Source of the DNA: Planctomycetota bacterium
GTDB taxonomy: Bacteria > Planctomycetota > SZUA-567 > H5-PLA8
Assembly (NCBI GenBank): GCA_038227875.1
Contig: JBBRPR010000032.1
Location: 1-64,000 of the forward strand
Direction: 5' to 3'
Length of the DNA stretch: 64,000 bases
The translations under genes and the position numbers were made by a program. Under the pieces are notes generated by a model. The model did no database searches. It saw only the letters and a list, made by a program, of their open reading frames with translations, and was not told the origin of the DNA. Below are positions 1 to 64,000 of this stretch, in pieces (within the stretch, counting starts at the first letter, position 1; the number at the start of each line of letters is the position of its first letter).

Positions 1-1
1 A

Positions 2-544
2 GGAGTGGTCAAAAGCCAACATGGGGACTGTAGTCCCTATCCTTCCCTCGGACGAGCCACGGACCAAGCGGGTAAGTGTCTCAACATTTCCGGCAAGAGC
101 GTCGCACGCGCCGCGGATGTGCTAAAGCGTGGAATCCCCGCGCTCATCGAGAGAGTCGATCAGGGCAGAATCACAATTACCGCCGCTCAAAAAATCGCGG
201 AGTTCCCGCCCGACGAGCAGCAGCGCCTGCTGACGCTCAATCGCCGCGAACTCGCCGCGAAGTTCCGGCCGGCCAAAACGGAGCAACCGGTGGAACCAGC
301 CAAACCCGTCACTCACCCCGGCCTGACCGAAGCCGAACGGGCGCGCGACGAGATGTTCGTCAAATCCGTCTCGCTCCTTAACTACAAGCACGTGGGGTTG
401 AAACGGTGCGAGGAAGGTCTGCGCTTGAAGCTCTCAATGAAAGACTGGCGCAGCGAACTCAGCGAACTGCTGACCAGCGAAGTCTTCCCGCACCTGCTCG
501 AACGCGGCGTCGTGGTCATTCGCAGCGACGACGTGGAAAAGTAA
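2..544 (+). CDS. ParB/Spo0J-like HTH protein, C-terminal part (5' truncated by window edge)
   Basis: Frame is open from the window start. RATDQAGKCLNISGKSVARAADVLKRGIPALIERVDQGRITITAAQKIAEFPPDEQ resembles the HTH and following helices of ParB-like, often phage-borne, proteins. Confidence 0.6.
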   Translation, partial: GVVKSQHGDCSPYPSLGRATDQAGKCLNISGKSVARAADVLKRGIPALIERVDQGRITITAAQKIAEFPPDEQQRLLTLNRRELAAKFRPAKTEQPVEPAKPVTHPGLTEAERARDEMFVKSVSLLNYKHVGLKRCEEGLRLKLSMKDWRSELSELLTSEVFPHLLERGVVVIRSDDVEK

Positions 545-634
545 CGCTTGGCTCGCGGACAATCGTTGCAATCAAGGCGCGCAACGTTTGTCCGCGAGCG
601 CTTCATAGCGGGATAATTTTTCTACGGGGTGCGC

Positions 635-1615
635 TTATGTCGTCACTGCTTTCAAAATCGCCGCTCGGATCCATTCCAATTCCTGTCGCGGAAGCCCATA
701 GGCGAAAAGAACGAATTCTTTCTTTGAATCAGCCTCCAACAGATGACGCGCCGGAGCAGTCCGTCGAGTGGGCAGGGTCTCAATTCGCAAGTCTTGAAGG
801 TCGCCGCTGGAAATAACTTTGGTTCGGTACCCTATTAATCGCTTGCAGGTGAGGCGCAATTCGTTTGGGCTCGCCTCCACCGTACCGCCGAGCGACCGCC
901 GAGAGATGATGTAGCCAACCAGGGAAACGATCGGAAGAAGAAAGCACAACGACGTCAGGATCGTGACAGGGATCGAGCGGACTGGAAATTGATTCTCTGT
1001 TCCAAAGCCAAGCAAGGCCCATGTTCCAAACCCAGCCAGCAATCCGATCGGAATTAGCAGTGCAAAGAAAAGTTCAGAGTCGAACTTCTCCGGTGGTATG
1101 AGGAACGTGATGCGATCACCGACGGTGGTGAACGTGGATCGCATCGCTGCCGGCGGAGCTTCAATCCTGATTTCCTGTTTCGTACGTGCGAACTGCTGAC
1201 GAAGCGATTCATCCAGCGTGCTGGCTTCGCGTACAACATTTTTACCGTGTGTTAAATCGATGATGGAGATGGAAATGAATCTCGCGATTTCTTCGGCCAG
1301 GCGACGTGCGTCTCGTTCGTTTCTTTTTATATCGACGTCTAGATTTTTACTGCCCTCGGCGTTCAGTCGAACGGGATAAACGGAGTAACATCCGCCCTTG
1401 CCAAAACGCTCCTCACGGGAAATTGTCACTGCGCTGAATTCAGAAAGATTTCGTACACTCGATTTGAAACGAAACAGTAATCCATCCCAGCAGGTGACGG
1501 TGTTCAAATCCGTATCGAACACAATCCCTCTGTACTCAAGACGATTTAAAACGCCTGAATTTGCACAACGCATGCTGTCTTCCCATCGGCAATGCGCGCA
1601 ACATGCGCAGGGCAT
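635..1615 (-). CDS. Hypothetical membrane protein (two TM helices); start uncertain
   Basis: 326-aa ORF with hydrophobic segments LFFALLIPIGLLAGFGTWALLGF and ILTSLCFLLPIVSLVGYII. GC is visibly lower than in the flanks. Confidence 0.6.
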   Translation of the reverse strand: MPCACCAHCRWEDSMRCANSGVLNRLEYRGIVFDTDLNTVTCWDGLLFRFKSSVRNLSEFSAVTISREERFGKGGCYSVYPVRLNAEGSKNLDVDIKRNERDARRLAEEIARFISISIIDLTHGKNVVREASTLDESLRQQFARTKQEIRIEAPPAAMRSTFTTVGDRITFLIPPEKFDSELFFALLIPIGLLAGFGTWALLGFGTENQFPVRSIPVTILTSLCFLLPIVSLVGYIISRRSLGGTVEASPNELRLTCKRLIGYRTKVISSGDLQDLRIETLPTRRTAPARHLLEADSKKEFVLFAYGLPRQELEWIRAAILKAVTT

Positions 1616-1684
1616 TCACGGCAGCGCAAATCGCTTCGTCGGGATGGACGACCTTGCTTACCAGAATCAATACCACTTCCAAAT

Positions 1685-1726
1685 TGAACGCGCCACCGAA
1701 ATCAATGTTCTTCGGTGGCGCGTTCA
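1685..1726 (-). terminator. 16-bp stem-loop downstream of the DUF4139-like gene
   Basis: Perfect inverted repeat TGAACGCGCCACCGAA-N10-TTCGGTGGCGCGTTCA. Confidence 0.6.
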
Positions 1727-1757
1727 TGTCTATGCTTCAAGCGCGAGCCGCAGCGCT

Positions 1758-3380
1758 TTAGTTGCTCAGCACCGAATACTTATACGCCAGCGCTTTCTCC
1801 TCGCCGGATTTCAGCGTGATCGTCCAGACCAGTTCGTTGCGGGGGTTGATGGCGTAGACGCCGTCTTCCAGCAGGCCTTTCTTGGGCTCGCCGTCGGCGC
1901 TGATCAGTTCGCCGGAGAATTTGCGCCGGATCACCACCTTTACGTCTTCCTTGCGGTGGTTGTTGATTTTCAGTTCTCCGTTGACCAGAACTTTGTGGTA
2001 CTGGGTGTTGCCGACCCAGACTTCTTCGCGCGCGCCGGGGATTTCGTGTTCGGAGTTGCTCGTGCGGATGCTCAGAGCGTGATTCACCTGGATGATCGTC
2101 TCTTCTCCAGTGTTGACCCAGCACGACATGCGCTGACCGTTGAAGTGATCGCCGGAGACCACCATCGCCGGCGCGGTGGTCATCGGAAATTTGAATGGGT
2201 TGCGGAAGCGTACGGCATCCCACGCGCCGTCGTCGTCGCTCTTGACGTTCTGAATCCGGCCGTACACGTCGCGCGAATCGGTGATCAGCCATTCGACGAT
2301 CCGTTCGTACTCGGCCTTCTGCCGGTCGATGGTCAGCGCCAGCGACTCGCCTTCCGCCAGGGTACGCGGACCGATGGGCTGATAATAGACATCGACGCCT
2401 TCGCCGGCCGGCACGGCCGACAAGTCCATGCCGCTGCGGTTTCCGACGCCGTTGGATACGCTCTGCTGATTCATGTAAATTCCGGGGTTGCCTTCGTTGC
2501 TCTGGGGCTGTTCGCGCACCTGCTGAAAGTACTGAGCCCAGGTCGTGCGCAGGGAGAGCGGGGAGGTCACGTGCCCCACCTGGACGCTGGGGTAGCCGGA
2601 GATCAGCTGCATCTCCGTGTTCTCCAGCGACGTCAGTTCGTTCTTGATCACAGCGGCCTGTTCGATGCTCAGTTGCTTGGGGTCGCTGATGTCGATGCGG
2701 TAATTCGGAGCCCACGCCAGGCCTTTGCTTAAATAAGTGATCGTAGCCGTGACGGGTTTGTCCGCTTCCTTCGCGGCTGTGAGCAACAGCACCGGCTTGC
2801 GGGTCTTCACGCCCTGGTCTTTGCCGTCGGCGTTGAGGTAGGCGATCATGCCGCTGTCGATGTACACGCGGCCGCCTTCCGTTTTCAGGATCAGGAAGCG
2901 ATTGGCGTTTGCCGCCGGCGGCGGGATTCCGCCCGGGTAATAGTTCCAGCCATATTGAGGCTGCTGATACGTCCGGTTCCACGCGTCAGCGGGTTTGGGT
3001 TCAGGCAACGCTTCCACCGTTCCTTCGGCCGGCGGAATCTGGCCATCGCGGAAGCGAATGGTGACATGCTTGCCGGCCAGCGATTTCTGGAAATCGAGAT
3101 TCGCGGCGGTGACCGGTTCCACGATCTCCCGTTCGGCCACGCGCGTTTCCACGGGAACGTCGCACTGCACCGACCACGTGCCGTGGATGGGCTCGGGTAC
3201 GTCGTCCACGGCGAACGTGCCCGCGCCCGGCAGCTTGACTTCGCGCTTCACGACGCACAGCCCGTTTTTGAAGAGGCCCACGGAGACGATGGTGCTTTTC
3301 AGTGGCGCCTCGTCGGCGGCGTGAGCCACAGTCAGTGCGCAGATTAGAACTGCGAGGATTCGAATCGATCGAAACAGCAT
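1758..3380 (-). CDS. Secreted DUF4139/DUF4140-like protein
   Basis: Signal peptide MLFRSIRILAVLICALTVAHA. SVGLFKNGLCVVKREV and TYLSKGLAWAPNYRIDI motifs. GAGGAG RBS upstream of the ATG at 3380. Confidence 0.75.
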   Translation of the reverse strand: MLFRSIRILAVLICALTVAHAADEAPLKSTIVSVGLFKNGLCVVKREVKLPGAGTFAVDDVPEPIHGTWSVQCDVPVETRVAEREIVEPVTAANLDFQKSLAGKHVTIRFRDGQIPPAEGTVEALPEPKPADAWNRTYQQPQYGWNYYPGGIPPPAANANRFLILKTEGGRVYIDSGMIAYLNADGKDQGVKTRKPVLLLTAAKEADKPVTATITYLSKGLAWAPNYRIDISDPKQLSIEQAAVIKNELTSLENTEMQLISGYPSVQVGHVTSPLSLRTTWAQYFQQVREQPQSNEGNPGIYMNQQSVSNGVGNRSGMDLSAVPAGEGVDVYYQPIGPRTLAEGESLALTIDRQKAEYERIVEWLITDSRDVYGRIQNVKSDDDGAWDAVRFRNPFKFPMTTAPAMVVSGDHFNGQRMSCWVNTGEETIIQVNHALSIRTSNSEHEIPGAREEVWVGNTQYHKVLVNGELKINNHRKEDVKVVIRRKFSGELISADGEPKKGLLEDGVYAINPRNELVWTITLKSGEEKALAYKYSVLSN

Positions 3381-3513
3381 GTGTACGGTCTCCTCAAGAA
3401 AAAGTCGTGATTGTGGTTGGCGCAAACGAAAGAATTGCCAGTCGGCCACCCTCTCGGGTTTTTGTGGCTCGATCAATATACGGCTGATTCGGCGGAGTTG
3501 TGTAAACGGCGTG

Positions 3514-3548
3514 TAAAAACAAACGCGGCATGGTTTCCCATGCCGCGT
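3514..3548 (-). terminator. Rho-independent terminator after the heme-binding protein gene
   Basis: ACGCGGCATGG-TTTC-CCATGCCGCGT hairpin followed on the - strand by TTTGTTTTT. Confidence 0.7.
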
Positions 3549-3575
3549 GGCGAGCTGAATTGAAAACCGAACGTG

Positions 3576-5771
3576 TTAGCGGCGCGGCTGGCGCGGCGCC
3601 TTGATGTACGGCAGGCGCAGGCCCTGCAGGATGCTGCCCTTGGCCAGGCGGCCGTCGATCACGTCCAGGACGGCGTCCTTGCCATTGGTCAGGTTCGGGA
3701 ACTGTGCCTTGAGCTTCGTGTTGGCCTGCTGCAGCGCGACGATGATGTCCGCTTCGCTGGCCTGATCGCAACCGACGCCCGCGGGAGGTTCGAAACCCGC
3801 CTGGCCGGCGAACGCGATCAAGTCGTCCTGGTCGATACCACCGCCGGAAACGCCCAGACCACCCACCAGCAGGCCGTTCTTGTAGATCGGCACGCCACCG
3901 GCGAAAATCGTGATGCCGTTGGGAATGTCCGTGCGCGCCGCAGCGGCCTGGCCCGTCGGGCGCAGACGCAGCAGCGTCAAGTCGACAGTGATCGAAGCCT
4001 GCAACGGCGAGATACGGCCGTCGAAGATATGCGGGAGACGCTTGGCCAGCAGTTGCACGACCGCCGATACCTTGTCGTTCAGCGTCGCGGGCGCAGCCGA
4101 GACTGTTGACACGTTCAAGACGCCTTGCGCGTTGTCGTCGACGAGCAGCTGCGCGATTTCAGTCAGCAGACCCGAACCATTGGCCGTCACCGGATCGCCC
4201 AGTGCGCCGGCCTTGGTGCCGTCGGTAGGGGAGAGCAGACCGCTGATCGGACCGGTCGGGTGTTCGGAAATGCCCGGCGGGAACGAGGTCTGAGCCATGA
4301 AGCCGACAGCGCGGGACGAGAAGCCGACCATGTTGTTGCTGAAGAACGCAGCCGTGCGCGCTTTCTGAACGTGGACGTCGAAGCTGAACGGCGTCGCATC
4401 GTCGGTGCGGTACGAACCGCAGATGTTGCCGTTCAAGTCGGTGACGCAGATCCAGACGCGTTCCGGAACGCCCTTCGGGTTGCGGATGGCGGCGCGGGTG
4501 CCTTCGGCCTGATTGGCAGCCTGCTGCACCATCTTGATGACATCGTCTTTCGTGATCGTGCCCAGGGGGCTGTCGCGCGGCGGGAAGCGCGGGACCCAGC
4601 CACGGCGCGGGAATTCCTGCGTCGGCGTGCCACGTGCGGCGCTCAGCACCGTCGCGGGACTCGCCAGCTTGCCGAAGGCATCGTTGGCATTGCTGGTCAA
4701 AGCGGCCGCCAGCAACTGACCATAGGTCTTCGAGTACGGATTGGCGATCGGGTTGCTGCCGCTGGGATCGCGTTCGCTGCCATCGGTGTCATAGAACGGT
4801 TCAAATGCACCCAGGCCGGCCAGGGACGTCACCGGCGTGAATTTCGGCATGCGGGCGTTGAGGTACTTGAAGCGGAAACCGTTGATCAGGATCTTGCTGC
4901 CCAGGATGTCCGAGGGCGGCGTGAAACCCTTCGAGCAGGCCAGCGCGGCGAGCTCTTCGAAATTCTGCTTGGAGGTTGCAATCGGAGTGCGCTTGACGCC
5001 GGCGTCGGGAATGCCGTTGCCCAGCACGCCGAAGCCGTCGATTTCCACGCCGACTCCGCCGCACGCATGCTTGTTCTTGTAGATCGGCAGACCACCCGGA
5101 TCGTCGGTCAGCGGCGTGATCACGAGCGGCTGGTTGAGCTGGCGGTTGTTGGTGTTGCCCGGGGGCAGGGTCGGCAGCAGCGGCGTGGTGGCCGGCGCAT
5201 TCAAACCGTTGATGAAGACAATGAACGGCGGCACCTGCAACTGGACGTCGCTGTTGGGAAAGTTCGAGAACGGCACGCCGAAGAGCGGACCAGCGTCGAC
5301 GTTTTTGATGCCTGGCGGAAAGTGATTCTGTGCGATGAACTGCGCCGTGCGGGTTGAGAAGGCATCCTGATTGGACTGGAAGAACGCGGCCGTGCGCGCC
5401 TTGGCGGTGGCCTGTTCGTTGATGCGCGAATCGACGCTGCCGCTGGCGGTCATTTTGAAGATCGCGAGAATATGACCTTCGCGGTCGACTACGGCGATCG
5501 TGCCCGCCAAATTGGCCTGCTTCAGGTACCCGACACCCTGGGAGATGATCGTGGTGACTTCCGCAGCGCTCAACGTGGGCGAATCATTGGGCTTAGGCGT
5601 GTTCAGCGGCACCGGTTGGGTAATCGGAACCACCTCACTGGCCTGAACGACCAGGCAAGCGGCGGCGACAAGGAACATGAGCACTTTTCGGGCATGACAA
5701 AACATAAGCATCTCCGGGCAAACTGACGCGGTACGGAATCCCCACCTTTTAGGCGTTGCGATTTGTTCCAA
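3576..5771 (-). CDS. Secreted heme-binding protein with two GlcG/HbpS-like domains (true start may be 5705 or 5678)
   Basis: Two copies of the domain: IAVVDREGH..AKARTAAFF..GGLPIYKN..GGVGV and ICVTDLNGN..QKARTAAFF..AGGVPIYKNGLLVGGLGVSGGGIDQD. N-terminal signal-like segment. Confidence 0.8.
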   Translation of the reverse strand: MEQIATPKRWGFRTASVCPEMLMFCHARKVLMFLVAAACLVVQASEVVPITQPVPLNTPKPNDSPTLSAAEVTTIISQGVGYLKQANLAGTIAVVDREGHILAIFKMTASGSVDSRINEQATAKARTAAFFQSNQDAFSTRTAQFIAQNHFPPGIKNVDAGPLFGVPFSNFPNSDVQLQVPPFIVFINGLNAPATTPLLPTLPPGNTNNRQLNQPLVITPLTDDPGGLPIYKNKHACGGVGVEIDGFGVLGNGIPDAGVKRTPIATSKQNFEELAALACSKGFTPPSDILGSKILINGFRFKYLNARMPKFTPVTSLAGLGAFEPFYDTDGSERDPSGSNPIANPYSKTYGQLLAAALTSNANDAFGKLASPATVLSAARGTPTQEFPRRGWVPRFPPRDSPLGTITKDDVIKMVQQAANQAEGTRAAIRNPKGVPERVWICVTDLNGNICGSYRTDDATPFSFDVHVQKARTAAFFSNNMVGFSSRAVGFMAQTSFPPGISEHPTGPISGLLSPTDGTKAGALGDPVTANGSGLLTEIAQLLVDDNAQGVLNVSTVSAAPATLNDKVSAVVQLLAKRLPHIFDGRISPLQASITVDLTLLRLRPTGQAAAARTDIPNGITIFAGGVPIYKNGLLVGGLGVSGGGIDQDDLIAFAGQAGFEPPAGVGCDQASEADIIVALQQANTKLKAQFPNLTNGKDAVLDVIDGRLAKGSILQGLRLPYIKAPRQPRR

Positions 5772-5984
5772 AGACTATCTCGGCCTAATGCAGGTGCAAG
5801 CGAAAAGACCAAACCCGCTTGAGTTGCGACTGAATCCTTGTGCGCATTCGCACCTGTGAAGGTTACTAGGGACAGACTTTAACTTTTGCTGCTGACGGGA
5901 CTTGCTGGGAGGAGGGAAAAGCGGAGAGGATGCCTGTACTTCCGTGATCTAAAATTGCTGGCAGATCTCGTCGGAAATCTGAAT

Positions 5985-8222
5985 TTATGCCGGAATCCAT
6001 TGTTTATCGGCCGTGAGCCATTTCTCGACCTCGATGGCCGGTCCCGGGCGGGCAAAGAGATAACCTTGTGCGTAATCGCAGTTCATTTCGCGTAACACTT
6101 CGAGTTGATGTGCCGTTTCTACGCCTTCCGCCACCACCTTGAGTTCCAGATTGCGAGCCAGGGCCATGATCGTTTTGACAATGGCCAGATTTTTGTCGCC
6201 CAAATCCAGATTGCTGACAAAGGAGTGATCGATCTTGAGCACATCAATCGGCAGGCGATGCAGGTAGCTCAGCGACGAATAACCGGTGCCGAAATCGTCG
6301 ACCAGGAGCTGGACATTCATCCCTTTTAGCTGGCTGAGCGTGGTGATGGCCGCCTGGATATTGCCCATCAACACGCCTTCGGTAATTTCAATTTTCAAGC
6401 CGCCGCTGGGAATGCGCGTCTGCTCCAGCACGTCTTTCACCTGCGCCACCAGGTTGGGCTGCGTGAACGTGGTGCCGGAGAGATTGACGCTCACAGAAAA
6501 CGGCGCGACTTTCGGGAAGCGATCCTGCCACTCCTTCAGCTGGCGGCACGATTCGCGCAACACCCACAAGCTCATCGGCGTGATCAGCTCTGTCTCTTCG
6601 GCGATCGGCAGGAATTCTCCCGGCGAAACGATCCCGCGTTCCGGATGCTTCCAGCGGATCAACGACTCCACCGCCGAGAGCTTGCCGGTCTTCATGCACA
6701 CGATCGGCTGGTAGTAGATCAGGAATTCGTTCGCGTGCGACGCGCGCCGCAGGTCGTTCTCGAGATGCAGTACCGTCAGCACCTGCGCGTGCATGCCGGA
6801 ATGAAACGTCTCCTGCCGCGCCTTGCCTTGAGCCTTGGCGCGGTGCATCGCCGTCTCCGAATCGCGCAGCAGGTCTTCGGCTTTGAGGTACTTTTTCTTG
6901 CCCAGCACAATCCCCACGCTGGTGGTGACGAAGACGTCGCGTTCGCGCAGCTTGAAGGGCTCCTTCAGCACATCATGAATCACGCCGGCGACCTGGTTGG
7001 CGTCGTCGAGGTTGTTGACGTTCTCGACCAGGATCGCGAATTCGTCGCCGCCCAGCCGCGCCACGGTGTCCAGCGGCTGCAGGCATTTGCGCAGGCGCCG
7101 GCCCATTTCGATCAGGAGCTGATTGCCGGCCATGTGCCCGAGGCTGTCGTTGACGATCTTGAAGCGGTCGATGTCCAGATGCAGCACGGCGAGATTGTAG
7201 TGTTCGACGCCTTCCATGCGTTTCATCGTCTGCTGCAGGCGGTCGAGAAACAGCGCGCGGTTGGGCAGGCGCGTGAGCTCATCGTGAAAAGCGTTGTGGA
7301 GCAACTGCAGCTCCGCCATCTTGCGCACCGTAATGTCGCTCTGCGAACCGGCCATGCGCGTGGCCTTGTTCTCGCCATTACGGATCGCCAGGCCGCGGGT
7401 GATCATCCAGCGGTAGGTGCCGTCCTTATAGAGGATGCGGTACTCGCACTCGAGGTAGTCCGACGCTCCGTTGGTATGGGAATCGATTGCCGCTTCCAGC
7501 GAGTCGCGGTCTTCCGGGTGGACGCGGCGAAACCATTCCGTCGGCAGGTCGCCCACGTCTTTTTCGGCGCAGCCGATCATCGATTTCCAGCGCGGCGAGA
7601 AATAAACCTTGTCGGTTTCGAGATTCCAATCCCACAGCCCGTCGTTGGCCGCGCGCGCCGCGAGGGCATAGCGTTCCTCGCTTTCGAGCAGGCGTTCGTT
7701 CGAGGACTGCAGTTCGCCGGTGCGGTCTTTGACGCGCTGTTCCAGTTCGGTGCGCGCCCGCCGCAAGCTCGCCACGGCGCGGCGGTATTTCAACAGCGAT
7801 GAGACGCGCGCTTTGAAGACCGGCCATGAAAATGGCTTCGATAAAAAATCGTTGGCGCCGCTCTGGATGGCTTGCACATGGACATCCGACCCGCCGATGC
7901 CCGTCAGCAGCACGATCGGGACGTAGCGCAGTTCGGGATGGGCTTTGAGTTCCCGGCAGATATCAAAACCCGCCATGTCAGGAAGCTTGATGTCCAGCAG
8001 GATCAGATCCGGCTCATCGGCCAGCGCCATCTCCAATCCGGACTTTCCGGTGGTGGCCTTGAACACATTATGATTTTCGCGTTCGAGAGTATCGGCGACG
8101 GTCTGATTGAAGTCGGGATCGTCATCGATGATCAGGATGCGGCCGGGACGTTGAAAAATCCCCGTGCTGAAAATATCAGAACGGAACGGATCCACGATAC
8201 GTTTGGATTCTTTACCGGCCAT
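5985..8222 (-). CDS. Response regulator with REC-PAS-GGDEF-EAL domains (c-di-GMP turnover)
   Basis: ILIIDDD..PDLILLDIKLPDMAG (REC); DGLWDWNL..VHPEDR (PAS); HDELTRLPNR..RLGGDEF; YYQPIV..ESLIRW..DDFGTGYSSL..AEGVET..AQGY. Confidence 0.95.
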   Translation of the reverse strand: MAGKESKRIVDPFRSDIFSTGIFQRPGRILIIDDDPDFNQTVADTLERENHNVFKATTGKSGLEMALADEPDLILLDIKLPDMAGFDICRELKAHPELRYVPIVLLTGIGGSDVHVQAIQSGANDFLSKPFSWPVFKARVSSLLKYRRAVASLRRARTELEQRVKDRTGELQSSNERLLESEERYALAARAANDGLWDWNLETDKVYFSPRWKSMIGCAEKDVGDLPTEWFRRVHPEDRDSLEAAIDSHTNGASDYLECEYRILYKDGTYRWMITRGLAIRNGENKATRMAGSQSDITVRKMAELQLLHNAFHDELTRLPNRALFLDRLQQTMKRMEGVEHYNLAVLHLDIDRFKIVNDSLGHMAGNQLLIEMGRRLRKCLQPLDTVARLGGDEFAILVENVNNLDDANQVAGVIHDVLKEPFKLRERDVFVTTSVGIVLGKKKYLKAEDLLRDSETAMHRAKAQGKARQETFHSGMHAQVLTVLHLENDLRRASHANEFLIYYQPIVCMKTGKLSAVESLIRWKHPERGIVSPGEFLPIAEETELITPMSLWVLRESCRQLKEWQDRFPKVAPFSVSVNLSGTTFTQPNLVAQVKDVLEQTRIPSGGLKIEITEGVLMGNIQAAITTLSQLKGMNVQLLVDDFGTGYSSLSYLHRLPIDVLKIDHSFVSNLDLGDKNLAIVKTIMALARNLELKVVAEGVETAHQLEVLREMNCDYAQGYLFARPGPAIEVEKWLTADKQWIPA

Positions 8223-8532
8223 GATCGGTCTGCCACATGATGAGATTACAAAAGTCTAAACGGGCAGCAAGCACGGTACAAGTAGTAAGAAATGGCATAA
8301 TTTGTGATTTTGAGTCGCGAATTTAGTCGGCCGCGGACTTTTTCATGCGGTTGAGACCGGCCGGCCATTCCGAGCGCCAGGTAGGGGCACACCCAGATCA
8401 CTGGTTTTACAGCAGCAGGACGGAAATCGGGGCGTCTTCAGTAAACATCCAGCGGCGAGAAGCCACTCAACGAATGTGCCGAATGATGTTAAGTCTCACG
8501 GCAAATGGATTTGAACGATTTCAGGAGTACCC

Positions 8533-10644
8533 ATGCGGCTGCCCAATTTAGTGCGCGTTTTAATAAGCGTCAGTGTGTTGAGCGTCCTCTGGCTGACTCA
8601 AGCCCAGGGAGCGGACTCCAAGTCGGCAACGCAACCCGTTCCGATTCGGATCAAGTCGCTGGGACAGTTGGCGCGTCTGCTCCACTTGCATAAACCGCAG
8701 CATCTGGCCGTGGCCAATGCTGGAACGCCGGGACCCAATGTGGGAACCGGGACCATTGTCGGCGCGCCAACGTTGACGACCAACGCGCCGACCGCAGCCG
8801 GAAGTCCATCCAGCGGCGCGGATTTCTCCGCCACCAACGTTCAGGTTCAGGGCGTCGATGAAGGCGATTTCGTCAAAACAGACGGCGAGTACATCTATCA
8901 GATCTCCAATGGCAAGGTGCTGATCATCCACGCCACGCCTGCCACGCAATTGACGCTCACCAGCAGCATCGATCTGGGCAGCGCGTTCTACCCGATCGAA
9001 CTGTATGTCCAGGGCAACCGGCTGGTGGTGACCGGCACGCATTTTTCTTTTTCTCCCATGATCGATCCGCTTCCGGGAGCCGGGGCAGTTACACCTGCCA
9101 GCGGCGGGGGCGCAACTGTTCCCGTGTTCACCGGACCGGAAACCCAGGTGCTGATCTTCGATATCACCGACAAGAACAACATCACGCCGCTCCGCACCAT
9201 CGGCATCGATGGCAATCTCGTTTCGTCGCGACGGATCGATCACTTCGTTTATCTGGTGACGAGCGTCTACCCGGATTACGTGATGGAACTCGCCGGCGTC
9301 TCCTCGGCGGCCAGCACGCTGAAAAAAGGCGCCAGGCAGCCCCGCAAGAAGCGCACTCAGGCCTCGTTCGTGCCGCTGCTGCGTGACACGGCTAAAAGCG
9401 ACACGCTACAGCCCATTCCGCTCAACGCTATTTTTGTATTCCCGAATTTCAGCGAGCCGGTCTTCATGACGCTCGCGGCGTTCGACATTCAGGACCCTGC
9501 CGCGCCCGTGGACATCAAGGCCTACCTCGGCGCCAGCGAAAACGTCTATGCCTCGCAGTCGAATCTCTACGTTCAGGCCTCACATTTTTATCCGGGGCCG
9601 ATCGTGGAGCCCGATCAGCCGCAACCCGCCACCGGCGTAACAACGCCCGCACATCCCATTCATGTGCCGGCGCACATTCGCACCTTTCAGATCAACAGCA
9701 CGCTCTACAAGTTTGCGCTAAGCAACGGGACGATCAGTTACACCGCGCAGGCCGAGGTTCCCGGCCTGGTGCTCAATTCATTCTCGATGGACGAAAGCGG
9801 CGGCAACTTCCGCGTCGCCACGACGCAGCATGTCTGGCAGAGCGATCAGTCCAGCGGCGTCTATGTCTTCGACGCCGCGATGCAGCCGCTCGGCAAAGTC
9901 GAAGGGCTCGCTCCAGGAGAACAGATCTACAGCGCGCGCTTCATCGGTGAACGCGCGTACCTCGTCACGTTTCATCGCGTCGATCCCTTGTTTGTGATCG
10001 ACCTTTCGAAACCCGCCGCGCCGGCGGCGCTCGGCCAGGTTGAACTCACTGGCGTCAGCGACTATCTCCAGCCCTTCGACGCGACGCATCTGCTCGGTTT
10101 TGGTTCGAACACCGATGCGACGGGTCGTTTGACGGGTTTCAAGATGGCGCTCTTCGATGTCTCCGATCCTGCGCATCCGACGGAACTGAATTCCGTGGTG
10201 GTCGACAATGGCAATTCAGAAGTCCAGTACGATCATCGCGCGCTGCTTCTTGATGTCTCACGCCACCTGCTGGCGCTGCCAGTAACGGTGACGAGCAATC
10301 TCAACGCGAACGCACCTGTGCCCCTTGTCACTACGGTGGCCACATCTGTTCCCAACGTGGTTTTGCCGATTCTACCTTTCTATAATCCAAGCGTGACTTC
10401 TGGGGCACAGATTTATGACATTTCACTTGAGCACGGATTTGTATTACGGAAGAATTTTTCTGCGACGCTCACTTATGACTTCGTTCACCGCATCGTTTCA
10501 CTAAAAGACTCCCTTTATATCGTTTCGGACGACCAGATTACGGCATTGGACTTCCCCAGCCTCAATCAAGAAAGTACGTTAAATCTTCCGAACCTACCCA
10601 CGTGGGTTCCCAATCTCGGTACTCCTTTACAGGTGCAATTTTAG
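8533..10644 (+). CDS. Secreted beta-propeller domain protein (Beta_propel/YrdL-like)
   Basis: Signal peptide; TNVQVQGVDEGDFVKTDGEYIY, LNSFSMDE..FRVATT and GEQIYSARFIG..YLVTF..VDPLFVIDL family motifs. Confidence 0.85.
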   Translation: MRLPNLVRVLISVSVLSVLWLTQAQGADSKSATQPVPIRIKSLGQLARLLHLHKPQHLAVANAGTPGPNVGTGTIVGAPTLTTNAPTAAGSPSSGADFSATNVQVQGVDEGDFVKTDGEYIYQISNGKVLIIHATPATQLTLTSSIDLGSAFYPIELYVQGNRLVVTGTHFSFSPMIDPLPGAGAVTPASGGGATVPVFTGPETQVLIFDITDKNNITPLRTIGIDGNLVSSRRIDHFVYLVTSVYPDYVMELAGVSSAASTLKKGARQPRKKRTQASFVPLLRDTAKSDTLQPIPLNAIFVFPNFSEPVFMTLAAFDIQDPAAPVDIKAYLGASENVYASQSNLYVQASHFYPGPIVEPDQPQPATGVTTPAHPIHVPAHIRTFQINSTLYKFALSNGTISYTAQAEVPGLVLNSFSMDESGGNFRVATTQHVWQSDQSSGVYVFDAAMQPLGKVEGLAPGEQIYSARFIGERAYLVTFHRVDPLFVIDLSKPAAPAALGQVELTGVSDYLQPFDATHLLGFGSNTDATGRLTGFKMALFDVSDPAHPTELNSVVVDNGNSEVQYDHRALLLDVSRHLLALPVTVTSNLNANAPVPLVTTVATSVPNVVLPILPFYNPSVTSGAQIYDISLEHGFVLRKNFSATLTYDFVHRIVSLKDSLYIVSDDQITALDFPSLNQESTLNLPNLPTWVPNLGTPLQVQF

Positions 10645-10799
10645 ACCGTAAGCGGGTGCCGTGCCGACTTTATATACTTTTCAAGAATTTTGATTGGGTG
10701 TTGACTCTGCCCAATGCCTCGGTTACACAATGGCGCATTAGCCAGCATAACAAGGGTAAGGGCACCTCACGGAGTACAGAGGTGGCAGGGGGGTTGTGT

Positions 10800-12884
10800 T
10801 TGAAGCTCCTAAGTAACAGGTGCAGAACGCGCCGAGTCGGTATTGTTGTGCTACTCGCAGTATGTATGCTCAGCATTGCCTCGGTCCGCGCTGCCGACGA
10901 CAACAAATCTTCCGCCGCTGGACAGTTCGAGTCACCCGACTCGGCGACTGACGCGGTACAGCCAAAGAAGGACACGGCACCCGATAGTGCCAGCGTGGAA
11001 ACAGTTCCCGCTGCTGCCATCGACGTCGGTGATCCTGCGGTGCCGTCGCCAGAAACGGTCACGCCTCCGACTGGAGGCGCAGCTGCGTCTACCGACGCCG
11101 CGCCGGCAGCACCCGCTGCGCCGACCGCTGACGCCGAGAAGCCGTCGCTTGAGGCTAACCCCTCCACTGATCCGACCAAGCCGAAGATCGACACGAGCTT
11201 CGACGGCAAGCCAAGTACCTGCGAAGCCTGCGACGATGAAATCGACTACCTCTATGTAGAGCCGCCGGAAGTCCCGGGGTTCAAGGGTTGGAAGACCAAC
11301 GGCATTCCGCGCGGCCACGAAAACGACGAAATGATTCCCGTGCCCGATCGCTGGCGCGTCGGACTTTCGCCGGACACGCGCCATCCGCATGGCAACATTC
11401 TCAATCCGTACCGTCAGAACATCCTGAAGGGCGACTACCCCATCATTGGTCAGTCGCTGTTCTTGTCGCTCGGTGCTGAATCCAATTCGCTGGTCGAAGG
11501 ACACAAGCTGCCGACGGCGTCGGGCGTCACTGCCCAGCGCGCCAACAGCGAACAGTTCTTTGGTCACGGCGAGCAGATCATCGGCGTCGAAAACATCATC
11601 CTGACGCTCGAATTCTACAAGGGTGAAACCGACTTCAAGCCGCGCGAATGGGAAATCCACCTCACGCCGGTCTTCAACGTCAACTATGTTCAGACCGAGG
11701 AAAACTTCGCCACGAACATCGATCCGCGCGAAGGCAAGGATCGCTTCGACTACCACGTCTCCTTCATTGAAGCGTTCGGTGAATACCACTTCCGCGACAT
11801 TTCCAAGAACTACGACTTCGTCTCGTCGCGCGTCGGTATCCAGCCCTTCAACGAAGACTTCCGTGGCTTCCTGTTCCTGGATAGCAATCTCGGTGCGCGC
11901 ATCTTTGGTAATCTGGAAGGCAACCGCCTCCAGTACAATCTGGCCTACTTCGAGCAGCTCGAAAAGGACACCAATTCGGGGCTGAACTCCTTCAATTTCC
12001 GCCACCAGCATCTGGTGATGGGTGACCTGATCCGCCAGGATACGCTCTTCTCCGGATACGACATGGTGTTCAATGTCGCCTATAACGATGACGAACCCAA
12101 CACCCATTATAATAACAACGGCGTGATCGTCCGCCCGGCGCCGATCGGCGACCTGGCCATCCATTCGGTCAAGGCTGGCTACGTGGGCTTCGGCGGCAAC
12201 GGCCACATCGGCAAGATCAACGTCTCGAACCAGTTCTACCAGGCCTTCGGCGAAGAGTCGCACAATGCGCTGGCTGGCCGCAAGACCGAAATCGATGCGC
12301 GGATGTTTGCGCTCGAAGCGTCCATGGACAAGGACTGGATGAAGTTCCGCGCCTCCTTCTTCTATGCATCCGGCGACGACAAAGTGGAAGACCGCAAGGC
12401 CAAGGGTTTCGATACGATTCTCGACGACCCGAACTTTGCCGGTGGCGAGTTCAGCTTCTGGGTCCGCAACGGCCTCAGCGGCGGAAACGCGCTGACCTCG
12501 CTCAAGGGTCGCTTCTCGCTGGTGCCCGACCTGCGCACGGACAAGGCGGAAGGTCAGGCCAACTTCGTCAACCCCGGCGTGCAGCTCTTCAACGTCGGCT
12601 ATGACGCTGAACTGACGCAGCAGCTGACGGCCAAGCTGAACCTCAACTACATCCGCTTCGATCAGGCCGCTCCGATGGAATCGCTGTTGCATCAGGCGCA
12701 CATCGGCCGCGATCTGGGTTACGACTACTCGCTGGGCATGATCTATCGTCCGTTCTTGAACCAGCAAGTGCTCATAACGGGCGGCATTTCAGGCTTTACG
12801 CCGGTCAGTGGCGGCGCGTTCTCCAAGATCTACGCGAACTCGTCCTTGTTCGCGGGATTCCTCAACCTGGTCGTGCGGTACTAG
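10800..12884 (+). CDS. Putative outer-membrane beta-barrel protein (start uncertain; TTG at 10800 chosen)
   Basis: Signal peptide ending ASVRA, Pro/Ala-rich linker, alternating aromatic beta-strands, and a C-terminal beta-signal FAGFLNLVVRY. Confidence 0.7.
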   Translation: MKLLSNRCRTRRVGIVVLLAVCMLSIASVRAADDNKSSAAGQFESPDSATDAVQPKKDTAPDSASVETVPAAAIDVGDPAVPSPETVTPPTGGAAASTDAAPAAPAAPTADAEKPSLEANPSTDPTKPKIDTSFDGKPSTCEACDDEIDYLYVEPPEVPGFKGWKTNGIPRGHENDEMIPVPDRWRVGLSPDTRHPHGNILNPYRQNILKGDYPIIGQSLFLSLGAESNSLVEGHKLPTASGVTAQRANSEQFFGHGEQIIGVENIILTLEFYKGETDFKPREWEIHLTPVFNVNYVQTEENFATNIDPREGKDRFDYHVSFIEAFGEYHFRDISKNYDFVSSRVGIQPFNEDFRGFLFLDSNLGARIFGNLEGNRLQYNLAYFEQLEKDTNSGLNSFNFRHQHLVMGDLIRQDTLFSGYDMVFNVAYNDDEPNTHYNNNGVIVRPAPIGDLAIHSVKAGYVGFGGNGHIGKINVSNQFYQAFGEESHNALAGRKTEIDARMFALEASMDKDWMKFRASFFYASGDDKVEDRKAKGFDTILDDPNFAGGEFSFWVRNGLSGGNALTSLKGRFSLVPDLRTDKAEGQANFVNPGVQLFNVGYDAELTQQLTAKLNLNYIRFDQAAPMESLLHQAHIGRDLGYDYSLGMIYRPFLNQQVLITGGISGFTPVSGGAFSKIYANSSLFAGFLNLVVRY

Positions 12885-12935
12885 TCGTTCGGTACTAAAT
12901 GTGGACCTGCTGGATGAACTGCTGAAGGGAAGCGT

Positions 12936-15900
12936 ATGAAAGTTGTGCTGAAAAAGCCTTGGATCATTCTTTCGGGACTCTGCGCCTCCGTCGGATTGGC
13001 GTTGGCGCTTTCGGGCTGCAAACCCGAAGAGCTGGGCGCCGGACACCCGACGACCGACGAGTTCTACGACCCGGTGCTCGATTACGCTGGCGAGCCGCGC
13101 ATGCCCGTTGCGCCCAAGAGCCAGAGCGATGACGACATTGCCAAGAAGTCGACCGGCTGCATGACCTGCCATAAGGGCATCGAAAATCCCAGCATGCACG
13201 ATTCCGCGGCCGTCAAGCTCGGCTGCACCGACTGTCATGGCGGCACCGGCACGGCCACTGAAAAAGAAACCGCTCACGTCCACCCGCGCGGCCACTGGTA
13301 TTCGGCCCGCCCGACATTCACCAAACGCTGGGTTGTGAAGGAAGACGGAGCGAAGGAAGAGAAGAAGGCCGACGCCCCCGCCGCCAAGCCAGAAGAGAAG
13401 AAGGATTCCAGCAGCGCGAAGTCCAAGGCTGAACAGGCCATCAGCGTCACCGCTCCGACCAACGAATCGGCCGCGACCTTCGCCGTTGATGACACCAAGC
13501 CCGCCGAAGCCAAGCCGGCTGCTCCCGTTGCGCCCGACGTCAAGCCGGTCGAAACCAAGGGCGAAGAGAAGGCCGAGCCCGCGGTTGAACACGGCTACGA
13601 AGAATTGACCGACCGCTCGAAGGAAAACGACGAGCACGGAACCGAACATTTCGAAACGGCCGCCAACCCCAAGCGCGCCAATATCGCCTGGCTGCAGGAA
13701 TCCCCGGAATTCATCCGCTTCGTCAATCCCGGCGACCTGCGCGTGGCCCGCTACGCCTGCGGCGAATGTCACGCCGACGAAGTTCACAACGTCCCCCGCA
13801 GCATGATGGCCCACGGCGCCATGCTCCGCGGCGCGGCGCTTTACAACAACGGTTCGCACAATCAGAAAATCGCCCGCTACGGTGAAGCTTACACGCTCAT
13901 CGGCACGCCCGCGCGCCTGCAGCAGGTGCCCGCGCCGACGCCCGAACAGACCAAGCTCCGCGGCATTCTCCCGTGGCTTGGACCGCTCCCGCGCTACAAC
14001 GTGACGATGTCCGGAAACATTCTGCGCGCGTTCGAACGTGGCGGCAAGCCGACCAAGGAAATCGGCAACCCCAGCCCCGAAGACGAAGGCGGCAAGAACG
14101 AATTCCACAATTCAATCCGCGGCTACGGCACGAAGCTGAGCACCGACCCGGTGTTCCTGGGCATCCAGAAGACGCGTCTGTTCGACCCGATCCTCTGGAA
14201 TCTGGGCACCAACGACCAGTCGGGCGACTACCGCTCGTCGGGTTGCAGCGCCTGCCACGTCATCTACGCCAACGACCGCGATCCGGCACACTCGGGTCCT
14301 TACGCCAAGTACGGCAAGCACGGCAACACGTTCTCCAAAGACGAAACGATGAAGGAAGTCGTCGGCCGCGAAACCGGGCATCCGATCGCCCATAAGCTGA
14401 CCAGCGCCATTCCGTCATCGCAGTGCGTTGTCTGCCACATGCATCCCGGCACGACAGTGACCAACACCTACTACGGCACGCTGTGGTGGGACAACGAAAC
14501 GGAAGGCTCCAAGCTCTACCCGAAGGAACAGACCAAGAAGTCCGAACGCGACATGTACAAGATCAAGATCCGCAATCCGGAAGGCGCGGCGCTGCGCGGT
14601 CTGTGGGGCGACGTCGATTTCCTCGAAAGCGTCTTCGATCACAACGACGACTTCAAGCAGGTCCAGTTCGCCGACTTCAACGGCCACGGCTGGCTCTTCC
14701 GCAACATCTACAAGCAGGACTTGCACGGCAATCTGCTCGACAAGGACGACAAGATCGTGCCGTTCGATTCGCCCAACAAGTTCAAGAAGGGCCCCGCAGG
14801 CGAACCGATCGCCGGCTCGGCCGTGCACATGCAGGACATCCACATGGAAAAGGGGATGCACTGCATCGATTGTCACTTCAGCATCGACAATCACGGCAAC
14901 GGCAATCTGTACGGCGAAGTCCGCAACGCCACGGAAATCATGTGCGCCGATTGTCACGGCACCATCTACAAGAAGGCCACGTTAAAGACGACCGGTAATG
15001 CTGCTCCCGATAAGGGCGGCACGGACCTGAGCAAGACCACGACGTCCTTCGGCAAGCGCTTCAAATGGGAAGGCGACAAGCTCTACCAGCAGTCGGCCGT
15101 CAACAAGGACCTGAAGTGGGAAGTCATCCAGACTGTCGACACCATCACGCCCGGCAGCCCGCACTACAACGAAGCGTCCCGCTACGCCAAGACCATGCGC
15201 CGGGATGCCAAGACGTGGGGCGACGTTCCGACCGATCCCAAGCTCCTCGCCCATCAGGACGAGAAGATGGACTGCTACGTCTGTCACACCGGGTTCATGG
15301 CTTCGTGCTTCGGCTGTCATTTGCCGATGCGCGCCAACCAGGCCCGCTTCAACAATCACTACGAAGGTGGCAAGAGCCGCAACTGGACGCAGTACAATTT
15401 CCAGACGTTGCGCGACGACTGCTTCATGCTGGGCATCGACGGCACCGTCAAGCACAACAAGGTTGCGCCTGTCCGCTCGATGTGCGCCGTGATTGTGTCT
15501 TCGCAGAACGCGCAGCGCGAATGGATCTACAGCCAGCAGCAGACGATTTCCGCCGAAGGCTTCAGCGGCCAGTCGTTTGCCCCGCACTACCCGCACAATG
15601 TCCGCAGCAAGGAAACCAAGCGCTGCACCGACTGCCACGTTTCGGTCGCCGGCGACAACAACGCGCATCTGGCTCAGACCTACCTGCTCGGCACGAATCA
15701 GACCAACTTCATGTTCCGCTACGTCTACACGGGCAATGAAGGCCACGGCTTCAACGCTGTGACCGTCACCGAACACGACGAACCGCAGGCCGTGATTGGT
15801 TCGACCCTGCACCGCGATGCCTATCCGAAGGAATTCGAAGAGCATCTGGCGCACGGCCGTGAACTCGACGAAATCGACCACCATCCCGATACGGTGCTGG

Positions 15901-17399
15901 GACTGCAGCTCCGCGGCGAATATCTCTACGCGGCCCGCGGCAAGGGTGGCTTGACGATTTACGACGTCCACGCCATCGACAACAAGGGCTTCAGCGAGAA
16001 GATGGTGAGTGCGCCGGTCAGTCCGCTGGGCCAGCGCCTGTACGTCAAGAGCAGCTACTGCACGAGCGTGATCTCTCCGACGGTCCTGGGCGTCGACCCG
16101 ACGCGCCAGCCGCCGCTGCGCCCGCGCAACCCGATGAACCAGGAACAGCCGATCAGCCTGACCTACGCGTTCCTGTACTGTACCGACCGCGACGAAGGTC
16201 TGTTCACGGTGATGGCCGGCACGCTGCTCGACGGCGATCCGACCAACAACTTCCTCAAGCGCCACATGACCTTCAACCCGGGTGGCATCCTCAACGGCGC
16301 CGTCAATGGCACCGTCGCGGGCAACTACATCTACATCTGCTGCGATGCCGGCCTGGTCGTGGTGGACATCTCGAAGATCGGCACCGAACTGGTCGAAGCC
16401 GCGCTCCGTCTCAATCCGGACGGCACGAAGGTCATCGACGTCGACACGCTGGTCAAGAATTCGGCGGCTGCTGATCCGAACCTGCTCAAGGTTGTCTCCG
16501 TCGTTCCGCTGAACAAGCCCAAGGCCGTGCGCATTCAGTTCCGCTACGCGTTCGTGGTCGATGCCGACGGCCTGAAGGTCATCGACGTCACCGAACCGAC
16601 CGCCGCGAAGCTGACGGCCGGCATGGTGCCGATCAAGGACGCGCGCAACCTGTACTTGTCCCGCACGTACGCCTACGTGGCCGCTGGCTGCGAAGGTCTG
16701 GGCCTGGTCGACATTGAAACGGCCGAACAGCCCAAGCTCGAACAGATGTACAACGCCAACGGCGCGCTCTGCGATGTCTGCGACGTCAAGGTCGGCATGA
16801 CCAACGCCTCGGTCTTCGCTTACGTGGCCAACGGCGATAACGGTCTGGCCGTGCTCCAGATGACCAGCCCCGAAGCCGTGCCCACATACTTGGGCTGGGC
16901 GTCGAAGGTCAAGCCGGAACTGATCGCGACCGCCAAGCTCGGCGGCCGCACCGTGGCGCTCTCCGAAGGCCTGCAGCGCGACCGCGGCGTGGACGAAAGC
17001 GGCAATCAGCTCTCCTGCTTCAACCGCGTCGGCTCCCGTCCGTTCAACAAGGCCGAACTGGAAGGCATGTACAAGATCGACGGCAAGCTCTTCACGGTCA
17101 GCAACAAGCCCTCTGGCGAGCCGCTCGAAATCAAGCTGCCCCCGGGCACGGTTGATCCGAAGCTGAAGGCCAAGATCGAAGAACTCGAAGACGCGATCAA
17201 GAAGGAACGCAACCCGGCGAAGAAGAAGAAGCTGCAGGACGAACTCGAACCGCTGAAGAAGCAGGCCGAGGAACAGGCTTCCGCGGGTGGCAACGAAGAC
17301 AAGATCAAGGACATGGAAGAACAGATCTCCAAGGAACGCAACCCGGCCAAGAAGAAGAAGCTCCAGGCCGATCTGGAAGAGCTGAAGAAGAAAAAGTAA
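12936..17399 (+). CDS. Decaheme c-type cytochrome lipoprotein with LVIVD-repeat C-terminal region
   Basis: Lipobox LALSGC. CxxCH motifs: CMTCH, CTDCH, CGECH, CSACH, CVVCH, CIDCH, CADCH, CYVCH, CFGCH, CTDCH. LVIVD-like repeats YAFVVDADGLKVIDV, YAYVAAGCEGLGLVDI, YIYICCDAGLVVVDI. Confidence 0.85.
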   Translation: MKVVLKKPWIILSGLCASVGLALALSGCKPEELGAGHPTTDEFYDPVLDYAGEPRMPVAPKSQSDDDIAKKSTGCMTCHKGIENPSMHDSAAVKLGCTDCHGGTGTATEKETAHVHPRGHWYSARPTFTKRWVVKEDGAKEEKKADAPAAKPEEKKDSSSAKSKAEQAISVTAPTNESAATFAVDDTKPAEAKPAAPVAPDVKPVETKGEEKAEPAVEHGYEELTDRSKENDEHGTEHFETAANPKRANIAWLQESPEFIRFVNPGDLRVARYACGECHADEVHNVPRSMMAHGAMLRGAALYNNGSHNQKIARYGEAYTLIGTPARLQQVPAPTPEQTKLRGILPWLGPLPRYNVTMSGNILRAFERGGKPTKEIGNPSPEDEGGKNEFHNSIRGYGTKLSTDPVFLGIQKTRLFDPILWNLGTNDQSGDYRSSGCSACHVIYANDRDPAHSGPYAKYGKHGNTFSKDETMKEVVGRETGHPIAHKLTSAIPSSQCVVCHMHPGTTVTNTYYGTLWWDNETEGSKLYPKEQTKKSERDMYKIKIRNPEGAALRGLWGDVDFLESVFDHNDDFKQVQFADFNGHGWLFRNIYKQDLHGNLLDKDDKIVPFDSPNKFKKGPAGEPIAGSAVHMQDIHMEKGMHCIDCHFSIDNHGNGNLYGEVRNATEIMCADCHGTIYKKATLKTTGNAAPDKGGTDLSKTTTSFGKRFKWEGDKLYQQSAVNKDLKWEVIQTVDTITPGSPHYNEASRYAKTMRRDAKTWGDVPTDPKLLAHQDEKMDCYVCHTGFMASCFGCHLPMRANQARFNNHYEGGKSRNWTQYNFQTLRDDCFMLGIDGTVKHNKVAPVRSMCAVIVSSQNAQREWIYSQQQTISAEGFSGQSFAPHYPHNVRSKETKRCTDCHVSVAGDNNAHLAQTYLLGTNQTNFMFRYVYTGNEGHGFNAVTVTEHDEPQAVIGSTLHRDAYPKEFEEHLAHGRELDEIDHHPDTVLGLQLRGEYLYAARGKGGLTIYDVHAIDNKGFSEKMVSAPVSPLGQRLYVKSSYCTSVISPTVLGVDPTRQPPLRPRNPMNQEQPISLTYAFLYCTDRDEGLFTVMAGTLLDGDPTNNFLKRHMTFNPGGILNGAVNGTVAGNYIYICCDAGLVVVDISKIGTELVEAALRLNPDGTKVIDVDTLVKNSAAADPNLLKVVSVVPLNKPKAVRIQFRYAFVVDADGLKVIDVTEPTAAKLTAGMVPIKDARNLYLSRTYAYVAAGCEGLGLVDIETAEQPKLEQMYNANGALCDVCDVKVGMTNASVFAYVANGDNGLAVLQMTSPEAVPTYLGWASKVKPELIATAKLGGRTVALSEGLQRDRGVDESGNQLSCFNRVGSRPFNKAELEGMYKIDGKLFTVSNKPSGEPLEIKLPPGTVDPKLKAKIEELEDAIKKERNPAKKKKLQDELEPLKKQAEEQASAGGNEDKIKDMEEQISKERNPAKKKKLQADLEELKKKK

Positions 17400-17424
17400 G
17401 CCAGCCAAAGACCCAAGCCCGACC

Positions 17425-17457
17425 AAAACTCCCCGCGCAAGCGGGGAGTTTTGTTTT
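17425..17457 (+). terminator. Rho-independent terminator of the porin-cytochrome pair
   Basis: AAAACTCCCCGC-GCAA-GCGGGGAGTTTT followed by GTTTT; GNRA loop. Confidence 0.85.
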
Positions 17458-17494
17458 CCAGGTTGAAGATCGTGCGATTACAATACCGCGATAT

Positions 17495-18184
17495 ATGAGC
17501 GACCAACCCAAGCGCCGGTTCTGGCAGCTTCATTTATCGTCGATCGTGGTGTTAACGCTTTTGGCGGGCGGATTGCTCTTTTTGAATATTCAGGATCGAA
17601 AGGATTCCTACTCCAATCTCGTGTTTTACAAATATGCGTTCGGCTGGCCGGACCCGGCAGTGATGGTGATATCAAATGAAAATGGGCCCGACATCAGGAA
17701 TTTCTTATATAAGAAACTCGCCTGGGATGGCTGCGTAACGATTCTCATTCTTGTAATCGGTGTAGTAATTTTAGAACACTCGCCTTTGCCCCCGTCGGAT
17801 TGGACTAAACGCCGGTGGTTTCATCTCGCCAGACCTTCAAAACTCACATTGATTGGCGTCATTTGCCTGGTCCTGATACTTAACCTGCGACACCGGCCAT
17901 ACGGTCCGAATTCTTCATTTGGCTGGGTTTGCGGTTGGCCAGTCGTTGCGATGGTGAATTCGGAAACGAACTTCACTGAGCCCAATATCTACATTCTCAA
18001 TCCCGTGCTGGAAGACAACGCCGACTTCGCTCCATCAGGGTCGATACGCATTCACAGTTGGCCGAGCGTTTCGGGAATTCTGATGTGGATCGTTCCCAAT
18101 GCAATTGTCGGGCTGTTCGTCGTAGTTTTACCTGTTGCCTGGTGTGAGTTGCTTCACCGCCGCCGCGAGTCCCGCCGCCAATGA
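17495..18184 (+). CDS. Membrane protein, array member 1 (two internal repeat units)
   Basis: KRRFWQLHLSS..GGLLFLN..FGWP, then KRRWFHLA..LILN..CGWP..WCE. Confidence 0.75.
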   Translation: MSDQPKRRFWQLHLSSIVVLTLLAGGLLFLNIQDRKDSYSNLVFYKYAFGWPDPAVMVISNENGPDIRNFLYKKLAWDGCVTILILVIGVVILEHSPLPPSDWTKRRWFHLARPSKLTLIGVICLVLILNLRHRPYGPNSSFGWVCGWPVVAMVNSETNFTEPNIYILNPVLEDNADFAPSGSIRIHSWPSVSGILMWIVPNAIVGLFVVVLPVAWCELLHRRRESRRQ

Positions 18185-18555
18185 CTGGGAATAAGCGCCC
18201 GATCTGGCAACTGCATCTCAGCACCGCGCTGATCCTGGCTTTTATTTCAGGCGGTTTGCTCTGGGCGAATTTGACCGAGTACCGATATTGGTGGATTGGT
18301 GGCGAAGAAGCGTACGAATTCGATGTGCTTCAAGAGTCTCGCGCAATGGGTTGGCCGTGCGCGGTGCGCTATCAGTTCACTGGAAATGCGCACCACCAGG
18401 ATGGCAAGCCGTACCTGCAATCACGCACGGTTTTTCCCGTGGAATTCTCACCGGCAGCCGCAGTTATCAACGCCACCGTCGCGGTACTGGCACTTCTGGC
18501 CCTGGCCATCGCGTGCGAGTTCTACATACGCGTGCGCAGGGTCCTCGTCGAATGA
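18181..18555 (+). CDS. Membrane protein, array member 2
   Basis: KRPIWQLHLST..GGLLWAN..MGWP..IACE; ATGA overlap with the upstream stop. Confidence 0.8.
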   Translation: MTGNKRPIWQLHLSTALILAFISGGLLWANLTEYRYWWIGGEEAYEFDVLQESRAMGWPCAVRYQFTGNAHHQDGKPYLQSRTVFPVEFSPAAAVINATVAVLALLALAIACEFYIRVRRVLVE

Positions 18556-18924
18556 ATCAGACTTCGCGCCGCCGCTGGTTCCAAGTCCACCTCTCGACGG
18601 TGATCGCGCTGACGTTGGTGACCGGCGGTCTGCTCGGTCTGAACATCGTCCGGCACCCCCAACGCAGGAGTATTTATCGATCCAGGGTACGCACAGGATC
18701 CGGAATGGGAAATTGGCGAAACACGAGGCATCCCATTCAACTACATGCGCGTTCAGTATGTCGCCATTCTCCACGGCGATAATGAACGACCATCACCGAA
18801 TAGTGCTCATTTCCGCACGATGGAATGGCTTTTCCGTGGCCTATTAGCCGACAGCGCAATTGCAGTCGCTCTGATTGTCGCCACCGCAATCGGTATAGAA
18901 CGATTCGAGCGCCGCCGCCCATGA
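18552..18924 (+). pseudogene. Array member 3, split by a +1 frameshift near 18643-18720
   Basis: The ATG frame gives MNQTSRRRWFQVHLST..GGLLGLNIVRHP. The +1 frame is open 18643-18924 and gives NAGVFIDPGY..RGIPF..GLLADSAIAVALIVATAIGIERFERRRP*, whose stop overlaps the next ATG. Confidence 0.75.
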
Positions 18925-19238
18925 CCCTCCCGCCTCCCTCGCCGCGTCAAGGGTACCAACTCCGCCTCACCACCGTGGTCGCCATAACGCTCTGCGCCGG
19001 CATGCTCTTTTACCTGAACCTGACCTGTTGCTGGGTGGTCGACTATTCCGACTTTTGCGATACGCACTACGGCTTTCCCTGCGACGCATCAACGACTCGC
19101 GTATACCGGGACCTCGCTGTAACAACGACATACATCAATTGGAATGGCGCAACGGTCAACTTCGCGCTCGCCGTCGCAATCGTCATCTGCGCCGCCAAAC
19201 TCGCGGAGTTTGTTGCCCGACCCGCAGATGCCGAATAA
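18921..19238 (+). CDS. Membrane protein, array member 4
   Basis: RQGYQLRLTT..AGMLFYLN..YGFP..NFALAVAIVICAAKLAE; ATGA overlap. Confidence 0.75.
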   Translation: MTLPPPSPRQGYQLRLTTVVAITLCAGMLFYLNLTCCWVVDYSDFCDTHYGFPCDASTTRVYRDLAVTTTYINWNGATVNFALAVAIVICAAKLAEFVARPADAE

Positions 19239-19285
19239 TTCATCGTTCCATCCGTCGCCGTTCGCTTTGCGTGAGATTAAAACCG

Positions 19286-20935
19286 CTATCGCCGAAACTC
19301 CGGCTCGACCTTCAACTTCGGCGAGGGCTGAGTCTGTGGTTGCGGCTGCGGCTCCGGCTGGGTTTGCGGTGGAGTGTTCGCCGGCGGCTCCGGCATCAAC
19401 GGCGTGAAACTTTCGTCTTTCTTCTCTTCCTCCAGCGAGAACGCCGGACAATACAGCCCCTTCCGCTCGCGCGTCCACCACGAGCCGTCCGCGCCGGATT
19501 TAAAATCCGTGAACGTGTAGAGATAAATCGAGGCGCGCACGAACTTCGGCGGCGCATCGGGGAAGGGATTGCTGCCCAGCAGGCCCAGCACCTCCGGAGA
19601 GCCTTCCAGGATCCGCTGCAGCAACTGCGCCACCCACGGGCTGTCCTGGTAACGCCGCATCGCCGCGAACCACATCTGCCAATCCAGCCGCGGCTGGTAC
19701 GGTGCGATGAACGACGGACGTCGGCGCACGTCGCCGGGCTTGTAGCGGAACTCGTACTCCTTCCACGCCTCGCCGTCCATGCTCCCTTCGATCACAATCT
19801 CCGGCCGTTGCGTTGTCATCTGCTCAAACAACCCGTACGCCGCGACGCTGCGAAACGGTGCGACGGCGTTGGCCGTGCCTGTCACGAACTCCGGCCACGG
19901 AATATTCGCATGCATGCGGTCGAGCATCGCGACAGTGCTCAAGCAGACGATCAGCACCGCCAGCGGGGCGAGCAGGTATTTGCGCCAGCGCGGTGAAGCC
20001 ACATCCGACGCCAGCCGCGGCTGCACCAGAAATCCCCGCAGGCGCGCCGGAAACGCTGTGTCTTCCAGCAGCGGAATGCAGAGCACAATCGTGAGCAGAT
20101 TGAAGAACGCGTAGTTGCCCGTCACCATCAGCAGCACTTGAAACACGACCATGATGTACGCGCCGAGATGCCGGATGCGCCGCGGCGCGAAAATCGAGAA
20201 CGGTACAATCAACTCCACGAAGTACACAAACAAGACGGTCGCTTTCTGAAGCCAGGCCGGCGCTTGATGCATAAGCCAGCTCGTCCACGCCGGCAGCGGC
20301 TGCGTCATGTAATGAACGTTCAGCGCCGAGAGATTCCGCCACGTCGGATCGCCGCCGGAAAGCTTCACCACGCCGGAACTGAACATCAGCCGGAAGAGCA
20401 GCCAGCGCAGCAGCCACAGCGCAATCATCGACGGTTCATCGTCGCGGTTGCGTTTGAGGAAGTTGGTGATCGGCGCGAAAAAGATCGCCAGAAATCCCGT
20501 CTCCAGCAACAGCGCGTCCCACTGAAAACCGAGGAACACCTGCCCGATATTGAAAAGCGAGAGATAGAGCACCCACAACACAATCGACGCAATGATGGGC
20601 ACGACGCCGGCGATCATCAGCACGGAGACGATCATGCCCGCCGCGCAGACGGCATGAAGCGCCGTGTCGCTGGCGCTGAACCAGAAAACCGTGGGCAGCA
20701 GGTAGTACGCGGTCGATCCATGAAGCTCATGGACATCCGTGAGCAGTTCTTGAGCCGGCAAAATCCCGCGCTGCCCGTAGAGCCCGCCCATCTGGAAGTA
20801 CAGCGACGCAAACGCGATCAAATAAACGCAACCCAGCCCGCGGAGAAAGATCCAGCGCGTGAGGAAGTAACTGGGGTCCGCGACCGTGTCGGATCCGTAG
20901 AACAAGGTGGAGAGCCACGAACGCGGGGACGTCAT
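19286..20935 (-). CDS. Lipase maturation factor (LMF1) family membrane protein
   Basis: FLGFQWDALLLETGFL, FRLMFSSGVVKL, HYMTQPLP, APYQPRLDWQMWFAA. Confidence 0.92.
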   Translation of the reverse strand: MTSPRSWLSTLFYGSDTVADPSYFLTRWIFLRGLGCVYLIAFASLYFQMGGLYGQRGILPAQELLTDVHELHGSTAYYLLPTVFWFSASDTALHAVCAAGMIVSVLMIAGVVPIIASIVLWVLYLSLFNIGQVFLGFQWDALLLETGFLAIFFAPITNFLKRNRDDEPSMIALWLLRWLLFRLMFSSGVVKLSGGDPTWRNLSALNVHYMTQPLPAWTSWLMHQAPAWLQKATVLFVYFVELIVPFSIFAPRRIRHLGAYIMVVFQVLLMVTGNYAFFNLLTIVLCIPLLEDTAFPARLRGFLVQPRLASDVASPRWRKYLLAPLAVLIVCLSTVAMLDRMHANIPWPEFVTGTANAVAPFRSVAAYGLFEQMTTQRPEIVIEGSMDGEAWKEYEFRYKPGDVRRRPSFIAPYQPRLDWQMWFAAMRRYQDSPWVAQLLQRILEGSPEVLGLLGSNPFPDAPPKFVRASIYLYTFTDFKSGADGSWWTRERKGLYCPAFSLEEEKKDESFTPLMPEPPANTPPQTQPEPQPQPQTQPSPKLKVEPEFRR

Positions 20936-21702
20936 GTCGGTTTATCGGTCTGAGTGGGCTTGAGTGGGTCGTTGAGCAGCGACTTGGGAATCGGCTTCGA
21001 CCCCGAAAGCATCATGGAGATACCGGCAATGAAAAGCCCGGTCGGTAAAATTATGATTCTGGCAGAGGAATGGATCATGAGCTGGATGCCGAATAGAAGC
21101 ACCGCGCAGCACACCATTCCCAATCCAGTCATGTTGATGCCCGATTGAGAATTTTCAATCGTGTCGCTCCGCTCTGCGCGAACCTTCTGGAGCAGGGCAT
21201 CAGACTGCGGCAAGTCCAGCCCCGCCGCGGCCAGGTAACGCGCGATGTCGACTGGCGCCACATCGTCCCGCAGCCAGCCCGCGAGGTATTCTTCCAGCCG
21301 CGCTTTTCGCGACTCCAATTCCAGATCCCGCAAACTCAGCATCGCATCCAGCACGCCGTCGACCGGCGCGCGCACCAGGCTTTCCTCGACGTTTTCCGTC
21401 TCGAACGCCTGCGCGACGCTCTCGTCTTCCGATTTGTTGCGTGCCTTGGCGATCACGTCCTTCGCCCGTTCCTGCAGCGCGCGCGGCACGCAGATCCGCG
21501 TCTCGTACGCGCTGTTGATCAGTCCGCCCAGATTGTCGTTGCGCATTGCCGCCGGAATTTCCGCGTCCTCCAGCGTCTCCGAGATAAACACCGCCTCCGG
21601 AGTCGTCCGCGCAATGGCGACGACCACAAGGTCCTGCATCTCGTCTTCCGAAAGATCCTTGGCGGATCGGGAATCAGGCGAAGTGGGCGGCTCGTTTTCC
21701 AT
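20932..21702 (-). CDS. DUF2007-like N-terminal domain membrane protein
   Basis: EAVFISETLEDAEIPA..RICVP pattern, two C-terminal TM helices, 4-nt overlap with the LMF gene. Confidence 0.6.
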   Translation of the reverse strand: MENEPPTSPDSRSAKDLSEDEMQDLVVVAIARTTPEAVFISETLEDAEIPAAMRNDNLGGLINSAYETRICVPRALQERAKDVIAKARNKSEDESVAQAFETENVEESLVRAPVDGVLDAMLSLRDLELESRKARLEEYLAGWLRDDVAPVDIARYLAAAGLDLPQSDALLQKVRAERSDTIENSQSGINMTGLGMVCCAVLLFGIQLMIHSSARIIILPTGLFIAGISMMLSGSKPIPKSLLNDPLKPTQTDKPT

Positions 21703-21734
21703 AGTGGATCAGCCTCAGTCGTGTGAATAAAGTG

Positions 21735-21772
21735 AGCCGCACGCGCCGGGATCAATAACGACGCGTGCGGCT
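21735..21772 (-). terminator. Stem-loop after the oxidoreductase gene
   Basis: 11-bp inverted repeat AGCCGCACGCG..CGCGTGCGGCT. Confidence 0.5.
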
Positions 21773-21787
21773 TTAACAGCTGTGACG

Positions 21788-22864
21788 TTAGTCGATCTTG
21801 ACTTCCTTGCCCGAGGCCGCCGACGAGTAAATACCGTCGAGCATCTTCTGCACCATCAGCCCGTGTTCGGCCGGCGCGTTCGTCGCCTTGTCGTAGAGAC
21901 AAGCATCGGCGAAGTTGCGCATCTTCAGCCAGAACGCGTCTTCCTTCGGCACGTAATGCGGCGTGGCGTTGAGCATCATGCCGGCGTGATCGTAGTACAT
22001 GCCGAACGGATCCCACGACGCGCCGCCTTTTTCACCGACCAGTGTGAACGAGAACACGTCCTTCTCGATATGCGCCGCGAACGACGATTCAACGTGGATC
22101 ACCGCGCCAGTCTTCATGCGGATCGAACCGGCCGCGAAGTCTTCGACCGTGTAGGTCTTGTAATCCCAGTTCGGCCACCAGCACCAGCCCATCTCCGGCG
22201 GCTTGTTGCCCATGTACGTCCAGACGTTGCCCGACGCTGCGACGGGGTCCGGCGAACCCATGACGTAGTGGGCCATTTCCAGAACGTGCACGCCGATGTC
22301 GATCAGCGGTCCGCCGCCCTGCAGTTCCTTGCGCCCGAAGACGCCCCAGTTCGGAATGCCGCGGCGGCGCAGCGCCTGCACGCGCACGAACAGAACCTTG
22401 CCGAAGACGCCGTCTTCCACCGCCTTGCGCAGCAGGCGGGAGCGCGGGTCGTAGCGGTACTGAAATCCGATCACCAGCAGCTTCTTGTTCTTCTTGGCGG
22501 CGTCGAGCATCTTCTGCCCTTCGACCGCGTTCATCGCCAGCGGCTTTTCGACGATGACATTGCAACCCGCGTTGAGCGCATCGACGGTCGCGGCCATGTG
22601 CAGGCCGTTGGGCGTACAGACGCTGACGGCGTCGAGCTTCGATTCGCTCAGCATCGTCTTCCAGTCGTTGAACATTTTCGTGCCGGGAAACTTCTCGCCA
22701 AACTTCTTGATGCTCGCTTCGCTGACGTCGGACGCCGCGACGACTTCAACGTCCTCCATCTTCTTGTAATGATCGGTGTGCGTGCCGGCGATGCCGCCCG
22801 CTCCGATGATTCCAACGCGCAGCTTCTTCTTGTCCTTGTCCGACTTGCCGTTCTGCTTGGCCAT
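21788..22864 (-). CDS. Gfo/Idh/MocA family oxidoreductase
   Basis: VGIIGAGGIA, DAVSVCTPN..H, VEKPLA, GGGPLIDIGVHVL. Confidence 0.95.
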   Translation of the reverse strand: MAKQNGKSDKDKKKLRVGIIGAGGIAGTHTDHYKKMEDVEVVAASDVSEASIKKFGEKFPGTKMFNDWKTMLSESKLDAVSVCTPNGLHMAATVDALNAGCNVIVEKPLAMNAVEGQKMLDAAKKNKKLLVIGFQYRYDPRSRLLRKAVEDGVFGKVLFVRVQALRRRGIPNWGVFGRKELQGGGPLIDIGVHVLEMAHYVMGSPDPVAASGNVWTYMGNKPPEMGWCWWPNWDYKTYTVEDFAAGSIRMKTGAVIHVESSFAAHIEKDVFSFTLVGEKGGASWDPFGMYYDHAGMMLNATPHYVPKEDAFWLKMRNFADACLYDKATNAPAEHGLMVQKMLDGIYSSAASGKEVKID

Positions 22865-23170
22865 TGCACTGGACCCTTTCACAGGTGGGGTGGGGGGTGG
22901 GTTAAGAACATGAATGGATGATCATTCCGATTTCCTGCATAAGAATCAAGCGCCCTTTGCACGCCGGGCCGCTTAGCCGAGGAGCAGGACTCAATCCTGC
23001 CAATTGCGATTGCCGCGGAAGAGCGACTTTTCAGCACGGCAAAATGAAGAAGCCCAGGTTTTCATGGCCCCAAAATTTGACTTCCCCCCACGCCGTGATG
23101 TATCTTTCCCCTGCCTTGCAGCGTACACGCAAGGTAGCCATGCCCCGCCGGGTGATTCACCTTGGTACGG

Positions 23171-23289
23171 GGCGGGCTGATCAGAGTACGAATCGGCACT
23201 GCCTCGTTTTTCCGTGAGGTGGTGTTTTCAGGTGTCTCGAGGCCCCGTGTGGCCTCGTCGCGCCGGGCGATTCCTCTGGTCAGTCCGCC
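23171..23289 (+). promoter_or_regulatory. Candidate structured 5' leader RNA of the ECF sigma gene
   Basis: A 16-bp basal stem plus a 6-bp stem enclose two hairpins. G-U pairs work only on the + strand. The structure ends just before the AAGGAG RBS. Confidence 0.5.
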
Positions 23290-23306
23290 TGACCAAGGAG
23301 ACGCCG

Positions 23307-23951
23307 GTGAACCCCACCAAGCCTTCCACTCAGACTGAAAACCCCGAATCTGCCGAAGCCGAAACTGCGCAGCTCGTCCGTGCCGCTCAGCACGGTTGTA
23401 CCGACGCGTTCAATCAACTGGCGACGCGCTTTGGAGCGTTCGTCCTCGCCCTCGCGCTCCGCAGACTCAAAAATCTTCATGACGCCGAAGATGAAGCGCA
23501 GAACGTGCTGACCGAAGCGTTTTTGCACCTTCACACGCTGCAGGATCCGACAAAATTCCAGGCATGGCTCAAGCGGCTCGTGCGCAACCGCTGCATCGAC
23601 CGCCTGCGCCGCAAGCGCAACGTCGAATCGCGCGTTGAATTTCACGAGGACGTCAGCCAGGCCGCGTGCGCAGCCCCGCGACTTCGCGCTGAGTCGAAAG
23701 CGCCGGAACTGGCCAGCGCCGTCACGCGGCTGAGCGTGCCGTTGCGCGAAACGCTGGAGCTCCACTATTTCCAGAATTGCTCGCTGAAAGAAATCAGCGC
23801 GCGCCTCAACGTCCCGCTCAATACGGTCAAGCGCCGCCTGCATGACGCGCGGCAGAAGTTGAAAGAAAACAAAGAGTCGTCAAAGAATTCTCAAAATCGT
23901 CCGAACCTTGATCCCGTCCCGTTCGACGTGAATAGCGAGCAAGTTGAGTAA
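23307..23951 (+). CDS. ECF-family RNA polymerase sigma factor
   Basis: DAEDEAQNVL..FQAWLKRLVRNRCIDRLR (region 2); SLKEISARLNVPLNTVKRRLHDAR (region 4); AAGGAG before the GTG at 23307. Confidence 0.92.
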   Translation: MNPTKPSTQTENPESAEAETAQLVRAAQHGCTDAFNQLATRFGAFVLALALRRLKNLHDAEDEAQNVLTEAFLHLHTLQDPTKFQAWLKRLVRNRCIDRLRRKRNVESRVEFHEDVSQAACAAPRLRAESKAPELASAVTRLSVPLRETLELHYFQNCSLKEISARLNVPLNTVKRRLHDARQKLKENKESSKNSQNRPNLDPVPFDVNSEQVE

Positions 23952-23954
23952 AGA

Positions 23955-24189
23955 AAAAACGGAGCCGGCATGAAACCCGGGGAATCGAGACGGTGCTGGA
24001 ATCGAAACCCGCACGGGACGCGCGCCTCTTGATGCGGCGACAGCACAACGCCGCGTCAAGCCGTCTTAAAAAGTTCAGCGGAGACGGTCCATCGCCGCCC
24101 GTTAGTCTACGGTGCTGGGAAGCAAACCGGGCGACGGTGTTCTTTCCGGCGCGGCGACAGCACAACGCCGCGCCGGACCGCTGTTTTTT
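23955..24189 (+). ncRNA. Two tandem ~118-nt structured RNA units (family unidentified) ending in a U-tract
   Basis: ACGGTGCTGG at 23990 and 24109. GCGGCGACAGCACAACGCCGCG at 24034 and 24151. Compensatory changes in the stems. Loop CAGCAC is complementary to the upstream GTGCTG. Confidence 0.6.
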
Positions 24190-24300
24190 GTAGTCCGGGC
24201 GGCTCGCCCGGAAATCGCAACCAAGTCCAAACAATTAACGCGCGGTCAAAAAAACCCAACTATCGCGACAGCGAAGAAACTCCGGGCGAATCCGGACTAC
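24190..24300. repeat. GTAG-type REP doublet (inverted pair), copy A
   Basis: GTAGTCCGGGCGGCTCGCCCGG at the left; degenerate CCGGGCGAATCCGGACTAC at the right. Confidence 0.7.
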
Positions 24301-24312
24301 ACAGGAGGACCC

Positions 24313-24825
24313 ATGTCCGCAACCATTGACTACAACAAAATTGTCCTGCAAATGGCTTCCAGCGATTGGCAGGTCCGCGAAGCCGCGCGCAAAATCCTGG
24401 AGCAAGGCGGGAAGGCCAGCTTGAGTGCCATGAAGCAGGCGTACGCGCATGCCGACTGGCGCGTGCGCCGCGAATGCTTGTCGTTCATGGATCACTTCGC
24501 CGACCAGACCTGCGTCAAGCTGATGGCCAAAGCGCTGAAGGACCCCAACGAAAGTGTGCGCCGCAGTGCGCTTCACAGCCTGCACTGCGACCGTTGCAAA
24601 CCGGCGCCGCTAACCTTCGACATGGTCCCCGAGCTGCTCGACGTCGCGCAACACGACCGCAGCCCGCGCATCCGCCGCAACGCCTTGGGTCTGCTTCAAA
24701 ACAAGAAACCCGACGCGCGGATCGTTCCCGTGATGCAGGCGATTCTGGCCGCGGAAAAAGACGAGCATGTGCGCAGACATGCCACACTCGCGCTCGAACG
24801 CCATCAATTAGCGGAGCCGCAGTGA
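24313..24825 (+). CDS. HEAT/PBS-lyase-like repeat protein with CDRC motif
   Basis: Repeats DWQVREAA, DWRVRREC, NESVRRSA, SPRIRRNA, DEHVRRHA; AGGAGG RBS. Confidence 0.85.
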   Translation: MSATIDYNKIVLQMASSDWQVREAARKILEQGGKASLSAMKQAYAHADWRVRRECLSFMDHFADQTCVKLMAKALKDPNESVRRSALHSLHCDRCKPAPLTFDMVPELLDVAQHDRSPRIRRNALGLLQNKKPDARIVPVMQAILAAEKDEHVRRHATLALERHQLAEPQ

Positions 24826-24843
24826 GAACAAGTCAGAGCAGAG

Positions 24844-25068
24844 CTACTTAGAAGGGGCGGGCGGGGGCGTCGCAGAAGTCGGGGGCGTTGCCGGGTTGGT
24901 CGGCATTCCGCTATCCTCATCGGGAGAATAGTAGGGCGACCCGGGGTCAGCCTGCTTGGGGTTGGTGCGCGGGACCAGCAGAAATCGCAGGGCCGTCAAG
25001 ATCACCGCAACGACGAGCAACGTCGCCACAACCCACTTTCCCGAGACGCCTTTATTTTCTGTCGCCAT
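24844..25068 (-). CDS. Small single-pass membrane protein with Pro-rich tail
   Basis: KWVVATLLVVAVILTALRFLL TM segment. Confidence 0.6.
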   Translation of the reverse strand: MATENKGVSGKWVVATLLVVAVILTALRFLLVPRTNPKQADPGSPYYSPDEDSGMPTNPATPPTSATPPPAPSK

Positions 25069-25221
25069 GTGCACTTCCAGCCATAAGTACGTAATCCACC
25101 GGCCGGCAGCATGCCACTAAGTAAAGGGGTAGCATAATGCATTTTCACCTTGAGACGCGACCTTGGCTGTACGATTGCTTGAGTAACACGTTTGTCGCAA
25201 AATAAGAAAGTCCGAAGGAAA

Positions 25222-26412
25222 GTGAGTCGTAACGTGCGCAAATTTTCACCATGGCTGGCGTTCATTGCAGTTGTTCTGTGCGGGCTTCCGACGGCCCTTC
25301 TCGGCGCTCAGCCGCCGACGATCAACGACATCGATTTTTCGCCCAGCGACACGCCGCTGACCACTGAAGTATTGACGCTCACCGTAGTCGCCAAATCGCC
25401 CGACAATCTGCAATTGAAGATCACCTGGAGCTTCGGCGACGGAGTAGAAGGCGCGTCCGGCACCACGGTCACCCATACGTTTGCCGCAGCGGGCGACTAC
25501 ACCGTCACAGTCACCGTTAGCGACGGGGTCAACCCGAACGTCACTAAGACTATTCACATTCAGGCCATCGCCCCACCTGCGGCGGGAAGTCTGCCGGGCG
25601 TCAATCAGGGCGAGAAACAGGAAAACCCCGACACGGGCGGCAGCTGTACGGTGGTCTCCAGCGTTAATGGCGTCGTGGAGTTGTTGATCAATCAGGCGCC
25701 GCTCAACGCGGTCACATCCAGCATTGCAACCGATTTTGGCGACGGCGGGCGGATCGTGAACGGGCCGCACCCGCGCCACATGTACGCTGCGCCGGGAATT
25801 TACATCGCGACGTCGACGATCAAGGACGAAAGTTCTGGCAGCATGATCGCCCAGATCCGCAAAACGCTGGAAATCTCGAGCGCCGATGTGAATCCCAACG
25901 GTGGCACCACTGCTCCGGCAGTCAGTGGACTCAGCCAGCCCCAGACCCATGCCATCGCGGTCCTGGCGCTGAGCGGCAAGTTCAATCTCAATGCCGACAA
26001 CAAAATCGACACGGCTTCCACCACCTTTGTTGTGGAACTTCCGGCCGGCCTCCACCCGCAGCAGCGCCACGACATCACGCTGAGCGTCGGCAATGTCGTC
26101 GAAACGGTGTCGCTGAACGCCAAAGGTTCCGGCGTGGGCTCCAGCCGCTATAAGAAGGTAAAGGTGGTCTGGCCGAAAACCTTTAGCGGCGCAACGTCGC
26201 TGGGGCAGTCAGCCACTGTCTCCGTGGTCCTCGCTTCGGCGAACCTGGTGGATGCCGGGTTCGACACCGAAGGTGTTTCAAATTTGAAGAAGCGCGTCCA
26301 GACGTCGATTCAGGTGGGCATGTTGTTGGAAGGTATTGCCTGGTCGGGCGCAGGGTCGACGACGCTCAAAGTATCCAAAAACGGCGACATGGTCACAATG
26401 AGCACGAAGTAA
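25222..26412 (+). CDS. Secreted PKD-domain protein (start uncertain)
   Basis: Signal peptide; WSFGDG..THTFAAAGDYTVTVTVSDG and a second TDFGDG..HMYAAPGIY. Confidence 0.85.
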   Translation: MSRNVRKFSPWLAFIAVVLCGLPTALLGAQPPTINDIDFSPSDTPLTTEVLTLTVVAKSPDNLQLKITWSFGDGVEGASGTTVTHTFAAAGDYTVTVTVSDGVNPNVTKTIHIQAIAPPAAGSLPGVNQGEKQENPDTGGSCTVVSSVNGVVELLINQAPLNAVTSSIATDFGDGGRIVNGPHPRHMYAAPGIYIATSTIKDESSGSMIAQIRKTLEISSADVNPNGGTTAPAVSGLSQPQTHAIAVLALSGKFNLNADNKIDTASTTFVVELPAGLHPQQRHDITLSVGNVVETVSLNAKGSGVGSSRYKKVKVVWPKTFSGATSLGQSATVSVVLASANLVDAGFDTEGVSNLKKRVQTSIQVGMLLEGIAWSGAGSTTLKVSKNGDMVTMSTK

Positions 26413-26658
26413 AAAACAGTGTTCAGAATCCAAGAATCTCTTTCTCCGTTCGCACAAACAGCCGATAATATTGCGGTTAATGCAGACGGGAAAATGACGG
26501 ACTTGGCTAAATACCCTTGCATTCCCCAAAAATTGAGCATATAAAAATGAGGCTCAAATCATTGTTTGCTTGCGTGGGGGCTGTAAAGCGGTGCATGCGT
26601 GAATTGCGCGTCGGGCATCCGCAGACTGCGGTGGCCTGACTTTCACGGAGGGGGCAGG

Positions 26659-29097
26659 ATGGATTTTTCAAAACGTGCGGCGAAGGCTCTGGGTCTGTTC
26701 GTGTTCCCGTTGGCAGCGCTGACCGTTTCGGGCGCTCAGGCCAGCGACGAACAGGTCGCGGACATGCCCACTCCGTTCGGCCAGGTCTGCGTGAAGCAGG
26801 AAGCCACCGGTGGAAACTGGCGCCACGGCTTTCAAAAAACGCGCGAAACCTGGGACCACTACTTTGAAGTGTACCCGGATGAACTGGCCAACTTCGAGAA
26901 AGTGACGCTGGAAAAGATCAAAGCCAACCCGGGCTTTTATCTCGACCGCAACGTCCAGTTCGATGTTCACTACGCCAAGACCGGGAACTTTTTCCGGCCC
27001 TTCGTCTCGCCGTTCCACGAAGACGGTTACGTCAATTTCAGCGTCTGGCCGTACGGTGTTGACCTGTGGAACAAAGACGTGCGCGCCGATGTCAGTCCAT
27101 TGTTCTACATCGACAAGTCGCGCGAAAAGCTGATTCAGAAGCTCGACCATTTGCCCATGTACCTGCCCCTGCACGTTTGGGCCTCGGTCCGCTCCCGCAG
27201 CGACGGCATGCCGTGGGTTGAAGTGAAGGGCTTTGAGATCATCAAGGAAGTGTCGCTGAGCGACGCGACGCTGCGGCATCTGGAAGCCGGCGCCTCGCAG
27301 TTGCGCCAGAAACGCTACGATCTGGCCGCGCAGATGTTTGACGCAGCGATCGCGGCGCAGATTCCCGTCTTCGCCGAATCCCGCACGTACGCTCTGCTCG
27401 GCCGCGCCGAATACGAACAGCGGCTCTTCCGCGGCGCGCGCAACGCCCTGGTCAACGCGATTATGCGCAACCAGAACGTGGTGGCGAACCTGGTGCTGCT
27501 GGCCCGCACCGATCTGCGCATCGATCCGGAAGACGGCAATTTCGCGCAGGAATCCAAGGCCGCGGCAACGCGCGCCATTGAATTGGAACCGACCAATCCC
27601 GAAGCGCACGCCGAGCTGGGTCTGGCGCTGGCGCTGCTGGGCGATGTCCGCGGTGGCTATCAGGAACTCGACTACGCGCAGAAATTCGCGCCCCGTGGCC
27701 AGCTGCCGGAAGCCAACCGCAACCGCGCCATGATCGCGATCCTGGAAAAGAATCTTGAGCTGGCCAAGCAGGAACTGAATCAGGCCGTCATTCTCCGCGC
27801 GACGGACTACACGCTGCATCTGGAACTGGGCGACGTCCATCTCGCCATGGGCCATCTCGACGATGCCAAGCGTGAATTCACCCAGGCCAAGGATCTGGCC
27901 CCCAACCGCGCCGAACCGTTCTACAAGACCGCGCTGGTGCTGAAGCTGCAGGCCGATGCACTGGACAAGGACGGCAAGAAGGACGACGCGACCAAGCTCT
28001 ATACCGAAGCCCTGGAGAACGCCAAGAACGCGGTCTTGAAGGACGCGCACTTGACCAAGGCTTACGGCTTGGAAGCTGAAATTCTCCGCAAGCTGGGTAA
28101 GGAAGACGAAGCCAAGAAGGTGCTCGACCAGGGTGCGGCGCTCAATCCCAACAGCCCGCGCTGGAACGACATCTACTATGAACAGGCTGCGTCCAATGGC
28201 GACTGGGACGGCATGGAGAAGTACACCCGCGCCGGTATGACCCGCACGCCCGATGCGCTCCACTACGCGCGCCTCGGCAAGATCCTGGCGATGCGCCCAA
28301 GCCCGGATGTCTCGGGTGCCATCGAAGCGCTCTCGAAAGCCGTCTCTCTCAACCCGGCCGCCGGCGATTCCTACGCGCTGATGGGCCGCATCAAGCTGTC
28401 ACAGGGCGACAACCTCGGCGCGATCGCGGCGCTGAACGAAGCCGTCCGCCTGCAGCCGCACAACGCCGATGCCTGGTTGGATCTCACGCAGGCCAGCCGC
28501 GCCAATGGCGACAGCGCCGCCGCAGTGGCCGCTGCCGACCAGGTTTCCTCGATCCTGAAGAACAACGACGCCAAGCTCCTCGCGGCAATCACCCGCATTG
28601 AGCGCGCGACGGGTAACGACGTCGCGGAAGCGTTGGAATACGCCACGAGCATCGAAACGACCACGAAGGTTGACAGCGAAAAAGCGAAAGCGACGTTCGT
28701 CCGCGGACTGGTGCTGGTCAAGCAGAACAAGCTCGACGAAGCCCAGGAAGCGTTCAACGGCGTGGAAGCGGCGCTGAAGGGCAGCAGCGACTTCAATCTC
28801 GCACAGGGCCGCGTGATGCTCGCCAAGGGCGACGCCCCCGGCGCGAAAGAGAAGCTGACCGCCGCGCTGGAACTGGCGAAGAAGGAATCCAACACGCGCG
28901 TGCAGTCCGACGCGACGAAGGCCATCGCCGACGCCGATGCCGCTATTGCCAAGGCCGGCCCGGTCGTCCAGAACAACACCAGCATGAAGAGCACCGACGG
29001 TGTTGAAGCCAACAACAAGAAGCCGGCGCCGCCCGTGACCGAAGAAGGCAACGGCAGCACCGAGCCCGTACCGGCGCAGGTTCCCGGTCCGCGCTGA
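26659..29097 (+). CDS. Exported tetratricopeptide repeat protein
   Basis: Signal peptide; many TPR units (AIELEPTNPEAHAELGLAL, AVSLNPAAGDSYALMG, AVRLQPHNADAWLDL). Confidence 0.85.
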   Translation: MDFSKRAAKALGLFVFPLAALTVSGAQASDEQVADMPTPFGQVCVKQEATGGNWRHGFQKTRETWDHYFEVYPDELANFEKVTLEKIKANPGFYLDRNVQFDVHYAKTGNFFRPFVSPFHEDGYVNFSVWPYGVDLWNKDVRADVSPLFYIDKSREKLIQKLDHLPMYLPLHVWASVRSRSDGMPWVEVKGFEIIKEVSLSDATLRHLEAGASQLRQKRYDLAAQMFDAAIAAQIPVFAESRTYALLGRAEYEQRLFRGARNALVNAIMRNQNVVANLVLLARTDLRIDPEDGNFAQESKAAATRAIELEPTNPEAHAELGLALALLGDVRGGYQELDYAQKFAPRGQLPEANRNRAMIAILEKNLELAKQELNQAVILRATDYTLHLELGDVHLAMGHLDDAKREFTQAKDLAPNRAEPFYKTALVLKLQADALDKDGKKDDATKLYTEALENAKNAVLKDAHLTKAYGLEAEILRKLGKEDEAKKVLDQGAALNPNSPRWNDIYYEQAASNGDWDGMEKYTRAGMTRTPDALHYARLGKILAMRPSPDVSGAIEALSKAVSLNPAAGDSYALMGRIKLSQGDNLGAIAALNEAVRLQPHNADAWLDLTQASRANGDSAAAVAAADQVSSILKNNDAKLLAAITRIERATGNDVAEALEYATSIETTTKVDSEKAKATFVRGLVLVKQNKLDEAQEAFNGVEAALKGSSDFNLAQGRVMLAKGDAPGAKEKLTAALELAKKESNTRVQSDATKAIADADAAIAKAGPVVQNNTSMKSTDGVEANNKKPAPPVTEEGNGSTEPVPAQVPGPR

Positions 29098-29120
29098 AGT
29101 TGAACGTTACGTGTCTCCGC

Positions 29121-29153
29121 AAAATGTCCGGAGCTTGCCGCTCCGGACATTTT
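29121..29153 (+). terminator. Terminator hairpin after the TPR gene
   Basis: AAAATGTCCGGAGC-TTGCC-GCTCCGGACATTTT. Confidence 0.75.
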
Positions 29154-29198
29154 CATTTGTAGTTCAGGCGATTTGAACCATTCAGGAGTTTTAAGCGC

Positions 29199-29657
29199 AT
29201 GTCAGACGCACAGCCGACACCGCCGTCCCAGCCCACGCCAGCCACGCCGCCCGCTTCAGTCCCAACGCCTGCAACGGCCACTCCGGCCGCGGCTGCTGCC
29301 GCGCCGGCCGCGCCCGCGCCCGAGAACGTGGCGCTGATCAGCATCGACGATTTCTTCAAGACGAAGCTGGTGACCGCCGAAGTAATCTCCGCCGCGCCGG
29401 TGCCCAAGGCCGACCGCCTGTTGATCATTCAATGCAAAGTGGGCAATGAGACCAAGCAGATCGTCTCCGGCATCCGCCAGTGGTATTCGCCGGAACAGTT
29501 GGTCGGAAAAACGATCGTGATCGTCAACAACCTCCAGCCGACGAAGCTGCGCGGCGTCGACAGTTTCGGCATGCTGCTGGCTGTGACGATCCCCGAAGGC
29601 GGCCTGCGCCTGATCACCACCGACGGCCCCGCGCCGAGCGGACTTCCGGTAAAATGA
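29199..29657 (+). CDS. Stand-alone tRNA-binding domain protein (MetRS C-terminal/Trbp111/CsaA-like)
   Basis: ISIDDFFK..KADRLL..KQIVSGIRQWY..VNNLQPTKLRGVDSFGMLLA. Confidence 0.9.
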   Translation: MSDAQPTPPSQPTPATPPASVPTPATATPAAAAAAPAAPAPENVALISIDDFFKTKLVTAEVISAAPVPKADRLLIIQCKVGNETKQIVSGIRQWYSPEQLVGKTIVIVNNLQPTKLRGVDSFGMLLAVTIPEGGLRLITTDGPAPSGLPVK

Positions 29658-29684
29658 GGTCGTTGCAGAAAACGCGCCGCCCCA

Positions 29685-29765
29685 ATTCTCCCCCCCTTTT
29701 CAAGGGGGGGAGAATGGCCGCGGCGCACGTCTCCTCTGACCCCTGGCCCCTGACCCCTGACCCCT
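29685..29765. repeat. C7/G7 palindrome followed by four TG(A/G)CCCC heptamers
   Basis: ATTCTCCCCCCCTT-TTC-AAGGGGGGGAGAAT at 29685-29715; TGACCCC TGGCCCC TGACCCC TGACCCC at 29737-29764. Confidence 0.8.
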
Positions 29766-29786
29766 GGCGCGCAGCGCCCTTCGCGC

Positions 29787-31598
29787 ATGCTTGCTGAACT
29801 TCGCATTCACAACTTACTGCTGATCGAGAGCGCGCATATTGAGCTCTCCAGCGGACTCAATGCTTTCACCGGTGAAACGGGCGCGGGCAAAAGTCTGCTC
29901 GTCGATGCGCTTGGGTTTCTGCTGGGTGCGCGCGGCGATCCGAGCATGGTGCGGGCCGGCGCGGCACAGGCGGAAGTCTCGGCGCGGTTCCTGATCGCCG
30001 ACGCGACTCTCGCCGAAACGCTTGAACACGATCTGGGCATCATCTTCGATGAGGCTGGCGCGACAGGCGCGGCGCAGGCGACGCCTGCGGAGCTGGTCGT
30101 CTCGCGCACGATTCCGCGCACGGGCCGCGGCCGCGCGCACGCCAACGGGCGTCCGATTGCGCTGCCGGCGTTGAAGGAACTGGGCGAGCGGCTGCTCGAC
30201 ATCCACGGCCAGCACGAAAACCAATCGCTGCTGCGTCCGCACACGCGGCTGGAGATTCTCGACCGCTTCGGGCACGCGCTGGCCGATGGCGCGGCGGTGC
30301 GCCGCGCGCACGGCGAAACGCTCGACGCCGCCCGCGAACTCGTCGCGCTGCGCCGCGCGTCCCGCGACCGTCAGGGGCGCGAAGACATGATGCGTTTCCA
30401 GCTCAAGGAACTCGACGACGCGCGCCTCGACGAATTCGATCCCGGCCGGATTGAGGACGAAGTGCGCCTGCTCAAAGGCGCGGAGAAGATCCGCGCGGCG
30501 GCGCTCGCGTCCGTCGCGGCGCTGGATGGCGACGACGGCGAAAGCGCGGCGACGTTGCTGGCGCGCGCCGCGAAAGGGCTGGCGGCGCTCGGCGATTCCG
30601 GCGCGGAAGTCGCGGAACTTTCGGCGCGCATCGAATCGCTGCTTTCCGAATCCCGCGAGATCGCGCGCGAGGCCGGCGACCTCGCCGAAAAAGCGCGCAG
30701 CGATCCGGAACGCCTGGCTGATCTGGAAGACGCCCGCGACCGGCTGCGCACGCTGGAACGCAAACACGGCCGCGATCTGGAAGGTTTGCGCAATCTGCGC
30801 GTGAAGTTGCGTGCGGATCTTTCGGATCTGCAGGAGATCGACGTGAAGACCGGCGAGCGCGAATCGGCGCTCGAGGCCGCGGTCAAAGCCTTGCGCTCCG
30901 CGACGCAAAAACTGTCGACCAAGCGCACCGCCGCGGCGCGTTCGCTGGAGAAGCTGGTCAACAAGGAACTCGCCGGACTGGGCTTGAAGGGTGCGACATT
31001 GCAGATCGCGCTGACGCCGCACGCCGAACACGCGGCAAAGGATGAGCCGGCCACGGAGAACGGCGAGAGCGAAGCCGATTCGGACGCCGACGCCGAAGCG
31101 CAGCGGCTGATGCCTGCCGGCAGCCGCGCGACCGGCGCGGAGACCATGGAAATTCTGTTCAGCGCCAACCCGGAGCTCGAACGCCGGCCGCTTAAAGAGT
31201 GCGCGTCCGGCGGCGAAATTTCGCGCGTGATGCTGGCGCTCAAGGGCGTGCTCGCGCGTGCCGGTGGCGCCGACCGGCTGCCGGTCGTGGTCTTCGACGA
31301 AGTGGATTCGGGAGTCGGTGGACGTTTGGGCGCGGTGCTCGGCAAGAAGCTGGGCGAACTCGCGCGTGTCCGCCAGGTGCTCTGCGTTACGCACCAGCCG
31401 CAACTGGCCGTCTACGCGCAGCGCCAGATGAAAGTCGAAAAGCAGCGCACGGGCAGCAGCACGCTGGTGAAAGTCGAGGTCGTCGACGGTGAAAAGCGCA
31501 TCGACGAGCTGGCGATGATGCTCCGCGGCGCCGATGCCAACGCTCACACCCGCGCCGAAGCGGCCGCGATGCTCAAGGAAGCGCAAGCGTCGCTGTAA
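29787..31598 (+). CDS. recN: DNA repair protein RecN
   Basis: TGETGAGKS Walker A, DIHGQHE, ASGGEISRVMLALK, VFDEVDSGVGG, CVTHQPQ. Confidence 0.97.
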   Translation: MLAELRIHNLLLIESAHIELSSGLNAFTGETGAGKSLLVDALGFLLGARGDPSMVRAGAAQAEVSARFLIADATLAETLEHDLGIIFDEAGATGAAQATPAELVVSRTIPRTGRGRAHANGRPIALPALKELGERLLDIHGQHENQSLLRPHTRLEILDRFGHALADGAAVRRAHGETLDAARELVALRRASRDRQGREDMMRFQLKELDDARLDEFDPGRIEDEVRLLKGAEKIRAAALASVAALDGDDGESAATLLARAAKGLAALGDSGAEVAELSARIESLLSESREIAREAGDLAEKARSDPERLADLEDARDRLRTLERKHGRDLEGLRNLRVKLRADLSDLQEIDVKTGERESALEAAVKALRSATQKLSTKRTAAARSLEKLVNKELAGLGLKGATLQIALTPHAEHAAKDEPATENGESEADSDADAEAQRLMPAGSRATGAETMEILFSANPELERRPLKECASGGEISRVMLALKGVLARAGGADRLPVVVFDEVDSGVGGRLGAVLGKKLGELARVRQVLCVTHQPQLAVYAQRQMKVEKQRTGSSTLVKVEVVDGEKRIDELAMMLRGADANAHTRAEAAAMLKEAQASL

Positions 31599-31663
31599 TC
31601 AGCCTAACCTTTGTGCCTTTGGGTACACAGGTTCTACACGTACAACAAAAGCATATATTTTAG

Positions 31664-31685
31664 CTTAGGGACTGTAGTCCCTAAG
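31664..31685. promoter_or_regulatory. Perfect palindrome between convergent recN and lpxD
   Basis: CTTAGGGACT-GT-AGTCCCTAAG; the core also occurs at 24-37. Confidence 0.45.
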
Positions 31686-31699
31686 GTCGGAAACGGGTA

Positions 31700-32755
31700 T
31701 TACTCGTCTTCCTTGAGCGCTTTCAACTCCCGCTCCAGATCGCGCACGCGTTCGATCAAGTCTGGTAGCCGCCGGTACGCGGCGAGTTGCTTGAACGCGT
31801 CTTTCGCCTCGACGGCGTAGAGTCCGAAGACTTCGACACCCGGCGGCACGTCCTTGCCGATGCCGGCCTTCGCAGCGGCCTTTGCACCCTTGCCGAGAAA
31901 GACGTGATCGGCGACACCGGCGTTGCCGCCGAGGACGGCGTAGTCGTCCATGCCCGACGATCCGGCCAGCGCCGACTGACCGCAGAGAATGCAGTGGTTG
32001 CCCACGCGCACGCCATGGCCGATCTGGACGAGGTTGTCGATCTTCGTGCCGTTGCCGACTTTCGTCGCGTCCAGCGCGCCGCGGTCGATGCAGGCGTTGG
32101 CGCCAATCTCGACGTCGTCACCGATCACCACCGTGCCCACCTGCGGCACTTTGATGTACTTTCCGCCGCGGAATTTGTAGCCGAAACCATCGGCGCCCAG
32201 CACCGCGCCGGCATGGACGGTGACGCGTTGCCCGAGCGTCGTGTTGTCGTACAGAACCACGTTGGGAAAGATGCGCGAATCGTCGCCGACGGCGCAATTC
32301 CGGCCGATCACCACATGCGGCATGATCACCGCGCGCGCGCCAATTTTCGTGCCGCTGCGGATCACGGCATACGGGCCGACATGGGCACCCAGTCCGATTT
32401 CCGCGCCCGGTTCGATCACGGCCCGCGCGTCGATGCCCGGCTTCTCAGCGGTTTCCGGGAAGAACAGCGCCAGCGCCTTGATGAAAGCGATTTCCGGATC
32501 GGGGCTCAGCAGCAGCGCCGTCCCGCCCGGCAGATTCGCCGGTTCGGTCTTGGCGATTACGGCGCCGGCCTTGGTTTTTTCAAGCTGAGGCTGGTATTTT
32601 GGATCGCTGAACGGAGCGATCTGCGAGGCGTCCGCCGCGGCCAGATTCGACAGGCCCGTCACGACCAGGCTGCCGTCGCCGCGGGCGAGTGTGGCGCCCA
32701 GCTTCTCGGCCAGAATTTGAAGAGTGATGGGTGGGGGAGGGGTCATAGCGCTCAT
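31700..32755 (-). CDS. lpxD: UDP-3-O-acylglucosamine N-acyltransferase LpxD
   Basis: Hexapeptide repeats, GADGFGY, VPQVGTV, IGANACIDRG, TKIDNLVQIGHGV. Confidence 0.96.
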   Translation of the reverse strand: MSAMTPPPPITLQILAEKLGATLARGDGSLVVTGLSNLAAADASQIAPFSDPKYQPQLEKTKAGAVIAKTEPANLPGGTALLLSPDPEIAFIKALALFFPETAEKPGIDARAVIEPGAEIGLGAHVGPYAVIRSGTKIGARAVIMPHVVIGRNCAVGDDSRIFPNVVLYDNTTLGQRVTVHAGAVLGADGFGYKFRGGKYIKVPQVGTVVIGDDVEIGANACIDRGALDATKVGNGTKIDNLVQIGHGVRVGNHCILCGQSALAGSSGMDDYAVLGGNAGVADHVFLGKGAKAAAKAGIGKDVPPGVEVFGLYAVEAKDAFKQLAAYRRLPDLIERVRDLERELKALKEDE

Positions 32756-32767
32756 CCTGATGTAACT

Positions 32768-32820
32768 TGTGGTGCAGCTTCTCCGCATTGAGCTTTAGCG
32801 CGGAGAAGTCTGCACCACAA
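32768..32820. repeat. Long intergenic inverted repeat between skp and lpxD
   Basis: TTGTGGTGCAG-CTTCTCCGC..GCGGAGAAG-T-CTGCACCACAA. Confidence 0.6.
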
Positions 32821-32855
32821 AATGGTTGGACGATTCGGTACGTACGACTGCCAGC

Positions 32856-33512
32856 TTACTTCTTGTTTTCGGCGCCGAGCGTGTTCTTGTAATCGTCGTT
32901 GAGCTTGGAGATGACCTTGTCGGTGACTTCCACGCCCTGCGAGAAGTACATCACGGGATTTTCGCGGAAGCGGCGGACGAGGTCGGCGGCCGACTTGGGT
33001 TCATCCTTCTTTTCTTCACCCTTCTTTTCGGCGTCGAATTCGTCGTCGAATTCCGGAGCGCGGAGGATGAGGTCGAACTTCTCGGCGGTGCCGACGGTGC
33101 GGATCGCGGCCTTGATCTCGTTGAGCACCTTCTTCATCTCTTCCTTGCGCTTCTCTTCAACGCGCACGTAGAGCTCCTGAAACTTCATTTCCAGCTCGGC
33201 CTTGTGCAGTTCGAACTGCTGAATCTGCTTGAAGAAATTGATGTCCTTCTTCGGGTCGGACGGATTGAGGCGGATGATGTCTTCCTGCTTCTTCAGATCC
33301 GCGTTCTCCTTCTCGATCACCTTGCGGTCGGGTTCGAAAAGAGATTCCATCTTCTGCTGCACATCCTTGACGCGCTGGTACGCGGCGAAAACGCGCGAGA
33401 CGTTGACGACGGCGATGCGCTTGGAGTCCTCGGCTTTCACCGCCGACGGCACGAGCATGAGACCGGCAACGAACAGCACCAGAACCGCCATGAAACCACG
33501 ACCGAAATTCAT
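32856..33512 (-). CDS. skp: OmpH/Skp family periplasmic chaperone
   Basis: Signal peptide, RIAVVNVSRVF, coiled coil, FDLIL..EVTDKVI; AGGAG RBS; bamA-skp-lpxD context. Confidence 0.85.
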   Translation of the reverse strand: MNFGRGFMAVLVLFVAGLMLVPSAVKAEDSKRIAVVNVSRVFAAYQRVKDVQQKMESLFEPDRKVIEKENADLKKQEDIIRLNPSDPKKDINFFKQIQQFELHKAELEMKFQELYVRVEEKRKEEMKKVLNEIKAAIRTVGTAEKFDLILRAPEFDDEFDAEKKGEEKKDEPKSAADLVRRFRENPVMYFSQGVEVTDKVISKLNDDYKNTLGAENKK

Positions 33513-33599
33513 CGTTATCACTCCTTTAAGTCACAACCGCGCAATCCGCGCGTTCTTCCCGGGCGGCCACAGGAGCCGCCAAGCCGTTCAACAGATCTT

Positions 33600-34325
33600 C
33601 TACTTGCCGCCGTTATTAGCTGGGGCAACCAGGGTGGAAGCGCCCTTCGAGCGCTTCAGGTAATCGTCATTCAGGCGCGTCAACACGTCCTTGGTGATAT
33701 CCACGGGCTTGGCGCCGTAGAGCACCGGATTGCGGTTGAAGCGCTCGATCAATTCGCCGACCGATTTCGGGCCGTTCAATTCCAGCCAGGTCTTGTTGTC
33801 GCCGGCCGCCGGATCGCGCGGGCCGTTCTTGTCGCCTTCGGTCACGTTCGGGTCGTCGGCGTCGGGCGAACGCAGCACCAGGTCGAAGTGCCCCGAATCG
33901 GCCACGGTACGGATCGCGACGCGGATGTCGGTCAGGATATCCTTCATCCCCTTGGTGTATTCCTGCTGGATGCCTTCGTCGTAGCGGCGGCGATCGCGGT
34001 CGAACATGTACTGATCGCGGCGCAGCTGCTGAATCTTGTCGAAGATGTCGGGGCTGGCATCCGGGTTGTTCATGAACTGGTCGAGATCTTTATTGCGCTG
34101 CGCCAATTCCTTGAAGCGCTGCTGCAAGGTGTTTTCTTCGCCCTTATGCGTTTCATCGATCTTGCGCTGCAGGTCGGGCACCTTGGTGTAGTTTTCGAAG
34201 ATGAACGAGACGTTCACGATCGCCAGCTTCTGCGGGGCAAGGTCGGCCGCCGACGCGTGACGGCAGAGCGGCAATCCGGAAACGAGCACGGACACGAGCA
34301 GAAAAAGCGCAACAGACAACTTCAC
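33600..34325 (-). CDS. skp: OmpH/Skp family periplasmic chaperone (second paralog)
   Basis: KLAIVNVSFIF..FDLVL..DITKDVL; GGAGG RBS before the GTG. Confidence 0.85.
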   Translation of the reverse strand: MKLSVALFLLVSVLVSGLPLCRHASAADLAPQKLAIVNVSFIFENYTKVPDLQRKIDETHKGEENTLQQRFKELAQRNKDLDQFMNNPDASPDIFDKIQQLRRDQYMFDRDRRRYDEGIQQEYTKGMKDILTDIRVAIRTVADSGHFDLVLRSPDADDPNVTEGDKNGPRDPAAGDNKTWLELNGPKSVGELIERFNRNPVLYGAKPVDITKDVLTRLNDDYLKRSKGASTLVAPANNGGK

Positions 34326-34463
34326 CACGAACCTCCTCCAGCTTTCATTCCACGCACCGAAATGGGAAGGTGACATTCTGTCATCCCCGTTCCGGTTGGC
34401 AACTCTCAAAAGACAGCGGTGAGCGCTGAACCTTCAATGTTCACGCAGGCAATTGCACGGTCT

Positions 34464-37016
34464 TTAGAAACGCGTGCCGAACGTGAAGTCGATCGTCTTG
34501 GTGCGGTCCTGTTCGGTATGGGCCAGCGGGTGCGAGAAATAAATGCGCACCGGCAGCGGCGAAATAGGCGTGCGGATCGCCAGTCCCATGCCGACGGACG
34601 TGCGCCAGGAACCCGTGTTGGTAACGGTCGTGCGCGGATCGGTCTGGCCCGCGTCGAAGACATTGCCGGCGTCCGCGAAGACGCTGCCGCGGACCACTTC
34701 TTCGTACAGCGGCAGCGAGTATTCCGCCGACGCGAGAAGTTCCTTCTTGCCGCCGATCTGGAAACCGTTCTCCAACGGCGTGAGCGTGCGGTACTGGAAG
34801 CCGCGGACAGTGTCGATACCGCCGGCATAGTAGCGCAGGAAGGGCGGGGGATCGGAGGTCTTGCCGTAGCCTTCGATGTCGCCGGCCTTGCCGTGCAGTT
34901 CGAGGATGTGCTTGCCGCCGCCGGCCGTCTTGTAGACGGTCAGGTAGCGGGCGATGTCCAGTTCGGCGCGGGCGTAATCCCAATCGCCCAGCAGCGGTCC
35001 GCCGCCCAGTTCCACCGACGCCTGCATGATCATGCCGCGGCTGGGGAGCAGACGGGAATCGCGGCTGTCGTAGACCAGGCGCGGGGTGATGCTGCTGATC
35101 AGGCTCTGCCCTTCCTGTTCGCGCAGGATCGGCGGGAAGCGGTGGCTGATCTTGCCAATGTCGGTGAAGCTGAAGCGGTAGTCGATTTCGCCGTCCCAGC
35201 GCGGTCCCCACAGGCGCTTGCCGACGCTGATGTTGATGCCGGTGTTGGTCTCGCTGAAATTCTGGTAATTGTCGACGTTGCGGAAGAGCGAGCCGCCGAG
35301 GCGGATCGGGCGGTCGAAGGCCCACGGTTCGGTGAAGGCCAGCAGGTAGTTCTGGCGCTTCTTGCCGCCGCTGGCTTCCAGGCTGGCCGTTTCGCCGGCG
35401 CCGGTGAAGGCGTTGCCGCCGAACAGGTCGCGCCAGCTCTTGGGCATGTTGCGGTAATCGAAATTGCGCTGCGTCACCTTCACATTGCCGACGACCGAAT
35501 CGACCGAGGAGACGCCGACGCCGAAGTTGAATTCGCCGGTGTTCTTTTCGGTCACGTCGATGATCAGGTTCGCTTCTTCCGGATTGTCAGTCGCTTCCGG
35601 CGTGATGCGCACGTCGTCGTTGAAGTAATTGAGATTCTTCAGGCGCTGGATGGCGATCTTCATCTTGGTCGTGTCGATGCGGTCGCCGGGGAACAGTTCC
35701 ATCTGGCGGATGATGACCTTGTCGCGCGTCTTGACGTTGCCGCGCGTGATCACTTCCCGCAGCGTGACTTCGGCGCCTTCACGGACTTCGACCTGGACGT
35801 CGTAGAGATTGGGCTGCTTCTTCGTGCGTTCCGGATCGGTCACGAACTTGCTCGACGCATAGACCTTCGTGAAGACGCGGCCGCGTTCGCCGTAGAGATC
35901 GACGATGCGGTCGTGATCGTCGCGCAGCAGCAGGAAGTCGGAGTAGACCGCGCCGGGCTTGATCTTCATCACGGCGATGATCTCTTCCTTCGGAATCGAT
36001 TCGTTGCCGGTGATGGTCACGGTGCCGGTGTGGTATTGCGGGCCTTCGCTGACGTGGATGACCAGCTCCGCCAGGCGCTTGCGTTTGCGGAACCAGTTCC
36101 AGTACGTTTCCTGCGAGACGTTGACGTCGACGGTTTCGACCTTGGCGTCCATGTAGCCGTGCTGCCAGTAGAATTGCTGAATGCGGTTCTTGTCGTTATC
36201 GAGTTCCTCGTCCTTCAGGTCGCCGGCGCGGAAGAGGCGGCGGTACTTGGTGGCCATGACGTTGCGCAGCGCCGTTTCGCTGAAGGCCTTGTTGCCGACG
36301 AAATGAATCGCGCGCACGCCGACCGGGCTGCCTTCGTCGAGCGTAAAGGCGATCAGCACTTCGTCCTGAACTTCGACTTCCTTGTTGGCGATGACCTGCC
36401 GGTGGCTGGAGATCGTTTCGATGCGGTATTCGACCTTCACGCCGCGGAAGGCGTGGTCGCGGTAATACTGCTCGATCTTGGTGCGGTCCTTGTGGACTTC
36501 ACCCGGGTCGTAGCGGCCGCCTTCGTGCGATTGCATCTGCTCGAGCAGCTTCGAATCGCTGACGGACTTGGTGCCGCGGAAGGTGATCTTGCTGATCACG
36601 CCTTTTTCCTGCAGGTCGATGGCCAGCATCACGCCGCCGGGCCAGGGCTGAGGTTCGGTGGTGCGGACGTTGAGGAAGTAGCCGGAATCGTAGAGACGGT
36701 GGAAGTCTTCGTCCCAGATCTTGCGGTTGAACGGACGGCCCTTGCGCGTGCGGATCAGGCGCAGCACCGTGCCTTCGTCGACGCGGGTCAGACCGCGGAT
36801 GTCGATGTTCTGGACGGTCTGGCCTTCGAACTGTTCGGTTTCGTCCTGAGGCGGGCCGGCCCGTTCTTCCGCGCGTAAGCCCGGAGCGGCGAAGGCGAAA
36901 AGAACGACCGATAATATCAGACCCAACACCGTACTGAGTGTTCCTGGCCATCGGGTCGTGGCTCTCAAGCTGCCGGGGCAGCGTGAGCTGAGAAGCGGAG
37001 AGGAGATCAGGCGCAA
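34464..37016 (-). CDS. bamA: Outer membrane protein assembly factor BamA
   Basis: POTRA repeats, GNVKTRDKVIIR, YYAGGIDTVRGF, C-terminal FTFGTRF. Confidence 0.95.
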   Translation of the reverse strand: MRLISSPLLSSRCPGSLRATTRWPGTLSTVLGLILSVVLFAFAAPGLRAEERAGPPQDETEQFEGQTVQNIDIRGLTRVDEGTVLRLIRTRKGRPFNRKIWDEDFHRLYDSGYFLNVRTTEPQPWPGGVMLAIDLQEKGVISKITFRGTKSVSDSKLLEQMQSHEGGRYDPGEVHKDRTKIEQYYRDHAFRGVKVEYRIETISSHRQVIANKEVEVQDEVLIAFTLDEGSPVGVRAIHFVGNKAFSETALRNVMATKYRRLFRAGDLKDEELDNDKNRIQQFYWQHGYMDAKVETVDVNVSQETYWNWFRKRKRLAELVIHVSEGPQYHTGTVTITGNESIPKEEIIAVMKIKPGAVYSDFLLLRDDHDRIVDLYGERGRVFTKVYASSKFVTDPERTKKQPNLYDVQVEVREGAEVTLREVITRGNVKTRDKVIIRQMELFPGDRIDTTKMKIAIQRLKNLNYFNDDVRITPEATDNPEEANLIIDVTEKNTGEFNFGVGVSSVDSVVGNVKVTQRNFDYRNMPKSWRDLFGGNAFTGAGETASLEASGGKKRQNYLLAFTEPWAFDRPIRLGGSLFRNVDNYQNFSETNTGINISVGKRLWGPRWDGEIDYRFSFTDIGKISHRFPPILREQEGQSLISSITPRLVYDSRDSRLLPSRGMIMQASVELGGGPLLGDWDYARAELDIARYLTVYKTAGGGKHILELHGKAGDIEGYGKTSDPPPFLRYYAGGIDTVRGFQYRTLTPLENGFQIGGKKELLASAEYSLPLYEEVVRGSVFADAGNVFDAGQTDPRTTVTNTGSWRTSVGMGLAIRTPISPLPVRIYFSHPLAHTEQDRTKTIDFTFGTRF

Positions 37017-37022
37017 GCGATC

Positions 37023-38483
37023 CTATTCCCCCGCCGCCTGTTGGTCAGGCGTATAACTGACAAAGCGCAGAATGTCTTTCTGAAACGTCAGCTTCACGTT
37101 TCCGACCGGGCCGTTTCGGTTCTTCAACACCATCGCGTCGCCCACATTGATGTGCTCCGCGTTCTTCTCGAGGTTGTAGTACTCCTCGCGGTACAGCATG
37201 ATCACCACGTCGGCGTCCTGTTCGATCGACCCCGATTCGCGCAAGTCGGACAGCTGCGGGCGCTTGTCGTTGTCGCGCTTTTCCGCGGAGCGGTTGAGCT
37301 GCGACAGGACGATCACGGGAATTTCCATTTCACGTGCGATCGCCTTCAGGCCACGCGAGATTTCCGCGACTTCCTGTTCGCGGTTGTCACGCTTGCCCGG
37401 CGGCCCCTGCATCAGCTGCAGGTAGTCGATGACGACAAGACGAATATCCTGGCGCTGGCGTAGCCGCCGGACTCGTGCACGTAGTGCGTTAATGGAAATC
37501 CCTGAAGTGTCATCGATATAAATCGGTGCACTCTGTAGAACTTTTCCCCAGAAGCGCATGTCTTCGAACTCTTTTTCGTCGAAATCGTAGCGGCGCATGC
37601 GCTGCGCAGAGAGCCCCGCCTGCGCGCACAGAATGTTCTTGGCGACCTGCTCGCGCGGCATTTCCAAGCTGAAGATGGCAGTGGGTTTAACCGTCTTTTC
37701 GTGGCCCACGGAAATCTGTCGCGCGATGTTGATCGCGAACGTGGTTTTACCCATCGACGGGCGGCCGGCGATAATAATTAATTCTCCCGGCCACAATCCG
37801 CCGGACATCAAACGATCCAGGTCGACGAAGTGGGTCGGCAGCGCCGGCGATTCGATCTCACGCCCTTCGCGCTTGGCGGCCTGAACTTTTTCGGCGTTCT
37901 CGAGCGCCTTGGTCATCATGTCGACCATCGGCACGGCGTCGTTGTTGGACCGCTTGTCGGAGATCTTGAAGATGATCTGCTCGGCTTCTTCGATCAGCTC
38001 GTCGCTGCGCAGCGCGCCGGGCGTCTGCACGCGCTGCAGAATCGTGGCCGCGGCGACGAGCAATTCGCGCTCAACGGCGCGTTCGCGGACGAGGCGGCAG
38101 TAGTTTTCGATGCCCGCGGCGCTGGGCGTGTCCATCATCAGCTTGCCGACTTCATCGCGGCCGCCGACGGAATCCAACAGGCCCTGACGCGTCAGTTCGG
38201 AGACGGCGACGAGCTCGTCGAGATTCTCGGACTTCTGGAAGAGTTCGCTTAAGACTTTGAAGAGCGTGCGGTGCCGCGGCAGGTAGAAATCGTCGGGCTT
38301 GAGTTCTTCGATGGCGACATAAGCGGCCTGAGACTCGATGAGCATCGAGCCTAAAACGCCACGCTCGGCCTGTTCATCGAACGGAGGGACTTTCTCCAGA
38401 TTCGATTCGGGCTTGCGTAATGCGTCATTTGCAGCACTGCCGCGTGATTCCTCACGCTCAGCAGAGCCACGGCCGGTCGCCAT
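37023..38483 (-). CDS. dnaB: Replicative DNA helicase DnaB
   Basis: AERGVLGSML, AGRPSMGKTT, IDYLQLM, LSQLNR, SDLRESGSIEQDAD, KNRNGP. Confidence 0.98.
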   Translation of the reverse strand: MATGRGSAEREESRGSAANDALRKPESNLEKVPPFDEQAERGVLGSMLIESQAAYVAIEELKPDDFYLPRHRTLFKVLSELFQKSENLDELVAVSELTRQGLLDSVGGRDEVGKLMMDTPSAAGIENYCRLVRERAVERELLVAAATILQRVQTPGALRSDELIEEAEQIIFKISDKRSNNDAVPMVDMMTKALENAEKVQAAKREGREIESPALPTHFVDLDRLMSGGLWPGELIIIAGRPSMGKTTFAINIARQISVGHEKTVKPTAIFSLEMPREQVAKNILCAQAGLSAQRMRRYDFDEKEFEDMRFWGKVLQSAPIYIDDTSGISINALRARVRRLRQRQDIRLVVIDYLQLMQGPPGKRDNREQEVAEISRGLKAIAREMEIPVIVLSQLNRSAEKRDNDKRPQLSDLRESGSIEQDADVVIMLYREEYYNLEKNAEHINVGDAMVLKNRNGPVGNVKLTFQKDILRFVSYTPDQQAAGE

Positions 38484-38796
38484 GGATCCCCCCCAACCCC
38501 ATTGCGTACTTATCGCGATGTTTGCCTGCAGCCAGAGCAGTCCTTGACCGACGCCGCCAACGCCTTTACAGCCAGGCGTTCACGGAGAACAGTGGCGGAA
38601 CGGACTTCGTTGTGGCTGCGAACTTGAATTAAACGCCCAAGCGACAAAAACCTTCGTGGAAATGCCTGTCGATAAAGGCTTTTCCACGCAGGTCGGGCTA
38701 TTTCTTAATTCAGGCTCTTGGACCCAGATGCTAACCGGACCGGTTAAATTTTCCATCGAAAGCACAGGGAATGTGAAGGGTTGTTATATTCGTGCA

Positions 38797-38845
38797 ATCC
38801 GTTTTCGTTCAATGAGTTATAACATAAATTGAACGAAAAACGGAT
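38797..38845 (-). terminator. Stem-loop downstream of rplI
   Basis: ATCCGTTTTCGTTCAAT..ATTGAACGAAAAACGGAT inverted repeat. Confidence 0.55.
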
Positions 38846-38870
38846 GCAGCGCTTCACCTGTGCACGGCTT

Positions 38871-39320
38871 TTAGTCGCCTTCGGCCACGATCCAGACCTT
38901 GATCACGGCTTCCGCGCCCGGGGCCAGCTTCAACGTAACATCAGGCGTGCCCAAGGTTTTGAAGGGCGCTTCAATGGCGACGGCAGCGGCGGGAACGTGG
39001 ATCTTGTGTTCGGCCAGAATCGCTTTCGCAATTTCTTCTTGGCCCACCGATCCATACAACTTTTCTTCCTGCGCCTTGGCGGAGATCGTCACCGAGCGGC
39101 CGTTCAGCATTTCAGCCACCGATTTGAGCTCTTCCACGCGCTTCTGTTCGCGGACCAGGCGGCGCTTGCGTTCCGCTTCGATCTGCTTTTCAGAATCGGC
39201 GGTGCAGAGGTAGGCCATCTGGCGGGGCAGCAGGTAGTTGCGCGCAAATCCGTCGCGCACTTCGACCACTTCACCCAGCTTGCCCAGCTTCTCAATGTCG
39301 TCGCGCAAAATGACTTTCAT
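38871..39320 (-). CDS. rplI: 50S ribosomal protein L9
   Basis: MKVILRDDIEKLGKLGEVVEVRDGFARNYLLP; KLYGSV. Confidence 0.98.
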   Translation of the reverse strand: MKVILRDDIEKLGKLGEVVEVRDGFARNYLLPRQMAYLCTADSEKQIEAERKRRLVREQKRVEELKSVAEMLNGRSVTISAKAQEEKLYGSVGQEEIAKAILAEHKIHVPAAAVAIEAPFKTLGTPDVTLKLAPGAEAVIKVWIVAEGD

Positions 39321-39436
39321 GTCGTTCTCTCCACTAAAAATGCATGCTTTAGCACAACAGCAATTCAACAATTCGCTGATTTGAGCCACCCGCTGCGCTC
39401 AAATCCCGGTCATTCGACTTTCGCCGCTCAACTTTC

Positions 39437-39703
39437 TTAGCGTCCAACGAACGGCAACAACGCCAGCAATCGCGCGCGCTTGACGGCGATCTGGATGCGG
39501 CGCTGACAGAACGCGCAGGCGCCCGACCGCTTGCGGGAGAACAGCTTGCCCTGCGGGGTCACCAGCTTCATCAGCATGCGGGTGTCCTTGTAGTCGACGT
39601 TGCACTTGCCGTCCTTCATGAAGCGGCACGCGCCACGCCGGCCGCGGAATCCGCCCATGCCGCCGTCGCGATCTTCTCTGCTCTGGAATTCTCGTTCAGC
39701 CAC
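39437..39703 (-). CDS. rpsR: 30S ribosomal protein S18
   Basis: VDYKD..GKLFSRKRSG..QRRIQIAVKRARLLALLPF; AAGGAG before the GTG. Confidence 0.97.
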   Translation of the reverse strand: MAEREFQSREDRDGGMGGFRGRRGACRFMKDGKCNVDYKDTRMLMKLVTPQGKLFSRKRSGACAFCQRRIQIAVKRARLLALLPFVGR

Positions 39704-39778
39704 GTGTCTTGCTCCTTATGCTTATGTGTTCTGGTCGTAACCTTCGTACTGTTTTGAAACTCTAAACGTCTCGACGTC

Positions 39779-40297
39779 TTAAAACGGAATGTTCTCTTCG
39801 GGAATGTCCAGGTCTTCCGGTTCCGGACCGGAGTCCATGTCGTTGGGCTGCTGATGCTGCGGCGGAGCCTGACGCTGCTGCGGGGGACGCGGAGGACGAT
39901 TGGCCGGCGCGCCGCCGCCCTGTCCACCACCACCACCACCGCTGCCACCGGGACCACCCTGTCCGCCACCGACGAATTGAATGCGATCGGCGACGACCTT
40001 CAACTTCGAACGCTTCTGGCCGGTGGTCTTGTCGTCCCACTGGTCCAGCTTGAGCCGGCCTTCGACGAAAATCGGCCGGCCTTTGCTCAGGTACTGATGC
40101 GCCGTCTCGGCGGTTTTGCCGAAGGCGTCGATGTCCACGAACGTGACTTCTTCGCGCAGCTCGTTGGTCTTCGTGTCGCGGAACTTGCGGTTGACCGCCA
40201 GCCCCAACTGCGCCACGGCCATGCCCGAGGGCGTATAGCGCATCTCAATATCGCGCGTCAGGTTTCCCATGAGCAGTACTTTGTTCAGGCTCGCCAT
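39779..40297 (-). CDS. ssb: Single-stranded DNA-binding protein
   Basis: [22 protein letters not shown], acidic tail ending EENIPF. Confidence 0.98.
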
Positions 40298-40359
40298 GTT
40301 TATAGTTCTCCACACTGGCTTTCCAGAGGTCCTGCACTCACCCATTCCGCTGAACCGAT

Positions 40360-40514
40360 AGGGGTCAGGGGTCAGGGGCCAGGGGTCAGCGATCGTTCAT
40401 CGCTGACATCCTACATGAACTCCACTTTCACTTTCGATCGCACAAGCAACGTCTTCAAGCCGAGTCACTAAGCCAAGGGTGCTTTTTCTGTTCTGACCCC
40501 TGACTCCTGACCCC
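40360..40514. repeat. Inverted pair of heptamer arrays in the rpsF-ssb spacer
   Basis: (GGGGTCA)2 GGGGCCA GGGGTCA at 40361-40388 and TGACCCC TGACTCC TGACCCC at 40494-40514. Confidence 0.8.
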
Positions 40515-40521
40515 TGCAGTA

Positions 40522-41106
40522 CTAGTGCCGGGGACCCGAGGACGAACCGCCGCTCGATCCACCCGGACGCGGGCCACGGCGATCGCCGCCGCCACCACCG
40601 CCGAAGAACCGGCGTTCGCCGCCGCCGCCACCACCACCGCCGCCACCGAAGCCGCCGCCGAAATCGTCATCGTCCAGCGCGCGCACCGGCGGAGAGGTCG
40701 TCAGACCGTCTTCGTCCACGGTGATCATGTGGCGCAGCACGACTTCCGAGAGGCGCGCGTTACGGTCAATCTTGATCACGGCTTCCGTCGGAGCGGAGAA
40801 GTGATTGATGATGTACAGACCGCGCTTGCGCTTCTTGATCTGGTAGGCCAGGCGGCGTTCTTCCCACTTGTCCGCGTTGAGCCACGTGCCGCCGCCCTTC
40901 TCGACGATCTCCTTCAGCGCCACGATTACCTTGTTGTAGTCTTCGCGGCCCGTGTTCGCGTCGACCACCCACATGCACTCGTACAAGCGCACGCCGGTGG
41001 GCAGTTCCGGAGTCGGCATCACCGGAGCGGGTGCCGCAACAGGAGCGGCCGCTGCCGGAGTCGCCGCAGCTGCGGGAGCCGCCGGGGGTGTTGTGCTGTC
41101 GGACAT
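40522..41106 (-). CDS. rpsF: 30S ribosomal protein S6 with Ala/Pro N-terminal and Gly-rich C-terminal extensions
   Basis: RLYECMW..KWEERRLAYQIKK..GLY..SEVVLRHMI. Confidence 0.95.
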   Translation of the reverse strand: MSDSTTPPAAPAAAATPAAAAPVAAPAPVMPTPELPTGVRLYECMWVVDANTGREDYNKVIVALKEIVEKGGGTWLNADKWEERRLAYQIKKRKRGLYIINHFSAPTEAVIKIDRNARLSEVVLRHMITVDEDGLTTSPPVRALDDDDFGGGFGGGGGGGGGGERRFFGGGGGGDRRGPRPGGSSGGSSSGPRH

Positions 41107-41168
41107 AGTCTGTGTCTCCTTTTTCGTTTCTGCTTTTCTGCGTTCGTCGTTTCTTTTTTGGTACTGCC

Positions 41169-41810
41169 TCAATCCTGCTTACTGCTCCTGCCGTCTGCCT
41201 TCTTGCCTTTTTCCGGCGCGTTGAATTTGTTCATCGCCGCTTCGATGCCCTGCGCGGCCCAGTACAAACTCGCTTCGCACGCCACGTCCATCGACTTCGC
41301 CAGCACCGTCTCTTCTTCCTGCGAGAACCGGCCCAGCACGTGGCCGGCAAGGTTCTCGGGCTGGCGTTCGGTACTCGAATCCCGTCCGCCGACCCCCAGC
41401 CGCAGGCGCGCGTAATCCTGCGTCGCCAGCGTGCGGGTGATGTCCTTCAGGCCATTGTGTCCGCCATCCGAACCGCCACGCCGCATGCGGATGGCGCCCA
41501 CCGGCAGCGCCACGTCGTCCACGATCACCAGCACATCCTGCACGGCAACTTTGAAGTACCCGGTAAAGCTCACCACTGTTTCGCCGGACAGATTCATGAA
41601 CGTCTGCGGCTTGACCAGCAGCAACTTTCCGTCGTCGCCATCCTTCAATCTGCCAGTCTGTTCGGCGCTGGCATATTCGCCTTTGAACTTGTTCCGGTCG
41701 ACCTGCACGCCCAGCTTTCCGGCGAGCAGATCGATGACGCGAAACCCAACGTTATGCCGCGTCTTTGCGTACTGCGCGCCAGGATTGCCAAGTCCCACAA
41801 TCAATTTCAT
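41169..41810 (-). CDS. pth: Peptidyl-tRNA hydrolase
   Basis: LIVGLGNPG..TRHNVGF, KPQTFMNLSG, GGHNGLK. Confidence 0.98.
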   Translation of the reverse strand: MKLIVGLGNPGAQYAKTRHNVGFRVIDLLAGKLGVQVDRNKFKGEYASAEQTGRLKDGDDGKLLLVKPQTFMNLSGETVVSFTGYFKVAVQDVLVIVDDVALPVGAIRMRRGGSDGGHNGLKDITRTLATQDYARLRLGVGGRDSSTERQPENLAGHVLGRFSQEEETVLAKSMDVACEASLYWAAQGIEAAMNKFNAPEKGKKADGRSSKQD

Positions 41811-41839
41811 GGCGCGCTTCCCAGCTCTTGATCAAGCCG

Positions 41840-42520
41840 CTATTTCTTCGCGTCTTTCTTCTCTTCTTTTTTCTCGGGGACCTTCGGTCCACCTTCGGCC
41901 GCCGCGCCTTCTTCGTCCTTCTTCGCGGTGAGCACAATCGGTTCGGTCGGCGCGCCTTCGGCCGGTGCGGCTTCTTCCGTGCGCGGTTCGTGCACGGCCA
42001 CGACGACGATGTCGCCATTGTCCGTCGCGGTCACGCCGTCGGGCAGCTTGATTTCGCGGACGTGGAGCGCGTCGTCAACGTCCAGCGGTTCGACATCGAC
42101 AATGATTTTGTCGGGAATCTGCGTCGGCAGACATTCCACGTGCATGGTGTGCAGGGGCTGATGGAGCACGCCGCCCTTGCCGTGGCCCTTGGGCACGCCC
42201 TTGAGCACCACCGAGATGGCGACGCGGACCTTCTGGCCTTCCTTCAGTTCGTTGAAGTCGACGTGGAGCGTGTCGTCGCCCATCGGACCGTACTGCACGT
42301 CCTTGATCAGGACCTGCTTGGGGCCGCCGTCGAGCTTCAGGGTGACCACGCGTTCGCCGGAGGCCAGGACCTTCTTCCATTCGTTCAACGGAACGGAAAG
42401 GTTCGTGCCTTCCTTGCCTTCGCGGTACATCACCGCCGGAACGCGGTCCTCGCGGCGCAGCCGCGCGGCGGCATGGCGTCCCTTTTCGGTTCGAAGTGTG
42501 GCTGACAGTTCACGGGCCAT
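41840..42520 (-). CDS. rplY: 50S ribosomal protein L25/general stress protein Ctc
   Basis: ARLRREDRVPAVMY, LHVDF, C-terminal Ctc beta domain. Confidence 0.96.
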   Translation of the reverse strand: MARELSATLRTEKGRHAAARLRREDRVPAVMYREGKEGTNLSVPLNEWKKVLASGERVVTLKLDGGPKQVLIKDVQYGPMGDDTLHVDFNELKEGQKVRVAISVVLKGVPKGHGKGGVLHQPLHTMHVECLPTQIPDKIIVDVEPLDVDDALHVREIKLPDGVTATDNGDIVVVAVHEPRTEEAAPAEGAPTEPIVLTAKKDEEGAAAEGGPKVPEKKEEKKDAKK

Positions 42521-42559
42521 AGTCGTTCTCCTTACGCTTTACGCTCTGCTTTTTCGCGT

Positions 42560-44284
42560 TCAAACAAACAATTCGCTGACGCTCAGGTTCCGATGGGTGC
42601 GCATGATCGCCTCGCCCAACAGCGGCGCGACGCTCAGCACTTTCAAGTTCACGTTTTCAGGACGCTTCTTCAATTCAATCGTGTCGCAGACGGCCAGTTC
42701 CGACACGTTCATGCCGTTGAGCCGCTCGAAGGCGCGGCCGCAGAAGACCGGGTGCGTGGCCATCAAAATCACGCTCCGCGCACCGTACTCCAGCGCAGTT
42801 TCCACCGCCTGCTTGACCGAACCGGCCGTGGAAATCATGTCGTCGACGATCAGCGTGTTGCGCCCCTTGATCTCACCGACCACGTGGCCCTTCACGACTT
42901 CCGAATCGCCGACGCGGCGCTTGTCGATCACCGCCAGCGTGCCGTTGAGGCGACGCGCGAAATTGTTCGCCATCTTGATGCGGCCCGGATCGGGGCTCAG
43001 GATGGTCAGGTCGGGCAGATTCAATTCCTGCATGTGCTTGAGCTGCACGCGCGTGGCGTAGAGATGGTCCACCGGCAGGTCGAAGAACCCTTGAATCTGT
43101 TCGGCGTGCAATTCGACGCACATCACCCGGTCCGCGCCGGCCTGCGTGATCAGATTGGCGACGAGCTTCGCCGTGATCGGCACGCGGCCTTCGTGCTTGC
43201 GGTCCTGGCGCGCATAGCCAAAGTACGGCATCACCGCCGTGATCCGCTGCGCCGAAGCGCGGCGGCAGGCGTCGATCAGCACCAGCAGTTCCATCAGGTG
43301 ATCGTTCACCGGAGGACTCGTCGGCTGGACGATGTACACGTCGCGGCCGCGGATGTCTTCTTCGATGCGGATCTTCGTTTCGCCGTCGGGGAAGTGGCTG
43401 ACTTCGGCCTTGCCCAGCGGAATGCCCAGGTAGGCGCAGATGTCGTCGGCCAGCTTCGGGTTGGCGTTGCCGGTGAAGATGCGCAGGTTGTGGTAGAGCT
43501 CCGCCGAAAAATCCATCGAGCCATCGCTGCCGGCCGTGGCGTAACGGTCGGAGAGCAGCTTGTCGGCCGTCTGCAGCTCGGCCGGAGTGTTGATGCCCAG
43601 CACTTCCACCGCGCTGTGCGCCTTTACCGCGACCACGGACAGGCCGTTCTTAACCAGCATGCCGATGGTGTCGGTGAGGTAAAATTCTTCCTGCGCGTTG
43701 TCGTTGCGCAGCTGGCTGAGCGCCGGAAAGAGCTTGCCGGGCCCGAAGACGTACGTGCCGGAATTGATCTCGTCGATCTTGCGCTGATCGGGCGTCGCGT
43801 CGCGATTTTCGACGATCGACTTCACGTTGCCCTTTTCGTCGCGCAGGATGCGGCCGTAGGCGTGATCGCCGGCGACCTTGCCCGTCAGCACCACCGCGCC
43901 GGCCTTCGTCTCTGCCTGCTTGTCGACCAGCTGGCGGATCGTTCCCGCGCGGAGCAGCGGCACGTCACCGGAGAGCACCGCGATCGGGCCCTTCCAGCTT
44001 CCCAGCAGCGCTTCGGTGCAGCGCGCGGCATGGCCGGTGCCCAGCTGTTTTTCCTGGACGCAGTGATCCACGTCCGGATCGAGCACCTTTACGACCTGTT
44101 CGCGGCCATAGCCGAGAACCACGACAATCTTGGACGCGCCGGCCGCCTTGGCGGACTTGACGACCCAGTCAATCAGGGGACGGCCGCGGAGCATGTGGAG
44201 CACTTTGGGAATGTCCGACCCCATGCGCTTGCCCTGTCCGGCAGCCATGATGATCGCAGCAAAACCCGTCTTTGATCCAGCCAT
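42560..44284 (-). CDS. glmU-prs: Fused GlmU-type uridyltransferase domain + ribose-phosphate pyrophosphokinase
   Basis: N-terminal: IMAAGQGKRMGSDIPKVLH, QLGTGHA, EINSGTY, NAQEEFYLTD, GINT. C-terminal: FPDGET, PYFGYARQDRK, IQGFFD, VDDMISTAGS. No stop between the two parts. Confidence 0.92.
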   Translation of the reverse strand: MAGSKTGFAAIIMAAGQGKRMGSDIPKVLHMLRGRPLIDWVVKSAKAAGASKIVVVLGYGREQVVKVLDPDVDHCVQEKQLGTGHAARCTEALLGSWKGPIAVLSGDVPLLRAGTIRQLVDKQAETKAGAVVLTGKVAGDHAYGRILRDEKGNVKSIVENRDATPDQRKIDEINSGTYVFGPGKLFPALSQLRNDNAQEEFYLTDTIGMLVKNGLSVVAVKAHSAVEVLGINTPAELQTADKLLSDRYATAGSDGSMDFSAELYHNLRIFTGNANPKLADDICAYLGIPLGKAEVSHFPDGETKIRIEEDIRGRDVYIVQPTSPPVNDHLMELLVLIDACRRASAQRITAVMPYFGYARQDRKHEGRVPITAKLVANLITQAGADRVMCVELHAEQIQGFFDLPVDHLYATRVQLKHMQELNLPDLTILSPDPGRIKMANNFARRLNGTLAVIDKRRVGDSEVVKGHVVGEIKGRNTLIVDDMISTAGSVKQAVETALEYGARSVILMATHPVFCGRAFERLNGMNVSELAVCDTIELKKRPENVNLKVLSVAPLLGEAIMRTHRNLSVSELFV

Positions 44285-44594
44285 GTTTGATCCTGTTCCA
44301 GAAAATGCGATCACCGTCAGCGGGCGAATCTGCGCGCTGAGAGCATCGCAACCCCGAACACATCAACATCTAGAGTGAAAAGTGCCCAACTACTTCAACA
44401 ACGTTGTCCTCTGGCGAGAGTCTCGGTCCGCATCCCTTATATGGAGCTTTAAGGAACGCAGTGCCTCTCTAAGCATGGCTTGGAATTGCTGCCTCCAACC
44501 GTGCTCTGTCCATCCGTCACGTCAGGGGGACACCTGAAGCGACCGGGGGTTTATAGGGGAGGGCAGTGGTGATGTCAAATCAGAATGCAGTTTC

Positions 44595-44773
44595 GTAGTC
44601 CGGGCGTCCCGCCCGGTCAAATCTCAGAAAAGGCGAACAGGTCAAATTCGTTCGATAGACGAGCTATCGTGCGAAGCCATCGCCCTTCGCTCTCGCGGTA
44701 AAGAACGCGCCGCTCGGAAAGCATGTTGTTCTCGACGTGGATGAAGTCTGACCGGGCGGGACGCCCGGACTAC
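44595..44773. mobile_element. REPIN/MITE-like element: inverted GTAG REP pair with conserved spacer, copy B
   Basis: GTAGTCCGGGCGTCCCGCCCGGTC..GACCGGGCGGGACGCCCGGACTAC (24-bp perfect terminal inverted repeat). The spacer aligns by eye with 62028-62202. Confidence 0.75.
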
Positions 44774-44808
44774 GAACCGCCCGCTCGATCGCGCAAAAAA
44801 GATACACA

Positions 44809-45789
44809 TCACTTCTCTTCATCGTTCATCATTTCCTTCATCACCACGCCCGTGCCGCCGGGAATCTGCACGCCGAGGATCGCGCCCATCGTCGTCGCCA
44901 CGTCGATCTGCTCCCGCTTGGTCTCCAGGACGGCGTTTTTCTTGAAGTCCGGCCCCGCTGCGAAGCAGAGAATGTGGCGGCAGCTCGGGCAGTCGTCGCC
45001 GTGGCTGATGAATCCGTCGAAGTGCCCATCCGCATGGCGCCCGTGATCGTCGCTGATGAAAAACGCCGTCTTGTTGGCGTAAAACGGATCCTTCTGCAGC
45101 AGCTGCCACAATTCCCACGCGTAGCCGTCGCACTCCCGGATTGCCGCGAGGTACCCGTCCCAATTGCGCGCGTGGCCGTTGGCATCGGGCCCCTTCAGGT
45201 TGATCACCACCAGCCGCGGATGATCGCGCGGCAGAATCGTTTTGATCGCGTCGAACGTTTTGGAATCCTCGCGGTACGCGCTGCCCAACCCTTTCGTGCC
45301 GCAGTCGGTGCTGCAGCGGAATTTGCCCTTCCATTCCGGATCGGCGCAGTCGGCGAGCACCTCCAGCTTGTCTTTGGAGCAGATCAGCCACGCCGACGAC
45401 GCCGGCTGCCCGGAGGATTTCATCCAGAGCTGCAGCAGCGTCGGGAACTTCGGCAATTCCTTGCCCGCATTGTCGATCATCTGGTACTTCCCGGACGTCA
45501 GCGCCGCATGCCCCGGGTTGGTCACCGTCGGCCCGTTGTTCTTGAAGTCCGTGTAGACGCAGCCTTCCTTGGCCAGGTCGTTGAAGATGTGCGGAATGTA
45601 TTTGTGCTCCGGCTCGCCCCACGTCTCCGACCAGCGCGGCCCGTCGATCACCAGCAGCACGACATTCTCCGCCTTGAATTTCCGCGTCGCCATCGCCGCC
45701 GGAGTCGACGGTGTAGCGGGAGTCGCCGGCGTCTCCGCCGCGCAAACCGCGCTAACGAGCAGCGCGAACACCAGGCAGAATCGTTTCAT
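44809..45789 (-). CDS. Alkaline phosphatase superfamily metalloenzyme (exported)
   Basis: Signal peptide; VVLLVIDGPR, TNPGHAALTSG, PDANGH, ISDDHGR. Confidence 0.85.
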   Translation of the reverse strand: MKRFCLVFALLVSAVCAAETPATPATPSTPAAMATRKFKAENVVLLVIDGPRWSETWGEPEHKYIPHIFNDLAKEGCVYTDFKNNGPTVTNPGHAALTSGKYQMIDNAGKELPKFPTLLQLWMKSSGQPASSAWLICSKDKLEVLADCADPEWKGKFRCSTDCGTKGLGSAYREDSKTFDAIKTILPRDHPRLVVINLKGPDANGHARNWDGYLAAIRECDGYAWELWQLLQKDPFYANKTAFFISDDHGRHADGHFDGFISHGDDCPSCRHILCFAAGPDFKKNAVLETKREQIDVATTMGAILGVQIPGGTGVVMKEMMNDEEK

Positions 45790-46076
45790 GAATTCACCAC
45801 CACATTCCGGACGCGCTGATCAAAGCCATCGCCGTGCAGTCCGCCGCTGACGCGGATGCGCCAGTGTCCTCGTCCATCATGTAGCACGTCAATGGTTCCT
45901 GACGCGTCCGGCTCCAAATCTCGAATCAGCCGCACCAGCGTATCCGCCGGAATTCCCGGCGTGCGCCCCACCGCCAGAACCTGCACGCCCGACCCCGAAG
46001 CGCAAACCCGCACCCGAATCCCCCCATGCCACCGCACAGCAAACGAATCAGTCCATCGGTTCAGCGCAGCAATCAT
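45786..46076 (-). CDS. Small hypothetical protein (DUF3634-like)
   Basis: GGAGGG RBS, ATG at 46076, C-terminal FDQRVRN, ATGA overlap with the downstream gene. Confidence 0.55.
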   Translation of the reverse strand: MIAALNRWTDSFAVRWHGGIRVRVCASGSGVQVLAVGRTPGIPADTLVRLIRDLEPDASGTIDVLHDGRGHWRIRVSGGLHGDGFDQRVRNVVVNS

Positions 46077-46523
46077 AGCGCCCTCCATCGTACCGAACGG
46101 AAGAGCGATTGCACGCCCCAGCCAAAAAACTCCCCCCATTATCTTGCTCCCCCTCACACGCGAGGGTGCCACTCGTCTGAAGCAGTTCTCAGACGAGTGC
46201 CTGCCCTGAGCTTGTCGAACGGGCGAGACGGACGCCGCGCTTGCAATTTGGACCATCCCGTCTCTCTTGCAATCAAACCGCTGCAGTGTGCCACTGGTGG
46301 CTCGTCCACCAGTGCCGAGCTCGCAGACTGAGAAGGATGGTTCGTTAAGCGTTGAAAGCGCGAGACGCATGCAGTTGCGGTTCATGCCGTTGCATTTGCC
46401 GTTGAAGCCGTTGCTTGCCACCGCCTTTAGGCGGTGGTGGCTGTTGATGCTGTTGCTGGCAGCCGGCTGGATGGAATACCTAGCCCTTCTTCGCGCCCTT
46501 GCGACTTGCTGCAGGCTCACCCC

Positions 46524-46935
46524 GTGCACTGCTACACATCATGTATTATAAAATCTTTTTAAATAAATTTAAAGAAAACACTGTATTTTGGAGTTTCTCG
46601 ACCGCATAGATACTATAGAGAAAACCCATTTCCGAATCGCGCGCCCGCCCCCGCAGTCCAAGTCCGAAGCCCGTCGCAGTTTCAGAACTGCCCTAAAATT
46701 GCGCCCCAGAAGCCTGTAAACGATGCTAAAGATCCCAACCCGATCGAAAGGTCATTCCGATGCCCGACTCATCCACAGCCCCACAGAACGCAAATGGACG
46801 GAGTGCGCCCAAATCCCGGAAAAGGTCGCACGCAGTGCACTGCTGCACGACATGTATTATAAAATCTTTTTAATAAATATAAAGAATAACACTTGACTTT
46901 TGGGTTCGAGAGTTGCTTAATACTATTGGAAAAAA
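46524..46935. repeat. Duplicated ~100-bp AT-rich promoter-like block (46524-46624 and 46835-46935)
   Basis: GTGCACTGCT and CATGTATTATAAAATCTTTTTAA are identical in both copies, offset 311 bp. Confidence 0.8.
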
Positions 46936-47150
46936 TGCAATCCCCTGTTGATGCCGCACCTCGCCTATACCGACGACTTTTAGCCGGATCGATATTCGAA
47001 CTCGCCATCGCGCACCATCTCATACCGCCGGACTGAACTCCCATGACGCCCCCAACCGACCACCGACTACTTTTAGCCGGACTGACCCTGCCGGAGCGAA
47101 CACCCTCAATTCGCGCCCCATGTGCACCTATGAAAGGAGGCCCCGCCCCT

Positions 47151-47180
47151 GTAACATTTGGTAACATTTTGAAACATCCA
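47151..47180 (+). promoter_or_regulatory. Three 10-bp-period direct repeats upstream of the ECF sigma gene
   Basis: GTAACATTTG GTAACATTTT GAAACATCCA. Confidence 0.45.
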
Positions 47181-47258
47181 CATTCCACAAAATTGAACGC
47201 CAAATCGCCCCACCGAGTAGCATACCTATACGGACGAGACCACTTTCTGGGAGATGAC

Positions 47259-47789
47259 GTGACCGATTCCGGCACCGACGCGCGAGGCAGAGCGATGCAG
47301 TTGGCGGTCACTCACCGCCGCACCATCGAAGCCTACGCCTTCATGATGACGCGCGACTTCCATCTCGCCGACGACGTCTACCAGGAAGTCGCCACCGTCC
47401 TGATCGCGCAATGGCAACAGGTGCCCACCAACGACGAAGCTCTGCCGTGGCTGAAGGAAGTGACCCGGCGTAAAGCGCTCGAACTCCTCCGCAAGCAAGG
47501 CCGCTCGCAGCGCATGCTCTCTCCGGAAGCCATCGAAAAAGTCGAAGCCGCATTCCCCGTCGAACCCGAAAACGGACTCGCCGAATCCCTGGCCAGTTGC
47601 GTCGACAAACTCTCCGACGTCGCCCGCCAGGCCGTGCTCTGCCGCTACGTCGAGAACCTCGACGTGCCGCAGATCGCCAAGAAGCTCGGCCGGACGCTCC
47701 AAGGCACCTACGCCGTCCTCAAGCGCGCGCGCCTGGCGCTGGAAGAATGCGTCGCCCGGTCGCAGCGGCAGAGCGGAGAAGTCTCATGA
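47259..47789 (+). CDS. ECF-family sigma factor (start GTG 47259 or ATG 47295)
   Basis: DFHLADDVYQEV, WLKEVTRRKALE, QIAKKLGRT..YAVLKRARLALEECV. Confidence 0.9.
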   Translation: MTDSGTDARGRAMQLAVTHRRTIEAYAFMMTRDFHLADDVYQEVATVLIAQWQQVPTNDEALPWLKEVTRRKALELLRKQGRSQRMLSPEAIEKVEAAFPVEPENGLAESLASCVDKLSDVARQAVLCRYVENLDVPQIAKKLGRTLQGTYAVLKRARLALEECVARSQRQSGEVS

Positions 47790-49159
47790 GCGAGCCGCTG
47801 AACAAGGACGTCGACGCGGCCATCATGGCCTACCTGGTCGGCGACATTGAGGACGCCGACTTGGCGGAGCTCGACCGCCGCGTGCGCGAAGACCCCGCCG
47901 CCGCGCGCCGCATGGCCCAGCTCTGCGACCACGAGATGGCACTGGCGACGATGCTGAACATGCGCCAGGGACGCCAAATCTCCGCGCGCTCCAAGCCCGT
48001 CCCGAAGAAGCTCCAGCGCGCAACGCGCCGGACCTCGCAGTCGCGACTCTGGATGGCCGCGGTGGCCGCGCTGATCGTCATCGGCGTGGCGTGGGTGGCG
48101 CTCCACAATTCCTCAGTGAAGCCTGCGCCCGCGACGCGCGTCGCGACAGTGACGGAAATCGCCGGCACCGTTGAGGTGAACCGGCCCGACGGCAAGTCGG
48201 CTCTGAAACTCAAAGCGCCCCTGAATGCCGGCGACCGCATCGCAGTCGGCGCGCAATCCCGCCTCGCGCTCAGTTTCGACGACGGCACGACGCTGACGCT
48301 CGACGCCGGCACGACGCTGGCGCTCCCCAGCGCCGCGGACCAGCCGCTGCACCTCGAATCCGGCGCGCTGACGGCCAGCGTCGCCCATCAGCCCGCCGGC
48401 AAGCCGCTGCGCATCCACACTGCGCAGGCCGAGGCGGAAATCGTGGGCACCCAGTTCCGCCTGGCCATCGAGAACAATGCCACGCGTCTGGACGTGAGCG
48501 AAGGCCGCGTGCGTCTGACGCGCGCCGCGGACAAGGCCGTCGCGCTGGTCGATGCCGGCTTCGCCACGGTAGCCACAGGCGGAACGGAAGCGCCGCTGTA
48601 CTTGCGCAGACTTCAAACGCTGGCCGACGGCCTGCCCGCTCAATCTAAAGTCCTGGTCGGCTCAACAGCCCCCTGGAGCGGCTGGGAAGGCGATGTCTCC
48701 GCGCCGCCGGGAACTCCAGCGGGAACGCTGGCGATCGGTTCGCATCTACCGCAGCCCGGCACGCGCTTTTATGGCGAAATCCGCTCGCCGCTCTTTTCCC
48801 CGGAAGTCCCATCGGGCGACCATACCTACCTGCGCTTCCGCTACCGCGCCGACGACTTCAAGCCCGGCGATCTGATCAAATTCATGCTGAAGAAAAAGGA
48901 CGGCACGATCTTCCATGGATTCCTCAAGCCAGAAGTCGGCAACTGGACCGTCGCCACCGTACGCTTCGATGGCGCGTTCCTCAATTTGGGAGACCATGCC
49001 CTGCCCATGAAACCCGGCGAGTCGCTCAATCAATGCGTCTTCCTGGGCGCCGCGCCCGACGGTGAACTCGCGCGAACGGGCCCGAAGCTCTGGCTTGATG
49101 ATGTGATCGTCTTCAGCGCGCCCGGCGATATTCCAGTGAGCAAACTCGAATCAAATTAA
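47786..49159 (+). CDS. FecR-domain anti-sigma factor with extra C-terminal domain
   Basis: TM helix; FDDGTTLTL, LESGAL, AEIVGTQFRL, VSEGRVRL; ATGA overlap with the sigma gene. Confidence 0.88.
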   Translation: MSEPLNKDVDAAIMAYLVGDIEDADLAELDRRVREDPAAARRMAQLCDHEMALATMLNMRQGRQISARSKPVPKKLQRATRRTSQSRLWMAAVAALIVIGVAWVALHNSSVKPAPATRVATVTEIAGTVEVNRPDGKSALKLKAPLNAGDRIAVGAQSRLALSFDDGTTLTLDAGTTLALPSAADQPLHLESGALTASVAHQPAGKPLRIHTAQAEAEIVGTQFRLAIENNATRLDVSEGRVRLTRAADKAVALVDAGFATVATGGTEAPLYLRRLQTLADGLPAQSKVLVGSTAPWSGWEGDVSAPPGTPAGTLAIGSHLPQPGTRFYGEIRSPLFSPEVPSGDHTYLRFRYRADDFKPGDLIKFMLKKKDGTIFHGFLKPEVGNWTVATVRFDGAFLNLGDHALPMKPGESLNQCVFLGAAPDGELARTGPKLWLDDVIVFSAPGDIPVSKLESN

Positions 49160-49253
49160 TTCAATAAAGGTTCAATTCTTTTCCACTATTTCGCGCCAAA
49201 TCAATCCTCGCTCCTGCATCTACAAGTAGCACCCCGCGGGAGGAAATAAACCA

Positions 49254-52200
49254 ATGCCAACGACACCCATCAATCCACCGATGCGAAAAACGAGCCTGCT
49301 GCTCAGCGCAGCGCTGCTCCTGGCAACGACCTGCGGCACCGCACGCGCCGCCGCCAACCCGGTCGTCGTCTACACCGACGTGGTCTCCGGACCGACGACC
49401 GGCGGCGAAAACAACCTGGGCGGATACGTCTCGATTTTCGGCCTGCATTTCGGTTCGAGTCTGGCCAACGTGCACGTCTATTTCGGCACTACCGAAGTCG
49501 CCGCCTATCGCTACTTTGGCGCCTCCAACGGCCGCTCGGATATGCAGCAGATTACCGTGCAGCCCGGCGCGCTGGGTGGAGCCTCAGGCACGCTGCCGAT
49601 CAAAGTGACCGTCAGCGGCGTGGACTCCAATACGGACAAAACCTTCCGCGTCAATCCGGGGCGCGTCCTGTTTGTCGACAACGTCAACGGCAACGATACC
49701 ACGGCCGTCGCCAACGACATCACGCATCCGTGGCGGCACGTTCAGACGCCGTCACTGGGCGGGGCCTACGGCACGGTCTTGCCGGGCGATTTTATCGTCA
49801 TGCGCGGCACGGGTACGACGTGGACCGATCTGGGAAGCAACAATTCATTTCTGCGCTTCATCAGCAAAGGCGGCACGGCGCCGACGGGATCCGCGGGCGC
49901 CGGTCCAATTACGGTCATGGCCTATCCGGGTGAAAATGTACAAATCCTCAATACCGCCAATTATGGAATTTCCGGCGTCGATCGCTCGAACACTTCCTTC
50001 GCAGCCTTCGCCACGTGGATCACCATCTCGGGTCTGCATATCGAAGGCGATGGCGGAGCCGGGCCGATCGCGCTCCAGGTTTACGCCGACTACTGGCGCA
50101 TCGTGAACAACGAACTGACCGCGCCAACCGCCACGACCGCCAAGGCCGGCGGCGTGAATGGCAATGGCGGCTACATCGCCGTCTACGGCAACAGCATCCA
50201 TGACATCGCCGGCGGCCAGCAGGAAAACCACGGCATCTACATCGATGGCGGCAGCGACATCGCCGCCGGCAGCGCCGACCTGGCCTATAATCACATTTAT
50301 AATATTTCCGGAGGCAACGGGATTCAGCAGTACAACAATGGATCTAATGGAAACTTTTATCCGACTAACAATATTCTCATTCATCACAATATTATTCACG
50401 ACGTCACCGACAAGCACGGAATCAATATCGCCGACGGCTCGGGCAGCGGTTTCCTGATTTATAATAATAGTGTGTACAATACCTATTACTCCGGCATTCG
50501 CTTCAATACCACCGACCTGAACAACGCCAAGATATATAACAATACTTTTTACAATACCAATACGGCGTCCAACCCCAATCATGCCGCCATTAGTAACGAT
50601 TGGACGCTGGCCAGCAATGCCGTCGATATCAGAAATAATATCTTCTGGCCGCACACCAACACCAAATACAACGGCGGCTCCGTCGGCATGTCGGCCGGTT
50701 TGGGCACGGTCACCAACAATCTCTGGTACGGCGGTTCAGATGCCGTGCCGACCTTCGATAGCGCACCGAAGACCGGCAACCCGAGTTTCGTCTCCGCGGG
50801 CACGGACTTTCACATAAGCTCCGCCGCCAGTCCCGCCGTCGATGCCGGCTCCAGCGGCGTATCCGCAGTCGTGACCAACGACTACGACATCTCGACGCTC
50901 CGTCCGCAGGGATCTGGCTTCGACATCGGCGCGTACGAATTCACCGTCGCCGCGCCGCTGACACTCACGACCCCCTCGCCCTTGCCGCAAGCCACCGCCA
51001 CCGCAAATTACGCGCAGACCTTCGCCGCCAGCGGAGGCACCGCGCCCTACACGTACAGTGTCACCGCGGGAACGCTTCCGTCCGGGCTTACGCTCGCCAG
51101 TTCCGGCGCCTTGAGCGGCACGCCGAGCGCCGCCGGAACGTCAACATTCACCGTGCAAGTCAAAGACAGTGTGAACGCCACGTTCAGCAAGCAGTACCAG
51201 CTCACCGTCAACGCCGCCGTAGGAATCTCAACGACCACGCTGCCTTCAGGCACCGTGAACGTCGCCTACCTACAAACACTCGCTTCGACCGGTGGAACCA
51301 CTCCCCTGACGTGGTCCATCACCAGCGGCACATTGCCATCGGGCTTGGCGTTGAGCGCCAGCACCGGCGCGCTGAGCGGCACACCCACTTCGGCTTCATC
51401 GGGAAGCATCACCTTCAAAGTCACCGACAAGAATGGCGCCAGCGCATCACATTCCTTCACGCTCACGATCAGTGCCGCGCTGGTGTTGACCAAGATCGTG
51501 GTGACGCCGAGCGTCGTGACGGTCAAGGAAGATTCGACGCAGCTCTTCAGCGCCGTAGCCCTGGACCAATTCGGAAACGCACTCGCCGTACAGCCGACTT
51601 TTTTGTGGGCCGTCATGGGAGGTGGCACGATCAACGCAACGGGCCTGTTTACCGCCACTCGCGGCGGCACGTTTCCCGTCTCGGCCTCCAGCGGCGCCGT
51701 CACCGGCACCGCGAGCGTGAAGGTCACGCGCGTGCCCAACATCACTCAGCCGGCAACATCCAGCGCCTCGCAGACGGTCGTCAACCTTCCCGTCACGTTC
51801 AGCGTGAGCGCTACCGATCCAGACGGCGGAGCGATCATCTATCTCTGGAATTTCGGCGACGGCACGACGGCCAACACCGGCAGCGCGTCACACACGTACA
51901 CAACCCCGGGCAACTACACCGTGACGGTGACCCTCTCCGATGCGTCCGGCGATGCCGTGACCTCGACGTTATCGATCAGCGTCGGGGCTGGCGCGTCGCC
52001 GACCGATCCAACCACGCCTCCGCCACCGCCGATTCCGATGACCATTCTGAAACTGACCGGCACCGCCAGCTTCAAAACATCCGGCCACGACAAATGCGCG
52101 ATCAGCGGCGTCCTGCCCGCGCTCCCCGCCGGGCTGACCACGGCCGGACAGACGCTGGTGCTGAATATCGGCGGAGTGCTGGCGACCTTTACCTTGGACA

Positions 52201-52487
52201 AGAACGGCCACGCGAAATCGGCCAATGGCACGTTTGCGTTGAAACTAAAATCGCATCGCGATCCCAAAACGCACAAGGCCGTGTTTCAAGGAGGCAACGG
52301 ACCGTTCACGGCGACCCTGCACAACGGCATGTGGTCTGCGGCGTGGGGTCTCGATGCGACCACGTCGGTAACGAAGGCGTCGTTGCCGATGACCGTCTCG
52401 ATTCAGTTCATCAACAATACGTACGCTCAGAACTTGACGCTGACGTACACGTCAAAAGCGCACGCCGCAGGGACATTCAAGAAATAG
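49254..52487 (+). CDS. Large secreted protein: IPT/TIG, right-handed beta-helix, Ig-like repeats, PKD and a C-terminal domain
   Basis: Signal peptide; Asn-rich parallel beta-helix; DIGAYE; two GG(T)xPxT..GTLPSGL Ig repeats; WNFGDG..HTYTTPGNYTV. Confidence 0.85.
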   Translation: MPTTPINPPMRKTSLLLSAALLLATTCGTARAAANPVVVYTDVVSGPTTGGENNLGGYVSIFGLHFGSSLANVHVYFGTTEVAAYRYFGASNGRSDMQQITVQPGALGGASGTLPIKVTVSGVDSNTDKTFRVNPGRVLFVDNVNGNDTTAVANDITHPWRHVQTPSLGGAYGTVLPGDFIVMRGTGTTWTDLGSNNSFLRFISKGGTAPTGSAGAGPITVMAYPGENVQILNTANYGISGVDRSNTSFAAFATWITISGLHIEGDGGAGPIALQVYADYWRIVNNELTAPTATTAKAGGVNGNGGYIAVYGNSIHDIAGGQQENHGIYIDGGSDIAAGSADLAYNHIYNISGGNGIQQYNNGSNGNFYPTNNILIHHNIIHDVTDKHGINIADGSGSGFLIYNNSVYNTYYSGIRFNTTDLNNAKIYNNTFYNTNTASNPNHAAISNDWTLASNAVDIRNNIFWPHTNTKYNGGSVGMSAGLGTVTNNLWYGGSDAVPTFDSAPKTGNPSFVSAGTDFHISSAASPAVDAGSSGVSAVVTNDYDISTLRPQGSGFDIGAYEFTVAAPLTLTTPSPLPQATATANYAQTFAASGGTAPYTYSVTAGTLPSGLTLASSGALSGTPSAAGTSTFTVQVKDSVNATFSKQYQLTVNAAVGISTTTLPSGTVNVAYLQTLASTGGTTPLTWSITSGTLPSGLALSASTGALSGTPTSASSGSITFKVTDKNGASASHSFTLTISAALVLTKIVVTPSVVTVKEDSTQLFSAVALDQFGNALAVQPTFLWAVMGGGTINATGLFTATRGGTFPVSASSGAVTGTASVKVTRVPNITQPATSSASQTVVNLPVTFSVSATDPDGGAIIYLWNFGDGTTANTGSASHTYTTPGNYTVTVTLSDASGDAVTSTLSISVGAGASPTDPTTPPPPPIPMTILKLTGTASFKTSGHDKCAISGVLPALPAGLTTAGQTLVLNIGGVLATFTLDKNGHAKSANGTFALKLKSHRDPKTHKAVFQGGNGPFTATLHNGMWSAAWGLDATTSVTKASLPMTVSIQFINNTYAQNLTLTYTSKAHAAGTFKK

Positions 52488-52508
52488 AAAGGAGGGATTC
52501 GAAGACAA

Positions 52509-52538
52509 TTTTGAATTGCTGCCAAATGCAATTCAAAA
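52509..52538. terminator. Probable bidirectional terminator between convergent genes
   Basis: TTTTGAATTGC..GCAATTCAAAA. Confidence 0.5.
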
Positions 52539-52553
52539 CTCAAAACTCCAGCC

Positions 52554-52931
52554 TCAGTCGTCTTCCCGCACCCGGACGAGCTTCCAATCGTCGTCCAGCT
52601 TTTCGATCTTCACTTTGTAGACCGTTTCGGACTTGGCCTTTTTCAGGACGTCTTTGCTTTCGTCGTCCAAATCGGCCCAGACCACCTTTATCTTAAACTT
52701 GTCTTCACTATCACCTTTGCGGTGGCCTTCCAGGCGTCGGACCCGGTCTTTTTCGTCATCGTCGCGGACGATCTTGGTCACATTGACCTTGGTCTCCATG
52801 TCATCCCCGACCTTCACCTTTGTCCCATGGATATGCACCGGTCCCACATCCACTCCAAAGGCAAAAGCCCGGTCGGAAAAAGTCACGGCGGCGAAGGCGG
52901 CCAACAACATCCATAGGCTTGCAGTACGCAT
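52554..52931 (-). CDS. Small secreted hypothetical protein
   Basis: Signal peptide ending AFA; AGGAG RBS. Confidence 0.7.
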   Translation of the reverse strand: MRTASLWMLLAAFAAVTFSDRAFAFGVDVGPVHIHGTKVKVGDDMETKVNVTKIVRDDDEKDRVRRLEGHRKGDSEDKFKIKVVWADLDDESKDVLKKAKSETVYKVKIEKLDDDWKLVRVREDD

Positions 52932-53151
52932 GGTTACAAGTCTCCTCGTAGGTCTTTATGACGTGCTTGGCGCTACCTTTATTCGTCTGTATGATACGAA
53001 GAGTCCCTGCACAGTGCAAGCATGCCGTTGGAATACAGTTTGCTTCCGGCGCAGTACTACAGGACCGGCGTGAAGGAATTCGACACACGGAGCGTCATAC
53101 TGTCAGCGACTTAGGAAATAGCGCGATCGAACCCAGATAGGAATCCCAACC

Positions 53152-54339
53152 ATGAGCATCAAACGCAGCACGTCCATGACCCTCTCCATCTGCCTCGGCG
53201 TGATCGTCGGCGTCGTGGTCAGCAAGGCCCTCGACCACTGGCCCACACCCGTGATGGCCGACTCCCAGGCCACCGACGCCAAGAAGGTGGTCAATGAGCA
53301 GGCGATGACTTTCCGAATCGCCTCCAAAAAGATTGCGCCTTCCGTAGTCAACGTCTTCACCATCCAGAAAGTCCGCCAGCAGGTCGGCGGCGGTCTGGCC
53401 TTCGACAACGACGGCGTGCCGTTCTTCCGCCGCCCCAAGATCAAAGAAGGCTCGGCGCTGGCCGGCATTGGCTCGGGCTTCGTCTTCGATGACAAGAACG
53501 GCTACATCCTCACCAACAACCATGTCGTCTCCTCGGGCGAAGCCTGGCGCGTCCGCCTGGCCGACAAGCGGGAATTCGACGCGAAGCTCGTCGGCACCGA
53601 TCCTCAGACCGACGTCGCCGTCCTGAAGATCGAAGCCCCGGATCTGACCGCCGCGCAGCTCGGCGATTCCGATGACCTGGAAGTCGGCGACTGGGTCCTG
53701 GCCGTCGGCAATCCCTTCGGCATGCTGGAACAGACCGTCACTGCCGGCATCATCTCCGCCAAGGGCCGCAAGGGTCTGAATCTCTCGAACTACGAAAACT
53801 TCCTCCAGACCGACGCCGCGATCAACCCGGGCAATTCCGGCGGACCGCTGGTTAACGTCAACGGGGACGTGGTCGGTATCAACACCGCGATCATCTCCAA
53901 GAACGCCGGTTACCAGGGCGTCGGTTTCTCGATTCCCATCAATCAGGCCAAGCGCATCGCGACGAAGCTGATCAAGGGCGGCACCGTGGTCCGCGGCTGG
54001 ATGGGCGTGCAGGTCAAACCGCTGACCGCCGCCGACTTCAAGCAACTGGAACTGCCCGCCGGCGAAGGCGTGAGTGTCGAAGCCGTGGTCCTGCGCGGAC
54101 CAGCGCACAAAGCCGGCCTGCTTCCCGGCGACATCCTGATGGAAGTCAACGGCAAGCCCGTCCGCAACCCCGACGACATCCACGACGCCGTCGCCGACAT
54201 GGAACCCGGCTCGAAAGTGAATCTGGTCCTCAAGCGCAAAGACGACCGCAAAGGCATTCTCGAGACGTTGAAAGAAACCATGACCATCGGCACCCAGCCG
54301 AAGGACTGGAACACGAACGTGTCGGAAGACCAGGAGTGA
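53152..54339 (+). CDS. HtrA/DegP-like trypsin serine protease with one PDZ domain
   Basis: LTNNHVV, TDVAVLK, QTDAAINPGNSGGPL, RGWMGV..PAHKAGL. Confidence 0.95.
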   Translation: MSIKRSTSMTLSICLGVIVGVVVSKALDHWPTPVMADSQATDAKKVVNEQAMTFRIASKKIAPSVVNVFTIQKVRQQVGGGLAFDNDGVPFFRRPKIKEGSALAGIGSGFVFDDKNGYILTNNHVVSSGEAWRVRLADKREFDAKLVGTDPQTDVAVLKIEAPDLTAAQLGDSDDLEVGDWVLAVGNPFGMLEQTVTAGIISAKGRKGLNLSNYENFLQTDAAINPGNSGGPLVNVNGDVVGINTAIISKNAGYQGVGFSIPINQAKRIATKLIKGGTVVRGWMGVQVKPLTAADFKQLELPAGEGVSVEAVVLRGPAHKAGLLPGDILMEVNGKPVRNPDDIHDAVADMEPGSKVNLVLKRKDDRKGILETLKETMTIGTQPKDWNTNVSEDQE

Positions 54340-54577
54340 GGAAGAGCAGGACTGAGGCTTCCAAGTTCAATACGCAATGTATATGTCCCTGACGCATTGA
54401 GTGTCAGGGGAGAGTGAGCTCCAGCGAACAAGAATCCCGGCCGTGCTGCGGAACAGACCCTGCAATGGTCTAGCAAGCGCGGATGTGAACATCAGTCGAC
54501 TCCCCATCCGTGTTCGGCACCGTGAAATAGCCGACTCCGTTTGCCAACGCGATTCTTGTTCGCTGGTCCCTTCCAAT

Positions 54578-54609
54578 AAAAAACCCCCGCGGTAAAGCGG
54601 GGATTTTTT
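54578..54609. terminator. Bidirectional terminator
   Basis: AAAAAACCCCCGC-GGTAAA-GCGGGGATTTTTT. Confidence 0.75.
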
Positions 54610-54631
54610 CCTCAGTCCTCAGTCCTATCCG

Positions 54632-55720
54632 TCAATACCCCGCCGGCTCATCCTTATGATCATGCTCAATCGTCGGGTCCGCCGGGCGGGCGTCCATCGA
54701 GCCGCTGGCCATGTTGGCCATCATGCTCGCGGCGTACTGGCTCTGCTTTGTCCGCTCTTCTTTCGTCAACAGCGCAGCGCAGGGCGTGCCGAACTTCGGG
54801 TGCGCAAACGGGAGATGCGTGTCGCCGCGCGCCAGGATGTGCGAGCCGTTCGTGCCGCCGTTGACGGGGTCGACCGTCGGGAATTCGCCGGGACGCGTCG
54901 GGCGTTCGTCATAGCCCCATTGCGTGAACGAGCGCGCGTTGCAGTAGTGGCTCACGAACGAGCGGCGGAAGCGGTCGGTGGAGTAATTCTGCTTGCTGCG
55001 GTGCAGGACATGTCCGTTGAAGAACACGACGTCGCCGGCCTTCGCGGGGACCAGCAGCTGCGGATAGCGGTCGGCGATCTTCGACAGATCGTTCTTGCTG
55101 TCGTCGACATCGCTGACGCCGTTGACGTGCAGAATCTCCGAGAGGTTCTTGTTGCCGTGGAAGTGTCCATCGGCGGAGGGATAAATCGGCTCCGCGCCGC
55201 TGCCGGCGGCCATCCACATCGCGCCGTTGAGTTCATCGCAGTCGTCAACGGCAATCCACGCGCCGCAGAGCGTGTCGGGATGTGTGGGGATGTAAAACGT
55301 GTCCTGGTGCCAGCCCTGACCGGGTTTGCCGGGCGGCTTCAAAAAAAGCATCGTCTGCAGCGCGAGCACGTCGGGTCCGATCAGGCATTCCAGCACGTCC
55401 AGGACGCGGGGGTGAAGCAGGTAGCGTTCGTGCAGTCCCAGTACGCGGTGGAGCATGTGGATGCGCAGGTAGTGCTGCGCTTTTTCGTGGGGCGGAAGAT
55501 GGGGCGGCGGAGCGCTCAGCCCGAAGGCCTTCGCCGACTCCAGTTGCTGTTCGGGCAGGCGGCCCTGCATCAGGTCTTCGGTGTGCTGCTTGAGTTCCGC
55601 GATCTCTTCCGGCGAGACCAGATTTCGGACCACCAGGAAGCCCTGCTGGCGGAAGAGCGTATACTGCTCCGCTTTGACCGCGTAGCGTTCGACCGTCTTC
55701 TGCGTTTCGGTGGCCAGCAT
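54632..55720 (-). CDS. Phytanoyl-CoA dioxygenase (PhyH) family 2OG-Fe(II) oxygenase
   Basis: GFLVVRNLV, KPPG..WHQD, AWIAVDD, AGDVVFFNGHVLHRS..R. Confidence 0.92.
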   Translation of the reverse strand: MLATETQKTVERYAVKAEQYTLFRQQGFLVVRNLVSPEEIAELKQHTEDLMQGRLPEQQLESAKAFGLSAPPPHLPPHEKAQHYLRIHMLHRVLGLHERYLLHPRVLDVLECLIGPDVLALQTMLFLKPPGKPGQGWHQDTFYIPTHPDTLCGAWIAVDDCDELNGAMWMAAGSGAEPIYPSADGHFHGNKNLSEILHVNGVSDVDDSKNDLSKIADRYPQLLVPAKAGDVVFFNGHVLHRSKQNYSTDRFRRSFVSHYCNARSFTQWGYDERPTRPGEFPTVDPVNGGTNGSHILARGDTHLPFAHPKFGTPCAALLTKEERTKQSQYAASMMANMASGSMDARPADPTIEHDHKDEPAGY

Positions 55721-55842
55721 GAAAGCTCCCGGGCTCAGGTTTCAGAGTTCAAACTGCGAGCAGGGATTATGGCCTAAACGGCCGGAATGAACATGGCGGG
55801 GATTAGCAGATACATATCTGAAATTGATATTGCTGCGCCGGC

Positions 55843-57717
55843 TCAGAAGCCGTTGCCGTTCTTCTCGGCCGTCGCGTCGTCTTTTGGATTGCCATTCGGA
55901 GCGGGGTCGCTTTTCGGTACCAGCACAATCGCGCCCAGCTGGATGCTCCACGCCGCGTTCACTTTCGCGGCGAGATCGTCGAGCAGTTCGCGGACGGTGT
56001 GCCGGCCCGGCGGCAGCAACGCGGCGTCGCGAGTCGTGAGCTGGAAGTTTGGCGCGCGGCCGTCGGGAGATTCCTCCATCAGGAAATTCATCCCGGACAA
56101 CTCGGTCAGCTTCGCCAGGACGCGTCCGCCACCCAGTCCGCTGCCGTCCCAATCGACCGTGGATGCAAGTCGCGCTTCGGATTTCGCATACCATTCAGGC
56201 GGGCCCGGCGGCTTGCCGCTTTCGCGCCACTGGCGGATGAGCTCGATGGCGCGCTGCGCCGTTGCCCACGGCGCGGAGATCAACATGCGGCCGTGAATCA
56301 CGGCCAGTCCACGCGGCATCGTGAACGAGGGGAACAATTCGAGATGCGGTTCGAGCACCTTCCAGATCTTGTCGCTGACGTCCTTGTCGTGGCTCCACGA
56401 GAACTTCGCGTCGGCCGGGTAAAGGAACGCGACGTCGGCGCCGCCGATGGCATTCTCCAATTCCGGCCGCGGCTTGGGTTGCACGCGGAACTGCACCCGG
56501 GCCTGCGGACCGATGTCGTAGCTGAACATGCGCGGAAATTGATTGTCATTGAGAAACTTCGCGCGCCGTTCGATCCAGCGCAGCGCCAGACCCAGCGGAA
56601 CGTTGCGCAGCTTCAGGCGGATATCGGAGAGGTCCTGAAATTCCTGCACGACCCTGTCATTGCGCTCGGCAACCAGCGCCCGCCGCAGCCACTTCAGATC
56701 GACCGGATCGCCCTGCGGATCGGTGTTGCTGACCAGGACCACCGGATGGAGGTTCTCGGAAAGTTGCCCCAGCGCCAGCAACGGCGATTCGGTGGAGAGC
56801 GTAATCGAAACTGGCGCACACAAGTCGTCCTCGAGCGCCTGCGCCGTTTCGGGAGCGGCATCGGGCGCCGGCCAGGCGGCATCGGGCGCGCCGGGTGTCA
56901 GCAGCGCAATCACGCGCGCCATGCGCGGGATCGTGCCCTCGATGCCTTGCAGCACCAGCATCTCGCCGCCGGCGTGCATCTCCGTCGATTGCTGCGGAAA
57001 GAGCGCCTGCAGCGAGGCCACCAGGTCCGTCGCGCCATCGCGGTTGAGCTGCAAGGCGCTCCAATCAAACGTCCGCCGCGCCCGGCTGAGCCGATCGGCG
57101 GTTTCCGGCGTCGCAAACAGAAAGACATCGCCGCGCGGCAAGCCCACCCCGCCGGCCAACGCCGCCGAGAGCTTCAGCAAATCGCCCAGCCGCATCGTCA
57201 CGTCAGGCTGCTTCTGGTCGAGTTCCAGGGGCGCGTAGTTCAATTTGGCGTCGAATACGAGCGTAACGTTGTGCTCTTTCGCCAGCGCGGTGAGATCGTC
57301 GCGCGTCGGCGGATAGTGCGCGGTGCCTTTTTCATTCAGCGCTTTGCGCAGCGCGGGATTGAGCGGGAGGTAACCGTCGTAACTGCAGATAATCCGGTCA
57401 TAGAGGCTACGGGCCTGAGCCGCGACTTCCGTGTCGGCGTCTTTGGTGAATTCAGTGGCCAGCGGCAGCACCGCCGGTCCGCGCGAGATCAATTGGTTCA
57501 AGGCCTGGTCGCGGGCATCGAAATCGTCACTGGCCAGTTGTTTGAAAAGTTCGCGGCAAGTTTTCTGCTCGGCTGCCGTTAAGGTGGTGGGTTTTTGTTC
57601 CAATTCGGCGGCGGGATCGGGCGGAGTACTGCTCTTTGTGTCGTTCTCGCTACTTTGCACATTGAGAGTGGCGAGGATGAGGACGAGAACAGAAACTCTG
57701 AACGAAGCGGACGCCAT
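55843..57717 (-). CDS. Exported hypothetical protein with N-terminal HEAT-like helix pair (start uncertain)
   Basis: Signal peptide; LASDDFDARDQALNQL..DTEVAAQA. Confidence 0.7.
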   Translation of the reverse strand: MASASFRVSVLVLILATLNVQSSENDTKSSTPPDPAAELEQKPTTLTAAEQKTCRELFKQLASDDFDARDQALNQLISRGPAVLPLATEFTKDADTEVAAQARSLYDRIICSYDGYLPLNPALRKALNEKGTAHYPPTRDDLTALAKEHNVTLVFDAKLNYAPLELDQKQPDVTMRLGDLLKLSAALAGGVGLPRGDVFLFATPETADRLSRARRTFDWSALQLNRDGATDLVASLQALFPQQSTEMHAGGEMLVLQGIEGTIPRMARVIALLTPGAPDAAWPAPDAAPETAQALEDDLCAPVSITLSTESPLLALGQLSENLHPVVLVSNTDPQGDPVDLKWLRRALVAERNDRVVQEFQDLSDIRLKLRNVPLGLALRWIERRAKFLNDNQFPRMFSYDIGPQARVQFRVQPKPRPELENAIGGADVAFLYPADAKFSWSHDKDVSDKIWKVLEPHLELFPSFTMPRGLAVIHGRMLISAPWATAQRAIELIRQWRESGKPPGPPEWYAKSEARLASTVDWDGSGLGGGRVLAKLTELSGMNFLMEESPDGRAPNFQLTTRDAALLPPGRHTVRELLDDLAAKVNAAWSIQLGAIVLVPKSDPAPNGNPKDDATAEKNGNGF

Positions 57718-57920
57718 TGATTCAAACCTTGACCAGCACACGGAGTACAACGACCGAGTCATCCTGTCACCCATCTCAGTGTACAGAAGTCACAGGAATA
57801 TCTCTGTTAAAAAAGTTAGGAGCACGTCCCACTTGAATTCGAGGGCTTTGGAGGTATCTCTTACTACTCGGTGTTCCTCATCAGCGCGCGTCGTGCATCG
57901 AGTTTCGAGAGGTCGTCCAA

Positions 57921-59213
57921 GTGGCCAGTGAGAATTGCGCAGTGTGTGGTTGCGATCTGTCCTTGCTCCCCACCAGAGGGGTGAAGCCGGTTCGCCATCA
58001 AGCCAAGATCTACTGCGGAGAATGTGCCGGATTGGTGTTGGACCCGGATACCGACAGGGGCTCTGAGGAAATTGAAGTCCCCGATCCGGATGAGGACCTG
58101 AAAATTTCGAAGGAGATCTCCAACACGACCACGCCGATTTCCGTAAGCGCTGTGCGCCGCGGGGCGGGGATTGAAGTTGTGGAAGAGTTCAAGATCAAGG
58201 CCACGGGCACCAAACCCGCTCAACCCAGGGAGCGCAAATTGGACGACGACGAATGGTTCAAGCCGGGCAGCAGTCCCAAAATCGGCGCAGCCGCCCCGGC
58301 CGCCGTGGCCGTGCAACCTAAGAAGGGCGGAACGTCCATCTCCAAGCGCGCCGCCGAACCGGCCAAGCGCCCGTCCAATCGGATGAATGCGGTCAAGCCC
58401 TCCGACCGCATGCAGACGCCTAAACCCGGCGCCAAGCCCTCTGGACGCATGGCCGCCGCGCCCGCTGCGAAGGAAGAGGACATCAAGAAGCCCTCGCGCC
58501 GCATCGATCGACCGGGCGTAAAACCCAGCGGCCGATTGGGCAAGCCTTCCCCCTCGCGAGCCCGCATGAACGCCGCCCCGGCTGAAGCGCCTGAAGAGGC
58601 GCCGGAGCTGGTCGACGAAGAGAAACTCGACGGCGCCTTGCCGGATGGCGAAATTGCGCTCGATGGAGCTGAAGGTGGCGACGACGCGCCCGAAGCGATC
58701 GCGCCGGCAAAGAAGAAGGGCGACAGTTCGCGCCGCATGGCCGCGGCGGGCACGTCGCAGAAATCGTCGCGCACGATGAAGTCGGCCAAGCGCGGCAGCA
58801 GCAGCGCCAAGTCCGGCCGCTCGGAGCGCTCCGATCGCGAAGATCGCAACGACAAGAGCGAACGCGGTCGCGGAGGAAAGGGCCGCGGCAGTGCGAACAA
58901 TAACAATACGATGATGATCGGCTTGGGCGTCGCCGGTGTGATCCTGCTGGTGATTATCGTGGCGTGTTTGGGCGGCGGCAATGCCGCAACCAAGGCCAAG
59001 GCAGTCAATTCCACGCCGGAAGTGCTGACCAGCGCGTCGGAGTACGCTGAAAAAGGCCGCCAGTTGGAAGCGGCTGGCGACCGTCTCGGTGCCGCAGATA
59101 TGTTCGGCCGCGCCGCTGAAGCCGCCGGTAGCGACGATGCCGCGCAAAAGTACAACATGCACGCCTACGAACTGCGTAAGTTCACGACGCTCAACATGAG
59201 CCACGGTCGGTGA
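57921..59213 (+). CDS. Membrane-anchored protein with N-terminal CxxC..CxxC Zn ribbon and low-complexity linker
   Basis: CAVC..YCGEC, a Lys/Pro/Ser-rich region, and a TM segment MMIGLGVAGVILLVIIVACL. Confidence 0.75.
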   Translation: MASENCAVCGCDLSLLPTRGVKPVRHQAKIYCGECAGLVLDPDTDRGSEEIEVPDPDEDLKISKEISNTTTPISVSAVRRGAGIEVVEEFKIKATGTKPAQPRERKLDDDEWFKPGSSPKIGAAAPAAVAVQPKKGGTSISKRAAEPAKRPSNRMNAVKPSDRMQTPKPGAKPSGRMAAAPAAKEEDIKKPSRRIDRPGVKPSGRLGKPSPSRARMNAAPAEAPEEAPELVDEEKLDGALPDGEIALDGAEGGDDAPEAIAPAKKKGDSSRRMAAAGTSQKSSRTMKSAKRGSSSAKSGRSERSDREDRNDKSERGRGGKGRGSANNNNTMMIGLGVAGVILLVIIVACLGGGNAATKAKAVNSTPEVLTSASEYAEKGRQLEAAGDRLGAADMFGRAAEAAGSDDAAQKYNMHAYELRKFTTLNMSHGR

Positions 59214-59250
59214 ACTACGAGTAGGCGGAAGGCAGGAGCATAGCAGTCAA

Positions 59251-59284
59251 AAAACGCGCCGCTCAATGCGGCGCGTTTTATTTC
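59251..59284 (+). terminator. Rho-independent terminator
   Basis: AAAACGCGCCGC-TCAAT-GCGGCGCGTTTT followed by ATTT. Confidence 0.8.
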
Positions 59285-59427
59285 ACATTGGGCACTCCAT
59301 AAATAATTTGTCCTCGCAAAAGAAAGTAAGGCGCCAAGTCTTTCGGCGGTGTATTAAGTAGTCAGATAGGTAGTCACACGGTGGTCAGAAGGCTGGTGGC
59401 GCGGTTGTTCCCGGGAGGTGTTGGGTC

Positions 59428-62019
59428 ATGAAATGCCTGATCGCGATGCTGAGCGTGCTGAGCGTGCTGACCGTATCCGCGGTCGCGTTGGGGGGTGAGG
59501 CTGCGGTTCCGTCCGCTGGATCCAAACTCTTCGACAAGATTTCGCAGACGGACGTGAACGCATGGGTCAAGCTGGACGAAGCGGGACTGGCGGAGGGCAG
59601 AAGCCTGGGGTGCGGCCTGACCTACCTGCCCACCGCGGGAAAGTTCCTGCAGACCGGTGTTAATAACAAGACCGCGGAGATGCTGTTCGATCCGGCTACG
59701 GGTAAGTGGGAAGAAGCCAAACCCGGTCTGCCGCCGGAGAAGCTGCTCAATGAATCCGCATCGTGTTTTCTCGCCTGGGATCACGCGACGAATCGGGGCT
59801 ATGGTTACATTGGGTCCGATGTGTGGTCGAAAAATCTGCTCTGTTTTGATTATGCCCAGAAGACCTGGACCAATCCCAACCCCAAAAATCCACCCCCGAT
59901 GCTCCGAGAATCGTTTATCCGCTGGTCCTCGGTGTGTTGGTTGCCCGACAGCGGCGAGATGATGCTGGCCAACGGTTCCGCTCCATACGGCGGTTCGGGC
60001 ACGTGGCTCTACAATCCCAAATCCAACGAATGGCGGCAGTTGAAGTTCGGCAGCCCGCTGATCAATGGCCAGCGTGACGCGCTGCAAAAGCTTTTCACCC
60101 AGACGCAGGATCTGGTCGCGGCCTGCCGCAACCGGCACTATCGCTCGGAAACGCCGGACGCAGCGAAAGTGGATCTCGCGAAGTCCGCATCCGATCTGAT
60201 GAGCGCGATCAAGTCCGCTAGTTCGGCCGTGGCGGCGGCCAAGAGCGACGACAAATACGAAGCGCAGCAATTGACGCGCTGCAAGGCCGCGCTGGAAACG
60301 GCGGCCAAACTCCTCGACGAGCAGTCGAAGAAGCTGGGCAGCTCGCTCAACGCAAGCCTGCTGACGGCGATGGAAGACGGATTATTGGAGACGGTTCGCG
60401 GCGCGCGCGATGAGCTGGCCGTCGAGCCGCCGCCGCGCTGCAACAGCCCGCTGGTCTGGAATCCCGAAGCGAAACGCGTCGTCTGCTTTGGCGGCGACGG
60501 CCACAACCGCACCTACGCTGACACGTGGACGTTTGACCCGGCCTCCAGCCGCTGGAACCAGATGCACCCGGCCATCGGTCCGGAGCCCAAAGCCGGTCAT
60601 GCGCTGGTCTGGCTGCCCAAGGCCAAAACGGTTCTCCTTGTTGGACACGCGTATGCTCCCAATCAGGGGCGTGGAAAAGATGGCGTGTACGAAACGCTCC
60701 CGTTTGAAATGTGGACCTACGACCTCAAGGCCGACCGCTGGTCGCTGTTGAAACATGTTGAAAAGGATACCGATGCGCCGTCGGCCGAAATGCGCGCCAC
60801 CGATTGTTCCACGTTCGCGGCCGGAGCCGACGACCTGGTAGTGGGGATGGGGCGGACCGGCTTCTATGGAGGCGAGGTGAAGCTCAGCACCTGGGCCTGC
60901 CGGGTCGATGCGTCAAAGATCGACGCCGAAGGCACGCAGAAGTATGGTGTCAAACCCGGCACGCTGTACTTCTTTGGCGGACCCGCGGGCTATGACCACG
61001 ATCCGGTCGACGATGTCCCGGCCGCCGAAGCCCGTTTGAAAAACCTGCCCGCCAATACCTGGACCGCGCTGCTGCCCAAGGGTGCTTTCGTCCCGAATGC
61101 CTACGGCAGTTGGGGCACCTGCGTGATGGACACCGATTCCGATCAGATTCTCTGGTGGCGCGGCGGTCACGCCGGTTACTGCGGCAATGACGTCGGCCAC
61201 TATTCACTTAAGGCTAATACCTGGAGCATCAGCTACCGGCCGTCGCATCCGCTGAATCAGGAGAGCAGTTGCGGCGGGCTCATCGGTACCGACTTCGAAG
61301 GTCACCCGTGGGTGTGGATGCATTCGTACCATCGTTACGGTTACGATCAGACGGCGAAGCGGATGGTGCTGAGCGTCTCCAATACGTTCACCTACGATCC
61401 CGCGCGCCAGGCGTGGGACAAGATCTACTATCCGCCCAAGGTCGGAAATTTTGTGGCAACGCCGCACGGCATGATGGCCGGCAGCCGGGGCGACGCGCCG
61501 CAGTTTTTCCAGTTCGATTGCAGTAAAGGCTGGCAGGGCCTGCCAACGCAGGGCGCGTGGCCGGCGTTCTGCGGGTACTCCGGTTCGTACAGTTACGACA
61601 GCAAGCGCGACCGCGTGCTCTGTGCTTCCGGCAAAGGTTACACTGAAGTGAAAGAGGGCTCGGTCTGGAGTTACGATGTCAAGACCGGTGCGGCCGTGGA
61701 CCTCAAGGCCGCCAACGCCGAGAAGGTGAAGTTTGAAACCGAGACGGCACGCGAATCGGTTTACCTGCCCGACGCCGACATGATCCTCTTTATGGCCGGC
61801 GGCAAGGACAGCCACTACGTCTACGACGTGGCGAAGAACGCGTGGAAATCCGTTCGTCTGAAGCCGAACAATGTCGCCGCCTCAAACTTGATCGGCAGCG
61901 GACTTGTCTACGATCCCAAGCGCAAGATCGCCTTTATCGTTGGCGCTGACGCCAACGGGTGGAACGTCTTTGCGATGCGTTTCGATCCCGCCACGGCGGA
62001 ATTCGTGGAGCTGAAATAG
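59428..62019 (+). CDS. Secreted Kelch/beta-propeller repeat protein
   Basis: Signal peptide; repeats FGGDG..DTWTFDPASSRW, TWLYNPKSNEW, WTYDLKADRW. Confidence 0.8.
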   Translation: MKCLIAMLSVLSVLTVSAVALGGEAAVPSAGSKLFDKISQTDVNAWVKLDEAGLAEGRSLGCGLTYLPTAGKFLQTGVNNKTAEMLFDPATGKWEEAKPGLPPEKLLNESASCFLAWDHATNRGYGYIGSDVWSKNLLCFDYAQKTWTNPNPKNPPPMLRESFIRWSSVCWLPDSGEMMLANGSAPYGGSGTWLYNPKSNEWRQLKFGSPLINGQRDALQKLFTQTQDLVAACRNRHYRSETPDAAKVDLAKSASDLMSAIKSASSAVAAAKSDDKYEAQQLTRCKAALETAAKLLDEQSKKLGSSLNASLLTAMEDGLLETVRGARDELAVEPPPRCNSPLVWNPEAKRVVCFGGDGHNRTYADTWTFDPASSRWNQMHPAIGPEPKAGHALVWLPKAKTVLLVGHAYAPNQGRGKDGVYETLPFEMWTYDLKADRWSLLKHVEKDTDAPSAEMRATDCSTFAAGADDLVVGMGRTGFYGGEVKLSTWACRVDASKIDAEGTQKYGVKPGTLYFFGGPAGYDHDPVDDVPAAEARLKNLPANTWTALLPKGAFVPNAYGSWGTCVMDTDSDQILWWRGGHAGYCGNDVGHYSLKANTWSISYRPSHPLNQESSCGGLIGTDFEGHPWVWMHSYHRYGYDQTAKRMVLSVSNTFTYDPARQAWDKIYYPPKVGNFVATPHGMMAGSRGDAPQFFQFDCSKGWQGLPTQGAWPAFCGYSGSYSYDSKRDRVLCASGKGYTEVKEGSVWSYDVKTGAAVDLKAANAEKVKFETETARESVYLPDADMILFMAGGKDSHYVYDVAKNAWKSVRLKPNNVAASNLIGSGLVYDPKRKIAFIVGADANGWNVFAMRFDPATAEFVELK

Positions 62020-62027
62020 AGCCGTTT

Positions 62028-62202
62028 GTAGTCCGGGCGGCTCGCCCGGTCTAACCTCGGAGAAAGCAAGCCGGGAATTTCGTTCGATGGTCTTGCTCTT
62101 TTGCGAAGCAAGCCGTTTGCTTTCGCGGTAGAGAAAGCGCTTCTCGGAAGCATACCCTTCCATACTTGGGCGTCGTCTGACCGGGCGAGACGCCCGGACT
62201 AC
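62028..62202. mobile_element. REPIN/MITE-like element, copy C
   Basis: GTAGTCCGGGCGGCTCGCCCGGTC..GACCGGGCGAGACGCCCGGACTAC, lying between convergent genes. Confidence 0.75.
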
Positions 62203-62210
62203 GAAACAGC

Positions 62211-63116
62211 CTACCCCAGCAACTCAAAATCCATCCGCTTCGCCAGGTTCCGCAGGTACACGGCGCATTCCGAGAAGCGCTTCCCCAAGTTCGGCAGGCT
62301 GCCCAGATCGATGCCGAGCGGGCCGTCGTACTTCTGGCGGATCAGTTCCTTGAACAGGCCTTCGAAATCGATGTTGCCCTCACCGGGAAAAAGATGGCGG
62401 TTGTCGGTGCCGTCGTTGTCGGCCAGATGCAGACCGGCGATGCGGCCGTCGAGCTTGCGGGCGGAGAGCGGCAGAATTTCCTTCTGCGCGTTTAGGTGCG
62501 CGCAGTCGAAGTTGGCCTTGAAGTTCGGGCGCTGAACGTGGTCCATCAGGCGCAGCATCGCATCGGTCGACGAGATCATCTCGCCGACGCGGGGTTCGAT
62601 GATCAAGGTCAGGCCGTACTCCTTGGCGATGTCCGAGCACGTCTGCACGCTCTCGACCAGCGCCTCCCACTGCGCCTGCCAGGAGAACGAATCGGGCATG
62701 CGGACTTTGTAGCTCTCGCCGAAATTCAATTTGCCGACGTAGGGTTTGGCGCCGACGAATTCGATCGGCGGAACATACGTCGCCACATGGACCGTCTTCG
62801 CGCCGAAGTATTGCGCCGTCTCCGCGCCGAGCCGGAAGATCGGGTACGCGGCCTTGCGTTCGGCGGCATCCATGCTCACCAGCGGGCGCAACACGGGGCA
62901 GAAATTGACGCACGACATGCCACGGTCGTCGAGCGCCTTCTTGAAGCGCGCGCGCTGCTCGTAGACGGCGCGAATGTGCTCCGCACCGACGCCTTCCAAT
63001 TCGATGTAGGTGAAACCCATCTCGCGCAGATCATCGATCGCGCGCAATCCGTCTTCGATGGACGGCGGATAGCCGTAGGTGTCGATGGTGTAGAGGTAGC
63101 AGGCGGTCAGGAGCAT
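62211..63116 (-). CDS. Sugar phosphate isomerase/epimerase (xylose-isomerase-like TIM barrel)
   Basis: GFTYIELE, LIIEP, NFDCAH, LHLADN..HLFPGEGNIDF. Confidence 0.9.
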   Translation of the reverse strand: MLLTACYLYTIDTYGYPPSIEDGLRAIDDLREMGFTYIELEGVGAEHIRAVYEQRARFKKALDDRGMSCVNFCPVLRPLVSMDAAERKAAYPIFRLGAETAQYFGAKTVHVATYVPPIEFVGAKPYVGKLNFGESYKVRMPDSFSWQAQWEALVESVQTCSDIAKEYGLTLIIEPRVGEMISSTDAMLRLMDHVQRPNFKANFDCAHLNAQKEILPLSARKLDGRIAGLHLADNDGTDNRHLFPGEGNIDFEGLFKELIRQKYDGPLGIDLGSLPNLGKRFSECAVYLRNLAKRMDFELLG

Positions 63117-63144
63117 GGTGTTCCTTTCTCAAAAAGTGACGCGA

Positions 63145-63999
63145 TCAAATTTTCTTAAACTGGGGCAGCCACGCACGGTTTAGTTCGATCATCTCTTTCA
63201 ACATCGCGCGCGCGTCGGTGATCGTGCGGATGCACGGATCGCTGGCGAGCAGTCCGACGGCGAGTTTGAAATCGCCGCTGATCGCCGCGTCAATCGCGCC
63301 TTCCTGGCGCTGGATGTGCGGCCGCAGGATGGCCTCGAGGGCGCGCGGCAACGGACGGTTGATCGCGAGCGGATGGATGCCGAGCTTGTCGACGCGGCAG
63401 AGCGTCTCGACGTTGGCGCGCGCGGGGAGCTCGGGAATCTGTCCGGCATTCTCGACATTCAGCGTGGTGAGCAGATCGGCGCGGCCTTCGAGCGCATCGA
63501 CCATCTGGATCACCGGCGCGTGCGTGTTGGGAATCGTCAGCTCTTCGGGCTTGTTGATGAATGTGCGGACGCGGCTCTTGTGAAGTTCCAGATTCCTGCG
63601 CCGGTCGGCGATGCTGGTGCGCACGATGCCGTACTTTTCCATCTGCTGCTTGTCGGTGATAAAGCAACCGAAGTTCTCAACCATGTGCCGGTCGCCGATG
63701 CCCGGCAGAAATCCGATCTCCTTCCACAGCGCAAAGCCCGCGCGCGTGCCGACCAGGCAGCCGAGATGGCCATCGGTGCTGTTCTTCACGGAATCCTGCT
63801 GAAGTTCGGAACTGCACAGTCCCTTCTCGCGCAGCAGTTGAATGCCATCGCGTCCGTTGATCGAGAGCGCCAGCAGCCATGGGCAGTGATCGATGCCGGC
63901 GGTGACGAAGCGAATGTCCGCGCCCGGTTTTTCGCCGAGCAATTCGACGAGGTAATCGACGTGTTCGACCACGCCCTGGCAGAGGCCGGCGGTGCGGAT
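63145..63999 (-). CDS. Family 4 glycoside hydrolase, C-terminal part (truncated at window edge)
   Basis: TAGLCQGV, AGIDHCPWL, DRHMVE, NVENAGQIPELP..VET..V, ASDP. Confidence 0.8.
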   Translation of the reverse strand: MRTAGLCQGVVEHVDYLVELLGEKPGADIRFVTAGIDHCPWLLALSINGRDGIQLLREKGLCSSELQQDSVKNSTDGHLGCLVGTRAGFALWKEIGFLPGIGDRHMVENFGCFITDKQQMEKYGIVRTSIADRRRNLELHKSRVRTFINKPEELTIPNTHAPVIQMVDALEGRADLLTTLNVENAGQIPELPARANVETLCRVDKLGIHPLAINRPLPRALEAILRPHIQRQEGAIDAAISGDFKLAVGLLASDPCIRTITDARAMLKEMIELNRAWLPQFKKI

Positions 64000-64000
64000 C

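Follow-up and report, generated by a model that had tools for sequence, protein, structure and literature searches.

The purine riboswitch (RF00167) is a three-way junction with a closing stem, P1, and two side-by-side hairpins whose apical loops are in contact, and in the guanidine-IV/mepA riboswitch the kissing of conserved loops on neighbouring hairpins decides termination. Flavivirus 3′ UTRs carry tandem duplicated xrRNA modules, hammerhead ribozymes are three-way junctions with loop-loop contacts, and the 3′ UTRs of regulator genes are a known source of small RNAs (sRNAs).

Here we describe a tandem element, read on the + strand of a 64,000-nt stretch of planctomycete DNA (the whole of which is called the window below), that we class as a new structured RNA motif, restricted to one lineage and of a generally known kind. 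With the purine riboswitch it has in common a predicted three-way junction, loops that could touch, and a P1 stem beside an expression signal, but its helices are much longer (12 bp and more), its predicted loop-loop kiss is a 6-bp Watson-Crick helix rather than two pairs plus quadruples, its junction strands are unrelated and give no covariance-model match, and it is a tandem element of one lineage with no purine-metabolism gene downstream. Like the guanidine-IV/mepA riboswitch, it presents two adjacent hairpins with conserved loops able to kiss, next to a putative terminator; in this case, however, there is no model match, the loop sequences differ, no efflux or guanidine gene is present, the hairpins are enclosed in a three-way junction, of which there are two complete copies. 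The resemblance to flavivirus xrRNA lies in duplicated three-way junctions with predicted long-range loop pairing right after a stop codon, whereas the xrRNA context is viral/eukaryotic and both sequence and ring topology differ. As in intrinsic terminators and attenuators, a U-run comes after GC-rich pairing where a gene ends, but the stem that borders it is a 6-bp one closing a branched structure, a simple terminator scan of the + strand over 23000-25200 called nothing, half of the U-run is probably derived from a neighbouring repeat, and conservation reaches far beyond what a terminator needs. Finally, GC-rich palindromic hairpins in intergenic DNA recall REP/MITE elements, a true member of which adjoins the motif at 24190-24300, but the tandem units occur here only and their gene context is kept in the one homologue described below. 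In the purine riboswitch, guanidine-IV, and xrRNA comparisons, the computed test is the Rfam scan.

Results

The motif stretch, 23960-24189, is non-coding and separates the genes for an ECF sigma factor and a HEAT-repeat protein (Table 1). The sigma gene ends in a TAA at 23949-51, and the structured region begins 9 nt later; the HEAT gene is preceded by the ribosome-binding site (RBS) AGGAGGA and followed by genes for PKD and TPR proteins, and the two ORFs 5′ of the sigma gene gave no Pfam match. A protein search with the sigma factor as query returned at least 26 matches in the source genome, and among 16 genomes of the family neither the sigma factor nor the HEAT protein had a clear orthologue (best matches 42% and 37%, respectively). 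HEAT paralogues elsewhere do not adjoin ECF sigma genes, so the gene context gives no functional hint.

Table 1. Features of the motif and its surroundings (positions in the window)
Feature	Position	Strand	Description or basis
ECF sigma factor gene	23214-23951	+	245 aa; Pfam Sigma70_r2, Sigma70_r4_2, Sigma70_ECF
Unit 1	23960-24066	+	Three-way junction
Unit 1 closing stem (predicted)	CGG 23960-62 / CCG 24061-63	+	MFE fold
Helix A1, interrupted	23967-24026	+	MFE folds, window and L103
Helix A1 segments	23967-72/24021-26, 23976-79/24014-17, 23980-82/24008-10, 23985-88/24002-05	+	
Hairpin B1	24028-24060	+	12-bp stem, loop ACAGCACAA
Unit 1 kiss	GUGCUG 23993-98 (A1 loop) with CAGCAC 24041-46 (B1 loop)	+	Predicted
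Spacer between units	24067-24075	+	Read from sequence
Unit 2	24076-24183	+	Three-way junction
Unit 2 closing stem, P1 (predicted)	CAGCGG 24076-81 / CCGCUG 24178-83	+	
Helix A2	24090-24101 / 24128-24139	+	26-nt loop with ACGGUGCUGG
Hairpin B2	24145-56 / 24166-77	+	12-bp stem TCCGGCGCGGCG/CGCCGCGCCGGA, loop ACAGCACAA
Unit 2 kiss	24112-17 with 24158-63	+	Predicted
T6 run	24184-24189	+	Directly after P1 3′ strand
MITE-like dispersed repeat, hairpin ends	24190-24300	+	Apart from the tandem RNA units
HEAT-repeat protein gene	24313-24825	+	170 aa; Pfam HEAT_2, HEAT

An earlier note on this DNA had described two units about 118 nt apart; the shared sequence ACGGTGCTGG occurs exactly at 23990 and 24109, a spacing of 119 nt, and GCGACAGCACAACGC at 24037 and 24154. 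The 12-bp stems with an identical loop and differing but paired sequence are present as that note had described them, with CTTGATGCGGCG/CGCCGCGTCAAG (24028-39/24049-60, one U.G pair) forming the stem of unit 1. The upper six pairs, GCGGCG/CGCCGC, are common to both units, the lower six are wholly different (CTTGAT/GTCAAG in unit 1 versus TCCGGC/GCCGGA in unit 2), and the 9-nt loop is identical; as had been claimed, its CAGCAC is in both units exactly complementary to the GTGCTG upstream. A search of the 9.3-Mb source genome (59.6% G+C) for the combined pattern returned two occurrences, both at the motif, against 0 in a backwards control; likewise, among the 249 hairpins of the genome that have a stem of 7 bp or more and a CAGCAC-containing loop, the only two with a 12-bp stem and GTGCTG 33-35 nt upstream are the motif units. 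R1, a covariance model built from the two window units, found the same two copies and no others in the source genome, so the dispersed repeat that the earlier note had weighed against its own reading is not what the units are.

Single-motif matches elsewhere in the window (15891, and 41300 and 41088 on the minus strand) lack the partner element and were discarded. Another contig of the source genome, C70, carries on its minus strand (~3230-3290 in + coordinates) a hairpin whose loop ACAGCACAAC is that of hairpin B, directly 3′ of an apparent tRNA gene (judged by eye); GTGCTG is absent upstream, and the likeness is probably due to chance.

MFE folding of the window sequence alone makes each unit a three-way junction of a closing stem, a helix A, and a hairpin B, and the units of the homologue L103 adopt the same architecture (Table 1). 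The apical loop of helix A1, GACGGUGCUGGAA, holds the conserved ACGGUGCUGG. Two small hairpins proposed earlier, CCC-GCAC-GGG and CCG-GGCGA-CGG, are present as sequence but are better read as the 3′ arms of the A helices, which then enclose ACGGUGCUGG; in unit 2, the L103 substitution G24137A breaks the small hairpin but makes a U-A pair in helix A2. Similarly, both outer stems of the earlier note, ACGG/CCGT and CAGCGG/CCGCTG, can be located, but ACGG/CCGT competes with helix A1 and the kiss. The folding energies of the units are -42 and -57 kcal/mol, with z-scores of -1.16 and -3.44 for units 1 and 2 of the window and -2.92 and -3.94 for those of L103; for unit 2, in the window and in L103, 0 of 200 shuffled sequences were as stable.

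Pairing across the four units (two from the window, two from L103) is complete in stem B (48/48 cells), and 5 of its 12 pairs are changed on both sides. The 6-bp pseudoknot of the earlier note becomes a kiss between the A and B loops (i.e., GUGCUG with CAGCAC), with a computed duplex energy of -10.8 kcal/mol; all 24 cells are paired, but one pair alone varies, on one side only (A24042G in unit 1, U-A to U.G, pairing kept), and there is no double change. P1 and five of the six kiss pairs are invariant in a motif known from two genomes only. By a rough estimate, a 6-nt complement between these loops would arise by chance in ∼1-2% of cases per unit. The helices are thus well supported by the aligned units, and the kiss and closing stems are predicted features compatible with the data.

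The segment CCGUCU (24061-66, after hairpin B1) can also pair with AGACGG at 23988-93, in the helix A1 loop, or at 24082-87, in the unit 2 junction. All three segments are invariant in L103, and these alternatives could form a structure switch joining the two units.

The homologue came from exact-pattern scans that yielded 21 stretches from a genome collection and 30 from a metagenome collection, both requiring an exact 21-nt match, so that diverged relatives would be missed. When R1 was run on all 51 stretches it found one true homologue, L103, with units scoring 91.1 and 79.7 bits, the next locus reaching 21 bits. L103 is a 2040-bp metagenome contig with both units in tandem in the same gene context, collinear with 23062-24989 of the window at 82.5% identity; at the protein level, identity is 77% for the sigma factor and 89% for the HEAT protein. 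The whole motif, 23960-24189, is identical at 213/229 positions plus one 1-nt gap (unit 1, 88/100; spacer and unit 2, 24061-24189, 125/129), and its junction strands and loops are highly conserved. By comparison, four-fold degenerate sites are identical at 63/92 positions in the sigma gene and 56/69 in the HEAT gene, the next non-coding stretch (24218-24302) at 38/74 plus 12 gap columns, and the HEAT RBS region (24303-24312) at 10/10. Because its identity exceeds that of the four-fold sites and of the next non-coding stretch, the alignment indicates that the motif is under purifying selection.

The substitutions follow the predicted structure. L103 differs by 16 substitutions in 231 columns, 10 of them in paired columns, and no pair is broken; when the same substitutions were placed at random same-base positions, all pairs stayed intact in 9 of 100,000 trials, and 139 of 142 cells pair in the structure model. 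Double changes convert G-C to U-A in A1 (G23980T with C24010A) and U-A to C-G in B1 (T24030C with A24058G), while single changes turn U.G into U-A in B1 (G24055A) and A2 (G24137A), C-G into U.G in A1 (C23969T) and B2 (C24152T), and an A.C into G-C in A1 (A23970G). On the minus strand, pairs would be broken by three one-sided changes (two from C-G to U.G, and the U-A to U.G of the kiss), and the RNA is therefore read on the + strand, which is the strand of both genes. With conservation above synonymous sites and every predicted pair kept, the earlier proposal of a functional structured RNA is supported, and we hold it to be highly probable that the motif is a selected structured RNA.

A reading at the level of DNA, in which the motif consists of palindromes for a dimeric regulator or for recombination, or is a neutral leftover of tandem duplication, might seem natural for stems that are near-perfect palindromes about a fixed 9-nt centre, the more so since the minus strand of unit 2 gives a fold just as good (z = -3.91) and folding energy alone therefore does not separate its strands. 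However, the U.G-type changes are tolerated on the + strand RNA alone, the helix A arms and the loop-loop complementarity have no DNA-binding rationale, and the genome holds two copies with no integrase or transposase among the checked neighbours, while conservation above four-fold sites rules out the neutral leftover; we regard the DNA reading as very unlikely. A stabilising or exonuclease-blocking 3′-end structure, which would protect the sigma mRNA or define a decay fragment without any switching, has three points in its favour: the element is in tandem directly after a stop codon, the units and kiss have the high computed stability given above, and tandem knotted 3′ UTR modules have a precedent, by analogy, in flavivirus xrRNA. 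Such a structure would nevertheless need neither invariant loops nor a 97% conserved spacer and junction strands, and we consider this explanation distinctly unlikely.

Coding readings of the motif (a 66-aa ORF at 23993-24193, or an upstream extension of the HEAT frame) were rejected on a 1-nt indel and on open frames that differ between the two genomes; the substitutions track base pairing, not codons. A frameshift or read-through signal, an idea raised by a structure lying after a stop codon and an A-run, was likewise rejected, as the A-run lies past the stop and is not conserved in L103. The L103 sigma frame (406-1158) lacks the stop of the window and continues for 39 more codons through unit 1, which has a 1-nt deletion, to a TAA in the spacer; the missing stop is either real or an assembly error. 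Further upstream, the 150 nt 5′ of the sigma start (23062-23213) are 72-92% identical to L103 per 50-nt bin, and homology ends upstream of 23062; this stretch is possibly the promoter or leader of a conserved sigma-RNA-HEAT module. An ECF-type promoter in the conserved blocks was considered and set aside, since their spacing, judged by eye, misfits the consensus GGAAC-N16-17-CGT.

The T6 noted earlier after unit 2 is present, but it is not a clean terminator tail. Its last three T fit the start, TTtGTAGTCCGGGCG, of the consensus of the adjoining MITE-like repeat, and by this match they are probably the first bases of that repeat. The family has ends of the form TTtGTAGTCCGGGCG-NNN-CGCCCGG, with copies in the window at 24190-24300, 44595-44773, and 62028-62202. 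The copy adjoining the motif has GTAGTCCGGGCGGCTCGCCCGGA at its 5′ end (24190-24212) and, in decayed form, the inverted counterpart CCGGACTAC (24292-24300); GTAGTCCGGGCGGCTCGCCCGGA has 176 matches in the genome, and a 12-mer query gave 199 termini and 47 inverted pairs, mostly ∼114 or ∼176 bp apart. The 5′ hairpin of this copy is identical to L103 at 28/28 positions and the rest at 38/74, a contrast that could reflect co-option or gene conversion. P1 (6 bp, branched) abuts the U6, and hairpin B2 ends 6 nt before the U-run. Genome-wide, hairpins followed by T-runs are enriched (for stems of 8 bp or more, 410 versus 118 when A-runs serve as the control), and the T6 may be a terminator tail.

No Rfam 15 family reached its gathering threshold anywhere in the window, and a scan of 23850-24350 relaxed to E up to 10 gave 4 weak matches, all on the minus strand and none relevant (best score 26.9 bits versus a gathering score of 58), in keeping with the earlier statement that the motif matches no recognised family. 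A self-cleaving ribozyme in two copies was suggested by a junction with predicted loop-loop contact, as in the hammerhead, but none of the ribozyme families in Rfam (hammerhead, twister, pistol, hatchet, and others) matched at E up to 10, we recognised no conserved motif of a catalytic core, and known ribozymes have a different gene context; we find a ribozyme hardly credible here.

Searches for further relatives used samples of genomes, with filters in the model searches, and each set included the source genome. One unpublished genome counts towards the negative results below and supports no positive claim. In 101 genomes a loose pattern had two foreign matches, with the hairpin absent, and R1 gave no convincing match outside the source genome; at E up to 1, R1 gave weak matches in 42 of the 101, with loop or kiss in 0 of 11 aligned loci, and the best foreign match (33.8 bits) was rejected because it lies inside a long open reading frame. 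R2, the four-unit model, matched the source genome alone among 151 genomes of the phylum, and a BLAST search of the class (62 genomes) with the region returned only short chance matches and MITE-hairpin copies of the source genome. Instead of recurring across many genomes upstream of functionally related genes, the motif thus has a single homologue among the genomes and collections covered, L103 from the exact-pattern scans, whose neighbouring genes are recorded above. In a limited literature search we found nothing on such an RNA or on RNA-level control of ECF sigma loci, and the passages of PMC7826278 on HEAT and on Planctomycetes contain no HEAT-ECF link.

These results bear directly on a tandem ligand-sensing riboswitch controlling the HEAT gene, which would be a special case of the cis-acting role discussed below. 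A predicted three-way junction with loops that could kiss, as in purine riboswitches, speaks for it, as do the tandem arrangement, the highly conserved junction strands and loops, and the U-run after P1. Yet L103 is the only homologue found, with no convincing match outside the source genome in the 101-, 151-, and 62-genome searches, the motif is a single locus in its genome, the HEAT gene downstream encodes neither an enzyme nor a transporter from which a ligand might be guessed, and no Rfam aptamer matched (RF00167 included); we therefore rate a riboswitch as quite improbable.

A promoter scan found sigma-70-like sites at 23859-23888 and 23077-23106 and no promoter-like site between 23888 and 24366. 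Among four sequencing runs compared, the RNA run had a contig over the HEAT coding region alone and none on the motif, and a DNA run had an identical 219-nt contig over 23993-24211. The RNA contig, 157 nt from a wetland metatranscriptome run (24368-24524, one difference), suggests weakly that a close relative expresses its HEAT gene, with DNA carry-over as the alternative.

The site at 23859-23888 is one of the points that speak for a trans-acting sRNA of ∼230 nt, either released by processing of the sigma mRNA at its 3′ end or transcribed from a promoter of its own, in which the loops ACGGUGCUGG and ACAGCACAA would be seeds for target mRNAs or protein-binding sites. All four units have invariant sequence in their hairpin loops, the element ends in GC-rich structure and a U-run, and it would occupy a regulator-gene 3′ UTR, a location for which there is precedent. 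On the other hand, the two loop types are mutually complementary, which fits internal pairing better than free seeds, neither gene, sigma or HEAT, has CAGCAC or GTGCTG in its 5′ region, and the contig of the RNA run lies off the motif. We judge an sRNA to be unlikely.

Discussion

We conclude that the motif is a real, selected, lineage-restricted structured RNA that most likely acts in cis in the sigma-HEAT transcript. In the mechanism that we propose, the RNA at 23960-24189 would be made on the + strand within the ECF-sigma transcript, either as the 3′ UTR of the sigma mRNA or as the spacer of a sigma-HEAT operon. Each of its two modules would fold into a three-way junction of a closing stem, a helix A with the ACGGUGCUGG loop, and a 12-bp helix B with the ACAGCACAA loop, and the loops would lock through the 6-bp kiss. 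When module 2 is fully folded, P1 would stand directly before the U-run and transcription would stop or pause, so that the HEAT gene would yield little mRNA. The level of read-through would then be set by whatever loosens or tightens the kiss or the junction, be it a protein, a small molecule, or ribosomes translating the upstream gene.

Several observations favour a role in cis: the fold starts just 9 nt past the sigma stop, the promoter scan shows no promoter-like site between 23888 and 24366, conservation is poor over 24218-24302 but present at the HEAT RBS, P1 of unit 2 stands directly at the U-run, and the genome uses hairpin plus T-run signals. A cis-acting intercistronic attenuator governing read-through into the HEAT gene is accordingly our preferred reading, although we hold it tentatively and stop short of calling it probable. 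Against it, P1 with the U6 would be a branched, non-canonical terminator in which three of the six U derive from the repeat, the RNA run contig spans the HEAT coding region only, the comparison covers two genomes in which P1 and most of the kiss never vary, the HEAT paralogues are not beside ECF sigma genes, and the L103 sigma frame enters unit 1, which translating ribosomes would unfold.

It is also conceivable, if distinctly doubtful, that the motif represents an undescribed class, either a tandem kissing-loop three-way-junction RNA that gates read-through from a sigma gene to its partner gene on a signal or a bacterial counterpart of tandem exonuclease-resistant 3′-UTR modules. In the first case the signal would come from a small molecule or from one of the two encoded proteins, the sigma factor and the HEAT protein.

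The narrow distribution of the motif limits its general impact unless more distant relatives turn up. As a tandem three-way junction with a long predicted loop-loop helix, it is a tidy object for the study of RNA structure. ECF sigma factors are among the commonest signal-transduction devices of bacteria, and to our knowledge their control at the RNA level has been little described; an RNA fold that is duplicated, under strong selection, and placed immediately after a sigma gene is a testable candidate for such control.
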